Virus record (IMG/VR): IMGVR_UViG_3300020470_003436
Coordinates: 7,065-71,064 of that record
Length of the DNA stretch: 64,000 nt
Strand: one strand, 5' to 3'
DNA from: a virus
A program made the translations under genes and the position numbers. The notes beneath the pieces are model-generated. The model worked only from the letters and a program-made list of their open reading frames with translations. It had not been told where the DNA came from and did not search any database. This document shows, piece after piece, positions 1 to 64,000 of this stretch (positions are counted from its first letter, which is position 1; every line of letters starts with the position of its first letter).

Positions 1-33
1 TTGCCGCAGCCAAAGAGGATTAGTATGCTTGCT

Positions 34-510
34 ATGACTGATACTAATACCGTTGAAACTTGGGACGACGCTGCTGAGCGGCATGTCCTTAGAATTTGGG
101 ACCGTACGGCTGATATAAATTTCCACGACCCTGTTGGAGAGATTCGTAGGGTTGTAGACAACATGATTGAATTGTTTTTTAACGAGGACAACGAAATAAC
201 TACGGAGATTTATTGGCTGAATTTAGGCGCATTAGTTTTACTTGCGTATGGCGAGTTAGATCCTTATGAGGTTTCACGAACTCTTGCTGATAAGCAAAGA
301 GATTACGGTCCTAACAATATTGCTAGGTTTGCGGAGAAGGGCCTTATTGTACGTTTGCACGACAAGGTTGCCCGTCTTGAGAATCTTTTAGCCAGTAACT
401 TATCTGCTAAGAATGAGTCCATAGAAGACACTTATCTAGATATAATAGGCTATTCTGTTATTGGGCTTATGTGGCTTAATGGGGAGTTCTTTAATCCTTT
501 GAAAGGTTGA
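34..510 (+). CDS. DUF1599 / nucleotide-modification-associated domain 1 (Nmad1)-like protein
   Basis: Motifs KQRDYG, IVRLHDKVARLENL and ESIEDTYLDIIGY. Start moved to ATG 34, which lies 7 nt after TAGTAT (21-26); the true start is uncertain at the window edge. Confidence 0.75.
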   Translation: MTDTNTVETWDDAAERHVLRIWDRTADINFHDPVGEIRRVVDNMIELFFNEDNEITTEIYWLNLGALVLLAYGELDPYEVSRTLADKQRDYGPNNIARFAEKGLIVRLHDKVARLENLLASNLSAKNESIEDTYLDIIGYSVIGLMWLNGEFFNPLKG

Positions 511-595
511 AGTAATGGCGACTCCATAGGTGTTTGCGGTATCATATAAATTGAGGAGCAATTTATTTATTCACTATAGGAATTTTGGAGTTAAA

Positions 596-745
596 ATGCC
601 TAAACCATTAAAAAAGTTTTTTGACAGGGAGTCGGGAGCTGGCGCTAGAGCAAGGCGATTTGGCCGTAGAGTTGCCGACCGTTTCCGTGGCGGAGTTGCA
701 CGTTTGCGTGAAGCACGTGACGCACGTCGGGCACGTAGAGGTTAA
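596..745 (+). CDS. small Arg-rich basic protein (49 aa)
   Basis: GGAG upstream of ATG 596. MPKPLKKFFD...RRARRG, very Arg-rich. Confidence 0.6.
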   Translation: MPKPLKKFFDRESGAGARARRFGRRVADRFRGGVARLREARDARRARRG

Positions 746-781
746 TGGGAAATCCCACCTGACTCAAGTTAAGGACCCATT

Positions 782-1771
782 ATGGCTTTAGTAACCGTTT
801 CTGATATAGAAACGTATATGGATATTGATTTAGACAATAAGCAGGAAGACGCTGCCCAGTTCATTATAGATGGGCTTGAATCGGAGCTTGTTGCCTATTT
901 GCGACGTCCTGTTTCTGTCACTTCATTTACTGAGACATATAGGGTGCCTGAAGTCGGTAGAGGGGTCGCACAAAATAACCACTACCATAATTACACGACA
1001 GATCCGTCGTATTCAACTACGTTATCGTCACCGGGGATTTTATACACGCCTACATGGGTTTTGTATTTGAACGAAAGCCCTGTAGTCTCTATTACAGATT
1101 TGACAATCACACCAGCGACAGCGTCTGGAAACAAAACTACAGTTAAGCTAGATCTTGCCGGAGCAACGAACGGCACATACGCTGCTGGTGATGCAACCGT
1201 CTACTACATTGATTCCACGACTGACCCTGATGACCCTGATGTGTATGCTTATACAAACACAGAGTCAATAACTGTAGCCAGTAATACTGCAACGAATAAG
1301 TCATTTCAGGCTGTAAAAGCTAGTAAGAATTATAATTCAGTTGCTAATGGCGGAAAGATTCCTAATGGAACTGGCGGTTCAGGTCCATCGTTTACTGGGT
1401 CTTCTGGTGATCAAGGTGGAACGGCTACGGTTAATTCTGGGTCTGCTCTTTCGGGTGGTACTGATGGGGCTACAGCGGTAGCGCAAGTTGCTGAAACGGA
1501 TTACATTAAAAGAAAGTATGGTGTAGATTTATACAATGCCTACGCCAACGACACTATAAATATCACATACACTGCTGGTCTTGACGGCGCAAATATTAAA
1601 GCTTTTAAGATTTTGATTCTTAGAGCGGCTGCTCGTGAAATGCAAAACATGTATGATGATACAGTAGGTTTGAAAGATTTGACCACTAGAGACATTGCTC
1701 CTTTAGAGACAGGTTTTACTGAGAGAGAATTGGCAAGTATAAAGAGGTATCGCAGGGTAAGGGTGTCCTAG
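782..1771 (+). CDS. head-tail connector/adaptor (gp6/gp15-like) with an inserted ~110-aa beta domain
   Basis: MALVTVSDIETYM N-terminus, INITYTAG, and a C-terminal GFTERELASIKRYRR typical of adaptors. Lies directly upstream of the neck genes. Confidence 0.75.
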   Translation: MALVTVSDIETYMDIDLDNKQEDAAQFIIDGLESELVAYLRRPVSVTSFTETYRVPEVGRGVAQNNHYHNYTTDPSYSTTLSSPGILYTPTWVLYLNESPVVSITDLTITPATASGNKTTVKLDLAGATNGTYAAGDATVYYIDSTTDPDDPDVYAYTNTESITVASNTATNKSFQAVKASKNYNSVANGGKIPNGTGGSGPSFTGSSGDQGGTATVNSGSALSGGTDGATAVAQVAETDYIKRKYGVDLYNAYANDTINITYTAGLDGANIKAFKILILRAAAREMQNMYDDTVGLKDLTTRDIAPLETGFTERELASIKRYRRVRVS

Positions 1772-1772
1772 T

Positions 1773-2291
1773 ATGGCTCCTAGAAAGAAAATAGAAGTTG
1801 ACACAACCGCACTTCAGGCGTACCGAAGAGGTGTTGCACAGCGTGCATCTGATTTTAAGCCTGTATTTAGGGCACTTCAGGATGAACTTATAGACGCACA
1901 TTCACGTCTTTTTCAAACAGAAGGAATGGCTGTCGGTGGATGGAAACCTTTAGATAGAGATACTTTTTACGAAAAGAGACATAAAGGTTATGGGGCTAAC
2001 GGAATTCTAATAAGAACAGGCGATTTAGAACGAAGCCTTACAAGTAGAGGACAATTTCCACCCATGGGAATTAGAGATATGGGTAAAAAAACTTATGAGT
2101 ATGGCACTCGGGTACCTTACGCTTCATTTCATCAAATGGGTACTAGGAACATGCATGAACGGCAAATAGTTTACGTTCCTCGTACATTTGCTGCTAATGC
2201 CGCAAATAAAGCCGCTCATCATGTGGCTGTCGGTGGACCAGTTATGAGATTGGCTGGGTCTATGGCTAATGCAGCTGTTAGAGGTTTTTAA
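1773..2291 (+). CDS. phage virion morphogenesis / neck protein (Mu gpG-like)
   Basis: WKPL, ILIRTGDLERSL and GTRVPYASFHQMGTRNMHER motifs. Confidence 0.8.
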   Translation: MAPRKKIEVDTTALQAYRRGVAQRASDFKPVFRALQDELIDAHSRLFQTEGMAVGGWKPLDRDTFYEKRHKGYGANGILIRTGDLERSLTSRGQFPPMGIRDMGKKTYEYGTRVPYASFHQMGTRNMHERQIVYVPRTFAANAANKAAHHVAVGGPVMRLAGSMANAAVRGF

Positions 2292-2293
2292 TC

Positions 2294-3163
2294 ATGATGT
2301 CTGGACCTCGCTTAGCGAAAAACTATGTTAGTAACTATTTAGCGAATGATTTACCGCCTCGTTTATTAACGTACAGAAACCAATGGAACTTAAGTTCATC
2401 TCAATTACCTGACCCTAGATTGTACACAACATTTGAGCCATTTGCGTTGGACAAGTGGCCTACAATTATAAATGTTGTAATGGATACTTCGTCTATAACG
2501 AAGCAAGGGTATGCTTATGATTTTGACCCTGAATATCAAGTTAAATATTCTATGAGAACTTATGTTTGGGTTAGGGCCACTGGGTCGCAGATAGTTACTG
2601 AGCAGAGAGACAATATTACTACTGTTGTTAGGGAAGCGCTTTTAGACGGCCCTTCTCTAAGCGCTTACGACACTACGGTACCATGCTATCCAAAAATTGA
2701 TGAAGGTACCATGCGTGAAGAATTTTCAGAATTAACGCTTGTGAAAGGTGAACGACTTTTAGCCGGATCATTTATAGCCTATGAACTGTCCCTACAGGAA
2801 ACGATTGACCATACAGCACTAGGGGTGGTATCAAGTTATGATGCAACTGTGTCAACGTTGTCCTTGTTACCAAATGCTCCTACAATTCCACAGGCAGTTC
2901 CCGGAAATGCTAAGGTAACGTTAACTTGGAACAACTCTACATGGAATGGCGGCGTGTACGATATAACAGGTTATACCATACAGCAAAGTTTAGATAATTC
3001 GTCGTGGAATACAGTTGTAGCCGATACTGGGGATTTAGACCCCATGCACGTTATTACGGGCTTAACAAACGGAACGAAGTATTACTTTAGAGTTGCAGCT
3101 AAAAACCTTAAAGGGGTGGGAGCTTATTCTGTCGCCACTGTTGCGGCTACTCCGTCAGCTTGA
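2294..3163 (+). CDS. tail terminator/completion-like protein with C-terminal fibronectin type III domain
   Basis: Synteny. C-terminal PNAP...VTLTW...YTIQ...GLTNGTKYYFRVAAKN is an FN3 signature. Confidence 0.65.
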   Translation: MMSGPRLAKNYVSNYLANDLPPRLLTYRNQWNLSSSQLPDPRLYTTFEPFALDKWPTIINVVMDTSSITKQGYAYDFDPEYQVKYSMRTYVWVRATGSQIVTEQRDNITTVVREALLDGPSLSAYDTTVPCYPKIDEGTMREEFSELTLVKGERLLAGSFIAYELSLQETIDHTALGVVSSYDATVSTLSLLPNAPTIPQAVPGNAKVTLTWNNSTWNGGVYDITGYTIQQSLDNSSWNTVVADTGDLDPMHVITGLTNGTKYYFRVAAKNLKGVGAYSVATVAATPSA

Positions 3164-3175
3164 TAGAATAAGCAT

Positions 3176-6100
3176 ATGGTTAGTGCACGGTGGGGCGGGG
3201 TCAGAACAGATCCGTATAATCCCAATCCTAAAGATGCCGATTTAGACGGCATTGTTCAGGAGGGGACTTTTTTTGAACGCCCAGTAGGAACAAAATTTAT
3301 AAGCGGAGCGATGGAGCTAATTTCTGGCGCACAGGGTAACAACCTTGAAGATATCGCTGGGCTTGTTCTTGTTGATGACGACGGAAACCCTGTTGATTAT
3401 ACCCCTACTTGGCGTGGCATGAGGTTGTCTGTTGGGCAGCAGCATGCTTCAGTTGGTCAAAGAACTACCGCTGTTGGAGATAGGGGAACTTTAGCTTCGG
3501 GTCCACTTACCCAAGAAGCGCCTAGTGTTAGAGCTGCTCCAGATGTTCGTGAAGGTAGAGGCATGCGTGGTCTTTTAGGGGCCTCCGTAGACGATCAATC
3601 GTTTGTTGAGCGCAGGGAAGAAAGGTTTCTAAACAGAATTGATGACGCTGCTTTGTGGTCACGTGTAAATAATCGTGGTGAGTCTCCTGAGAGCCTTGAA
3701 GAATTTTTCAAAGATAAAGAAACGCTTGATGCTGATGGCGATCCGATTAATGTTGATGTTAGGTATATTAATAGGGCTGTTAACCGTCATGGAAAAGTAC
3801 GTGACGCTTCTCGTCTAAGAGAGGAAAAACGACAAGCTGAATTAGCCGCAAGTAAGCTCCGTCAAGAAAAACAACAACGAGATTTTGCTATATCTAGACG
3901 TATTAGAAAAGGCGAATCAGTTGAGGAGATAGCTGAAGATTTGGGAATTAGCGCTCGTGAAGTTCGTTCAGCAAATAGGCGGATTAGTAGGATTAGAAGA
4001 AGAGAAAGAAATAACGCTGCACGGGAAAGAAGAGGTAGGGCTACTCGTAGCCTTACAGATGCGGATGCGTCTTCAGTATTTCCTGAAGATTTACGGAGAG
4101 ATGTTGAAGCGTATAATTGGGTAGATCGTAGGGTGGAACTTGAAGAAAAAAACCAACGCACCGTAGAAGGTATAATAGGAACTTTTTGGTCTGGTAGAGA
4201 TGGCGATGATGCGCCGTGGGACATTCTTAGTGATGAGAAGCTAAAAGACCATTTAAGAAAAATTTACCCTGATGCTTCTGAAGAAGATATTGACATTTCA
4301 TTTGATTTTTATTCTGAGCAACTTAAAGAAGGAACCTTACAACCGAAGGACGTGTTTAAGCACGTTTTGGATGATGAAGGACGGGAAGAGTTTGCCCGTA
4401 ACATGTTTTTGATCGGCAAACGAATTGATTTAGGTGAGGTTGAGGGCTCTGACGGAAGAATGTATCGTGTGGTAGCTATTCCCGAGTTAGAAGATCAAGC
4501 AAATCTGGATGAGACACAGTATTATGTTTCTGGGCGTTTCAATTATGAAGTTTTTGACAGTCTTTCAGGTGAGAAGGTTGCGGAGTATACTCCGCAGACG
4601 TTTGGCAATTATTCCGATTCGGGCTTTACACGGATTCTAGATTTGCCCGCTGCGGGATCTCCAGAGTTACACAACGATGAGTTAGGAGCTAATGCGGTAA
4701 TTAAATTTGGTGATGACATTGAAGTTGATACACGAGGCATGGGCTTAGCTGATATATTTAATGGAAATGCTTTTATGTTTGCACAAAGTTTAGGTGCCGA
4801 AAGAGCTAGTATGGGTGCAGCAGATGATGGATTTGTTGTGTGGCCTCGTAAAGGATACCGAACAGATGAAGATGTGCCCCTAGTTGAGACTGTTAGCAGG
4901 GTTTCTGAGGTACTGGATCTTTATGATGAGTACCAAAGAAGAAAGCTTGATGGAATTGAAGTAAACCCAGAGATTCCAAGTGACAGGAAGCTAGTTTTGG
5001 CTGCGGCAATGATAGGTGACGATGAGAGGGCAGATAGGCTACGAGCTATGGTTTCTCCTTTAGATGGCTTGAAATCAACTATTGATGGCGAATACTTTAA
5101 TGATGAGACTTTGAAATCCACGTTAGGAATTGAGCGAGGAGACATACCACAGTTGGGCGATTTTTTATTAGCGCTTGATCCTTCAGATTCGTCTAAACGA
5201 AACACATTGGCTTTTGTTGCTTTTAACCCAGATAAAAATGATACGGAGGTACAGCGTTTACTTGAGCAGGCGGTACCAGACCTTGAAGAAGATTTCCCAG
5301 AATTGAGGAGAGCGACTGACGCTATTATCCGTGACGGCACTAGCCCAAATTCGGTTTTAGAGTTACAAACTAATGATGGGGGTAGATTGTTTGATGGAGG
5401 AAGTATTGCTTTGGATAGTTTCTCGCCTGAAAAAGCTAAACAGAAAGCACGTTCTGGTAGGGCTGCACGAGAAACTGAAGTGCTTGAAAGTATGCAAGCG
5501 GGTTTTGATTCAGCAGACACTCCAAAAGACAAGATAAGGGAAGCAGAAGCGATGAGGCAATCAGTATCGGCACAACGCCGAGAGACCTTTAATGCGGCTG
5601 AAGAGGTTATGGAAAAACCGAGACGCCCTGCTGCAGGAACTCACATTGGTGGAGATCTTGATCTTGCTGATGGGTTAGATGAATCAGAGGTGGCTGCTGT
5701 TGATGAAGCTGCAGATATTATTAGTAACGTTATTTCTCTTCCCCCTAAACGTGGAACAGAGCGTCAATTATTTGTAACTCATACTGATCAACTTCCGGAC
5801 GATCAGCTTTTGACCCTGCAACTTTCAGATGGAAAACGTCCTCCAACCCGATTCAGTGCAGCAGAGTTATTAGGTGAGGAGCGATTTGACGCTGTTAAGG
5901 CGGGTGACCCGTTGACTCCTGAAGAACGTGACGATCTAGCTTTCTTCTCCATGGCTTATATTCAAAACGATTTGAACGCTAATGCAATGTACTTTGATCC
6001 TATAAGTGAGGGTCAAACAGGTATAATTTGGGTAAGGAATAGGCAGGCTGGTCGTTCTACGGTTCAGGATGAGATGTTAGGTGAGTTAGTTCTTCCAGAT

Positions 6101-9100
6101 GGTCGGGTAACTTCCATTACTGCTGTTAGAGACATTATACATGAGTATGTGCATAGGATTGACGCCGACGTTATTGATACTGACGGGGTAGAGGGCAGTG
6201 GGGGCTTTTTGTCAACTAAAGTAGCGGATAAACTAGATCCTAGAGTTACAGAGATAAATAATCGGATAAAGAATCTGGAGAAGTTACGAAGGGCCGGAGG
6301 TATTTCAGACGAAGAATTTCAGACTGGTCTTGAGTCTTTACAAGCCGAAATCTTTACAGTTCAGACGGAGCTATTACAAAGTATCCCTGAAACCTCCAAT
6401 TTATCTATTGAAGAAATACAAGACATTATAGATCCGCGTAGTGAAAAGTATGACCCTGCATTCCTTAATGCCGTAGCGTTTAGGCGAGCCCTTGAAGACC
6501 CAGATATAACATTAACCCCCCAAGAAGAAGCGATGACTCGTCTTCAGCTAGCATTACTTGAGTCTCCTTCAACGAAAGATCTGCTGTCAAGGGTAACAAA
6601 TTCTGGAGATAAAGACTACTACTCGTCGCCAGAAGAACTGCTTGCGAGAGGTCAATCTCAATGGATAGCGTACGAAGCTTTAAAGAATTCAGGAGTAGAT
6701 CCAGCCAATTATGATAACATGTCTGAAAGAATTATGCGAGTAGCAGATTTGTATATGGAGTCACGTAGGGGCCCTATTACTCCTGAGATGCGGCAGGAAT
6801 TTGAAGAGTTACAAGATGAAATTCTTGAGTTATGGTTAGACGCTAAAGACGAATTAGATGATGAGCAATTTAGTAACTTAATGCTTTACTTATCTTATTC
6901 TTCAGATAATCAGCATTTTACAACTGAAGAGATGGAGGCGCTGGATGGCCCCATGCGTGACCTTTTAGGGGAAATGGGGCTTTTACCAGACTCTGAAGGT
7001 GATGGTCTTCGGCTTTCGCCTGCAACTGTTGATGTTGATGTTGATAGCGACTCTCGTTTGGGTATGGCTGCACGTGCTTCGCCACCACCTCCACCTCCGC
7101 CTGCTAGTGAGGTAAGGAGAGACGTTGACGCACCTCCTCCACCACCACCTCCACCGCCAACTCCACCATCATCCCCACCACCGCCACCTCCGCCTCCGGG
7201 TCCACCTCCCAGAGTTGAAAGAGACGTACCCCCTCCACCTCCGCCACCTCCGTTTGATCCAGTTAGGGACGCCATTCCGGATGTCGCTGATCCACCAAGC
7301 ATACCTCCACCTCCTCCGCCACCTCGGAGATCTGAGCCTAGTATTCCACCGCCTCCACCGCCAACAGCGGAAGATCTACAACGACTGCGGCCTGTTGACT
7401 TAACCCCTGAGCAAACAAGGTTGAGAGATTTAGGTTTTGCAGAAGATCCGGATAGTATTCCTCGGTTAGATAGCGCTGATTTTGAAAGAAGGAGAAGAGC
7501 TTTATCAGAAAACTTTGATGGAATACCTGAATCTAAACTATATGGCCAGAATGATGAGTGGCTCTCCGGAACACAATACTACACTGATGATGGCCCTATT
7601 TTGCCTCCGCCTGTGATTTTCAGTCAGTGGGTTGAAGACGCTAACATTAGGGATGAAGGTACTCGTGACGCACGCAACTTGCAACATGCTGTTTGGGCTG
7701 ACGAGAAGTCTCCTTTGATAAATAGAGGATTTGATAGACATGGAGGATACCACTCTACTAGCAATCCAACTCCGGAAGAGATGGAAAGAAGATGGTCTGA
7801 TGCTGAAGTTGAAAACTATTTGGTAGCATTAGAGTGGAATGTGCCTAAAGAAGGCGAAACAAATTATGTTTTCCAACAGGGTAAACGAGACATGGATCGT
7901 TACCTTGCGATGGATCGTGAAGAGTATATTGAACACTTGGAAGAAATACGTAAGTATGTGCATGACAGGTACCAGTTTAGAGGCGGTGAGCAGCATCCTC
8001 GTTATAGGCGTGCAAGGTTAGAGGATGGCTTGGAGCCGTTTCATGAGCATGGTGGCTCTGGAATGAGAGATGTTTGGGAAAGAGATCTTCGTTTAAGAGG
8101 TATTGAGGTTGATGAAAATGGAAAATGGATTAAAGGTCCTCCTCCTCGGAGACGAGATTCTACAGAATTAACTTCTTTTGAGAAGTATAGGGGGGAAACA
8201 GAAGTAACAGATAATTTTAGGGAACGTTTCTTCCCTACTCGTGACTTTGCTGAACTTCAGGCTGAAAGAAAACTAAGAAGACAACGTGAGGTTGAGAAAC
8301 GAACAGAAAATCTTGCTAGGCATCAGGACGCTAGAGAAAGACTAGGTGCTCCTGATAGAACACCTACGCCTCCTCCTCCGAGCGAGAGAACTGGTAGGGC
8401 TACTCGTGCTTCGGGTCCACCTCCGAGAGTTGAGGACGCACCTCCACCACCGCCACCACCGGGATATTCGGGTGCACGCACGCCCGCCCCTGATTCAGAT
8501 GGCCCTCCCCCACCGCCACCACGAGTTTCTGGCCCACCGCCTAGAGTGGAAAGAGAAACACCGCCCCCACCACCGCCACCACCTCCGCCGGGATCTGTGG
8601 CTCCTACCCCTTCAGGTATTCCTGAAGCAGATCGTCGTCCGAGCCCTCCTCCGCCACCTAGGAGACGTGAAAGTCGCTTTCCGCCACCTCCAGCGTTTGA
8701 CCCAGTTCGTGACACTATCCCAGAACAAACTCGTGAAGAGCGAAGATTAGATGATTTAGGATTTTCTAAAGATCCAGATAAAATACCTAGAATAGGCGAT
8801 CGCAAGTATAAGTTAAGGGAGCGTGCGCTATCTTCTGCTTATGATGAAACGAATAGACCTTCCGGATCTCACATAAGCGCTGGCACAAGGGACGAATGGC
8901 TTGACGGTACCATGTACTACACTGATGCTGGGCCTATTCTCCCTGAACCAGTGATTTTCAGTCAGTGGGTTGAGGATGCTAACCTTAGAGAGGAAGGCAC
9001 TCGTGACGCATTCGGACTTCAGAATGCTGTTTTCGGAAACGAAAAATCTCCTTTAATTAGCTTAAGATTTAATGACCGTAAGAGGAGATTACGTGACAAC

Positions 9101-9949
9101 CCGACTTCAGAAGATTTAACAAATTGGTCTGATTCAGAGGTAGAAAATTATTTGGTATCTTTAGAATGGAACGTGCCTGCTGAAGGTGAACGTGGGCATG
9201 GTTTTGTTAGAGGCGTGCGTGATGATGGTTTATTTGATATGGACCGAGATGAGTACACCGAGCATTTAGAAATGGTTCGTAAACATGTAAACGATAGGTA
9301 CCAGTTTAGAGGCGGCGAAGAACATCCTCGTTACAGACGAGAAAGACTAGAAAGAGGTTTAGAGCCTTATAATGAATTCGGAAGATCCTCTGGCTTACAA
9401 GAAGTTTGGGATAGAGATAATGAGTTACGAGGTGTGAGCTTTGATGAGAGGGGCAACATGACCACAACGAAACCTCCTCAACGGCGAGATAATTTGACGT
9501 TGACTTCCCAAGAGAAGTATAGAGGAGAGTATGAAATTGGTGGGGGTTACCGTGAGAGATTGTATCCCGATCGTGATGAAGTTGAGAGGATGAAGGAAAG
9601 AAAAGCACGTAGGAAACGTGAAGCTGATCTTCGTGCGGAAAATCTTTTACGTAATCAGGATTATAGATCTAGGAACGGTCCTCCTGACCGAATGCGCAAA
9701 CCGCCTCCTCCTTCTGTTGAGAGAACTGGGAGAGCTACACGTGTAGCTGAAGAAATTGAAAATCTTAGCGAAGAGCAAAAAGAACAGTACGAAAAGATGA
9801 CTAGACTGCGGGTAGATAGAAATATATGGGCAAGAATGAAGAGCGGAGATTCTCTTGAAGAAATAGCTGCCTCTTTGGGCATGACAGAAGATGAAGTTCG
9901 TGCCGCCCAAGAACGGCTCCGTTCTGGGACATACGGATTCACCAACTAG
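3176..9949 (+). CDS. giant polyvalent protein: HTH, GNAT-like domain, HExxH zincin, polyproline tracts, duplicated ~330-aa domain, C-terminal HTH
   Basis: 2257-aa ORF. GESVEEIAEDLGIS and GDSLEEIAASLGMT (HTH); RGMGLAD...GFVVWPRKGY (GNAT-like); HEYVH at 6140-6154 with downstream YYSSPEELLAR; internal duplication ~7400-8410 vs ~8720-9740. Confidence 0.75.
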   Translation: MVSARWGGVRTDPYNPNPKDADLDGIVQEGTFFERPVGTKFISGAMELISGAQGNNLEDIAGLVLVDDDGNPVDYTPTWRGMRLSVGQQHASVGQRTTAVGDRGTLASGPLTQEAPSVRAAPDVREGRGMRGLLGASVDDQSFVERREERFLNRIDDAALWSRVNNRGESPESLEEFFKDKETLDADGDPINVDVRYINRAVNRHGKVRDASRLREEKRQAELAASKLRQEKQQRDFAISRRIRKGESVEEIAEDLGISAREVRSANRRISRIRRRERNNAARERRGRATRSLTDADASSVFPEDLRRDVEAYNWVDRRVELEEKNQRTVEGIIGTFWSGRDGDDAPWDILSDEKLKDHLRKIYPDASEEDIDISFDFYSEQLKEGTLQPKDVFKHVLDDEGREEFARNMFLIGKRIDLGEVEGSDGRMYRVVAIPELEDQANLDETQYYVSGRFNYEVFDSLSGEKVAEYTPQTFGNYSDSGFTRILDLPAAGSPELHNDELGANAVIKFGDDIEVDTRGMGLADIFNGNAFMFAQSLGAERASMGAADDGFVVWPRKGYRTDEDVPLVETVSRVSEVLDLYDEYQRRKLDGIEVNPEIPSDRKLVLAAAMIGDDERADRLRAMVSPLDGLKSTIDGEYFNDETLKSTLGIERGDIPQLGDFLLALDPSDSSKRNTLAFVAFNPDKNDTEVQRLLEQAVPDLEEDFPELRRATDAIIRDGTSPNSVLELQTNDGGRLFDGGSIALDSFSPEKAKQKARSGRAARETEVLESMQAGFDSADTPKDKIREAEAMRQSVSAQRRETFNAAEEVMEKPRRPAAGTHIGGDLDLADGLDESEVAAVDEAADIISNVISLPPKRGTERQLFVTHTDQLPDDQLLTLQLSDGKRPPTRFSAAELLGEERFDAVKAGDPLTPEERDDLAFFSMAYIQNDLNANAMYFDPISEGQTGIIWVRNRQAGRSTVQDEMLGELVLPDGRVTSITAVRDIIHEYVHRIDADVIDTDGVEGSGGFLSTKVADKLDPRVTEINNRIKNLEKLRRAGGISDEEFQTGLESLQAEIFTVQTELLQSIPETSNLSIEEIQDIIDPRSEKYDPAFLNAVAFRRALEDPDITLTPQEEAMTRLQLALLESPSTKDLLSRVTNSGDKDYYSSPEELLARGQSQWIAYEALKNSGVDPANYDNMSERIMRVADLYMESRRGPITPEMRQEFEELQDEILELWLDAKDELDDEQFSNLMLYLSYSSDNQHFTTEEMEALDGPMRDLLGEMGLLPDSEGDGLRLSPATVDVDVDSDSRLGMAARASPPPPPPPASEVRRDVDAPPPPPPPPPTPPSSPPPPPPPPGPPPRVERDVPPPPPPPPFDPVRDAIPDVADPPSIPPPPPPPRRSEPSIPPPPPPTAEDLQRLRPVDLTPEQTRLRDLGFAEDPDSIPRLDSADFERRRRALSENFDGIPESKLYGQNDEWLSGTQYYTDDGPILPPPVIFSQWVEDANIRDEGTRDARNLQHAVWADEKSPLINRGFDRHGGYHSTSNPTPEEMERRWSDAEVENYLVALEWNVPKEGETNYVFQQGKRDMDRYLAMDREEYIEHLEEIRKYVHDRYQFRGGEQHPRYRRARLEDGLEPFHEHGGSGMRDVWERDLRLRGIEVDENGKWIKGPPPRRRDSTELTSFEKYRGETEVTDNFRERFFPTRDFAELQAERKLRRQREVEKRTENLARHQDARERLGAPDRTPTPPPPSERTGRATRASGPPPRVEDAPPPPPPPGYSGARTPAPDSDGPPPPPPRVSGPPPRVERETPPPPPPPPPPGSVAPTPSGIPEADRRPSPPPPPRRRESRFPPPPAFDPVRDTIPEQTREERRLDDLGFSKDPDKIPRIGDRKYKLRERALSSAYDETNRPSGSHISAGTRDEWLDGTMYYTDAGPILPEPVIFSQWVEDANLREEGTRDAFGLQNAVFGNEKSPLISLRFNDRKRRLRDNPTSEDLTNWSDSEVENYLVSLEWNVPAEGERGHGFVRGVRDDGLFDMDRDEYTEHLEMVRKHVNDRYQFRGGEEHPRYRRERLERGLEPYNEFGRSSGLQEVWDRDNELRGVSFDERGNMTTTKPPQRRDNLTLTSQEKYRGEYEIGGGYRERLYPDRDEVERMKERKARRKREADLRAENLLRNQDYRSRNGPPDRMRKPPPPSVERTGRATRVAEEIENLSEEQKEQYEKMTRLRVDRNIWARMKSGDSLEEIAASLGMTEDEVRAAQERLRSGTYGFTN

Positions 9950-10003
9950 ATTGATATTGACAAGACACCATGTATGCGGTAAACTAGGCACAAGGAGACA
10001 ATT

Positions 10004-10216
10004 ATGGCAGATAAAAACTCAGATGAATTTAAAGCTACTACAGACAATGAAGAGTTTAATAGTTTTTTCAATTACATACTAGAAAATGCTAGGAGTAGTG
10101 TATCTAGACCTTATCGTATAATGCAAAGAAACGCTGATGGCGTGTATGAAGAAAGGGTATCGCTTAATCAGCGCCTTTTCCCTGATGCATATAAGGAAAC
10201 AAATGACGAAGAATGA
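10004..10216 (+). CDS. hypothetical protein
   Basis: AAGGAG SD; upstream TTGACA-17-TAAACT promoter. Confidence 0.65.
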   Translation: MADKNSDEFKATTDNEEFNSFFNYILENARSSVSRPYRIMQRNADGVYEERVSLNQRLFPDAYKETNDEE

Positions 10217-10499
10217 TAAGCTGATTGGGGCTTACAGGACATATATTATTGAGTTTCCTGAAAAAACAGGCAACTTGGTTAATTATGATACAATCGGTAG
10301 ATTGATGGAAATTTTTCAAACTATTCGGACAGGGTCAGAAGATTCAGACCCCAGAGGTGATCAAGAGGGGCAAGTAGAAGACATGCGCCGTGTATATGCA
10401 ATGTTACGTGATGCCGAAACTCGTCAAAGTGTAGACTTTATTGAAGAGATAATAGAAAAAGCCACGCCTAAAGATGTACAAACAAATCAAAATAAATGA
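10203..10499 (+). CDS. hypothetical protein
   Basis: TAAGGA precedes ATG 10203; overlaps the previous stop. Confidence 0.55.
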   Translation: MTKNDKLIGAYRTYIIEFPEKTGNLVNYDTIGRLMEIFQTIRTGSEDSDPRGDQEGQVEDMRRVYAMLRDAETRQSVDFIEEIIEKATPKDVQTNQNK

Positions 10500-10644
10500 T
10501 ATACTAAACCCATAAGGACTTACGAAGTTCCATCGGCGTTAGTTGGTCGTATGGTAATATAACGTTAGTACAAACGCTTTGGCTTTTAGAGACAGAGCAT
10601 AATTTCAATACCGTATTGATAACTAGTAAAATTGGAGGCTAGAA

Positions 10645-12159
10645 ATGCCAGGAATTAATGTCACCACTGCGGTGCGCACAGGACCTGTGGGTACCGGAGA
10701 TATTGTGGCAGGGCAATGGTTTGTCGCTGGGGAGACTGAGCGCGGAGACCTAGCCGTGCCAACACTATGTCGTAGCTTTAGCGATTATGTAAAATACTAC
10801 GGAGATTATCAAGCTGGTAACCTTTATCAGTATGTAAAGACATATTTTGATGAGGGTGGTACACGTTGCTATGTTCAACGTGCTCTTGGTGCATCTAGCG
10901 CTACTGCCACAAAAACACTTGATGACGCTTCAGGTAATGATACAATCACATTCACTGCCAAGAATGCAGGGCAATGGGGTAACAAACTTGCTGTACAAGT
11001 TGTTGCCGCTGACGTCGCTGGATTCAGAGTAAAAATTTATTTAAACGATGTTCTTTTGCTAACAACTCGTGACTGTACAGATGTTACAGATTGTATAAAT
11101 CTTATCAACACTACATCATCAGTTAACTATTTGATTGTTGCGTCTGATGATACAACTTCATCGGCTAACCCTGCTGTTGTTGCTAAAACATCTTTAGCGA
11201 GTGGGGCAAACGGAAACAACCCTCTTACAGACGCTGAAGCAGTAACTGCACTTGATTTACTTTCTCGTTCATACAAGTCAGGCGCTGTTTCTTTGCCGGG
11301 TCGTACTGGAACAACAATTTGGAATGGCCTTGTTGCACACGCTCAGGCTAACAACCGAATAGCGATTTGTGGATTTGGTTCTACGCAAACAGCCGCTCAA
11401 GCTAAAACTGCGGCTTCTGCATATTACTCAAATGCTGGCGCAAGCCACATGGGGTTCTATTTCCCACATGTTAAGGTTCCAGCACCTGCAAGTTCTGAAC
11501 TTGCTTCTTTGAATGAAGCAGGTTCTGCTGTAGAACCAACACCGTTAACTTCAACTGTTACAATTGACCCAACTGCTTATGTTGCGGCGGCACGTACTCG
11601 TGCGATTGAAGCTGCTGGTGGTCCATGGCGTGCAGGCGCTGGTCAGATTTCATCTGCGATAACTATCACAGATTTAGCAACTGATGTTACTCCAGCCGTA
11701 GGTGACTTGCTTGATGAAGCTAGAGTAAATGGTTTACGTAAAATTGGTGGACAGATTAGAGTTTATGGCGCTCGTTCAGTTTCTAACGATGAAGCTAACT
11801 GGCGGTTCATAACATTGCGTGACACAGTCAATTACATTGTGTATGGTTGTGAAGATCGCATGGAACAATTTGTGTTCAACACAATTGATGGACGTGGAAA
11901 CCTTTTTGGACGCATTCGTGCATCATTAAAAGCTTGGCTTGATCCAATGCGTATTGCTGGTGGGCTTTATGAAGCGTATGATGACAATGGTAATTTAGTG
12001 GACCCCGGTTATTCTGTAGTAGTTAACTCTACCAACAACCCAAATACTCAACTCGCTACCGGACTTGTAAAAGCTTCGGTTGGTGTAAGAGTTTCTGGTG
12101 TTGCTGATCTTATTGAAGTAGAAGTAACCAAGAGCAACCTAACGGCCCCAATTCTATAA
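10645..12159 (+). CDS. contractile tail sheath protein
   Basis: MPGINV start, GETERG, AKNAGQWGN, RVNGLRKI..IRVYGARSV and WRFITLR..EQFVFNTID sheath motifs; GGAGG SD. Confidence 0.93.
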   Translation: MPGINVTTAVRTGPVGTGDIVAGQWFVAGETERGDLAVPTLCRSFSDYVKYYGDYQAGNLYQYVKTYFDEGGTRCYVQRALGASSATATKTLDDASGNDTITFTAKNAGQWGNKLAVQVVAADVAGFRVKIYLNDVLLLTTRDCTDVTDCINLINTTSSVNYLIVASDDTTSSANPAVVAKTSLASGANGNNPLTDAEAVTALDLLSRSYKSGAVSLPGRTGTTIWNGLVAHAQANNRIAICGFGSTQTAAQAKTAASAYYSNAGASHMGFYFPHVKVPAPASSELASLNEAGSAVEPTPLTSTVTIDPTAYVAAARTRAIEAAGGPWRAGAGQISSAITITDLATDVTPAVGDLLDEARVNGLRKIGGQIRVYGARSVSNDEANWRFITLRDTVNYIVYGCEDRMEQFVFNTIDGRGNLFGRIRASLKAWLDPMRIAGGLYEAYDDNGNLVDPGYSVVVNSTNNPNTQLATGLVKASVGVRVSGVADLIEVEVTKSNLTAPIL

Positions 12160-12173
12160 GGAGATTATAAGAC

Positions 12174-12662
12174 ATGAAAACCACTCAAAGACAAATAGTA
12201 GGCGCAATTGAGCCTTCAGACTTGCCCGGAGCTGGCGCTGGTCATATTAGAGGCCCAGAGATGCAAACAGGTCAGGCTACTAATTACTTTGCTACTGTAA
12301 GTGGTGGGGAAATTAGTGCCGCTGTAGAAAAAATCTACGACGGAAACAATGCTTTCCCTGATGTTCTATGTGCCCCTTCAGAAATTGGTGATATAACTGT
12401 AAGCAAATTCTATGATGAGCAGTATGACTTAACATTTTTAGAAAAACTGCGTCAAATGGTAGGACGTGTATACTACGACGTGACTATATTTACGCTAGAT
12501 TGTGATCTAAAAGTTTCTGGTTCAGAGCGTGTTTACCCACGCTGCCTGCTAGTAGGACTTTCAGACATTGATGGTGACGCATCTTCTGGTGCCCCATCAT
12601 CATTCTCGCTTACATTTGCAGTTTCGCAAATTACACCAACTGAAGGCACCGTAGTAGCTTAA
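12174..12662 (+). CDS. tail tube protein
   Basis: Immediately follows the sheath; 162 aa; FATVSGGEIS, GDITVSK and C-terminal SLTFAV. Confidence 0.8.
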   Translation: MKTTQRQIVGAIEPSDLPGAGAGHIRGPEMQTGQATNYFATVSGGEISAAVEKIYDGNNAFPDVLCAPSEIGDITVSKFYDEQYDLTFLEKLRQMVGRVYYDVTIFTLDCDLKVSGSERVYPRCLLVGLSDIDGDASSGAPSSFSLTFAVSQITPTEGTVVA

Positions 12663-12684
12663 ACAATTAAAGGAAAGAAGAGAT

Positions 12685-13425
12685 ATGGCTATTCCAACCA
12701 CGAGTAAATGGGTTCGTCTTGACGAACTACACCCACGATTTAAAGATAGGCTAGAGGCGTTTTTCAACGATCCTGAGATAAAAGGAAAAGTTGCTGTTGT
12801 ATCTGGTGTTCGTACCTACGCACAGCAAAAGCGCCTTTATGATGGCTACATTAGCAAAAAGCCGGGGTTCAATCTGGCCGCCAACCCAGATAGAAAAAAA
12901 TCTAATGGGTTTCAGGGCAGTTATCACATGGCTCAGCCTTCATTTGGGTCTTACGGCTATGCTGTAGACTTTAGAATAATCAAATGGGGCGGCGGCATGA
13001 GCACCAATAAGGTCAATGCTGTAGCTAAAAAATATGGTATTCAAAAAACCGTACCTTCGGAGTGGTGGCATCACCAGCCCGGATATGTTTCTGGTGGAAA
13101 ATTTGTTTGGTTTGATGCTCCAGCTATTTCAGGTGAGAAGAAAATCACTAAAGCTGTTGCTGAACCCGAAAAGAGTGTTTTCAAGTTTATTGAAGACTGC
13201 ATGAAACTTGTTCTCCGTCGTGGAAGCAAGGGACCTGCTGTTGAATTACTGCAAAAACTTCTTGTTGCGCAGGGATATAAGCTAACACGTCATAAGAACC
13301 GTACAGGAATTGACGGAGATTTTGGTCCTGCCACACAACGTGCTGTTAAGCGATTCCAAAAAGACGATGGTCTTGTCGCTGATGGTATTGTAGGCAAAAA
13401 GTCTTGGGCAGCATTAACTGACTAA
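12685..13425 (+). CDS. endolysin: M15-family Zn peptidase plus peptidoglycan-binding domain
   Basis: SGVRT..QQ, SYH..YAVD and EWWH catalytic motifs; LRRGSKG..LQ..DGDFGPAT..VKRFQ..DGIVG PG-binding motif. Confidence 0.85.
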   Translation: MAIPTTSKWVRLDELHPRFKDRLEAFFNDPEIKGKVAVVSGVRTYAQQKRLYDGYISKKPGFNLAANPDRKKSNGFQGSYHMAQPSFGSYGYAVDFRIIKWGGGMSTNKVNAVAKKYGIQKTVPSEWWHHQPGYVSGGKFVWFDAPAISGEKKITKAVAEPEKSVFKFIEDCMKLVLRRGSKGPAVELLQKLLVAQGYKLTRHKNRTGIDGDFGPATQRAVKRFQKDDGLVADGIVGKKSWAALTD

Positions 13426-13474
13426 TTCGTGTGCACTGGTTGACACACATCTTAGTATTTGATAATATATAAGT

Positions 13475-14011
13475 ATGGATACACGAACAAATCAAAACGC
13501 TTCAGAAGGAGATGCGCCTATAAACGTACCTTCTGCAGCGCCTCAAGCAAAAGAGAAAAGCGCACCTAGATTATCAATTTTAGATCAGTTGAAAGAAGAA
13601 ATCTCTAAAGAGGTTACTAGGCCTGATATTGAAATGGAAGTACCTGAGCGTGCTGGCGTTACTGTTAGGTTCTCACCTAATATAACTAACGAGCAGTTAA
13701 AGTCTTGGCGTAGAAACTCAACTAACAGAAAGACTGATGAACTTGATTCTATTAAGTTTTCTTGTTATGTTGTAGGTCAAACAGTTCAAGGCATTTATTT
13801 CAATGAAGAACTTGTTGAAGATGCTAACGGCAATGTTGTTACTTTTGCATCTCCAGAAATTTTGGAGATGACGAACACTACACGCCCTCTTCCTGATGCT
13901 ATTCGTGCGTTTTACGCTACTGACCCTCACCTAGAATCAGTTGCTATCAAGATTCTTGATTATGCTGGTTACGGTGATGAAGTGGACGCAGAGGACCCTA
14001 CGAGGGGCTAG
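13475..14011 (+). CDS. tail assembly chaperone (gpG-like)
   Basis: Lies just before the tape measure gene; ends EDPTRG; followed by an open -1 frame. Confidence 0.75.
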   Translation: MDTRTNQNASEGDAPINVPSAAPQAKEKSAPRLSILDQLKEEISKEVTRPDIEMEVPERAGVTVRFSPNITNEQLKSWRRNSTNRKTDELDSIKFSCYVVGQTVQGIYFNEELVEDANGNVVTFASPEILEMTNTTRPLPDAIRAFYATDPHLESVAIKILDYAGYGDEVDAEDPTRG

Positions 14012-14199
14012 TTGATCACCTATCACATGATCACCGGATAAGATCAGCAGCCCGACTTGGAGAAGCCTTTCATACCGACCCGATTGAAATCCTTAGTTCG
14101 GATTTTGATACATGGTTAATCCGTATCGCTTGCGCACAGGCTTTGGCTAGGGATCAAGAAGAAGCGGAGCGTCGGAGAAGAGCACAAGGTGGCTTCTAA
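13996..14199 (+). CDS. tail assembly chaperone frameshift extension (gpGT-like, -1 frame)
   Basis: Open -1 frame PYEGLVDHLSHDHRIRSAARLGEAFHTDPIEIL...AQGGF* with no evident start/SD of its own; fills the gap before the TMP. Confidence 0.7.
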   Translation, partial: PYEGLVDHLSHDHRIRSAARLGEAFHTDPIEILSSDFDTWLIRIACAQALARDQEEAERRRRAQGGF

Positions 14200-14264
14200 G
14201 CGCCTTTAGGTGCGGTAGAATACTATTATAATTAATAGATTTTTGCCTACCCTTTGGAGAACCC

Positions 14265-17200
14265 ATGGCTGACACCCGGTCTACAGTTTCAATTAAAGTT
14301 AATATTGACGCTGATGGTGCTGCGGCGCAAATCAAGGTCCTTGAACAACGCTTAAAATCTTTAGAAAAGGTTTCAGATAGGGTTGGGGGCAGAGGCCGTA
14401 AAAGTATCGCTGGCCAAATGGATAAAGCCACCAGCGCATTCTCTAGACTCGGTAAGGGCATGGCGGGTGTTACGAAGGGATTCGGCCAACTCCTTGGAGC
14501 CATGACGAAAGTCAACTTTATTGCCATGGCGGCTGAAATGGCGGTATTTACTGCTGGTTTGTTAGCGATTAAATTAGCGTTGCTGACTGGGCGTGCTGCG
14601 GCACAAGTATGGTCAGTGGCCATGAAGGGTGTTTCTGTGGCCGCTGCGACAGTTACTGCTGGTTTGGCTACGGCTGCGGCTGCTATGCGCCAGTTTCAAG
14701 AAGCACAGATGACTCCGTTTTTGGGCGGAAAGTCAGTCGGAATGGGTCGTGCTAGAGGCATAAGCCGTGGTATGGGTGCAAGAAACATGGGTCTTCTTGG
14801 CGGTCAAGGAGCGCAACAAGTTGCTGCTGCACAGGCTAAGGGCGGATTTAAAGGTGTAAATAGTGCTAGTTTTATTTCAGCTTTAATTAACGCTGCTGGT
14901 AGCGCTGATCCCGCAGCGCTTGCGGCTGTGTTAAGTCAAACGACTGTAAGTGGGGCAAGGAACGCTATGAGCGGCTTGGCGGGCGTTAATAAAGATGCTT
15001 TGTCTGGTGCTACTACTTTTGAAGGATTAGCTTCTGCTCTTGGAGGCGCAACTAAGGCTGGTTTTGGTAGCACAGGCGAGACAATGGCTAACACCTTTAT
15101 TGGAACCGTTAAGACTGGTTTTGCTGGCATGAAAACCATGTTTGCTGATATGGGCGCTCCAATGCTGGAGCCAATGCGTGAAGCTTTCATGCAAATCAAT
15201 CAAATATTGACTAATAACTTTTTGGTTCTTCAGTCTATCATTCAAAAATTTGGTGCTAATTCTATGGCACCCACGATGGTCACAATATTTGACCGAATGA
15301 TGAAGTGGATAACTAGAAATGTTATTGACCATTTGGACAACATTAAAGAAATGGGTGAAAACTTTGTTGGCTTCTTCAGAAGCATAAAGAATTTTTTCCA
15401 AGGAATGGGCGCTTGGCTTGTACAGTTTGAGCCTGCTGCTAATGTTATTATTGACATGTTTAAGGCTGCGTCTAATGCGAATTCGTCTGGACTTTTTAGA
15501 CAGTTTTCTAAGCTACTTACTGATAACGCTGAGGGAATTAAAGAGTTTGGTGCTGCGTCAGGGCGTTTGTTCGGCGGCGTGATGAACTTATTTGCTGGGG
15601 GTAACAGAGGATTCTTTGAGAGAATCCCTATGATTGTACAAACAATGGACACAATCACTACGAAACTTATTCCAGCTATTTCTGATTTGTGGAATAGGAT
15701 AGCTCCTGTTTTTGATAGGTTGCCTGAGGTTATAGACAGTGTGGCGCAGGCGATCAATGCAGTTGCTCCGTTTATTGGTATGTTGGCTAGCGCTATTAGT
15801 CAAGTTATTGGCATTTTATCTAAGCTAGGCCCTTTGCTAGGCATGATGGTGTTTGCTGGCGCAGGTGCTTCCGGAGCAAAATTGTTTGGTATAGGTACTA
15901 TGGCTCGGGGTTTGGGAAGAGCGACGGGCTTGAATGCAGCAAATCTAGGTGGTAAAGCTCGTGCGTGGTGGAATGCTCCTGCTAGAGGACAGCAAGCTCT
16001 TGGCAAAGGCATGCACGGTCCAGTACTGACCAATGCGGTAAAGTATGGTAGATATGCCAGAATGGCCGGAGGATTAACAACCGCAGTGGCTGGAGGCGCT
16101 ATGGCTGTTCAAGGCGGCATGGAGGCATGGAATACGGGTAGATTTTCTGGTAAAATGGCCATGGGTGCTGGTTTGGGTATAATGGGCGCTGGTATGATGG
16201 GGTTGACTGTAACTGGTCCTGTTGGAGCTGCAATTATAGCGACTGCTCTTTTGACGGAAGGTATTTTAGCTTACTTCGGTAATAAAAAGTTTAAAGCCGA
16301 CTCTAGAAAGGCTATGGAAGAGGCTTTTGAATCCCGTGATAAAGCAAGAGAGAAAAAGTTTACAGATGGAACATTTGGTGTGGACGATTTCAATATCCTA
16401 ACACAAGAGGCCAAACTTTTAGAGGCGGCGATTGAGGCTGGCTTTGATGATAAGGGAGAATGGAAGGGCGAAGGCGACACTCCGGAAATGCGTGCATATT
16501 TACGCTTCCTTGAGGAGCATGGCGTTGAAGGCGCTACACAGAAGCACCGAGATGAGTCTTTACAGACAGCAGTAGATGAAGGCGAACTTGAAGCGTTGCA
16601 GGAAGATATATTAAAGGCCGAGGAAAACAGGCTAGCTCACATTACAAAGTTCGCTGAACAAACAAACCTTGCGTTTGAAAAATTAGGAATGTCGCTGGAA
16701 ATAACTGCCGAAGAAGCCACAGAGCTAGGTCAAAAACTATATGGTATAGACTTCTTTCAATCCGGTGGCGGTGTACTGGGTGGACTAATGTTAGCCTCAC
16801 ACTTGGGGGAGATAGACAGGAACCAAGCTTTCACTCCAAACTTCTCTGGGTCTATGTTGAGCCAAAATGAAAGCATGCTTTCTGCTGATGCTGCTCTGAA
16901 TGCGTTAGCGGGCGATTTCAACATGAACAACTTACAGGACTTTACAAGTAAGTTTGCTGGATATGAAATCTCACGAGGCATGTCGGCTGATATGGCGGGC
17001 TTGTCTGCTCTTGTAGAGGTTAGACAACATGCTGAAGCTGGAGTGTTCGGTACAAACAAGAACGCTGCGTTAGAAGCGGTAAATGTTGCTGAGCAACAGA
17101 TGTTTGCAGATATGGGTATGAGTTACAACATGGACTCTATCATGTTGAAGGCAGCGTTTGATACTGGCGGCATTGAGGCTGTTGAGGCCAAGATAACGGA

Positions 17201-17708
17201 GACGCAACAAGTAAGGCGTGCGATAGCTGGAACTGACAAATCCCAAGATGCCTTTGGAAGAATACAGCAGATAGAACAGATCTCTGGAGTTAACTTAAGA
17301 ACAGACCAAGATTTCTTACAGAACATGGGTGGACGAATTACAGATGAGCAATTAGATGAACTTGGCATTCAGTCACACAGAGCCGCCTATTCCGATACTG
17401 GTAGACAATATAACGTGACGACTTCTGATGAGTATAGGATTGAAGCACTTATGGCGAAAGCTGAAGCGGGCGACGAAGCAGCCAATGAGGCTTTGAATGA
17501 AATTATGAACCAGTGGATGCTTGATAGTGACGACATGGATGGTAAGCGTAACCAATTGTTAGAAGGTATTTTAGAGGCGGCACAGAATCCAGTTGTAATT
17601 ATAAATGGTCAGGAAGCTGGGGGAGCAGAAGTAACAATATCAACAGTAGCCGAATCAATCCGAAATACAGCGCAAACCGTAACCTCGGCTTTAACAGGAC
17701 TAGTCTAA
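14265..17708 (+). CDS. tape measure protein
   Basis: 1147 aa, Ala/Gly/Met-rich and helical, with hydrophobic segments; follows the chaperone. Confidence 0.88.
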   Translation: MADTRSTVSIKVNIDADGAAAQIKVLEQRLKSLEKVSDRVGGRGRKSIAGQMDKATSAFSRLGKGMAGVTKGFGQLLGAMTKVNFIAMAAEMAVFTAGLLAIKLALLTGRAAAQVWSVAMKGVSVAAATVTAGLATAAAAMRQFQEAQMTPFLGGKSVGMGRARGISRGMGARNMGLLGGQGAQQVAAAQAKGGFKGVNSASFISALINAAGSADPAALAAVLSQTTVSGARNAMSGLAGVNKDALSGATTFEGLASALGGATKAGFGSTGETMANTFIGTVKTGFAGMKTMFADMGAPMLEPMREAFMQINQILTNNFLVLQSIIQKFGANSMAPTMVTIFDRMMKWITRNVIDHLDNIKEMGENFVGFFRSIKNFFQGMGAWLVQFEPAANVIIDMFKAASNANSSGLFRQFSKLLTDNAEGIKEFGAASGRLFGGVMNLFAGGNRGFFERIPMIVQTMDTITTKLIPAISDLWNRIAPVFDRLPEVIDSVAQAINAVAPFIGMLASAISQVIGILSKLGPLLGMMVFAGAGASGAKLFGIGTMARGLGRATGLNAANLGGKARAWWNAPARGQQALGKGMHGPVLTNAVKYGRYARMAGGLTTAVAGGAMAVQGGMEAWNTGRFSGKMAMGAGLGIMGAGMMGLTVTGPVGAAIIATALLTEGILAYFGNKKFKADSRKAMEEAFESRDKAREKKFTDGTFGVDDFNILTQEAKLLEAAIEAGFDDKGEWKGEGDTPEMRAYLRFLEEHGVEGATQKHRDESLQTAVDEGELEALQEDILKAEENRLAHITKFAEQTNLAFEKLGMSLEITAEEATELGQKLYGIDFFQSGGGVLGGLMLASHLGEIDRNQAFTPNFSGSMLSQNESMLSADAALNALAGDFNMNNLQDFTSKFAGYEISRGMSADMAGLSALVEVRQHAEAGVFGTNKNAALEAVNVAEQQMFADMGMSYNMDSIMLKAAFDTGGIEAVEAKITETQQVRRAIAGTDKSQDAFGRIQQIEQISGVNLRTDQDFLQNMGGRITDEQLDELGIQSHRAAYSDTGRQYNVTTSDEYRIEALMAKAEAGDEAANEALNEIMNQWMLDSDDMDGKRNQLLEGILEAAQNPVVIINGQEAGGAEVTISTVAESIRNTAQTVTSALTGLV

Positions 17709-17709
17709 A

Positions 17710-18477
17710 ATGGCTAGGGTTCTAACCACGTTTATAACACCTGACAATGCGGTAGTTAATTCACCGTTTAGGTCCGTTACCCCAAAACGTGCAATACTTA
17801 AAAGACACATAAACGACACATCTGATTTATCTGGGTACGATTCAACTATATCAGATTCTATTGAGTTTCCTTTCGGCCCGAAAGATTTAAAACACGACGG
17901 AATGGCAGTGAACATGGCAGAAATAGCTAGGCCGGGAAAAGTGCCGCTATTAGAAGTAGATGCTCCCAAGCTAAGGAGTGTTACGTTTAATGCCGTAATA
18001 TCAAATAAAGCGTCAGGCGGAACAATATCTGTTATTCCCATGTTGGAGACATTGGAAATGCTCGCTGGTTCTGGAGCCGCTTGTACTTTTACTTATGGGA
18101 CTACAAAACTAGGGTTTACTGTTTGTTTGGTCAATTTCAGCTATACGGTTAAATACCGCAACTCAGAAGGAGAGCCTGTAAGGGTTGACGCTTCACTTAC
18201 CTTAAGAGAAAAGCCTGTCTTTACACAGCAATTAGTGCAATTAGATGTTATTCCCTATACGCCTCCCGTGCAAAAACCGGGAGACCCTCCTCCTGATCCA
18301 GAGGGCGAGCCTCCATGGTACACGGTTCACTCTCAGTTTGACCCCACAGGAGAAGATTACGACCGAATGGCTGTATTGTGGCAGCTTGCTCAAGATGATC
18401 CAGAAACATATGGGCAGGCATACGAGAATGCTATGAAGCAAAGAATTGGTTTTATTTCTCCAAACGTTGCTTCTTAA
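17710..18477 (+). CDS. tail tube initiator / baseplate-proximal protein
   Basis: Follows the TMP; EIARPGKVPLL..LRSVTF..GEPVRVDASLTLRE pattern. Confidence 0.65.
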   Translation: MARVLTTFITPDNAVVNSPFRSVTPKRAILKRHINDTSDLSGYDSTISDSIEFPFGPKDLKHDGMAVNMAEIARPGKVPLLEVDAPKLRSVTFNAVISNKASGGTISVIPMLETLEMLAGSGAACTFTYGTTKLGFTVCLVNFSYTVKYRNSEGEPVRVDASLTLREKPVFTQQLVQLDVIPYTPPVQKPGDPPPDPEGEPPWYTVHSQFDPTGEDYDRMAVLWQLAQDDPETYGQAYENAMKQRIGFISPNVAS

Positions 18478-18538
18478 CCAAGTAACTAGTTAATAATTGG
18501 GGCTGGAAACTATAAGCTTAATGCTGTAGAATAAGTAT

Positions 18539-19738
18539 ATGCCTGAAGAAACGTTAGATTTAAAGCCTGTAACCTTAGATTCGCTAATTGTTGGCGAAGT
18601 AGGCGATGGCGCTTTAGCAGAAATAAAAGACTCCATAATAGCTTTTTCTTGTGAGCTAACAGCCGACCGTGTAAGCTCTATTACTTTTACCGTGTATGAC
18701 CCACAATTTAAAATGCACGATCTTAATTATTTCCTAATTCAGCGAACTGTAGCATTTAATAACATGTTGTATGAAATAGCCACAGTTACTCTTAATCACA
18801 AAAACCGAGACACAATTCAAGTAACGTGCCGTAATAAAGCAATGGAAAGAATGAGAAGAGCTAAAGGTCAACATTCATGGGGAACGATATCCCCTACTGA
18901 CTTAGCTGCTTTAATTGCCAGAAAGTACGGGCTTTCTTTTTTCGGGGAGCCGTCTCCGATCAATGGGACGATCTCTAGAAAGCAAGATCAGAATAATGAG
19001 GAGTCAACCTATCAAGTTCTTCAAAGATTGGCAAAAGATTTAGAGTTTAGATTTTTTGAAGCAAAAGGAACGCTTTTCTTTGCTTCAGAAGAATATATTG
19101 TTGGTGCACAAGGCTTGATTCAGATGACTGTGCCGGGGAGAGAAGCCATAACGCTTTCTGACGGTTCGTTTTCAACAGACACAGTGTTTACCTTATCCGC
19201 TAACTTGAAACGAAGCCAAGACACTGAGAAGCCTGCAACTTTTACTGCGACAGTGTATAAGAACCCGACCACAGAACAACTATACCCCGGATTAGGTGCG
19301 GCTTTTTACAAAATAAAAGAGAAAAAAGTTGCCGATCCGGAAACTTTAGAGATGGTAACTTCGTATGACAGGGTGCCGTTCCCTACTTATTCAGATTTAT
19401 TTTTTATAGATAAGGTAGCCTACGGTATTGGGCCAACTGCACAAGTTTCTATATCGGGGACTTCAATTTTGGAAACTTCTGACATGGTGTGTTCAACTGA
19501 AACATTCCAGTCTGGATCTGCAGGAATTTGTGTAGAAAGAATACAGCAAGCTGTGGGTATTGATGTTGAGAGCAGAACTGGCATTTTTGATAGCAATACT
19601 GAAATTAAAGTTAAAGAGTTCCAGACAGCCAACTCACTTACATCTAACGGTATTGTGGGTCCTGAGACATGGGCTAAAATAGAAGAGCAAGGCTTAACAA
19701 ACGTTTCTGCGCCAATAACAGATATTAGGGCATCATGA
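18539..19738 (+). CDS. baseplate hub (gpD/gp27-like) with C-terminal peptidoglycan-binding domain
   Basis: IARKYGL, EESTYQVLQRLAKDLEFRFFEAKGTLFF; C-terminal GIFD..T..VKEFQ..NGIVGPETW. Confidence 0.8.
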   Translation: MPEETLDLKPVTLDSLIVGEVGDGALAEIKDSIIAFSCELTADRVSSITFTVYDPQFKMHDLNYFLIQRTVAFNNMLYEIATVTLNHKNRDTIQVTCRNKAMERMRRAKGQHSWGTISPTDLAALIARKYGLSFFGEPSPINGTISRKQDQNNEESTYQVLQRLAKDLEFRFFEAKGTLFFASEEYIVGAQGLIQMTVPGREAITLSDGSFSTDTVFTLSANLKRSQDTEKPATFTATVYKNPTTEQLYPGLGAAFYKIKEKKVADPETLEMVTSYDRVPFPTYSDLFFIDKVAYGIGPTAQVSISGTSILETSDMVCSTETFQSGSAGICVERIQQAVGIDVESRTGIFDSNTEIKVKEFQTANSLTSNGIVGPETWAKIEEQGLTNVSAPITDIRAS

Positions 19739-21423
19739 GTTCACGAAGAAATTTTAACACATCATATTCCAATCCGGGTGGGGTCCCTGCGGGAATTTTC
19801 CGTGCCGAAGTAATTGAGGCGGCGGCAAGCAGTTTAAAGGTCCGCATACCACGATTAGGGTCTAATGGGGTTTATAGCGACGTACCGTATTATGGTATCA
19901 AGCCTGCTGTTGGTGATACTATTATTGTGGGGTTGTTAGAAGGCAATTCTAGTAATCCTGTTGCTATTACTCCCTCTCCTTATGGTGAGAGTGCTGGTGG
20001 CGGTGGGTCTTCTGTGGGTGGTGCTAACACACAAGTTCAGTATAACAATAGTGGTGTGTTGGCGGGTTCTACTAATATGACTTTTGATGGCACTTCTTTG
20101 GATGTTGCTGGGTTGAAGTTGGCTAATACTGCGATTACGTCTACTGCCGCTGAGTTAAACATTCTTGATGGTGTTACATCTACGACAGCTGAGTTAAACA
20201 TTCTTGATGGTGTTACCTCTACGACAGCAGAGTTAAATATTCTTGATGGTGTTACTTCTACAGCGGCAGAACTCAATCTCCTTGACGGTATAACCGCTGG
20301 AACAGTGTCTGCATCGCTAGCGGTAATTGTAGATAGTGACAAAGATATCACAGGTTTTAGAAACGTCACGCTCACAGGTGAACTTGATGCAGCCACTTTA
20401 GACATATCGGGGGATGCTGATATTGACGGTACCACTAATTTAGATGTTGTAGACATTGACGGTGCAGTTGATATGGCATCTACTTTAAACGTGGCGACTA
20501 GTGTGGGTATTGGTACTACATCTCCGGTTGGTCAACTTAGTGTTGACTCTCAAAACCGTCAAATATCTATTATTGACTCAGGTACTGTTAATTACGCTGA
20601 AATACGAGCGCACGCTGTGGACAGTGCTACGAGCTATGCCAACGTTAATTACAACGCTTATAGTCATAACTTTGTTATTGAAGGAACTAGAAAACTATAC
20701 ATTGATAACAATGGGGATATTTTACCTGATACAGATAGTGATATAGATTTAGGCAATTCAACTAGGTTTTTTGCTAAGGCTTACATAGATGAAGCAACTA
20801 TAGGAGCTTCTATTGGGCCAATCCTTAAAAGCGGTTCTGGTGATGCTTTGCGAATAGAGAACGATCACGGTTATATTGATATTGGCCCTATGAATGATGG
20901 CGCAGAACACATATATGCTTCAGCATCAACTCTGTTCTTTGGGGTAAGTGGTAACGCTGAGATTCGTCTTACTTCAAGTCAACTCTCCCCATCTTCTAAT
21001 GAGGGGACTAATCTTGGAAGTGAGGATTACACTTGGAATAAATTCTATCTAGGTCAGGCTAACACATTCTCATCAGGTGGCTATTATACGTTGCGTTCTA
21101 GGGACGAAGACCGACAGGTAATGGAGTTAACCTCAAGTGAGCGCTTTAAGAAAGACATTGTAGACCTTCCACTAAGCGAAGCATATAAAATATTAGATGC
21201 TAGGCCTATCAAATACAGGGGGATTGATGATGATGCTTCAGTTCCTCTAGAAGTTGGTTTATCTGCTGAAAGTCTACACAACGCAGGCTATGAGTATGCA
21301 GTCCGTTATGATGAAGGGCATTGGGGGACAACCCCACGAAGTATTTACTACGAATACTTAACTGCGCCACTAATAGCGATTATTAAAGACTTGAAAACAC
21401 GACTTGAAGCACTTGAATCATAA
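19735..21423 (+). CDS. baseplate spike-like (gpV OB-fold N-terminus) fused to fibre repeats and a peptidase S74 chaperone domain
   Basis: LKVRIPRL..PAVGD.IIVGLLEG...P N-terminus; STAAELNILDGVT repeats; TSSERFKKDI...IKDLKTRLEALES C-terminus. Confidence 0.75.
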   Translation: MSSRRNFNTSYSNPGGVPAGIFRAEVIEAAASSLKVRIPRLGSNGVYSDVPYYGIKPAVGDTIIVGLLEGNSSNPVAITPSPYGESAGGGGSSVGGANTQVQYNNSGVLAGSTNMTFDGTSLDVAGLKLANTAITSTAAELNILDGVTSTTAELNILDGVTSTTAELNILDGVTSTAAELNLLDGITAGTVSASLAVIVDSDKDITGFRNVTLTGELDAATLDISGDADIDGTTNLDVVDIDGAVDMASTLNVATSVGIGTTSPVGQLSVDSQNRQISIIDSGTVNYAEIRAHAVDSATSYANVNYNAYSHNFVIEGTRKLYIDNNGDILPDTDSDIDLGNSTRFFAKAYIDEATIGASIGPILKSGSGDALRIENDHGYIDIGPMNDGAEHIYASASTLFFGVSGNAEIRLTSSQLSPSSNEGTNLGSEDYTWNKFYLGQANTFSSGGYYTLRSRDEDRQVMELTSSERFKKDIVDLPLSEAYKILDARPIKYRGIDDDASVPLEVGLSAESLHNAGYEYAVRYDEGHWGTTPRSIYYEYLTAPLIAIIKDLKTRLEALES

Positions 21424-21484
21424 TCTTACCTGAGTTTACATAAAGAAATCTTGACTTTTTCTGTACGTGTAGTAGAATAGGTAT

Positions 21485-22273
21485 GTGAAAGTAACAAGAA
21501 AATTTTTAGGTTTGGTTGTACTATTTACGGTTATTGCTTGCAGTGGCGTAGACACTAATGTAAAGACAAGCGGTGAACCCGTTACTATTGAGCTCATAGT
21601 GGAGAACCCTATTGAGCGTCCGGAAGAGGCTTTAGAGCCCCCTCAGGCGCTCGTAGAGGCCCCTGAGGGCGCTTTAGAGAGCTCTGAAGGGACTTTAGCG
21701 CCTGTATGGCCGTTAGCCCATACTCCAGAAGTGGATTGGGATATGGTTGAAAAGTCTATAATGGCTTTAGATTACAAGTGGCTGGAAAACAGTCAAAGAG
21801 TTAGGCTTTTGCAAACTTACATTGGTGTAGAAGCCGATGGGATCTATGGATTGACTACTTGGGGTGCACATAGAACGCATGCTGTAAGTCTTGGCTTAAT
21901 TAACCTCACTTACCCCAAGCCTACTAATAACACTATTTTAAGAGATGGGTGGGAGTGCCCTGAGTGGTTAGATCTTGCTAGAACTGCCGGATGGCCAGAG
22001 GAAGAATTAAGGAAACTTTCCTACGTTATTTATAGAGAGTCTAGGTGTGATCCGAATGCTTTTAATGGCGATGACCCTATTGGCGGCTCATTAGGATTAA
22101 TTCAGATAAACCGATACTGGTGCACATCAAACATGTATTGGCCTGATGGTTATTTACAGGTTAGGGATAGTGGCGTTACTACCTGTGATGATTTATATGA
22201 CCCATATGTAAACTTAAGGTCAGGTTATCATATATGGGTAACTGAAGGCGGTTGGAGCCCATGGGGGCTGTAG
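21485..22273 (+). CDS. SLT-like lytic transglycosylase with putative lipoprotein signal
   Basis: Hydrophobic N-terminus ending VIAC; RESRC.P.A.N..GSLGLIQIN..LYDPYVNL..GWSPW. Confidence 0.75.
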   Translation: MKVTRKFLGLVVLFTVIACSGVDTNVKTSGEPVTIELIVENPIERPEEALEPPQALVEAPEGALESSEGTLAPVWPLAHTPEVDWDMVEKSIMALDYKWLENSQRVRLLQTYIGVEADGIYGLTTWGAHRTHAVSLGLINLTYPKPTNNTILRDGWECPEWLDLARTAGWPEEELRKLSYVIYRESRCDPNAFNGDDPIGGSLGLIQINRYWCTSNMYWPDGYLQVRDSGVTTCDDLYDPYVNLRSGYHIWVTEGGWSPWGL

Positions 22274-22302
22274 TATCGCCTCGGAGGCTGTATACTATAG
22301 CT

Positions 22303-22665
22303 ATGCAGTATTTTTACAAAGCTTCACTTGATAGAGTCGTTGATGGTGACACAGTAGACTTAAATCTTGACTTAGGGTTCAACGTATGGCACAAAGTACG
22401 TGTTCGTTTGAATGGAGTGAACACTCCGGAGTCACGAACAAGAGATCTAGAGGAAAAAGCATTAGGTTTAGCCGCTAAAGACTTTGTGTCAAATTGGCTA
22501 GGAAAACACGACCATGTCTTTGTCCAAACTAAGAAAGACGCTAAAGGTAAGTTCGGAAGAGTCTTAGGCACAATTTATGGGGACATAGAGATGTTGACGT
22601 GTTTGAATGTTGATATCATCAGTTCTGGTCATGGTGTTGAGTATCATGGCGGTTCTCGCAAATAA
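22303..22665 (+). CDS. thermonuclease (SNase-like)
   Basis: RVVDGDTVD, RVRLNGVNTPESRT and KGKFGRVLG; leaderless start 6 nt after TATACT. Confidence 0.85.
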   Translation: MQYFYKASLDRVVDGDTVDLNLDLGFNVWHKVRVRLNGVNTPESRTRDLEEKALGLAAKDFVSNWLGKHDHVFVQTKKDAKGKFGRVLGTIYGDIEMLTCLNVDIISSGHGVEYHGGSRK

Positions 22666-22703
22666 CCCTTGACAAGGTAACCATATTGGGGTAGTATACC
22701 TTT

Positions 22704-23237
22704 ATGGAACAAAATCAAAACAAAGAATGGCACGTTACGGAAGCGGGCGCTAATCAAATAAACAGAGACGATGACTCTCTGCTCCGAGCTATAAATTTAA
22801 TAATCGCTAAAGAAGGAACGTTTCGCACAGATGAGAATTGGGTCCATCGTGCTGTAGATCCACTTGTTGAAGCGGGTATTTTGGTTAGAGAAGGTTCTGT
22901 TATTTCCGTCGGAGATAACTTTGAGCCGACGCTGGTTGAGATTGCTACAGTAGATCAGAGGTTCCAAGAAAGTCTGACTTCTTATAGAGCGCTGGTAACC
23001 AGACAAGCTGAATCGTATGGTGTTATTGACACAGATATTTATGATAAGCTAGCGTCTCTTAGCAGCACCGAAGAAAAAATAATTTTTCTATGTGGGACAT
23101 TAGCGGAAACTTCAGGTAAATTAAAAGTTGCCCTTGAAAAGGCTAACATGCTTGAATCTAAATTAAGAGAAGTAGACCTTTCGTTGTCGGTCCTTGAATC
23201 AATATCGTATGATGACGATGAGAATCCTGACAGTTAA
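22704..23237 (+). CDS. hypothetical protein with C-terminal coiled coil
   Basis: ORF behind TTGACA-17-TAGTAT-6-ATG. Confidence 0.7.
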   Translation: MEQNQNKEWHVTEAGANQINRDDDSLLRAINLIIAKEGTFRTDENWVHRAVDPLVEAGILVREGSVISVGDNFEPTLVEIATVDQRFQESLTSYRALVTRQAESYGVIDTDIYDKLASLSSTEEKIIFLCGTLAETSGKLKVALEKANMLESKLREVDLSLSVLESISYDDDENPDS

Positions 23238-23475
23238 CGCAAGGGTTCTTTTGGCAGTGTTGGAACATCCAGAAATGACGCAAAAAGAAATTGCGGATAA
23301 CCTTGGAATGCGTTACCAGCATGTTTGGCGGTCACTTGACCGTTTGGTCAAAGAAGGTATACTAACAAAGACGAGAAAAAGTAGACGCACAATATTCCAT
23401 GCGGCAGAAGGATTTTCAGAGTTGGAAGATATTCAACGCTTAAAAACTTGCCTTATGGCTACAAATGTGCTATAG
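23218..23475 (+). CDS. winged-helix (MarR-like) DNA-binding protein
   Basis: VLLAVLEHPEMTQKEIADNLGM..VWRSLDRLVKEGIL...R; start chosen among several Met codons. Confidence 0.75.
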   Translation: MRILTVNARVLLAVLEHPEMTQKEIADNLGMRYQHVWRSLDRLVKEGILTKTRKSRRTIFHAAEGFSELEDIQRLKTCLMATNVL

Positions 23476-23505
23476 TGTAGTTAGAGGATTTAGGAGAGGA
23501 ATTTA

Positions 23506-24270
23506 ATGAGTAAGCCAAGAGTGTTGTATTATGATATTGAGACAGCGCCAAACCTTGCATATGTGTGGGGCCAGTACGAACAGAACGTTATTGCCCATGA
23601 CAGGGAATGGTATCTTTTATGTGTTTCGTATAAGTGGGAAGGCGAGCGCAAGACACATGTTTGCGCTTTAGATGATTTCAAGGAAGCATATAAAAAAGAC
23701 CCAGAGAACGACTATCATGTTGCTAAAAAGATGTGGGAGTTATTTGATGAGGCCGATGTTGTTATCGCACACAATGGCGACAAGTTTGATATGCGTAAAG
23801 CGAACGCTCGGTTTATAGTCCACGGATTTGGGCCACCTTCAAAGCCTAAGTCAGTTGACACTTTAAAGGTCGCAAGACGGCACTTTATGTTTAATAGCAA
23901 TAAGTTAAACCATCTTGGACAACATTTAGGCTTAGGTGAAAAAGTTGATACAGGTGGTTTTGAGACATGGGCTGGCTGTATGCGAGGAGATGTGAAAGCT
24001 TGGAAAACCATGAAAAAATATGCCAAGCAAGACGTGGATCTTCTCGTAAAAGTGTACAAAGAGTTACGTCCTTGGATGAATAACCATCCGAACTTAAATG
24101 TGTTCAATGGTGCTTCAAACTGCCCAACGTGTGGTTCAAGTAATATTCAATACAGAGGATATCAGTATACAAAGGTTGCTACATATCGCCAGTTCCAATG
24201 TAACGACTGTAGAAGTTATAGTCGCACTAGATTGGCTGAGAAGGTTGAGCGACCAGAGATTGTACCATAA
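23506..24270 (+). CDS. RNase H-like 3'-5' exonuclease with C-terminal Zn ribbon
   Basis: YDIET, AHNGDKFD, Y..QDV and CPTCG..CNDC. Confidence 0.85.
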   Translation: MSKPRVLYYDIETAPNLAYVWGQYEQNVIAHDREWYLLCVSYKWEGERKTHVCALDDFKEAYKKDPENDYHVAKKMWELFDEADVVIAHNGDKFDMRKANARFIVHGFGPPSKPKSVDTLKVARRHFMFNSNKLNHLGQHLGLGEKVDTGGFETWAGCMRGDVKAWKTMKKYAKQDVDLLVKVYKELRPWMNNHPNLNVFNGASNCPTCGSSNIQYRGYQYTKVATYRQFQCNDCRSYSRTRLAEKVERPEIVP

Positions 24271-26198
24271 TGGCGGACAATATAACATTATTTGACGACT
24301 GGTTGCACGAACAAGACATTCTAGATACTCCAATGCAGAAGGTTACCCTTGTGCGCTCGGACGAAGAGTTTAGAGTTTTTTCAGAATGGTTGTTTGACAG
24401 AAAACGACCATTAGCATATGACATTGAGGCAACTGGCCTTGACACCTACGCCCCAACTTGGGAGATAAAGAGCATTCAATGGGGTGACACTTCTGAAGCG
24501 TTTGTCTTTATTTGGGGTGAGCCTTGGTTCCAGAAATCTATAGATATGGTCATGAATGAAACTGACTATAGGTTACTAGCCCACAACGCATCATACGATG
24601 CTTTAGGCCTAGATAGGCATGGGCACGTTGATGCCATAGACCTTTTGAAGCGAACATTTGACACAAAGATACTCTCCCACTTAGCAGACCCACGCAGTAG
24701 GGTTGAAGGTGGTGTGGGTCATGGCTTAAAGAACTTAGCTGCTTTTCACGTTGATAAGTCTGCGCCTGATTCACAATCAGCTTTAAAAAAGATTTTTAAA
24801 GAGAATGGTTGGAGCGATAAGGACGGTTGGCGTAAGATACCGGCCTCACACCCAACTATGGTTCATTATGCGGGTATGGATGTGGTATTAACTGCTCGCT
24901 TGTACCCTAAACTTAGAGACGAGATAAATCGTCAGACTATGGGTCATTTAGTTAAATATGAGCACGAGTTGATGTTACTTGTAGCAGAAATGGAACGCAG
25001 AGGAATGCGTATTGATGTTGAGTACGCTGAAAAACTTGTTCAAAAAATGACAGATGACGAACAACAAAGCATAGACATAGTTAGAGGATTTGGGGTAAAT
25101 AACCATAACGCCACGAGAGATGTTGCCGCTGCTTTACAAGGCATGGGCGTTAAATTACTAGAAACTACAGCTTCAGGTGCAATTAAAGTTGATAAAACAA
25201 TTTTAAACGCTATAGCGGATGATCCTTCAAATAAGGATGCCGCACAGTTGGCTACGGCAGTTATGACAGCAAAGAACAGCGCTAAATGGCGTGATACTTA
25301 TGTGATTGCATCGCTAGAAAACATGGACTCCAATGGCAGGGTTCACCCAAAAATCAACAGTCTTCATGCGAGAACTGGAAGAATGTCAATTAGTCACCCT
25401 CCTTTACAGCAGTTACCTTCAGGTAATGATGCTATACGTCGCATGTTTTTAGCTGAAGAGGGGTGCAGAATGGCTTCAATTGACTTTTCTGGAGTTGAAT
25501 TAAGGGTTTTAGCCGCTCTTTCACAGGATTCTGTTATGTTAGATGTTTTCAAACAAGGTGGAGATTTACATCAAACCACTGCTGACAACACCGGGGTTAC
25601 AAGAAAAATTGCAAAAACGGTTAACTTTGGTAAAGTTTATGGTGCTGGTCCAAAGACCTTAGCAAGACAATCAGGTTTATCTATTGACGAAGCCCAAAAA
25701 GTATGTGATTTGTTTGACTCAACCTACAAGGGGGTTACTCAGTTTTCGCATCAATTGGCGGCTCCAGTTAAAAAGGGAGTGAGAAACTATGTTATAACCC
25801 ACACTGGACGTAAGTTACCTGTTGATTCAGATAGGCCTTATGCTGCTTTAAACTATTGCATACAGTCTACTGCACGAGATGTTTTAGGTAGGGCTATGGT
25901 GAAATTAGCGGCAAATGGGTATTGGGACTATGCGTTATTACCGATCCATGACGAGATACTATTCTCGTTCCCAAGTGATTTGGCTGAAGATTTATGTAGA
26001 GAAGCAGGTGTTACTATGGAGATGATATTGAAAGATATCCATATATCATCTGATCCTGAACTTGGTGGGGAGTCATGGGGTACGTTATATACAGAGGGTG
26101 AACACACCCAAATTGAGATAAAAAATGAGGATCGTTTGCAGTTTGGTGATGAAACGCTCGTAAATCACATAAAAGAGACAGAATTGGTCAAGTTTTGA
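24270..26198 (+). CDS. polA: DNA polymerase family A (3'-5' exonuclease plus polymerase, no 5'-3' exonuclease)
   Basis: DIEATG, HNASYD, RTGRMS..PPLQQLP, DFSGVELR, KTVNFG..YG, NY.IQS and IHDE motifs. Confidence 0.95.
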   Translation: MADNITLFDDWLHEQDILDTPMQKVTLVRSDEEFRVFSEWLFDRKRPLAYDIEATGLDTYAPTWEIKSIQWGDTSEAFVFIWGEPWFQKSIDMVMNETDYRLLAHNASYDALGLDRHGHVDAIDLLKRTFDTKILSHLADPRSRVEGGVGHGLKNLAAFHVDKSAPDSQSALKKIFKENGWSDKDGWRKIPASHPTMVHYAGMDVVLTARLYPKLRDEINRQTMGHLVKYEHELMLLVAEMERRGMRIDVEYAEKLVQKMTDDEQQSIDIVRGFGVNNHNATRDVAAALQGMGVKLLETTASGAIKVDKTILNAIADDPSNKDAAQLATAVMTAKNSAKWRDTYVIASLENMDSNGRVHPKINSLHARTGRMSISHPPLQQLPSGNDAIRRMFLAEEGCRMASIDFSGVELRVLAALSQDSVMLDVFKQGGDLHQTTADNTGVTRKIAKTVNFGKVYGAGPKTLARQSGLSIDEAQKVCDLFDSTYKGVTQFSHQLAAPVKKGVRNYVITHTGRKLPVDSDRPYAALNYCIQSTARDVLGRAMVKLAANGYWDYALLPIHDEILFSFPSDLAEDLCREAGVTMEMILKDIHISSDPELGGESWGTLYTEGEHTQIEIKNEDRLQFGDETLVNHIKETELVKF

Positions 26199-26337
26199 AG
26201 CAAAAGTTAGTGGTTTCTAACAAAACTTGTTTTTTTCTAACAAAACTTTTAGGAAGGGCTTGACAAAGCATTCTGTCTGTGGTATAGTGTAAGGGTGCTT
26301 TTAAGCACTTTTTAACAAGAATAAAGGAGCATATAGC

Positions 26338-26481
26338 TTGGAAGATGATTCATATATACATCTAGAAAGAGAAGCCGCTAAGCGGCGACATCCGGCTTAT
26401 CAGAGCAAATATAAAAGCTTAGGTAAGGTTTTTATTAAGTCATTAGCGAATACGCTAAATCAACAGAAGGAGCAAAAGTAA
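26338..26481 (+). CDS. small hypothetical protein (47 aa, RRHPA motif)
   Basis: Read by hand: AAGGAG SD, TTG start, and a TAA overlapping the sigma ATG (TAATG). Confidence 0.55.
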   Translation: MEDDSYIHLEREAAKRRHPAYQSKYKSLGKVFIKSLANTLNQQKEQK

Positions 26482-27395
26482 TGGCAGGGTATGTTGAGAG
26501 TTCTAAGCATAGAATACTTACCAGAGAAGAAGAAACAGTTTTGGGTCGTGCAGTTATTGAGGGCGCTGAAGCCCAAGAAAAATTAGATGCCTTAGGTGAA
26601 GATCCAGATATTAGGCTGCACAGAAAACTTCAAGCAGCAATTAAAGAAGGTAAAAGAGCAAAAAATACGTTTGTTGAACACAATTTACGCTTAGCCATGG
26701 ACACTGCGGCTCGCTATGCTCGTTCTCAGACTCGTATGGAGTATGAAGATTTAATCCAAGAAGCGACGATAGGGCTAATGCGTGCTGTGGATAAGTTTGA
26801 CCCAGAGCGTGGTTTTAAGTTTTCTACGTATGCAACATGGTGGTGTAGGCAAGCGTGCCAGCGTGCCATAGCAAATAGTGGTAGGGCTATACGTTTACCT
26901 ATGCATGTTGAAGCCGATGTTCGTAAATTAGCAGCGGTTGTTGAAGAGTTTGAATCAAGAGAAGATGGGTTTAATCGTAAAGACTTAGCATACTTTCTTG
27001 AATGGGACATGGATAAGTTAGATAATATTTGGTCTCATATGGAAAACACTAGGCTTGAATCTATAGATAACGCCATAACAGAAGGAAGCTCTTTACAGCA
27101 TGTTGATACTTTGATTGATCCAAACGCTATTAACGTGGAAGAAGCGGGCATGGAGACAAGTTTTGCTAAATCAATTATGGATGCCTTGTCAGTGTTACCT
27201 GAGAGAGAGTTACAGGTTTTAAAGATGCACCATGGTTTAGCGGACGAAGAACGTCCACTAACACTGCAGGAAATTGGCGAACGAATGGGCTTAACAAGAG
27301 AGCGTGTTCGGCAGTTAGAAGCTAAAGCGATTGCTCGCTTGAGGCATCCTGCATCGGGTGTGGCGTGGGCGTTTAGCTTTGAGAACATGGAATAA
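26481..27395 (+). CDS. RpoD/SigA-like sigma-70 factor (regions 1.2, 2, 3, 4)
   Basis: LTREEE, NLRL, DLIQE..GLMRAVDKFD.ERGFKFSTYATWW and TLQEIG..GLTRERVRQLE..LRHP. Confidence 0.93.
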   Translation: MAGYVESSKHRILTREEETVLGRAVIEGAEAQEKLDALGEDPDIRLHRKLQAAIKEGKRAKNTFVEHNLRLAMDTAARYARSQTRMEYEDLIQEATIGLMRAVDKFDPERGFKFSTYATWWCRQACQRAIANSGRAIRLPMHVEADVRKLAAVVEEFESREDGFNRKDLAYFLEWDMDKLDNIWSHMENTRLESIDNAITEGSSLQHVDTLIDPNAINVEEAGMETSFAKSIMDALSVLPERELQVLKMHHGLADEERPLTLQEIGERMGLTRERVRQLEAKAIARLRHPASGVAWAFSFENME

Positions 27396-27434
27396 GGGGT
27401 TGACACAGTCATCCTGAAAGGATAAAATATAATT

Positions 27435-27626
27435 ATGAGTGATACAAATTTAAACATTAATCCAAATGAAGTAATTGAGGATCTTCTCAATCAGATTAAG
27501 CAGTTGACTGCTGACAACTCTATGTTGCGTGCTGGTATGAAACAGCTTCAAGAGATGTTAGTTCAGGTTTCTGAAGCTGCCGCTGAAGAAGATAAATCAT
27601 CCAAGAAGTCTACCAGTTCTAAGTGA
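27435..27626 (+). CDS. small coiled-coil protein
   Basis: Leaderless ORF behind TTGACA-17-TAAAAT. Confidence 0.65.
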   Translation: MSDTNLNINPNEVIEDLLNQIKQLTADNSMLRAGMKQLQEMLVQVSEAAAEEDKSSKKSTSSK

Positions 27627-27680
27627 TTTCCAGTGGGGGATTAAGGTATAATATCTTAAGAACCCTCAAAGGATAACATT

Positions 27681-28025
27681 ATGAGCGCTGGAGAATACGA
27701 CATTATATGTGAGCAAGGGGCTACTTTTGCACGTACTCTTACTGTTAAAGACAGTTCTGGTACGGCAAGAAACCTTAGTTCTTATACTGGTAAAATGCAG
27801 GTAAGAAAAAGGGTTACTAGTTCATCTGTTCTAATTGAGTTGAGTACTTCAAATGGTAGAATGACCCTTAACTCTTCTGGTGAGATCGCTTTGAGCATAA
27901 CTGCGTCTGACACCGCTGCCTTAACAGATGGTGGCGTGTACGATCTTGAAATAACAAGTTCTGGTGGTGTGGTTGAGAGAGTTGTTGAAGGTGACTTTAA
28001 TTTGATTCCTGAGGTGACACGCTAA
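27681..28025 (+). CDS. tail-fibre attachment Ig-like protein (LtfC-like), paralog of 37459-37797
   Basis: YDIICEQGATF..MQVRK..GVYDLEI..RVVEG pattern. Confidence 0.65.
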   Translation: MSAGEYDIICEQGATFARTLTVKDSSGTARNLSSYTGKMQVRKRVTSSSVLIELSTSNGRMTLNSSGEIALSITASDTAALTDGGVYDLEITSSGGVVERVVEGDFNLIPEVTR

Positions 28026-28240
28026 TGTTTTCTTATGATGACGGTGTTCTGGCCGAAGTTCTATGGGAAGAACTAGCTACCACTAAAAGAACTGTGATTG
28101 ATTTACGGTCACAATTATATGTTGCCCAAAAAACAGTAGAAGAGTTGCAGGCGATTAATGAAGACTTGCACATGATGTCTCATGCTGAGGAAGGAAACAC
28201 AACCCCTCCGGTTGAGCAACCACTAGAAAATGACGACTGA
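28025..28240 (+). CDS. hypothetical protein
   Basis: Translationally coupled ORF. Confidence 0.55.
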   Translation: MFSYDDGVLAEVLWEELATTKRTVIDLRSQLYVAQKTVEELQAINEDLHMMSHAEEGNTTPPVEQPLENDD

Positions 28241-28568
28241 ATTTGAATGGAACACCGACGGCCATCGGATGCTTTTATGGGTGGACAAGTCTGAAGTTAA
28301 AGTAACTTCAGAAATATGCCCCTTTGGAAATGACAAGGAAGCACCATGTTACCATGAGGGCATTGAAGGGTGCGCTTTTACGTATTTTGTTAATGCTTAT
28401 GGATTAGAGGTAAACGCAGGCATAATTCCTGCTGAGCATTCCATTGAGTGCGCTTGGGCTATGAGCGGTTCATTATGGGACATTGATTTAGTTCAATTTT
28501 CTGTGATGCCTGTTGATGATCCTGCGTTTAAGGATTGGTTTTCTTCAATGAAGGCGGCGGCTGAGTAG
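28230..28568 (+). CDS. hypothetical protein
   Basis: Overlapping ORF in the operon. Confidence 0.6.
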   Translation: MTTEFEWNTDGHRMLLWVDKSEVKVTSEICPFGNDKEAPCYHEGIEGCAFTYFVNAYGLEVNAGIIPAEHSIECAWAMSGSLWDIDLVQFSVMPVDDPAFKDWFSSMKAAAE

Positions 28569-28630
28569 TAGCAGTAGGGTGCCTTTTTACGGTAGAATGT
28601 ATATGAAGGTCTTTTTTTGGAGGTAAACAC

Positions 28631-28933
28631 ATGGCGGCGCAATTCGTATTATCATATCCGTTTCGCATAGATACGAATAACTCACGTTTTGCTACGGTTA
28701 ATAACACTACCGACACGTATAAAGCTGAGCAGGTTCAAAGCTTTATACGGACTGAAAAAGGGGAGCGAGTAATGTTCCCAGCTTTCGGTATAGACGACCC
28801 TGTTTTTCACAAGTTTGATGCGGGTGAATTTTTAGAAACTTTTAGTGAATTTTATACCGATGTTCTTATAGACGAAATTGAAGTAGTAGAAACGGCTGGT
28901 CGCTTAACCGACATTATGGTCTCGTTTCATTAG
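28631..28933 (+). CDS. baseplate wedge protein (gp25/gpW-like)
   Basis: YPF, TEKGERVMFPAFG motif; precedes baseplate J. Confidence 0.85.
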   Translation: MAAQFVLSYPFRIDTNNSRFATVNNTTDTYKAEQVQSFIRTEKGERVMFPAFGIDDPVFHKFDAGEFLETFSEFYTDVLIDEIEVVETAGRLTDIMVSFH

Positions 28934-28943
28934 GGAATAAATT

Positions 28944-30842
28944 ATGGCTTCTCCGGATGCAAAAAAATATACAGATTTAACAGTTTACGACAGTAACGCC
29001 ACAACGTCATTGAATAGCATATTGGCGGCGGCTCGTGCGCTTATTCCTGATTGGGCTCCGCAAACAGGGCAGATTGAAGTAGCTTTAGCTGAGGCAATAG
29101 CTAACAGATCGGCGGAGGTTATTTTTGCTATAAACCGACTTCCGGGAGCGACTGTTGAAACTTTATTAGAACTTTTCAATTTAACAAAAAATGCAGGAAC
29201 ACAAGCGACTGCCACAATAAATGTTGCTGCATATGGTAATTTATCTTTACCTAAAGATTCTGAATTTTTATATTACGCTTCAGGTACTGGTGTGGGTTAT
29301 GTTTTTAAGAGCAACTCTGCTGTTGATTTAACTCCTGCAAAAACTGGTGGTGTTTTGACGCTTGCTGGTTGCGCAAATGCAAGTTATGCTGCAGGGACTC
29401 AATTCTCAGTAACCGTTAACAGTGTCGTATACACATACGCCGCTAACGATACCTTTACAGTTTCAGGGGGTGCCGCTACGGTACCTGTTACTGCAACTGC
29501 TTTTGGGGTTGCTTACAACGATGTCGCACATGGTGGAGTTATACCTAATGGTAGTGCCAGTTTCACAAATACAAATGTTGGAGGAAGTGGAACGGTTACT
29601 GCAGGAACAGGCGACACTAACGGTCTTATAAACGGAGCTAACGATAATGCAGACGTTGTAATTACAGCAGATACTGCTGGCGCAACGTACAATCAGTCTG
29701 TAGTAGGGCAAACCTTGTCGTTATTAGCTGATAGTGCTAACTTTAAATCAGCTACGTTTACTGTAGCACCTTCGGGCGGTGTCTCTGTTGAAACTGATGC
29801 AGAATACTTTGATAGAGCCATTAACCTTTTAGCAAGTTATACATCTGCTTCAACAACTCCGTCGCAAATAAAATACTATATTGCTGCGAATAAATCCTTT
29901 GCACCAAGGGTCGCAGTATTCAATAGGCGTCGTTATCGTGATAGAGATACTACGGCTGCTACATATGCTTATCACAATGGACACATTCTTGTCGCTGTAG
30001 GAGGAAACGTTTCTTCTGCAGCATCAGCTTCAACTCAAGTTGCTGTTTCAGCGGCCAACTTATCTGATTTACACACTTCTATTTCAGAACGTGTACCTGC
30101 TAGCCTTTCGGTTGATGTAATGTCAGCGGAGCTAGCTGATGTTGATGTAACTGCTACTGTTGTTAAAAAGTCGGGCACCACTGGGGCTACTGTTAAAACC
30201 GCTATTGAAAGTGCTTTAAAAGGATATCTTGATCCAAACTCTTGGGATTGGGACCAGCAACATGTTCGCAGAAACGAAATTATTTCTTTAATAGACTCCG
30301 TTGAGGGCGTTGATTATGTAAGCTCCTTAACTATGGGAGGTGACACCTTAATCGGAACCAGCAATATTGGTTACACCGGATCATCAGGTGGTACTAAAAC
30401 TACAGTCAATTTAGATTTAGCTGGGGCGACTAATGCTACTTACGCTGCTGGTGAAGCCACTGTTTACTATGTTGATTCCACGACAGATCCTGATGCCCCT
30501 GTTGTCTACGCTTATGTTAACACAGAATCAATAACTGTTTCTGGGGGAGCTGCTACCAATAAAGCTTTTCAAGCTGTAGCGGTTGGCTTAAATTATAATA
30601 GTCAGACCAATGGTGGAAAGTTACCAAACGGAACTGGTGGATCTGGTCCTGCGTTTACTGGCTCCGCAGGAGATCAGGGAGGAACGGCTACTGTTAATTC
30701 AGGGTCGTCTCTATCGGGGGGAAGCAACGACAGCAGTCAATTTGTTGCCCTAAGTGGTTCAACTTTAGTTTCTACTGACCTTGTTCTTAAAAATCTTGGG
30801 ACGTTAGTAACTTACGGTACGTTAAATATTACGGTGACTTGA
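28944..30842 (+). CDS. baseplate J-like wedge protein with two inserted domains
   Basis: IPDW, GG...ETDAEY..R and VRRNEIISLIDSVEGVDYV. Confidence 0.85.
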   Translation: MASPDAKKYTDLTVYDSNATTSLNSILAAARALIPDWAPQTGQIEVALAEAIANRSAEVIFAINRLPGATVETLLELFNLTKNAGTQATATINVAAYGNLSLPKDSEFLYYASGTGVGYVFKSNSAVDLTPAKTGGVLTLAGCANASYAAGTQFSVTVNSVVYTYAANDTFTVSGGAATVPVTATAFGVAYNDVAHGGVIPNGSASFTNTNVGGSGTVTAGTGDTNGLINGANDNADVVITADTAGATYNQSVVGQTLSLLADSANFKSATFTVAPSGGVSVETDAEYFDRAINLLASYTSASTTPSQIKYYIAANKSFAPRVAVFNRRRYRDRDTTAATYAYHNGHILVAVGGNVSSAASASTQVAVSAANLSDLHTSISERVPASLSVDVMSAELADVDVTATVVKKSGTTGATVKTAIESALKGYLDPNSWDWDQQHVRRNEIISLIDSVEGVDYVSSLTMGGDTLIGTSNIGYTGSSGGTKTTVNLDLAGATNATYAAGEATVYYVDSTTDPDAPVVYAYVNTESITVSGGAATNKAFQAVAVGLNYNSQTNGGKLPNGTGGSGPAFTGSAGDQGGTATVNSGSSLSGGSNDSSQFVALSGSTLVSTDLVLKNLGTLVTYGTLNITVT

Positions 30843-30854
30843 TAGGAGAAAAAT

Positions 30855-33800
30855 ATGGCTGTTAGAAGCACTAATCTTTTCTCCACCGCCCAGAGAATAT
30901 TTGGATACAAAACAAGCACTGGCGACGACTTAAATGGTGGTTGGACGTCAACTAGTGGGTCAAAAGCTACGATGACCTTGACTCTGGCTAATTGTACTAA
31001 TGGCACTTACACAGATGCAGACGATAAACGTTTTACTAAGGTTGTTAGCGGTGTGACATACACGTTTACTGCTAATGCTGATTTTACTGTGTCTAGTAAC
31101 GCTGCTTCTGTTCCCTGTACTGCAACAGTAAACTCTATAGCGTATAATGATGCAAATAATGGTGGGGCCATTCCTGCTTCAACTACTTTTACTGGATCTA
31201 CTGCGGTTATGGGGGGTAGTGGTACTGCTACGGCTGGTGCTATCTCTGGAGGAAAAGACGATCCTTTCCTAGGAATGGTGTACAAGCTATTTCGCTATAC
31301 TCAGTACGTTCCCGACAACACAAACTATGAGGGCAACAGTTTAATAATTGCAGCTAGAAACTCTGAAGATATTGTTTTCAAGTCTCCAATTGTTGACTGT
31401 CTGGGAGGAAAAAACTATTTTGGGTCTTACCTTTTTTCTGCAGCACGCTCCGTTGATGTTACGTCTGAAATACTTTTTTACGAATCAAGGGGTGGGCCGG
31501 TCCTAACAACAACCAACGTGCCTTCCCTTGCAGTTATACCTGTTAAAGAAACCGGAAAAACAGGTATGTTTGTTACTTCTCCGCTTAATGCAAATTTTGC
31601 TCAGATGCAGATAACTATTAAAGCATCTGCTGGTTCACTTGATGCCGGTAACTACTGGTATATTTTTGACCCTGTGCTGGCTGACGTTACAAGAGCGGAT
31701 CGTGGTAACATAGCTAAGCTTGCTTATGGTGACTTACCTCAGTTCATGCGTTTAGATGATGAAAATATCGGCAACTTGGCTTTAGGGACGGAAGCCGCTA
31801 AGACTAAGGGAACTTTAACTTTAGCTAGTTGTGTTAATGGCACATATGCGTTGGGTACTGAATTTTCAGTTGTAGTAGGCAATACGGAATATGTTTACGC
31901 TTCTGATAATGAGTTTACAGTCTCTGGAGGTGCTGCTACTGTTAAGGTGACAGCTAAACAAGGTGGTTTAATTTTTAATGATGTCGCACATGGCGGTGTC
32001 ATCCCTAATGGCAGTGCTTCCTTTAGTAATACAAATGTTGGAGGAAGTGGGACGGTTACAGCGGGAACAGGCGACACTAATGGCCTCATAAACGGAGCTA
32101 ATAGCGCAGATTTACAGCAACCTACACCTTTGATGTCTTACCTAGATTCTCTGTTACACCCTATAGACACCGTGTACGATTCAGCAAGAAACTTTGACTA
32201 TATCCACGCTTCTGAAGGGACTTTAAGTAGATCAACTTTAACAGATCCTCTTACATCTCCGGCAGCGTATTTACCTTGGCTTGCAGGAATTACTGGAACA
32301 ACCCTTCTGTCATCCTCTAGTGGTTTCACTCCTTGGACTGCTTTGGAATCGTATCAAGCTGCGGGAAGCTCTGAGCCCGGTGAGTGGGCAGACTTAGAAA
32401 CACTTGCTTCTTGGAATGCGCTACAGGCATTAGATCCAGATTTCTTTGATTCTATTTCCGGATACAGAAATCAAATTAATACTGGTTTTTCCGGTATTCA
32501 CGCTGGAACAAAACTGACGATTGATAAATATATTCCAACCTTGTTAGAGACGGAGACTCCAGCGAACCATGTTGGCCTAGTGCGTAAAAATGATTTTAAT
32601 AATCCGTTTAGACTACAGTCTGTAGTTGATCCTGCTGTTGATCCAGATGTCGGAGGTTCCTTAGTCAAGGAAGCCATTGACCACGGTGCGGCTGCTGGTG
32701 CAATTGCTGCTTCAACTAATAATGTGATTGAGTCTGCTGATGGTTCGTATGACTTTTCTTCAATACTTACCTCTTTGCAAGGTGTACAAGAAGTGCCTAA
32801 CGAATTTATTGATGATAGAGATGGGTTTAATAGAAGCATTTTGTTAAACGAGGGCACGACAGGTAATCTTGGTGGCGGTATAGGAACTTCGCAGTATACA
32901 GGCAATAGAGTGTATTTGTATGGTGAGTCTGGTAAAATGACTACTGAAACTGACACCTTGTTTAACATTGGTGGAGATGATAATGCTTTTGACATTGTAG
33001 TGGAGCTAACCAACTTTACACCATTTACGGCTTCAGCTTGGTCAGGTCAAAACGGTGCTACTGGTAGTCAACCGGATGATTGGTTCTTGAGGGAAAAACG
33101 ATTACTTGTTTGTGGGCAAGACAATAATGGAAGCGATAACGACTGGGCGTTTTATATTGTGTCTGGTTTTGATCAATCAGCAGATACCAAGATGAGGCTT
33201 TTGTGGGTTGATGGTTACATGGATGAGAACTCTACAAACTATGCTTATTCTTCAGAAATAGATATGGCCTCTGTTCAACAGTATGGTCCTGTTGTGTTTA
33301 GGGTAAGTAAGTCAGCTTCAGATGTTGTAAAATTTTATGCTCAATCTTCTTTGTATGATGATTGGGAATCAAATGTTTTAACATCTACCCCTTCTACTGC
33401 GATTACTCCAACTGCAGGTACCGCAGGGGCTGACGCTTACATACAGGTTGGTGGTACTTTAAGTAACTCTAACATCTGGTCAGACGCTTCAGCGCTGCCC
33501 GCTGCTTTTAGTCGGGTTATGGTAAATGATGCTGTGTTTTCGTTTAGTGGTTCTGGTACAACAAGCAGCGAGAACCACGCTATAGTTGATGGGGGAGGTG
33601 TAAATGATTTTGGTAATATTTCCTACACGCCTTTGCTTGACATTGATGTAAGCAAAGCATCTGCTGTATACGCAGCGGAGTTCCATTCTACAAAAACAGT
33701 TAGTGGTACGGAAAGCGACATTGACACCACTATTGGCTATGATGGTGCCGCTAATGACGTGAAGTTGATGGCAATGGAACCAGATAGCACTCACGGCAAT

Positions 33801-34700
33801 CTTTGGTACTTTGGATCTCAAGACACTTTAGCTGTTTCTGGGCTACCTTCAGCATCTTACAAAATACGTATCACAGAATACGATGACTCTGATGGAAGTA
33901 TAAACAACTACATTGATATCGGTGCTGCCACAGCAACCACTTTTTCTTTCGCTGGCGGAACGTATGGTGGTAAAACAATTTACTCTATAGACGTTCTTGC
34001 TGCTGCAGGAACATATGGAACGAACGGTGCCAAGTCAGCAGCCTCTGTCGCTTACTTCCGACCAGATACTATCGGTGCGGCAGCTAACCCTCTAAGCGCT
34101 ACAGGCACAGACAGTGAGAGTGAGACTTGGACTTTAACTAGAGCCACTGCGAATAATTCAACTGATTGGATATCTAGTCAAGCGATTGACAAGTCATTTA
34201 TTCAACCGTATAAAGGAAAGTTCGTTACGGCAGAACCTCCACAGATAGAATACTACACTCCATTTTCTGTAGCTATGCAGATAAGAAGGTGTTGGACTTC
34301 TTCTGGAACAGGAACGGACCATAACGTGTTCTCATTACTTAACGGTTCTAACCAAGGTTTGAAGATTTATTTTGAAGACGCTACAATGAAAGCTGTGTTT
34401 ACAGACGGTACAAATTCTGAGACAGCTACGTGGACGCAAACTTCTTTTGGCGGCTGGGATAACGTAGTTGTTCAAAGAGACCCACAAGTGGGGTTGAGCA
34501 TTTATGTAAATGGAGCTTTAGCTAATAAGGCTGATCATAATACCCTTATCACAGCTTTCTCCGCTCCCACGAATGCTGCAACGTTTAGCGAGGGCACTAC
34601 TTCACAGTATTATCCTTGGTTCGCTCTTTCGCAGTTTGCTTTTTATTCAAGATATTTGTCAACAACAGAAGTCGCTCTTCTCAACAGCCAATTAACATAG
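30855..34700 (+). CDS. baseplate wedge gpI-like protein with carbohydrate-binding/LamG-like domains
   Basis: YGDLPQFMR, DPLTSPAAYLPWLA gpI motif; C-terminal W..VV......IYVNG..F..Y.R.LS LamG-like pattern. Confidence 0.7.
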   Translation: MAVRSTNLFSTAQRIFGYKTSTGDDLNGGWTSTSGSKATMTLTLANCTNGTYTDADDKRFTKVVSGVTYTFTANADFTVSSNAASVPCTATVNSIAYNDANNGGAIPASTTFTGSTAVMGGSGTATAGAISGGKDDPFLGMVYKLFRYTQYVPDNTNYEGNSLIIAARNSEDIVFKSPIVDCLGGKNYFGSYLFSAARSVDVTSEILFYESRGGPVLTTTNVPSLAVIPVKETGKTGMFVTSPLNANFAQMQITIKASAGSLDAGNYWYIFDPVLADVTRADRGNIAKLAYGDLPQFMRLDDENIGNLALGTEAAKTKGTLTLASCVNGTYALGTEFSVVVGNTEYVYASDNEFTVSGGAATVKVTAKQGGLIFNDVAHGGVIPNGSASFSNTNVGGSGTVTAGTGDTNGLINGANSADLQQPTPLMSYLDSLLHPIDTVYDSARNFDYIHASEGTLSRSTLTDPLTSPAAYLPWLAGITGTTLLSSSSGFTPWTALESYQAAGSSEPGEWADLETLASWNALQALDPDFFDSISGYRNQINTGFSGIHAGTKLTIDKYIPTLLETETPANHVGLVRKNDFNNPFRLQSVVDPAVDPDVGGSLVKEAIDHGAAAGAIAASTNNVIESADGSYDFSSILTSLQGVQEVPNEFIDDRDGFNRSILLNEGTTGNLGGGIGTSQYTGNRVYLYGESGKMTTETDTLFNIGGDDNAFDIVVELTNFTPFTASAWSGQNGATGSQPDDWFLREKRLLVCGQDNNGSDNDWAFYIVSGFDQSADTKMRLLWVDGYMDENSTNYAYSSEIDMASVQQYGPVVFRVSKSASDVVKFYAQSSLYDDWESNVLTSTPSTAITPTAGTAGADAYIQVGGTLSNSNIWSDASALPAAFSRVMVNDAVFSFSGSGTTSSENHAIVDGGGVNDFGNISYTPLLDIDVSKASAVYAAEFHSTKTVSGTESDIDTTIGYDGAANDVKLMAMEPDSTHGNLWYFGSQDTLAVSGLPSASYKIRITEYDDSDGSINNYIDIGAATATTFSFAGGTYGGKTIYSIDVLAAAGTYGTNGAKSAASVAYFRPDTIGAAANPLSATGTDSESETWTLTRATANNSTDWISSQAIDKSFIQPYKGKFVTAEPPQIEYYTPFSVAMQIRRCWTSSGTGTDHNVFSLLNGSNQGLKIYFEDATMKAVFTDGTNSETATWTQTSFGGWDNVVVQRDPQVGLSIYVNGALANKADHNTLITAFSAPTNAATFSEGTTSQYYPWFALSQFAFYSRYLSTTEVALLNSQLT

Positions 34701-34733
34701 TACAATATACTCAGAGGAAAGGATTTAACCAAA

Positions 34734-35843
34734 ATGGCAGCAAGTGCTTCAACTCGTTTAGGAATTTTTACTTGGACAGCAGGAACTGACGCTTTTACAC
34801 GCTCACAGATGACTGACTCTATGAGTGCGTTAGAAGCTAAAGCTGCTGGGTTTGATCAAACAGGATCTCGGCCAACTGCTGGTGCGGGTTATAAAGGATT
34901 TTTTCATTATTCAAGTACAGACTCTAGCGTAGGTACTTTGGCGTACTGTAATGGTACTGCATGGTTTGATATTGGTACGTTTGGTACTGGTACTCCTACT
35001 GCTTTGACTGGTTCTACTGGTGCTGTTGGTACTGCTTCTACGTATTCTCGTTCTGACCACAGGCACGCTCTTGCCAGCAACTCTGTTACTACAGCCACGA
35101 TTACCGATGCTAATGTGACGACTGCTAAGATAGCTGATGACGCTGTAACGACAGCGAAAATAACTGACGCTAACATTACCACAGCAAAAATAGCTGATGA
35201 TAACGTTACTACAGATAAGATAGCTGATGACGCTGTCGGTGCTGACCAGCTAGCGTCTAACGCTGTTGTTACTGCTTCTATTCTTGACGACAATGTAACC
35301 CATGAGAAGATAGAAGAGTCTGTCGCTAGGTCTGTTCTGGGTGTGACAGGGAATGCTGCGGCTCACGTAGCAGATATTCAGGCGGGCACAGATCATCATG
35401 TTCTAAGGAGAAGCGGAACTTCTATAGGTTTTGGAACGGTAGCCACCGATGGTATTGCCAACGATGCTATAACTCATGAGAAGATAGAAGAGTCTGCAGC
35501 TAGGTCTGTTCTGGGTGTAACTGGAAACGCTGCGGCTCACGTAGCAGATATTCAGGCGGCCACAGATCATCATGTTTTGAGAAGAAGCGGAACTTCTATA
35601 GGTTTCGGAACGGTAGCCACTGATGGTATTGCCGACGATGCTGTTACAACTGGTAAAATAGATGATAATGCTGTTACGGCTGCTAAGATAGCTGCGAATG
35701 CTGTAAGTGATGCTGAACTAGATCTAGATCAGTGTTCTTTTTACGCCCCAAGCGGCACAGCTAAAGATGGTTACAAAATTACCGTGAGTACTAGTGACCC
35801 AAGTAGTGGCGACAACGGCGATATATGGCTTAAGTACTCATAG
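34734..35843 (+). CDS. tail fibre protein with VTTAKIADD repeats
   Basis: 10-aa periodic repeats, a duplicated ~51-aa block and C-terminal PSSGDNGDIWLKY. Confidence 0.75.
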   Translation: MAASASTRLGIFTWTAGTDAFTRSQMTDSMSALEAKAAGFDQTGSRPTAGAGYKGFFHYSSTDSSVGTLAYCNGTAWFDIGTFGTGTPTALTGSTGAVGTASTYSRSDHRHALASNSVTTATITDANVTTAKIADDAVTTAKITDANITTAKIADDNVTTDKIADDAVGADQLASNAVVTASILDDNVTHEKIEESVARSVLGVTGNAAAHVADIQAGTDHHVLRRSGTSIGFGTVATDGIANDAITHEKIEESAARSVLGVTGNAAAHVADIQAATDHHVLRRSGTSIGFGTVATDGIADDAVTTGKIDDNAVTAAKIAANAVSDAELDLDQCSFYAPSGTAKDGYKITVSTSDPSSGDNGDIWLKYS

Positions 35844-35851
35844 GGGTTTTC

Positions 35852-36826
35852 ATGACTTTACACACTAAAGTAGGTGGGGCGTGGAAAACAATTGCTGATG
35901 GTAATTTGTGGGTCAAGGATGGTGGCACATGGAGGAACACGTCTTTGGAGACAAAGGTAGGCGGTGTTTGGAAACCTATACACACTGCTTCTGATGAGAG
36001 AAAATACGCTATTCCTACAAATAACTCTAGGTCTTTTAGATCTGCTTCTGGTGGAAGCACTGGTGCTTGGATAACTGGAGGTTTTACGAATGGGGCTAAC
36101 TCTATACGGCAGGGCAAGTATGGCGGTAAGGGGGCGTACAGCCAATTAGGTTATTCTGGAGGTTCAGCGTATGTAATTAGTTGTTACCCTAACACGTATG
36201 AGTGGGTTGGTGTTATGGCATTTAGTGACGCAACTTACGCATATGACATTACAGATGGTTGGGGAAGTAAAACGTACTTGCCTAACACTACCTTACAGGA
36301 TCTTATGGACGTAAGAGGCGTAGTTAAGGGAACACCTAAGCTTCACTTACAGAGAGTTTACACTGCTGAGAACGAAGATCAGACAGGTGGAGAGGGGTAT
36401 GCCACTGGTTATGGCAACGTTTATATTGGTGAGTACAATGCGTCAATAACCGAAACAACGCCATCTCTTTCCAACCTATCAGCCAGCAATCAGGTGACGT
36501 ACAATCCCGGAGGTAACTGGTTCAGTAGGGGCGAAAAAATATCTATCAACTTAACGTCTACAATAATAAACAACATAAAAACGACTGACAAGAATCTTGC
36601 GGTTTACGGAAACGCAACAATTAACACCAACGATCAAGGGTTACGTGACCCCGATAACCCAACTGGGGCTTCTAATTCATGCTGGGTTTACCGATCAGAT
36701 TATTTTTTAGCACCGTCTTCGCAAGGAAATTATTTATGGTATTACCATCATTGGACAGGAATCGCCGACCCAAGCAGCGCCACCGTTAGTGGTCCTTGGC
36801 TTGAAGTAAGCCTAGATTACACATAA
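35852..36826 (+). CDS. tail fibre distal / receptor-binding protein
   Basis: N-terminal KVGGAWK/KDGGTWR/KVGGVWK repeats typical of fibre-tip adaptors. Confidence 0.6.
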   Translation: MTLHTKVGGAWKTIADGNLWVKDGGTWRNTSLETKVGGVWKPIHTASDERKYAIPTNNSRSFRSASGGSTGAWITGGFTNGANSIRQGKYGGKGAYSQLGYSGGSAYVISCYPNTYEWVGVMAFSDATYAYDITDGWGSKTYLPNTTLQDLMDVRGVVKGTPKLHLQRVYTAENEDQTGGEGYATGYGNVYIGEYNASITETTPSLSNLSASNQVTYNPGGNWFSRGEKISINLTSTIINNIKTTDKNLAVYGNATINTNDQGLRDPDNPTGASNSCWVYRSDYFLAPSSQGNYLWYYHHWTGIADPSSATVSGPWLEVSLDYT

Positions 36827-36837
36827 GGGGTAATATT

Positions 36838-37158
36838 ATGTGGGGGGATTTCCTTAACATGACCGTGCCCGCACTCGTAGGTTCGGCTGTAACATTCTTT
36901 GGACTATGGGCGACTCTTCGTAACCGTTCTAAACGGTTAGAGTTTGATATAGAATCAGCACAAGACAGCGTTTGGTTGGATTTGGTTAAGCAAAGTAGGA
37001 TAGAATATGAATTACAGAGGAAAGAAAATAATAGGTTAAGGTACATAGCGCATCATTTACAAGCAGAAGTTGTTGAGTTAGAACAAAAAAATAGAGACCT
37101 AAATCAAAAAGTTGCGGCATTGCAGAAAGAAGTTAAGAAAAATGGGAGAAAGTTTTAA
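36838..37158 (+). CDS. membrane-anchored coiled-coil protein (possible lysis accessory)
   Basis: N-terminal TM helix followed by a coiled coil. Confidence 0.5.
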   Translation: MWGDFLNMTVPALVGSAVTFFGLWATLRNRSKRLEFDIESAQDSVWLDLVKQSRIEYELQRKENNRLRYIAHHLQAEVVELEQKNRDLNQKVAALQKEVKKNGRKF

Positions 37159-37462
37159 ACCTTGGAGTGAGCGTAACGAAGACGATTCGGTTGATGATTT
37201 AATCGCCGCTTTTGCAGATGCAATGCAAGGAGATGAGGAAGTCTCTGCCGATGAAGTGGTAGATAAAGTTTTAGAAAGCGTTTGGGGCCATGGTGAAGAA
37301 GGAGCCGTCCTAGGTAATTTTGTTTTTGTTGGTGAGGTTATTTCTCCTAGAGGTGACGGGCACCTAATGGTTGTTACTTCTGACGGGTTACCTCACTGGA
37401 TATCAAGAGGAATGATAGCCACGGCAGACGATTATTTAGCGTCAGGTATTATAGAGCAATGA
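37142..37462 (+). CDS. hypothetical protein
   Basis: ORF; start refined to ATG 37142. Confidence 0.55.
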   Translation: MGESFKPWSERNEDDSVDDLIAAFADAMQGDEEVSADEVVDKVLESVWGHGEEGAVLGNFVFVGEVISPRGDGHLMVVTSDGLPHWISRGMIATADDYLASGIIEQ

Positions 37463-37797
37463 CAGCAGGCCTGTATAATTTTGAATGCACGAAGGGTTCT
37501 GCTTTAGGGGTTACGATAACCATTAAAAACCCTGATTCTGAAAAGGCTCAACTTACTTCTTGGAACTCTCGTATGCAGATTAGAAAAACAATGGATGCTG
37601 CGTCGCCAATGTTAGAATTGACGAATGCAAATGGTAGGCTTGTACATAACGTTTCAAATGGTACAATAACAGTAACGCTTACTTCGGCTGAAACGAACAC
37701 GTTGACGTCTAGTGGCATTTATGATTTAGAATTAGTTGAAGAAAACAGCGGAACAGTTATCCGTTTATTACAAGGAAATTTTAACGTTACGGTGTAG
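37459..37797 (+). CDS. tail-fibre attachment Ig-like protein (LtfC-like)
   Basis: MQIRK, GIYDLEL and RLLQG; paralog of 27681-28025. Confidence 0.65.
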   Translation: MTAGLYNFECTKGSALGVTITIKNPDSEKAQLTSWNSRMQIRKTMDAASPMLELTNANGRLVHNVSNGTITVTLTSAETNTLTSSGIYDLELVEENSGTVIRLLQGNFNVTV

Positions 37798-37799
37798 CC

Positions 37800-38279
37800 A
37801 TGGCAGACAATACAGTACAGATAACAGAAATAGCAGGTAACTCTGTAACGGCTACAGACATTATTAATGCTGTTACCGTTACGGACACAACAGAAAATAG
37901 TGTTTCTGTAGTTGCGGCCACGTTTGTGAATGACGCTGGGGCTAGTTCAAAGATTTATTATGGAACCACCACGCCGAGCGCTTCAATTGGAACTACAGGA
38001 GATTTTTGGATACGTACTGACACAGGAGAACTGTATGGCCCTAAAACTGGGTCGGGTTGGCCTGCTTCTTCTTTACCTTTAATACCGAAAAGGCATACGC
38101 ATACTCAGTCAAGTGCGGCTACGACTTGGACTGTTTCGCACACATTAAGTGGGTATCCATCTGTTACGGTAGTGGATAGTGCCGGTACAGTTGTGATAGG
38201 TACGGTAAAATATGATAGTACTTCACAAATTACAATAACTTTTGAGTCTGCTTTTTCAGGAAAAGCATACTTAACCTAG
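37800..38279 (+). CDS. tail fibre adaptor protein
   Basis: GDFWI..LYGPK..W and HTQSSAATTWTVSH.L..YPSVTVVD motifs. Confidence 0.7.
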   Translation: MADNTVQITEIAGNSVTATDIINAVTVTDTTENSVSVVAATFVNDAGASSKIYYGTTTPSASIGTTGDFWIRTDTGELYGPKTGSGWPASSLPLIPKRHTHTQSSAATTWTVSHTLSGYPSVTVVDSAGTVVIGTVKYDSTSQITITFESAFSGKAYLT

Positions 38280-38292
38280 TAGGAGAATACTA

Positions 38293-41022
38293 ATGGCACA
38301 GAAATTTTTAGTAAATCTGGATCTCAATAAAAATGAGCTTCAGAATGCTAAAGTACAGAACCTTGGGACTGCCCCCGGATCTCCTACTGCTGGCCAGATT
38401 TATTATGACTCTGGAGACAACGAACTTTATGTTTATAATGGTTCAGGGTGGGTAAGTTTACAAGCTGTAGGTGATATTACTGGAGTTACTGCGGGAACTG
38501 GTTTGTCTGGTGGCGGAACCTCTGGTACGGTCACTGTTAACTTTGCGCCTACTGGCCTTTCTACTGCTACAGTTGCATCTGATGATAAAGTAATTATTGC
38601 AGATACGGACGACAGCGACACTCCAAAAACTGTTACGGCTGCTGCTATTGCGGCTTTAGCCCCACAGGGTGACATAACAGGAGTCACTGCTGGCACTAAT
38701 CTTAATGGTGGAGGATCGTCTGGAGCGATTACCCTTAACGTGGACGCTTCACCTTCTTTCACGTCTGCTACTTTTTCTGCGGCGTCGCCTCTTGTCTTTG
38801 AGGGAGCCACGGCAGATTCATACGAAACAACTTTCGCTATAACTGATCCGACTGCTGACCGAACAATAACTTTCCCGAACTCTTCAGGAACTGTAGCGTT
38901 TACCTCCAGCGATATTACTGGAAACGCTGCTACTGCTACAGCTTTAGCAACTGCCAGAAATATTGGCGGTGTTTCTTTTGATGGAACAGCAAATATAGAT
39001 CTTCCGGGTGTTAATTCATCTGGTAACCAAAACACTTCAGGAAACGCTGCAACGGCCACAGCTTTGGCCACAGCTAGAACTATCGGTGGTGTAAGTTTTG
39101 ATGGTTCTGCAAACATTGACCTGCCCGGAGTTAACTCTGCAGGTAACCAGAACACTACTGGAAATGCTGCCACCGCTACCGCACTTGCAACAGCAAGGGC
39201 AATTAACGGTGTAGACTTTGATGGAACTGCAGCAATCACTGTTACGGCCGCTGCTGGAACGTTAACAGGAAATACCCTTAAATCATCTGTAACTGCTTCA
39301 TCGCTTACTAGTGTTGGAACTCTTACATCTTTAACGACCAGTGGTACTTTAACTGTTGGTTCAGATGGTTCAGGCGCTGACGTTACTTTCCATTCAGCCA
39401 CATCAGGAGACAGCTTCCTTTGGGACGCTTCAGAAGAAAAACTTGTAATTACAGGTACCAATGGAGCAAACGCCCTTGAGGTCGCTGACGGAAACGTTGA
39501 CATATCTGACAACTTGACTGTAGATGGCACAGCTACTGTAGGTGGCTTGCTAACCGCTAATGGTGGAATAACAATTCAAGCTACTGACACGTTTACTTTT
39601 GATAGCGTTGCCCTTACGACAGTTCAAACATCTGGTGAATCTTTTGCCGATAACGACACGTCGTTAATGACTTCAGCAGCTATAGATGACAGAATTAACG
39701 CTCATGGTGTAACCTCACTTACTGGAACCGCTAATGAGGTTGAGGTTTCTGCTTCAACTGGTGCGATAACTGTTGGATTACCAAATGATGTTACCATTTC
39801 TGGTGACCTTACAGTTAACGGAGACACAACTACAGTAAATACTGCTACGTTGTCAGTTGAAGACCCATTGATTAAACTCGCTAAAGGAAATAGTGGCGCT
39901 GACTCAGTAGACATTGGTTTCTATGGTCTATACGACACAAGCGGTTCACAAGACCTTTACGCTGGTCTTTTCCGTGACGCTAATGACAGTGGTAAGTTTA
40001 AACTATTTAAAGACCTACAGGCAGAGCCAACAACTACTGTTAATACTAGTGGTACTGGATATGCCGCTGCAACACTTGTGGTTGGGACCCTTGAAGGTGC
40101 AGTAACTGGTGATGTAACTGGTAATGCTGACACTGCAACAACTGCCACGAACGTTACAGCTAGCGCAAATAACTCAGGTAACGAAACAGTATACTTAACT
40201 TTTGTTGATGGGGCTACTGGAGCGCAAGGCATTGAAACAGACACAGGACTCAACTACAACCCAAGCACTGGAATGCTCACAACTACTGGCGTTACCGCTG
40301 CTTTAACTGGTAATGCTTCTACTGCTACCGCTCTCGCAACAGCGAGAAACATTGGTGGTGTATCATTTGACGGTACAGGAAACATTGACCTTCCGGGTGT
40401 AAACTCTGCAGGTAATCAAAATACTACTGGAAATGCGGCAACGGCTACAGCGTTGGCTACTGCTAGAACAATAGGTGGCGTTTCATTTGACGGTAGTGCC
40501 AATATTGATCTTCCGGGTGTGAACTCTGCTGGTAACCAAAACACAACTGGAAATGCCGCTACAGCCACGGCTTTGGCAACTGCTAGAGCTATTAACGGCG
40601 TTGATTTTGATGGCACAGCAGCTATTACAGTTACTGCTGCTGCAGGGACTTTGACTGGAACTGAGTTAAAGTCTACTGTTGTTACTTCTTCACTTACTGA
40701 AGTTGGAACAATCGCCACTGGTACATGGGCGGCGACAGATGTCGCTGTTGCCCACGGTGGTACTGGCGCTTCAACTGCCGCTGCTGCTCGTTCTAATTTA
40801 GGTGCCACAACTAAGGTCACTGGAACTATTGGTGATGGGTCTGCTACAGCTATTGCTGTAACCCACAGCTTGGGAACTAATGATGTTATCTGTGAAGTGT
40901 ATGATGCGTCTAGCTTAGAAACTGTGGTTTGTGAGGTGGATCGCACCAGCACTAATGCTGTTACGTTCACGTTCGCTTCTGCACCTGCTAACAACGCATA
41001 TAAGGTCGTAATTATCGGTTAA
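38293..41022 (+). CDS. long tail fibre protein with 40-aa repeats
   Basis: DLNKNELQNA start; two clusters of GNAATATALATARxIGGVSFDG repeats. Confidence 0.8.
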   Translation: MAQKFLVNLDLNKNELQNAKVQNLGTAPGSPTAGQIYYDSGDNELYVYNGSGWVSLQAVGDITGVTAGTGLSGGGTSGTVTVNFAPTGLSTATVASDDKVIIADTDDSDTPKTVTAAAIAALAPQGDITGVTAGTNLNGGGSSGAITLNVDASPSFTSATFSAASPLVFEGATADSYETTFAITDPTADRTITFPNSSGTVAFTSSDITGNAATATALATARNIGGVSFDGTANIDLPGVNSSGNQNTSGNAATATALATARTIGGVSFDGSANIDLPGVNSAGNQNTTGNAATATALATARAINGVDFDGTAAITVTAAAGTLTGNTLKSSVTASSLTSVGTLTSLTTSGTLTVGSDGSGADVTFHSATSGDSFLWDASEEKLVITGTNGANALEVADGNVDISDNLTVDGTATVGGLLTANGGITIQATDTFTFDSVALTTVQTSGESFADNDTSLMTSAAIDDRINAHGVTSLTGTANEVEVSASTGAITVGLPNDVTISGDLTVNGDTTTVNTATLSVEDPLIKLAKGNSGADSVDIGFYGLYDTSGSQDLYAGLFRDANDSGKFKLFKDLQAEPTTTVNTSGTGYAAATLVVGTLEGAVTGDVTGNADTATTATNVTASANNSGNETVYLTFVDGATGAQGIETDTGLNYNPSTGMLTTTGVTAALTGNASTATALATARNIGGVSFDGTGNIDLPGVNSAGNQNTTGNAATATALATARTIGGVSFDGSANIDLPGVNSAGNQNTTGNAATATALATARAINGVDFDGTAAITVTAAAGTLTGTELKSTVVTSSLTEVGTIATGTWAATDVAVAHGGTGASTAAAARSNLGATTKVTGTIGDGSATAIAVTHSLGTNDVICEVYDASSLETVVCEVDRTSTNAVTFTFASAPANNAYKVVIIG
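38920..40660 (+). repeat. two blocks of three ~120-bp coding repeats (about 38920-39270 and 40307-40660)
   Basis: Near-identical peptide units GNAATATALATARxIGGVSFDGxANIDLPGVNSAGNQNTT with diverged synonymous codons. Confidence 0.85.
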
Positions 41023-41046
41023 CGTTGCTGCCATTTGCATACCGTT

Positions 41047-41080
41047 AAGGGGTGAGGTCAATGATTTGGCTTCACCCCTT
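41047..41080 (+). terminator. long stem-loop between fibre genes, adjoining a TATAAT -10
   Basis: AAGGGGTGAGGTCAA-TGAT-TTGGCTTCACCCCTT, followed by GTGCTATAAT; no U-tract. Confidence 0.45.
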
Positions 41081-41129
41081 GTGCTATAATATGAGAAGAA
41101 GTTAGTTTTTACCCAAGGAACCCTATAAC

Positions 41130-50597: not shown

Positions 50598-51047
50598 CTG
50601 CAGTTCTGATCCCGCTGCCGGATTTGCAAAAAGTGGCCAGTTTTGATTGTTTTTAAGAGCTCCCAGGCTTTCCCGGGGAGAGGTAAAAAGTGGTATGTTT
50701 TTGCGTTTTTTGGACTTTGGCAGCACTAGGGTCCAAATAAAAAAAGTGGTATAGTTTTTTCTTTTTCTTGAGCTACCCGGGCAGCTGTCTTCATAAAAAG
50801 TGGTATAGTTTTATCGTTTTTTGATTTTCCATCCCTGAGCTTCCAGGCTTGCTGCCGGATTTGCAAAAAAGGGGTGGTTTTTTCGTTTTTTGAAGAGCTC
50901 TGATCCATTTCATACTTACGGTCTTCTACAAAAATGAAAAAGGGGCCTACTTTTGTTCAAAATCCCCCCGGAAGCTGCTGAGCTCTCCGGGTGTCATTTA
51001 CAAAAGTGACCCACTTTTTACGTTTTTTGCTTTTACGCAGCTGAGCT
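50598..51047. repeat. non-coding array of seven degenerate A4-7-G(T/G)G..-T4-6 units with GC-rich spacers
   Basis: Units near 50628, 50685, 50739, 50795, 50865, 50937 and 51002; exact repeat GCTGCCGGATTTGCAAAAA at 50614 and 50851. Confidence 0.75.
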
Positions 51048-51196
51048 TAGAATCTACTTCGTAGTCGGAAGATTTCTCTTTCAAGTCCGTCTGACCATTG
51101 TAGATCATTTACGTTGCGGTATTTAGATGGAAGGCTGTGGCCTTTTGGGGCTTGTTTCTTTCCACCGAATACTAATTTCTTAGCTAATTTTTTCAT
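51047..51196 (-). CDS. small basic hypothetical protein
   Basis: AAGGAGG SD before ATG 51196. Confidence 0.6.
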   Translation of the reverse strand: MKKLAKKLVFGGKKQAPKGHSLPSKYRNVNDLQWSDGLEREIFRLRSRF

Positions 51197-51363
51197 TTCG
51201 CCTCCTTTTGTGGCAGTTGGTAATTTGTACATCAACTATTTAGTTTAGGGACACCATTGACTCTTTTTGCGATACTATAAGGTGATTGGTGTCACACCTG
51301 TTGCGTCCTAAGCTGGGCAGCTATATACTAAGTTTATATAAAAGTGCATAGTTTTTTACATTT

Positions 51364-51612
51364 ATGCCGTCCGCCCGGCAGCTGAGAAAAGAGATAAAAG
51401 TGCGTGATTTTTCAAACTTTAACAAAACGGGAAGACCGCCGAAACGGGCTGATGAAACACAAGACTTTGTTGGCATGAGTTTCCGAGTGTCACCTAAACT
51501 AAAGAATCTTTTACTTGAGATTTCCAAAGGGTATGACATATCTATGACTGAACTCCTGTTGATGATGGCCCTGAAAGAGGCCGGTAAAGAATCGTTGGAC
51601 GATTTAGATTAA
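51364..51612 (+). CDS. ribbon-helix-helix-like DNA-binding protein
   Basis: GRPPK..., MSFRVSPKLKNLL..IS...DISMTELL; the start may be GTG 51400. Confidence 0.65.
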   Translation: MPSARQLRKEIKVRDFSNFNKTGRPPKRADETQDFVGMSFRVSPKLKNLLLEISKGYDISMTELLLMMALKEAGKESLDDLD

Positions 51613-51614
51613 AA

Positions 51615-51956
51615 ATGGATGACAAGAACAAGATAGTACGAGTACATATCTCGTTGCCACTTGGTGTAAAAATGGTTTGCCAAGAGGCCGCTAAAGAATT
51701 AGGCATATCTACGTCAGAAGTCATCGCTCTAGCCGCTAGGGAGTACGCTAGGGACACCATTGGACTCCCTAGCAAAGCGCCCGAGGCTCCTATCCCTTCC
51801 GTTGCCGACGTGCTTCGCGATTATGTTGACGGCGTAGGTGCTCGTCTAATTGGACCCTGTGGAGAAGCGTGGTCACAGTGCGCATATGATCAAGAAACAC
51901 CCGAACGTGTCGGGTCAATGGAGTTCTGCGGTTCTTGTGGGGTCCGGACTGGCTAG
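51615..51956 (+). CDS. ribbon-helix-helix-like protein with Cys-rich C-terminus
   Basis: RVHISLP....AAKELGISTSEVI; C..C...CGSCG. Confidence 0.65.
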   Translation: MDDKNKIVRVHISLPLGVKMVCQEAAKELGISTSEVIALAAREYARDTIGLPSKAPEAPIPSVADVLRDYVDGVGARLIGPCGEAWSQCAYDQETPERVGSMEFCGSCGVRTG

Positions 51957-52276
51957 TCATCTGCTAACTCTCCGTCTCCGTACGTCCTGTAGAGTTCGTT
52001 TATGTCTCGTATGATGATGGGAGTATTCTCTCCTACATACGCTCCTTCTATATTGTAGGTAAAGTATTCGTTGGCTTCTAGGTGAGACATTCCGTCCTCA
52101 AACATTAGCGATTGTATGATAGCGGACTCACTGTACACTACCTTATGTGCACCGAACGCACCGCCGACGCCGATAATGGCACTGTCTAAGCCGTCCATAA
52201 AGAGTGCATCAGGGTTTAGTTCCTGTATGGCTTCCTCTGCTATTGCCCTCTTAGTCTTACCATTTACTGATAACAT
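51953..52276 (-). CDS. conserved phage hypothetical protein
   Basis: DGLDSAIIG..VVYS..EA.EYF.YNIEGAYVGENTP motif. Confidence 0.7.
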   Translation of the reverse strand: MLSVNGKTKRAIAEEAIQELNPDALFMDGLDSAIIGVGGAFGAHKVVYSESAIIQSLMFEDGMSHLEANEYFTYNIEGAYVGENTPIIIRDINELYRTYGDGELADD

Positions 52277-52281
52277 GTTAC

Positions 52282-52644
52282 TTACTCCTGTAACCATTCG
52301 TCCATCTCCTTTTTAGCTTTTGTTTCCTCGTAGTAAGTTTCTAAAAACTGCTCCACTTTTTCAGCGTTACGGAAGATGAGCGTAAGGTCGTGATACTTTT
52401 TCCCTAAAGGGTTATGCCCATTATGCCACGAGGATAGGGAGCAACCTTTTATAGCCTGTTTACAAGTCTCCATGCCATAGTTCTTAATGGCTATAGATAT
52501 CTTCTTGCTTCTGGCTTCGTCTAAGATAGTGTTTCCGTTCTTCTCAAACACTTCTATCCAGTAGTTAAACAATTCTTCTATCTCTGACGCAGTCACACCG
52601 TTTAAATGTGGTTCCACATCTCCGAACAAGTTTATTTCAGACAA
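52282..52644 (-). CDS. phage replication-initiator C-terminal-like domain protein
   Basis: LFNYW..R.KKI..AI.G...WHNG.N..L.LIFR..K pattern; AAGGAGG SD. Confidence 0.55.
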   Translation of the reverse strand: MSEINLFGDVEPHLNGVTASEIEELFNYWIEVFEKNGNTILDEARSKKISIAIKNYGMETCKQAIKGCSLSSWHNGHNPLGKKYHDLTLIFRNAEKVEQFLETYYEETKAKKEMDEWLQE

Positions 52645-52764
52645 GATTTGCTACCCTCCTTCCTTTATTCTACCGTATAATATGAATAGCGGTCAAGTCC
52701 GTTATTGGGGAATGTGAGTAGTGGCAGGAGTGAGAGGAGATCACTTCCTGCCACTAACTCGTTC

Positions 52765-54432
52765 CTATCTGGCGAGATGGAGTGTGAACATCTCTCTCCA
52801 TCGCTCCAGTATTCGTGGATTAGGCTTATCGCCTCGCTGGAGTCCCCTAAGGTACTCAATAGCACCCTCTGGTTCATACTCCATGTGTATCTTGTGCTTG
52901 AGGGCGAACTTGGCACATTCTAGTTCGTCCGACCACCCTTGACCGTGATAGCCTTCCTTGTAGCACATGCCGTCTGTTATCCAGATGACTGGTGCTTTAG
53001 CGTTCTGGCGCTTCTCAATAGCGTATTCTGCTACTGATAGGTCACACAAGTTTCCACCGTTTACTCTTGGAATATCGTCTACGATTTTACCCTTGTCTCC
53101 GAGTATCCAAGTATTAGGGTTCTCATGGCTTCCACCAGAGTATCCGATTATGAGACAGCCCTTGCTGGCTAGCATCATATCTTTTACCTGTTCTTTTGAG
53201 AGACTCATAGAACCAGACATGTCAATGATGACAACTCCACCAGATGCTTTGACGTACTTGTCAAAGATTCTTTTATCTGGGTCCGTAAGGAACCTGTGCA
53301 TGCGTCGTGGGTTCTTGCCCATGTTGGCAGGAACTCTACGCTTGCCTATAGCACCCTGTACGGTAAGTGAGCGAGTAGTAGGTCCAATTTTGACTGGTTG
53401 CCATTTTGCTTGTCCACCGTGTTCGTGAACCTTATCTCGCAAGATGTTCTTTGCAGTCTGTTGGATACCTGCTCTATCCACTTCTTGTGTCTCATCTTCT
53501 AGGTCTGATGGGTCACCTTCTGCTTTGCCATCACCCTTCATGGCTTCACCAGAGTTCTCACCCTGTTCTGCTCCGTCACCGTTCTCGTCTGATGCTCCAC
53601 CAGCGAGTTCGCCTTGACCCTCAACTTCTTCGCCTTCGCCTTCTTCGCCTTCTCCGGCTTCGTCAGAATCTTCTTGTTCATTGTAGCCAGTAGGAGGAGG
53701 CATCTCTGCTACTGCTTGGAGTAGCATAGCGAGTGCGATGGTGTGATTCATACCCACGATGGTTTCCAACTGAACATAGTTGTTTCCATCGTAGTATTCG
53801 TTTAGCGCCGTGCTACCCATGACTGCTAATGCGTCTTGTGTAGGTGTTGAGTTTACTCCCCACTTGCGCTTTTTAATTTCACGCACTTGTGACTTCATAA
53901 ACTTTTTGACTTCTTTAGCGAGGTCACGGAGCGCTGATGCCCAGTCAGGATTAACGCTTCGTACTCCAGAGATTAGTGGAGTAAGCCCACCAGTGAAGCA
54001 GGAAGCACCGACAGCGTATACTGCTGATGCCCAGTCCTCTGCTTGAGCGATAATCTTACCGTCATGCTTGTCTCCACCAGTGACCATAGACTTCATAGGG
54101 AAGCCTAGTTCATTAGCGATGAAGTTTACTCTGGCTTCTTCTGCCGAGCGAATAGCCTGCTCTGGAGTAAGTTCCGTAATGTATGGTGTAAGGTCTTGTG
54201 GGCTAATCTTAACGTGGATTTGCTCATGCGCCCTAATCGCTTGTGACAATTCAGAATCGTCTAGGGGTACTCGCATAACACGACCAGATACGGTAATGAA
54301 TGGTTCCCCTCTTACTGCTGGAGCATGCCCTACGTCCCAACCACCAGAATTTCTGATGTCGTTACGCCGGAATACTTCTGGCATAGGTCTGTTTCTAATT
54401 GTTGTTTCTTTTATTTGTTGTTCTACTGACAT
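52765..54432 (-). CDS. vWA-domain protein (CobT-like) with HExxH motif and acidic linker
   Basis: HEQIH, E/G-rich linker, MIDAS DMSGSM and WITDG. Confidence 0.85.
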   Translation of the reverse strand: MSVEQQIKETTIRNRPMPEVFRRNDIRNSGGWDVGHAPAVRGEPFITVSGRVMRVPLDDSELSQAIRAHEQIHVKISPQDLTPYITELTPEQAIRSAEEARVNFIANELGFPMKSMVTGGDKHDGKIIAQAEDWASAVYAVGASCFTGGLTPLISGVRSVNPDWASALRDLAKEVKKFMKSQVREIKKRKWGVNSTPTQDALAVMGSTALNEYYDGNNYVQLETIVGMNHTIALAMLLQAVAEMPPPTGYNEQEDSDEAGEGEEGEGEEVEGQGELAGGASDENGDGAEQGENSGEAMKGDGKAEGDPSDLEDETQEVDRAGIQQTAKNILRDKVHEHGGQAKWQPVKIGPTTRSLTVQGAIGKRRVPANMGKNPRRMHRFLTDPDKRIFDKYVKASGGVVIIDMSGSMSLSKEQVKDMMLASKGCLIIGYSGGSHENPNTWILGDKGKIVDDIPRVNGGNLCDLSVAEYAIEKRQNAKAPVIWITDGMCYKEGYHGQGWSDELECAKFALKHKIHMEYEPEGAIEYLRGLQRGDKPNPRILERWREMFTLHLAR

Positions 54433-54503
54433 TTTTTCTCCTCTTGTTCAGTAATACGAATATAGCATATATTTGGTTGCTTGTCAAGTCTTACCTAAGA
54501 AAT

Positions 54504-54536
54504 AGGGGAGGGTAGGCAACCACTCTACCCTCCCCT
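54504..54536 (-). terminator. stem-loop between the AAA and vWA genes
   Basis: AGGGGAGGGTAG/CTACCCTCCCCT 12-bp stem. Confidence 0.65.
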
Positions 54537-54576
54537 TAGCGGTACGGAGGGATAACCACTTCCTCCGTGTTTTGAA

Positions 54577-55281
54577 CTATTCCGTTCGGAAGGTATCTAT
54601 TTTGATTGCTTCCAAGAAGGCGTTTGCCCTCTCACCAAGAATCACCTTAGAGGCTTCCTGCTCTCCGATTTTACGAGAGAGTTGGTTAAGGGATTGAAAC
54701 AGTCGCAATGACATGCGCTCACTACCAGCGTCAGCCATACGAGATGCATAGTCTCTCCAGTGTGGAGGAAGCGTCTCTAGTGCTTCTGGGTGTGGACGGT
54801 CAATGCGTAGTCGCACTGGGAACCTGTCTACTAGTGCAGTAGGTAGTTCCTCAACATGTTCTACGTTAGTAGTCATTATGACTTTGAAACCCTGTTGGGG
54901 AGTATGAACTTCACCAGTGATAGGGTGTTCCCATGTAGCAGACCCATCAGAGTCAGTCATGTTAAGCAGGGTAGCGAATACGTCACCACCAGCCTTGTCA
55001 ATTTCGTCAATGACAAGTCTATGTCCTGCCCATGCTTTAATAGCGGAACCTTCTACATAGGAGAAACCCCCATCTGCGGAAGGTAGGAACCCACCAGTAA
55101 CGTCCATGTTAGTCATGTCGTCCGTGCAGGTTAGTCGGTATGCTTTGCCACCTTCAGGTTGGTAGGCGTGCATCGCCGTATATGTTTTGCCAGTTCCAGG
55201 AGGTCCAAAAAGAATCACCCTGTCTATTCCGGCTTCTAAAATGCTGTTGAATGTATCCCAACAGTTGCTTTCGGTACTCAT
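54577..55281 (-). CDS. MoxR/CobS-like AAA+ ATPase
   Basis: GPPGTGKT, LVIDEID, MTTN and ALVDRF. Confidence 0.9.
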   Translation of the reverse strand: MSTESNCWDTFNSILEAGIDRVILFGPPGTGKTYTAMHAYQPEGGKAYRLTCTDDMTNMDVTGGFLPSADGGFSYVEGSAIKAWAGHRLVIDEIDKAGGDVFATLLNMTDSDGSATWEHPITGEVHTPQQGFKVIMTTNVEHVEELPTALVDRFPVRLRIDRPHPEALETLPPHWRDYASRMADAGSERMSLRLFQSLNQLSRKIGEQEASKVILGERANAFLEAIKIDTFRTE

Positions 55282-55389
55282 CTAAACTCCTCTTGTTTAG
55301 TTGCTTTAGTTAAGCGACTTGCTCAACTTGTTAAACTCACTTTAGCATACTTTCGTTTGCTTGTCAAGTCTTTATCTGAATTATTTGCT

Positions 55390-55420
55390 GGTGGAGCAGA
55401 AAGCTTTTCTGCCCCACCAA
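55390..55420 (-). terminator. stem-loop after the DUF932 gene
   Basis: TGGTGGAGCAGAAA/TTTCTGCCCCACCA inverted repeat. Confidence 0.6.
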
Positions 55421-55453
55421 CAAGACCCACTATATCATAGGGGTGTGACATTC

Positions 55454-56362
55454 CTATACTAGCCCTCCTGCTAATGCTATTTCCTTGAAGGATTCGGTAA
55501 GTGATTGATTTCTCTCCGGCTTACGGAGAACGTCAATTTGCTTTTCCGCTTTTGCTTTTGTAGCAGTATGGAACTCATAGGATTGGAATGCGTTATATAG
55601 CGCCCAAGCGTTTTCGCCGACTCTATCCGCTTCCTCTTGATAGAAGTAGTCAATGGCTTCAATTCGTTTATCAGCGAAAGAAACCGCTTTACCACTTGCA
55701 TCTTCGTCAAGCGTAGGTAAGATTTGGTCACGGATACGTCGGTACGTTACTTGGTTGAAAGTTATCCCTCTCATGTAAGTAGCGTTAGATGTAAACGTGT
55801 CAAATACTGACGACGCTTGTGCTAGAACCAACGCTTTGCTAAATAGCATAGCATCGTGGTTCTTAGTTCGCTTTTGACTTAGTTGTAACAAACCCATAGG
55901 GATTTGGTTAGAACAGAATGGTCTGAAAGCGAAACCATATACCGCTGTCGCCCATGTGCTGTCAAGTGACCCAGTGTACATGAGATGACTTGTCACAGTA
56001 TCTCCTCCACCTAAGTCTTTTGACTCACCAAGTTCTTGGGTAAACATTACTTTCTCGCCGTTGCCGAGTAGTTTGAAGTCTACGCAAGAATTAGGGAACA
56101 TAGCGTCAGCCGTTTCATACAGAACTTTATATGAGTCTGCATGATACGTTTGTGATACTGCTGGATTCAGTAGAACTTGAGAACCGTCTGCTTTAGTTCT
56201 GTAGATGGTCCTAAATTGTGCTTCACCTTTGGACTCTGGAACTGTACCGTCAGGTAATGTCAGAGGCGCTTGTTCTGGCACAAATAAGGCATCAGCATCT
56301 AACGCAGAGTCTATGACGCTGGTTCCTGCTTCTACTTTATCCGATGAATCATACATTGGCAT
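55454..56362 (-). CDS. DUF932-family protein
   Basis: L.NGEKV, S.D, R..CSN and NAWALYNA..EFH motifs. Confidence 0.75.
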   Translation of the reverse strand: MPMYDSSDKVEAGTSVIDSALDADALFVPEQAPLTLPDGTVPESKGEAQFRTIYRTKADGSQVLLNPAVSQTYHADSYKVLYETADAMFPNSCVDFKLLGNGEKVMFTQELGESKDLGGGDTVTSHLMYTGSLDSTWATAVYGFAFRPFCSNQIPMGLLQLSQKRTKNHDAMLFSKALVLAQASSVFDTFTSNATYMRGITFNQVTYRRIRDQILPTLDEDASGKAVSFADKRIEAIDYFYQEEADRVGENAWALYNAFQSYEFHTATKAKAEKQIDVLRKPERNQSLTESFKEIALAGGLV

Positions 56363-56618
56363 TGTTGTTTGCTCCTAATTGTTAAGGTGGGGTTTTTCCC
56401 ACTAACCAAACCTTAGCATAGATTTGGTTGCTTGTCAAGTTTTATTTAAGATTTCTTTTAGTGGTACGATACGCCTCTTTGGTGAGGGTATGTCTTTTCA
56501 TGCACTCGGTAGCATGGAACACATATCTTACTTGTTCCATCATCTACATAGATTGCTGTCTCTGGGTCCACATTGGCTATGCCACAGTGGTCGCAAAGGT
56601 AAGGTGTAATATATCCCA

Positions 56619-56888
56619 TTAGTCAAATACTATGGTAACGCTTTTAACTCGCTTACCTTCCATGTCTGCGTAGACTGGATAGTTACCATCTCCGATATAT
56701 GTGCTAGTAGCAACTCCGAGTTCAATTTCGCCTGCGCCTTGTTCTATCGTAACATCACAAATGTCAAGATAAAGTTGGTTAAGGTTTTTGTCGTCGGTGT
56801 TATTGTCCGCTAATACATAGCATGGGTCAATTAACATTATTTGTCCGCTGTCCACTGGACAGTGACCTATTAGTTTTCCTTTTGGCAT
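56619..56888 (-). CDS. DUF4241-like small protein
   Basis: VDSGQ....DPCY and T..GDG.YPVY. Confidence 0.65.
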   Translation of the reverse strand: MPKGKLIGHCPVDSGQIMLIDPCYVLADNNTDDKNLNQLYLDICDVTIEQGAGEIELGVATSTYIGDGNYPVYADMEGKRVKSVTIVFD

Positions 56889-56992
56889 TTCTGCTCCTTC
56901 TCTTAGTGTCCCATCACTGTAGCACAGATAAAGTTTGCTGTCAAGTCATTCTTTGACTTGACAAGAGTTACACTGTGTGCTATAGTGCTTTT

Positions 56993-57280
56993 CGTGGTCA
57001 GTGCCACTAACTCTGGTCCATATTTGGAATACGAGTTAATAATGCAGACGGTAAGGGAGAGGGTTGGAATACCGGACTCCACCACAGACATATAAAAAGT
57101 ATGCACCTACTAAAAGGTGCTATGGGAGTTATTGCCCATAGGAAGGGGACCAAAGAAAGCACATAAGATGCCGGACGGTAAAGGGTTACAATAACCTACG
57201 GCAGTCGGACGAGAGCCTAGCGTACCTATGTCTTACGCGAAGCCAAAGCCCACGCTAGATATTCCCTCTCCTTCCTTTAG
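56993..57280 (+). ncRNA. candidate structured non-coding RNA (~290 nt)
   Basis: Consensus promoter (TTGACA 56958, TATAGT 56981), no SD-led ORF, and several complementary segments. Confidence 0.6.
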
Positions 57281-57470
57281 AGAGTGTGCGTAGGGACACC
57301 ATTGAGTGTTCTTGCGCACATTCCTATGTCTTTTTTTATAGCCCCGCATTAACGAAACGCTTAAGCCCCGATATTTTTTTCAGCTCCGGGACTATTAGAC
57401 TTAAAATAAGCGGGACTTCACTCTCCCTCTCTTTTTTTAAGCAGTTTTACTCCTTGCTTAGGGAGTGTCC

Positions 57471-57635
57471 TTAGATTGTGACTGGAGAACCTACTTCGTA
57501 AACGATGGGTTCTTGGTCGGTGGCTCGGAGCCATCTTACTTGCTCCTCAACTTCTGCAAGTGAGTCTGCAAGATAAAAAAAGTCGTCATCTTGTTCATCT
57601 AACACGATGTAACTTATGTGGTTTGCTAGTACCAT
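57471..57635 (-). CDS. small acidic hypothetical protein
   Basis: AAGGAG SD and its own TTGACA-17-TATAGT promoter. Confidence 0.65.
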   Translation of the reverse strand: MVLANHISYIVLDEQDDDFFYLADSLAEVEEQVRWLRATDQEPIVYEVGSPVTI

Positions 57636-57771
57636 TATTTCTTCTCCTTGTTGAAACCCACTATAGCATAGGGGTGTGACATTGTCAAGTCGGGCGCACA
57701 ATCGCGATTGTAGGCTGGCAAAGATTAGGTAAGACTTGACAGGGTAAAGAAAGTGTGCTACTATCGTAAAC

Positions 57772-58254
57772 ATGAAGAAAACTAAGAAACCCAACAAAAA
57801 CCATTGCTGTGGTCACTGCTCCTTAGCGGAGGACATCAAAGCAGGTAAAGTTAGATACAAGATAACATTTGGTCATTGCGAAGGACAATCATGCGCCCAC
57901 GACCCAAACTGGGGTCCAATGGAGAAGCGTGGTGGAGCGAAGCGCTGGGCTACTACAGAGGAAGCAATAGAGCATCTTGCTCGTTTATGCGCTAACGCTA
58001 AAGGGCACACTAATCCTAAAGATAGAGTAGTCGTGCCAGAGATTAGGCGTGAAGGACAACGTATCCTTAAAGCAGGAACTAATGTAACTGTTCAATTAAA
58101 GCGTAAGTCTGGTACGAAGCGTGACGATGGTTTCGTCATAGAGTGCTACGATGATAACTACGTTAAACTTTATGTGGGGTCGCTTAACGAACAGGTGACA
58201 GTGCTTGCTGACGAGTTCGTTAAAGCAAGACGAGGAACGACCAGAGTTCTGTAA
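57772..58254 (+). CDS. hypothetical protein (Cys/His N-terminus, SH3-like C-terminus)
   Basis: TTGACA-17-TACTAT-7-ATG. Confidence 0.65.
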   Translation: MKKTKKPNKNHCCGHCSLAEDIKAGKVRYKITFGHCEGQSCAHDPNWGPMEKRGGAKRWATTEEAIEHLARLCANAKGHTNPKDRVVVPEIRREGQRILKAGTNVTVQLKRKSGTKRDDGFVIECYDDNYVKLYVGSLNEQVTVLADEFVKARRGTTRVL

Positions 58255-58369
58255 TGTCACACCCATGTGCTATAGTGGTATTTATCAAGTCGGAAGGAAA
58301 ACTTAGATAAGACTTGACAAGCATAGCAAAGTGTGCTATGGTGTTATTTAACAACAACGAGGAGCAATA

Positions 58370-58753
58370 ATGAAATTATTTGATGACTTTCAAAGTGGTA
58401 CTTTCAAAAGAGAAGGGTATGACGGAAACATATCTGTCACACTCTCTGATGATGGTCGCTACATCTCAATCCATAGTGGAGACAATACTACTTCACGCAT
58501 AAAGAACATAACACTTCACCAGAGTGCAATTACTGGTAAAGTTGAAGTAAACATTATGTGGGGAGAGTTTATCTACACATACAACACTGACGAAGATATT
58601 TCGTTCGGTGACCTTCTAGCAATGTTCATAGTAACTGGTTTCTCTTTCGGAAAGTTTGGAAACTTTGTTAAGAAGAACTTTGAACTCACAAGCAAGTGGG
58701 ATATTCAAACACGAGCCCATGTTATATGGCGAGGCGAAAAGGTGGAAGCATAG
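58370..58753 (+). CDS. hypothetical early protein
   Basis: Promoter plus GAGGAG SD. Confidence 0.7.
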   Translation: MKLFDDFQSGTFKREGYDGNISVTLSDDGRYISIHSGDNTTSRIKNITLHQSAITGKVEVNIMWGEFIYTYNTDEDISFGDLLAMFIVTGFSFGKFGNFVKKNFELTSKWDIQTRAHVIWRGEKVEA

Positions 58754-59004
58754 TGAAAGCACCTGAAGGGTACACAATCACTCCACCTGACCATACTCCA
58801 CCTGAAGGCTATGCCTTCGGGGGAGTCTTAGGTAAGGTGATAAACTTCCTAGAAGAAAACGAACAGTACGGAGACGACTGGTCAGAAGAACTGACAGAAC
58901 TGCGTAGGTTTTGTACAGATGCGTCATACGTCGTGTCTGGCTGGGAAGATTTTGAACAACTAAACATTGAGGACACTATTGACGTATTAACGAGGCTCAT
59001 ATAA
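58753..59004 (+). CDS. hypothetical protein
   Basis: TAGTG coupling to the previous gene. Confidence 0.6.
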   Translation: MKAPEGYTITPPDHTPPEGYAFGGVLGKVINFLEENEQYGDDWSEELTELRRFCTDASYVVSGWEDFEQLNIEDTIDVLTRLI

Positions 59005-59210
59005 TGAGCGGTAAATACTACGACATAACGGTATCCAGAATGGAGCGCTATAAGGTTAGAGTCTTAGCGGATAACGCTGATGACGCTAAGGAGCGTGCCT
59101 TCACCTACGGAGTCCACATGAGCGGTGTGGAAGATTTAGGTAGGGTTTGTGTAGCGGAGTCTATCAAGATGAGCGTACCACAAGAACATTACAATCCAGA
59201 TAAGGTTTGA
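59004..59210 (+). CDS. hypothetical protein
   Basis: TAATG coupling; V.A...DA.E.A motif. Confidence 0.6.
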   Translation: MSGKYYDITVSRMERYKVRVLADNADDAKERAFTYGVHMSGVEDLGRVCVAESIKMSVPQEHYNPDKV

Positions 59211-59258
59211 CAAAGTAAACAATCTGTGCTATACTGGCACTAACAAAAGGAGACAAAT

Positions 59259-60011
59259 ATGCCAAATTGGTGTGAAAACTATTTAGAAGTAAGCGGACCT
59301 AAAGACGACGTGCAATCATTCTTTGAGCGCATACAGTCAGGGGTAGAAGAAGATGAGAACGGTAAGAAGCAAGTAATTTTTGACCTTACTGACAATCTAA
59401 TGCCTATGCCTGAAGTTTTACGAGGCACACGCTCACCAGTACCTACAGGAGAGTTTGACGCAGATGGTCAGTACATGGAACTTGTTGAAGATGAATCTAA
59501 CGAGTTTTGGACTCCAGAGAAATACGAGGAACGTAAGAAAGAACATAACGACCTCGTAGCGCAAGCAGAGAAAGCGAAAGCGGAGACTGGCTACTCTGAC
59601 TGGTATCACTGGGCGAATAGCATGTGGGGAACCAAATGGGGTTCTTGTGACATGCGTTGGAACGGTGGCGAAAACATAGACGAAGAAACTGGAATTGGTA
59701 CTAGGTTCTTTGAGTACGAAACAGCGTGGGGTCCACTACAGGAGGACTTCTGGCTGTCAGTATCAGAGATGTTCCCTACCCTAAAGTTCACTATCTACTA
59801 TGAAGAACACGGTATGTGCTTTCACGGAATAGACTCTTACCACGAGAGTGATGTTGTCTACTCCATGTCAGACGACCTGCCTCAACCAAGCGAGGACATG
59901 TCAGACGATGAGCAAGAGTCCTTCTATGACGGAGAAAACTACTACGAACTGATAGAGGCTAAGACTACTGAATGGTACAAGCAAATAGAAAAGGTCTATC
60001 AAGAAGTATAA
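59259..60011 (+). CDS. DUF1281/YubB-like ferredoxin-fold protein
   Basis: MPNWCEN, WY.W...WGTKW, ETAWGP and YEE.GMCF.G. Confidence 0.8.
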   Translation: MPNWCENYLEVSGPKDDVQSFFERIQSGVEEDENGKKQVIFDLTDNLMPMPEVLRGTRSPVPTGEFDADGQYMELVEDESNEFWTPEKYEERKKEHNDLVAQAEKAKAETGYSDWYHWANSMWGTKWGSCDMRWNGGENIDEETGIGTRFFEYETAWGPLQEDFWLSVSEMFPTLKFTIYYEEHGMCFHGIDSYHESDVVYSMSDDLPQPSEDMSDDEQESFYDGENYYELIEAKTTEWYKQIEKVYQEV

Positions 60012-60067
60012 CTTGACAGATAACCTTATCTGTGCTATAGTGGTTTCTAACAACAAGAGGAGACAAA

Positions 60068-64000: not shown

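Follow-up and report, generated by a model that had tools for sequence, protein, structure and literature searches.

Does a strong promoter followed by some 340 bases without a credible open reading frame (ORF), in the genome of an uncultured marine phage, mark a gene whose product is the RNA itself, and if so, how might such an RNA act? To our knowledge, phage-encoded non-coding RNAs exist, almost none of them with a function and few with comparative and expression support together. The locus lies in the window, the whole stretch of 64,000 nucleotides that was analysed (7065-71064 in a virus record that is 71,064 bases long), and it had been taken, from the letters alone, for an abundant early phage RNA of about 290 nt and possibly of a new class (the original prediction). 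We conclude with high confidence that it is a genuine stand-alone structured non-coding RNA gene of an uncultured marine tailed phage, a conclusion that is carried by the class of its promoter, the lack of an ORF, homology, the covariation of a hairpin and of a pseudoknot, and presence in RNA libraries.

The phage and the neighbourhood of the RNA gene

The genes of the window include those for a tail sheath, a baseplate J protein, a family A DNA polymerase, a sigma-70-like protein and tail fibre proteins. The best matches in cultured phages are remote (at most 43 % identity for the polymerase and 33 % for the sheath) and both are to actinobacterial phages, which does not fix the host; polymerase relatives at 73-99 % identity are found in uncultured viral contigs only. 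Runs that contain the RNA stretch come from marine, freshwater, sponge and air metagenomes.

The 89-aa neighbour on the far side of the divergent promoter (Table 1) has relatives at 90-99 % identity in a large protein collection, and P0002 and P0003 are near relatives, with a neighbour protein that is 90-94 % identical. The same protein matches five IMG/VR loci at 43-47 % identity, in which neither the RNA, searched for with nhmmer, nor the promoter class was found. The 302-aa and 160-aa neighbours gave no relatives in IMG/VR, and tblastn matched the 302-aa protein to nothing in 50,697 phage records. Only 3 of the 21 IMG/VR records that share the polymerase (73-99 % identity) have the 302-aa gene, and at further loci with this gene, found by an alignment search, the upstream position is occupied by genes; synteny is therefore not kept.

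Table 1. Positions in the window of the RNA gene, its parts and its neighbours
Feature	Position	Strand	Remarks
89-aa DUF4241-like gene	56619-56888		served by the divergent promoter; context, outside the RNA
Divergent promoter, same class	56916-56944	-	back-to-back with the RNA promoter; drives the 89-aa gene
RNA gene promoter	56958-56986	+	TTGACA, 17-nt spacer, TGn extended -10, TATAGT; 11 of 12 consensus positions
Module 1	56995-57085	+	begins at about +1/+2 of the transcript; nhmmer matches in 4 loci
HP1	57008-57013 with 57033-57038; inner stem 57017-57019 with 57026-57028	+	RNAalifold, 5 of 5 sequences
HP2	about 57063-57077	+	UGGAA in or beside the loop; then CUCCACC
Candidate closing helix	57054-57063 with 57264-57273	+	10 bp, AGGGAGAGGG/CCCTCTCCTT; minimum free energy (MFE) fold
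Hairpin GCACCU/AGGUGC	57103-57120	+	window-specific; in MFE folds; carried by no homologue
Module 2	57120-57195	+	hairpin H and pseudoknot
Hairpin H	57120-57141	+	7-bp stem 57120-57126/57135-57141; 8-nt loop AGUUAUUG (57127-57134)
ACCAAAG	57149-57155	+	conserved, unpaired, 3' of hairpin H; variants UCCAAAG, AACCAAG, AACCAAA
ACGGUAAAGGGUUACA block	57175-57190	+	conserved; second ACGRWARRG copy, the first at about 57048-57056
Pseudoknot 3' strand	57189-57195	+	CAAUAAC; pairs with loop GUUAUUG 57128-57134
3' domain	57203-57263	+	includes CUAGCGU/ACGCUAG (57217-57223/57252-57258); window-specific; MFE folds
Terminator-like hairpin and T-run	57282-57323 and 57331-57337	+	18 pairs; long, imperfect stem
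CGGGACTATTA box	57387-57397	+	3 exact copies, all +, against 0.62 expected; context
Next gene downstream	57471-57635		convergent to the RNA; own promoter 57660-57688 and own Shine-Dalgarno sequence
Plus-strand gene	start 57772	+	own promoter at 57736
RNA-library contigs	X15 57012-57271; X16 57012-57265; X18 57007-57266		wholly inside the RNA

Transcription unit and coding potential

The promoter read in the original prediction as TTGACA-17-TATAGT is present on the plus strand; it is near-consensus, of sigma-70 type, and carries a TG ahead of its -10 box. The class to which it belongs (TTGACA-N14-TGN-TANNNT) has 24 sites at no more than one mismatch, against 2.0 expected; 19 of them are exact, and 16 of these 19 lie within 54459-63958, on both strands and ahead of small genes. 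Transcription of the RNA is predicted to start at about 56993-56995. The terminator-like hairpin with its T-run is the sole site of this kind on the plus strand of the stretch, and its efficiency is uncertain because the T-run begins 7 nt past the stem. With these start and end points, which we infer, the predicted primary transcript runs from about 56994 to the T-run and would measure about 340 nt, longer than originally proposed. The GGGACACCAT motif, which recurs throughout the family, lies once (57293-57302) within the terminator hairpin; GGGACACCAT and CGGGACTATTA form a composite element that also stands 3' of the RNA genes of the relatives. AGCCCCG boxes are seen downstream of the RNA, at 57340-57420, and A/T tracts and repeats trail the RNA genes; in the L062 and L102 loci, tandem repeats follow the RNA gene.

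No co-oriented regulated gene was found directly downstream of the RNA. As the next gene is convergent, and both it and the gene at 57772 have their own promoters, the unit consists of a promoter, about 340 ORF-less bases and a hairpin. The RNA gene is a stand-alone one of roughly 280-340 bases, and several marks of such a gene were found here: a promoter and terminator of its own, no ORF, and conservation with compensatory changes.

The claim that the stretch is ORF-less stands, since 56903-57474 is overlapped only by short ORFs of 25-67 aa, none of them credible. Searches of these short ORFs against PHROG and Pfam at E<=0.1 gave matches for 0 of 5 in each library, and no Shine-Dalgarno-led ORF was seen downstream of 56986. 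In alignments of the homologues, gaps of 1, 4, 7 and 16 nt between conserved nucleotide blocks break the frame, and a frame of 14 codons in L062 is out of register with that of the window.

Among known RNA families, Rfam 15 gave no match to the whole window at gathering thresholds, and a search of 56800-57600 with E<=10 and permissive filters returned only three miRNA matches, at chance level (E 3.4-9.3) and well short of the thresholds; ARAGORN found no tRNA or tmRNA gene in the whole window. These results agree with the original prediction, in which the RNA could not be assigned to tmRNA, RNase P, 6S/Ms1 or an intron, and with no known family matched the novelty of the RNA survives. Readings as a signal-recognition-particle-like, CsrB-like or pistol-like RNA were dropped, none having an Rfam match. 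GGA, which protein sponges of the CsrB/RsmZ type show many times over in hairpin loops, occurs nine times in the RNA of the window against 5.3 expected, a mild enrichment that 31 of 500 shuffles reach; no such enrichment was found in L062, L069 or L045.

Distribution of homologues

An alignment of relatives of the 89-aa protein was used to pull 80 metagenome loci, and 135 loci (1.23 Mb) were searched by nhmmer with the window stretch. Matches were obtained in four of the 135: L056 (4.5e-22), L057 (1.4e-18), L102 (1.1e-8) and L062 (5.4e-8), the first two being truncated by contig ends. A profile search returned the same four loci; in the genome of the phage itself it matched one site only. Blastn in its 'distant' setting, with the RNA of the window and with the L045 and L102 versions, gave no match in the 50,697 phage records, and the homologues are confined to a handful of uncultured marine phage contigs. 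All six homologue copies have a promoter of the same type, placed 7-9 nt ahead of the conserved block or at the gene start.

The homologues differ in build. Behind its own promoter, L062 has a compact RNA of about 135-140 nt (fold z -3.39) that starts single-stranded, goes on with two hairpins and closes with a terminator of 12 pairs and a U tail; that of L102, also with its own promoter and a 12-pair terminator, has the same layout plus an insertion of about 85 nt, so that these two loci hold 135-220-nt versions of the RNA. In L045, which is a stretch of record G016, and in L069, the RNAs are about 340-480 nt long, lack the 5' block and have the central part in common with the RNA of the window; fold z is -3.71 for the L045 RNA and -1.02 for the body of the L057 RNA. 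The RNA gene follows the same 124-aa gene in L062, L102, L069 and L045, and in L062 and L045 a convergent gene again faces it.

Module 1, the 5' block, occurs without module 2 in L062/L102; module 2 occurs without module 1 in L045/L069; and both occur together in the window and in L056/L057. To judge from these comparisons, the RNA is a mosaic of separable modules shared with a few related phages, and not the single closed domain of about 200 nt as which it had first been read. Outside these loci the modules were hard to find. The module-1 pattern had no match in IMG/VR or in GTDB species genomes, and the 3 IMG/VR and 10 GTDB matches of the module-2 pattern included none with a paired stem or passing model R1 (best E 0.87). 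Model R1 itself found one meaningful match among 25 viral records (G016; G018 only at E 0.48), and among 81 sources it found only its own four training sources (the window, L056, L057 and L069) and two chance-level matches (E 0.88). In the 21 IMG/VR relatives of the polymerase (73-99 %), the RNA stretch was matched only at the 16-24-nt GGGACACCAT motif, in five records.

Structure and conservation of the modules

All eight pairs of complementary segments listed in the original prediction are present at or near the places given for them, and the comparison of homologues, in which compensatory changes were indeed present, separates those that are conserved from those that are not. Within 56994-57278 there are 13 perfect Watson-Crick segments of 6 bp or longer, against 6.3 +/- 2.2 in 200 mononucleotide shuffles, none of which reaches 13. 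The MFE of this body has a z of -1.71, and 12 of 200 shuffles fold as well; for 56990-57340 z is -4.67 on the plus strand, mostly because of the terminator hairpin, and -2.48 on the minus strand. Folding energy alone would not make the case, and the body is unremarkable in this respect.

Module 2 is carried by the window, L056/L057 and L069/L045. In its hairpin H, 94 % of cells are paired and three of the seven pairs are changed on both sides among five sequences, one position being G-C, C-G and U-A in different homologues; the covariation score was reached by 0 of 500 shuffles, and slid controls scored far lower. This is the pairing first noted as CTATGGG/CCCATAG, and to its strong covariation support comes a compensatory variant in the RNA libraries. 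The loop of hairpin H finds its exact complement, over 6-7 bp, in five of five sequences, 5-10 nt past the same anchor, as GUUAUU(G)/(C)AAUAAC in the window, AUCACU/AGUGAU in L056/L057 and GUCACU/AGUGAC in L069/L045. Each sequence has one such site downstream, the two overlapping 6-mer matches of the window being one 7-bp site. For each sequence, 8-12 % of shuffles yield a loop-complement site at some place downstream, and three independent versions at the same place make the pseudoknot hard to get by chance. As MAFFT misaligned the pseudoknot strand of the window, the pseudoknot was tested by script and not by alignment pair counts; the covariation statistics are thin because there are only four to five distinct sequences per module. 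We conclude that a predicted H-type pseudoknot is preserved by compensating mutations. It replaces the one proposed originally, TGGTCC with GGACCA, whose first strand is invariant and whose partner reads GGTCCA in L056/L057 and is absent from L062/L102: the conserved pseudoknot joins the loop at 57128-57134 to 57189-57195. A local hairpin GGUUA/UAACC of the MFE fold was dropped, L057 being without its 3' strand. Among the conserved unpaired parts of the RNA is a further block, ACGGUAAAG..., and ACGRWARRG occurs twice each in sequences A and B, a count of two that one of 500 shuffles reaches (the motif was chosen post hoc).

Module 1 is carried by the window, L056/L057 and L062/L102, and compensatory changes were not found in it, 0 of 17 pairs being double-changed. 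It is constrained, as far as the compared sequences indicate, in sequence rather than by covariation. The outer stem of HP1, which is the TAACTC/GAGTTA pairing of the original prediction, is conserved and shows only A-U to G-U changes, in two of five sequences at two pairs; such changes are tolerated only in a plus-strand RNA and fit this strand, not its complement. By contrast, the GTGG/CCAC hairpin proposed for the 5' end is not conserved in L062 and L102. UGGAA, a motif chosen after the data had been seen, is present in two to three copies per module-1 RNA against about 0.3 expected, and one copy sits in the loop of HP2.

Like the two window-specific structures of Table 1, the AGACATA/TATGTCT pairing is specific to the window; the 3' domain shares one 10-mer with L045. 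For the candidate closing helix there is a local alternative, read by eye, in which 57055-57063 pair with CUCCACC at 57077-57083.

Contigs from RNA libraries

Six RNA-library runs contain 15-20 % of the sampled words of a 591-base query. Three RNA runs from three studies, all of 2025 seawater and possibly from one campaign, were compared over 3.6 kb, and each yielded one contig of 256-262 nt whose ends agree with those of the others within 5-6 nt and which, among the rows listed, has no loose ends. The metatranscriptome check thus places contigs from three studies inside the predicted RNA; they lack strand, true ends and level, and RNA libraries can hold DNA, so that contig cover is a weak hint at RNA ends and not proof of transcription. 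Nor can contigs rank the abundance of an RNA, and the word 'abundant' in the original prediction remains a supposition. The contig ends fall at the base of HP1 and at the 3' strand of the candidate closing helix, which would fit trimming back to stable structure.

The three contigs represent one variant with, among the differences listed, four differences from the window. Two of these, 57123 T>C and 57138 A>G, together change a U-A to a C-G pair in hairpin H and are thus compensatory; a third, 57072 C>T, lies at the edge of the HP2 loop (G-C to G-U at most), and the fourth is a 2-nt insertion after 57091, in a non-conserved stretch. Beyond the ends of these contigs, record 13 of the DNA run X5, a more divergent contig, continues to 57518. 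The flanking genes are represented in the RNA runs by short pieces only, most of them of low identity. The part from 57336 to 59000 is bare in X15, X16 and X18, and the DNA run X5 covers all 30 bins; the uncovered part proves nothing.

A possible mode of action

The explanation that we prefer as a whole, though we would give it somewhat less than even chances, is that of a modular non-coding RNA that acts in trans as a protein-binding decoy or scaffold. Host RNA polymerase would initiate at an extended -10 promoter of a class that clusters in a probable early region, and to judge from the promoter class and the gene neighbourhood the RNA is probably transcribed early. The primary transcript of about 340 nt would end at the terminator-like hairpin, and a core of at least about 265 nt (57007-57271) would accumulate. 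Its 5' module would consist of sequence-conserved hairpins with repeated UGGAA, separable from module 2, in which the loop of a hairpin would pair with a strand some 55 nt further on to form the H-type pseudoknot. We infer that such an RNA acts in trans by binding protein, and each module may offer a binding site of its own to host or phage factors while the cell is being taken over. Protein binding, a tentative choice in itself, is favoured because whole hairpins and not only an open seed are conserved in module 1, because short motifs recur as in RNAs that bind several protein copies, because the modules occur separately, and because module 2 folds as a compact pseudoknot in which unpaired purines are conserved. 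No antisense target longer than 11 nt was found for the RNA in the phage's own genome, so that protein binding fits better than cis-antisense action. It is a bolder and fairly improbable proposal that this is a modular phage RNA class with autonomous modules exchanged like protein domains, each capturing a different host factor as a decoy. A decoy of this kind could serve takeover or counter-defence through an H-type pseudoknot motif not described before, in which purine-rich linkers accompany a conserved 8-nt loop; this we regard as equally speculative.

The serious rival is a base-pairing sRNA, in which a conserved 5' seed would pair with mRNAs of the host or of the phage, stability would come from the hairpins and the terminator, and the pseudoknot would be an add-on. 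We consider it rather unlikely; it is kept in play by the conserved block at the extreme 5' end, which starts 7-9 nt past the -10 box in all module-1 copies, by the well-folding L062 version with its classical sRNA layout, and by a module 1 held by sequence, not covariation. However, most of the conserved sequence lies inside HP1, on both strands of the stem, and not in an open seed; complementarity to the phage genome does not exceed 11 nt, sRNAs of this type do not usually contain a covarying pseudoknot domain of about 80 nt, and the RNA-library contigs begin at 57007-57012, past the putative seed, a weak point. The same contigs start after the predicted transcription start and end before the terminator, at ends that recur in three runs, and with the compact pseudoknot fold this might suggest a self-cleaving, catalytic or otherwise processed RNA with mature ends at about 57007 and 57271 made by cleavage. 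But contig ends are poor evidence of RNA ends, trimming by host nucleases to stable helices would explain the same ends, and no ribozyme family was matched although Rfam 15 holds the known classes, which leaves this reading with a very small probability.

The arrangement of a strong promoter, an ORF-less structured stretch and a terminator also matches that of a cis-acting leader (a riboswitch, a processive antitermination element or a lambda pR'-type transcript) that would govern how far transcription reads on into the genes behind it. Every cis-regulatory reading fails on the lack of anything co-oriented past the terminator: the gene at 57471-57635 lies on the opposite strand and comes with a promoter and a Shine-Dalgarno sequence of its own, a promoter at 57736 serves the gene at 57772, and L062 and L045 likewise face a convergent gene. 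As no riboswitch family was matched in Rfam 15 either, we hold a leader to be very unlikely. Still more improbable is an element that works at the DNA level, a replication or regulatory region primed or activated by transcription with the RNA as a by-product; the repeats and A/T tracts after the RNA genes, namely the AGCCCCG boxes, the tandem repeats of L062/L102 and the GGGACACCAT...CGGGACTATTA composite, would suit it. These repeats, however, lie outside the RNA body, and a purely DNA-level role fails because RNA pairings are maintained by compensatory changes and the substitutions to G-U fit one strand only, which argues for selection on the RNA. A gene for a small protein, intact or decayed to a remnant, deserves hardly any credence: ORFs of 25-67 aa do overlap the stretch, but none led by a Shine-Dalgarno sequence was seen, and the reading fails on the broken and shifted frames of the homologues and on the absence of the five ORFs from the PHROG and Pfam families.

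The RNA gene thus combines a promoter-to-terminator unit, a covarying pseudoknot and presence in seawater RNA libraries from several studies, and its evolution is unusual in that some related phages have a structured module by itself and others have it joined to a second. If, as in the protein-binding reading, the modules bind host factors, the RNA would be an RNA-based device for host takeover or counter-defence in abundant marine phages, and its fold would be a new one for the catalogue; either way it is a concrete candidate for Rfam and for biochemical work.

Comparison with known systems

Trans-acting sRNAs of bacteria and prophages are transcribed from a promoter of their own, carry a conserved seed at the 5' end and stop at an intrinsic terminator, a hairpin followed by a U tail. 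The L062 version is built in exactly this way, whereas the RNA of the window is two to three times longer and has an autonomous pseudoknot module in addition. The phi29 pRNA is a structured RNA from an early promoter, represented in Rfam, in which a loop-loop pairing covaries between phages as their sequences diverge. Both are structured phage RNAs with a covarying loop pairing; the RNA described here, in contrast, matches no Rfam model, and its pairing is intramolecular and taken to be a pseudoknot. The lambda pR'-type leader (the '6S' transcript) consists of a strong constitutive-type promoter, about 200-340 ORF-less nt and a terminator. The RNA of the window has the same layout, but its next gene is convergent and no co-oriented operon stands behind its terminator, and the conservation of its structure points to a function of the RNA itself.

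Among RNAs detected in transcriptomes of virulent phages, PAK_P3 ncRNA1/2 and the phiKZ candidates are, according to parts of the published account, abundant, 89-210 nt long, without a function so far and conserved only among close phage relatives; most derive from 5' or 3' UTRs, and PAK_P3 ncRNA1/2 have no start site of their own (PMC10914365). The RNA described here is likewise phage-encoded and confined to close relatives, and blastn against the 50,697 phage records showed no sequence relation to those RNAs; as far as that account goes, it differs in its own promoter and terminator, its covarying pseudoknot and its shuffled modules (PMC10914365). A set of 8,495 csRNAs was predicted from intergenic regions of IMG/VR, with an average of 67 nt, scored by covariation only; many come from marine phages, and no function is assigned to them (PMC10690425). 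They too were found by comparative analysis of uncultured viral contigs; our RNA is much longer than their average, pattern scans of IMG/VR gave no further copy of it, and the 8,495 entries may include its locus (PMC10690425). No description of this RNA was found in the literature searched, in which the csRNA catalogue was covered by its general description (PMC10690425). Phage non-coding RNAs as a kind are already known; the family, the pseudoknot and the modular spread appear new, the family because nothing matched it in Rfam 15, in the 50,697 phage records or in the pattern scans of IMG/VR and GTDB, and on our best reading a small family of modular RNAs has here its first described member.

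A recurrent motif at the end of the RNA gene

The motif GGGACACCAT is found in eight exact copies in the window, all eight of them on the + strand, and one copy (57293) lies within the terminator-like hairpin of the RNA gene. Three of these copies are followed by an exact CGGGACTATTA box, at spacings of 42, 43 and 94 nt, and the box at 49493 adjoins the ATG of an ORF that lacks a Shine-Dalgarno sequence. In the copies at 48908 and 49451, a −10 box precedes the start of the motif by approximately 7 nt. GGGACACCAT is kept in the relatives and is the only piece of the RNA region that was detected by blastn. The motif may serve as a common 5′ leader or as a processing site, or it may represent a second type of promoter, used by the phage sigma-like protein that is encoded in the window. 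With this protein, the phage may later in infection redirect the host polymerase to promoters that are not of the sigma-70 type.

Features in the window and in loci of relatives (L062, L102, L045 and L069) that carry homologous RNA genes
Feature	Location	Strand	Remark
304-aa protein	window 26481-27395	+	sigma-70 regions 2 and 4
GGGACACCAT	window 48908, 49451, 50065, 50481, 51248, 51751, 57293, 61506	+	exact copies
CGGGACTATTA box	window 49493, 50108, 57387	+	exact, 3′ of GGGACACCAT copies
TTGACA-N14-TGN-TANNNT promoters	window 60013-63006		exact, 7 more
89-aa DUF4241-like protein	window 56619-56888	-	weak Pfam match; PHROG 5209
Further 3′ module	L045 10155-10330, L069 1775-1925	-	common to both long RNAs
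Tandem short repeats and A/T tracts, then composite element	L062 1480-1620, L102 100-290, L045 10060-10170	-	3′ of RNA genes

Surroundings of the RNA gene and its homologues

The stretch with further promoters of the class to which that of the RNA gene belongs contains few ORFs of at least 60 aa, and it is possible that additional small RNA or micro-ORF units are located there. Across the entire window, 46552-46632 included, ARAGORN predicted no tRNA. The divergently encoded 89-aa neighbour has 45 cluster relatives, and a relative of it is encoded by 190 metagenome stretches, mostly marine (80 loci kept), a distribution far wider than that of the RNA.

Downstream of the relatives' RNA genes, tandem repeats with five units of CGACT and three of CGACCAGCA occur along with A/T tracts; next comes the composite element GGGAYACCAT...AAGYCCCG...GGACTATYT, which is the same in the relatives and is linked to the RNA gene in all four full-length contexts. 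The 3′ module of the long RNAs, which contains the long-range helix GGCUUGAAGG...CUUCAAGU in both L045 and L069 and is absent from the window's RNA, is possibly a third module of the RNA family.
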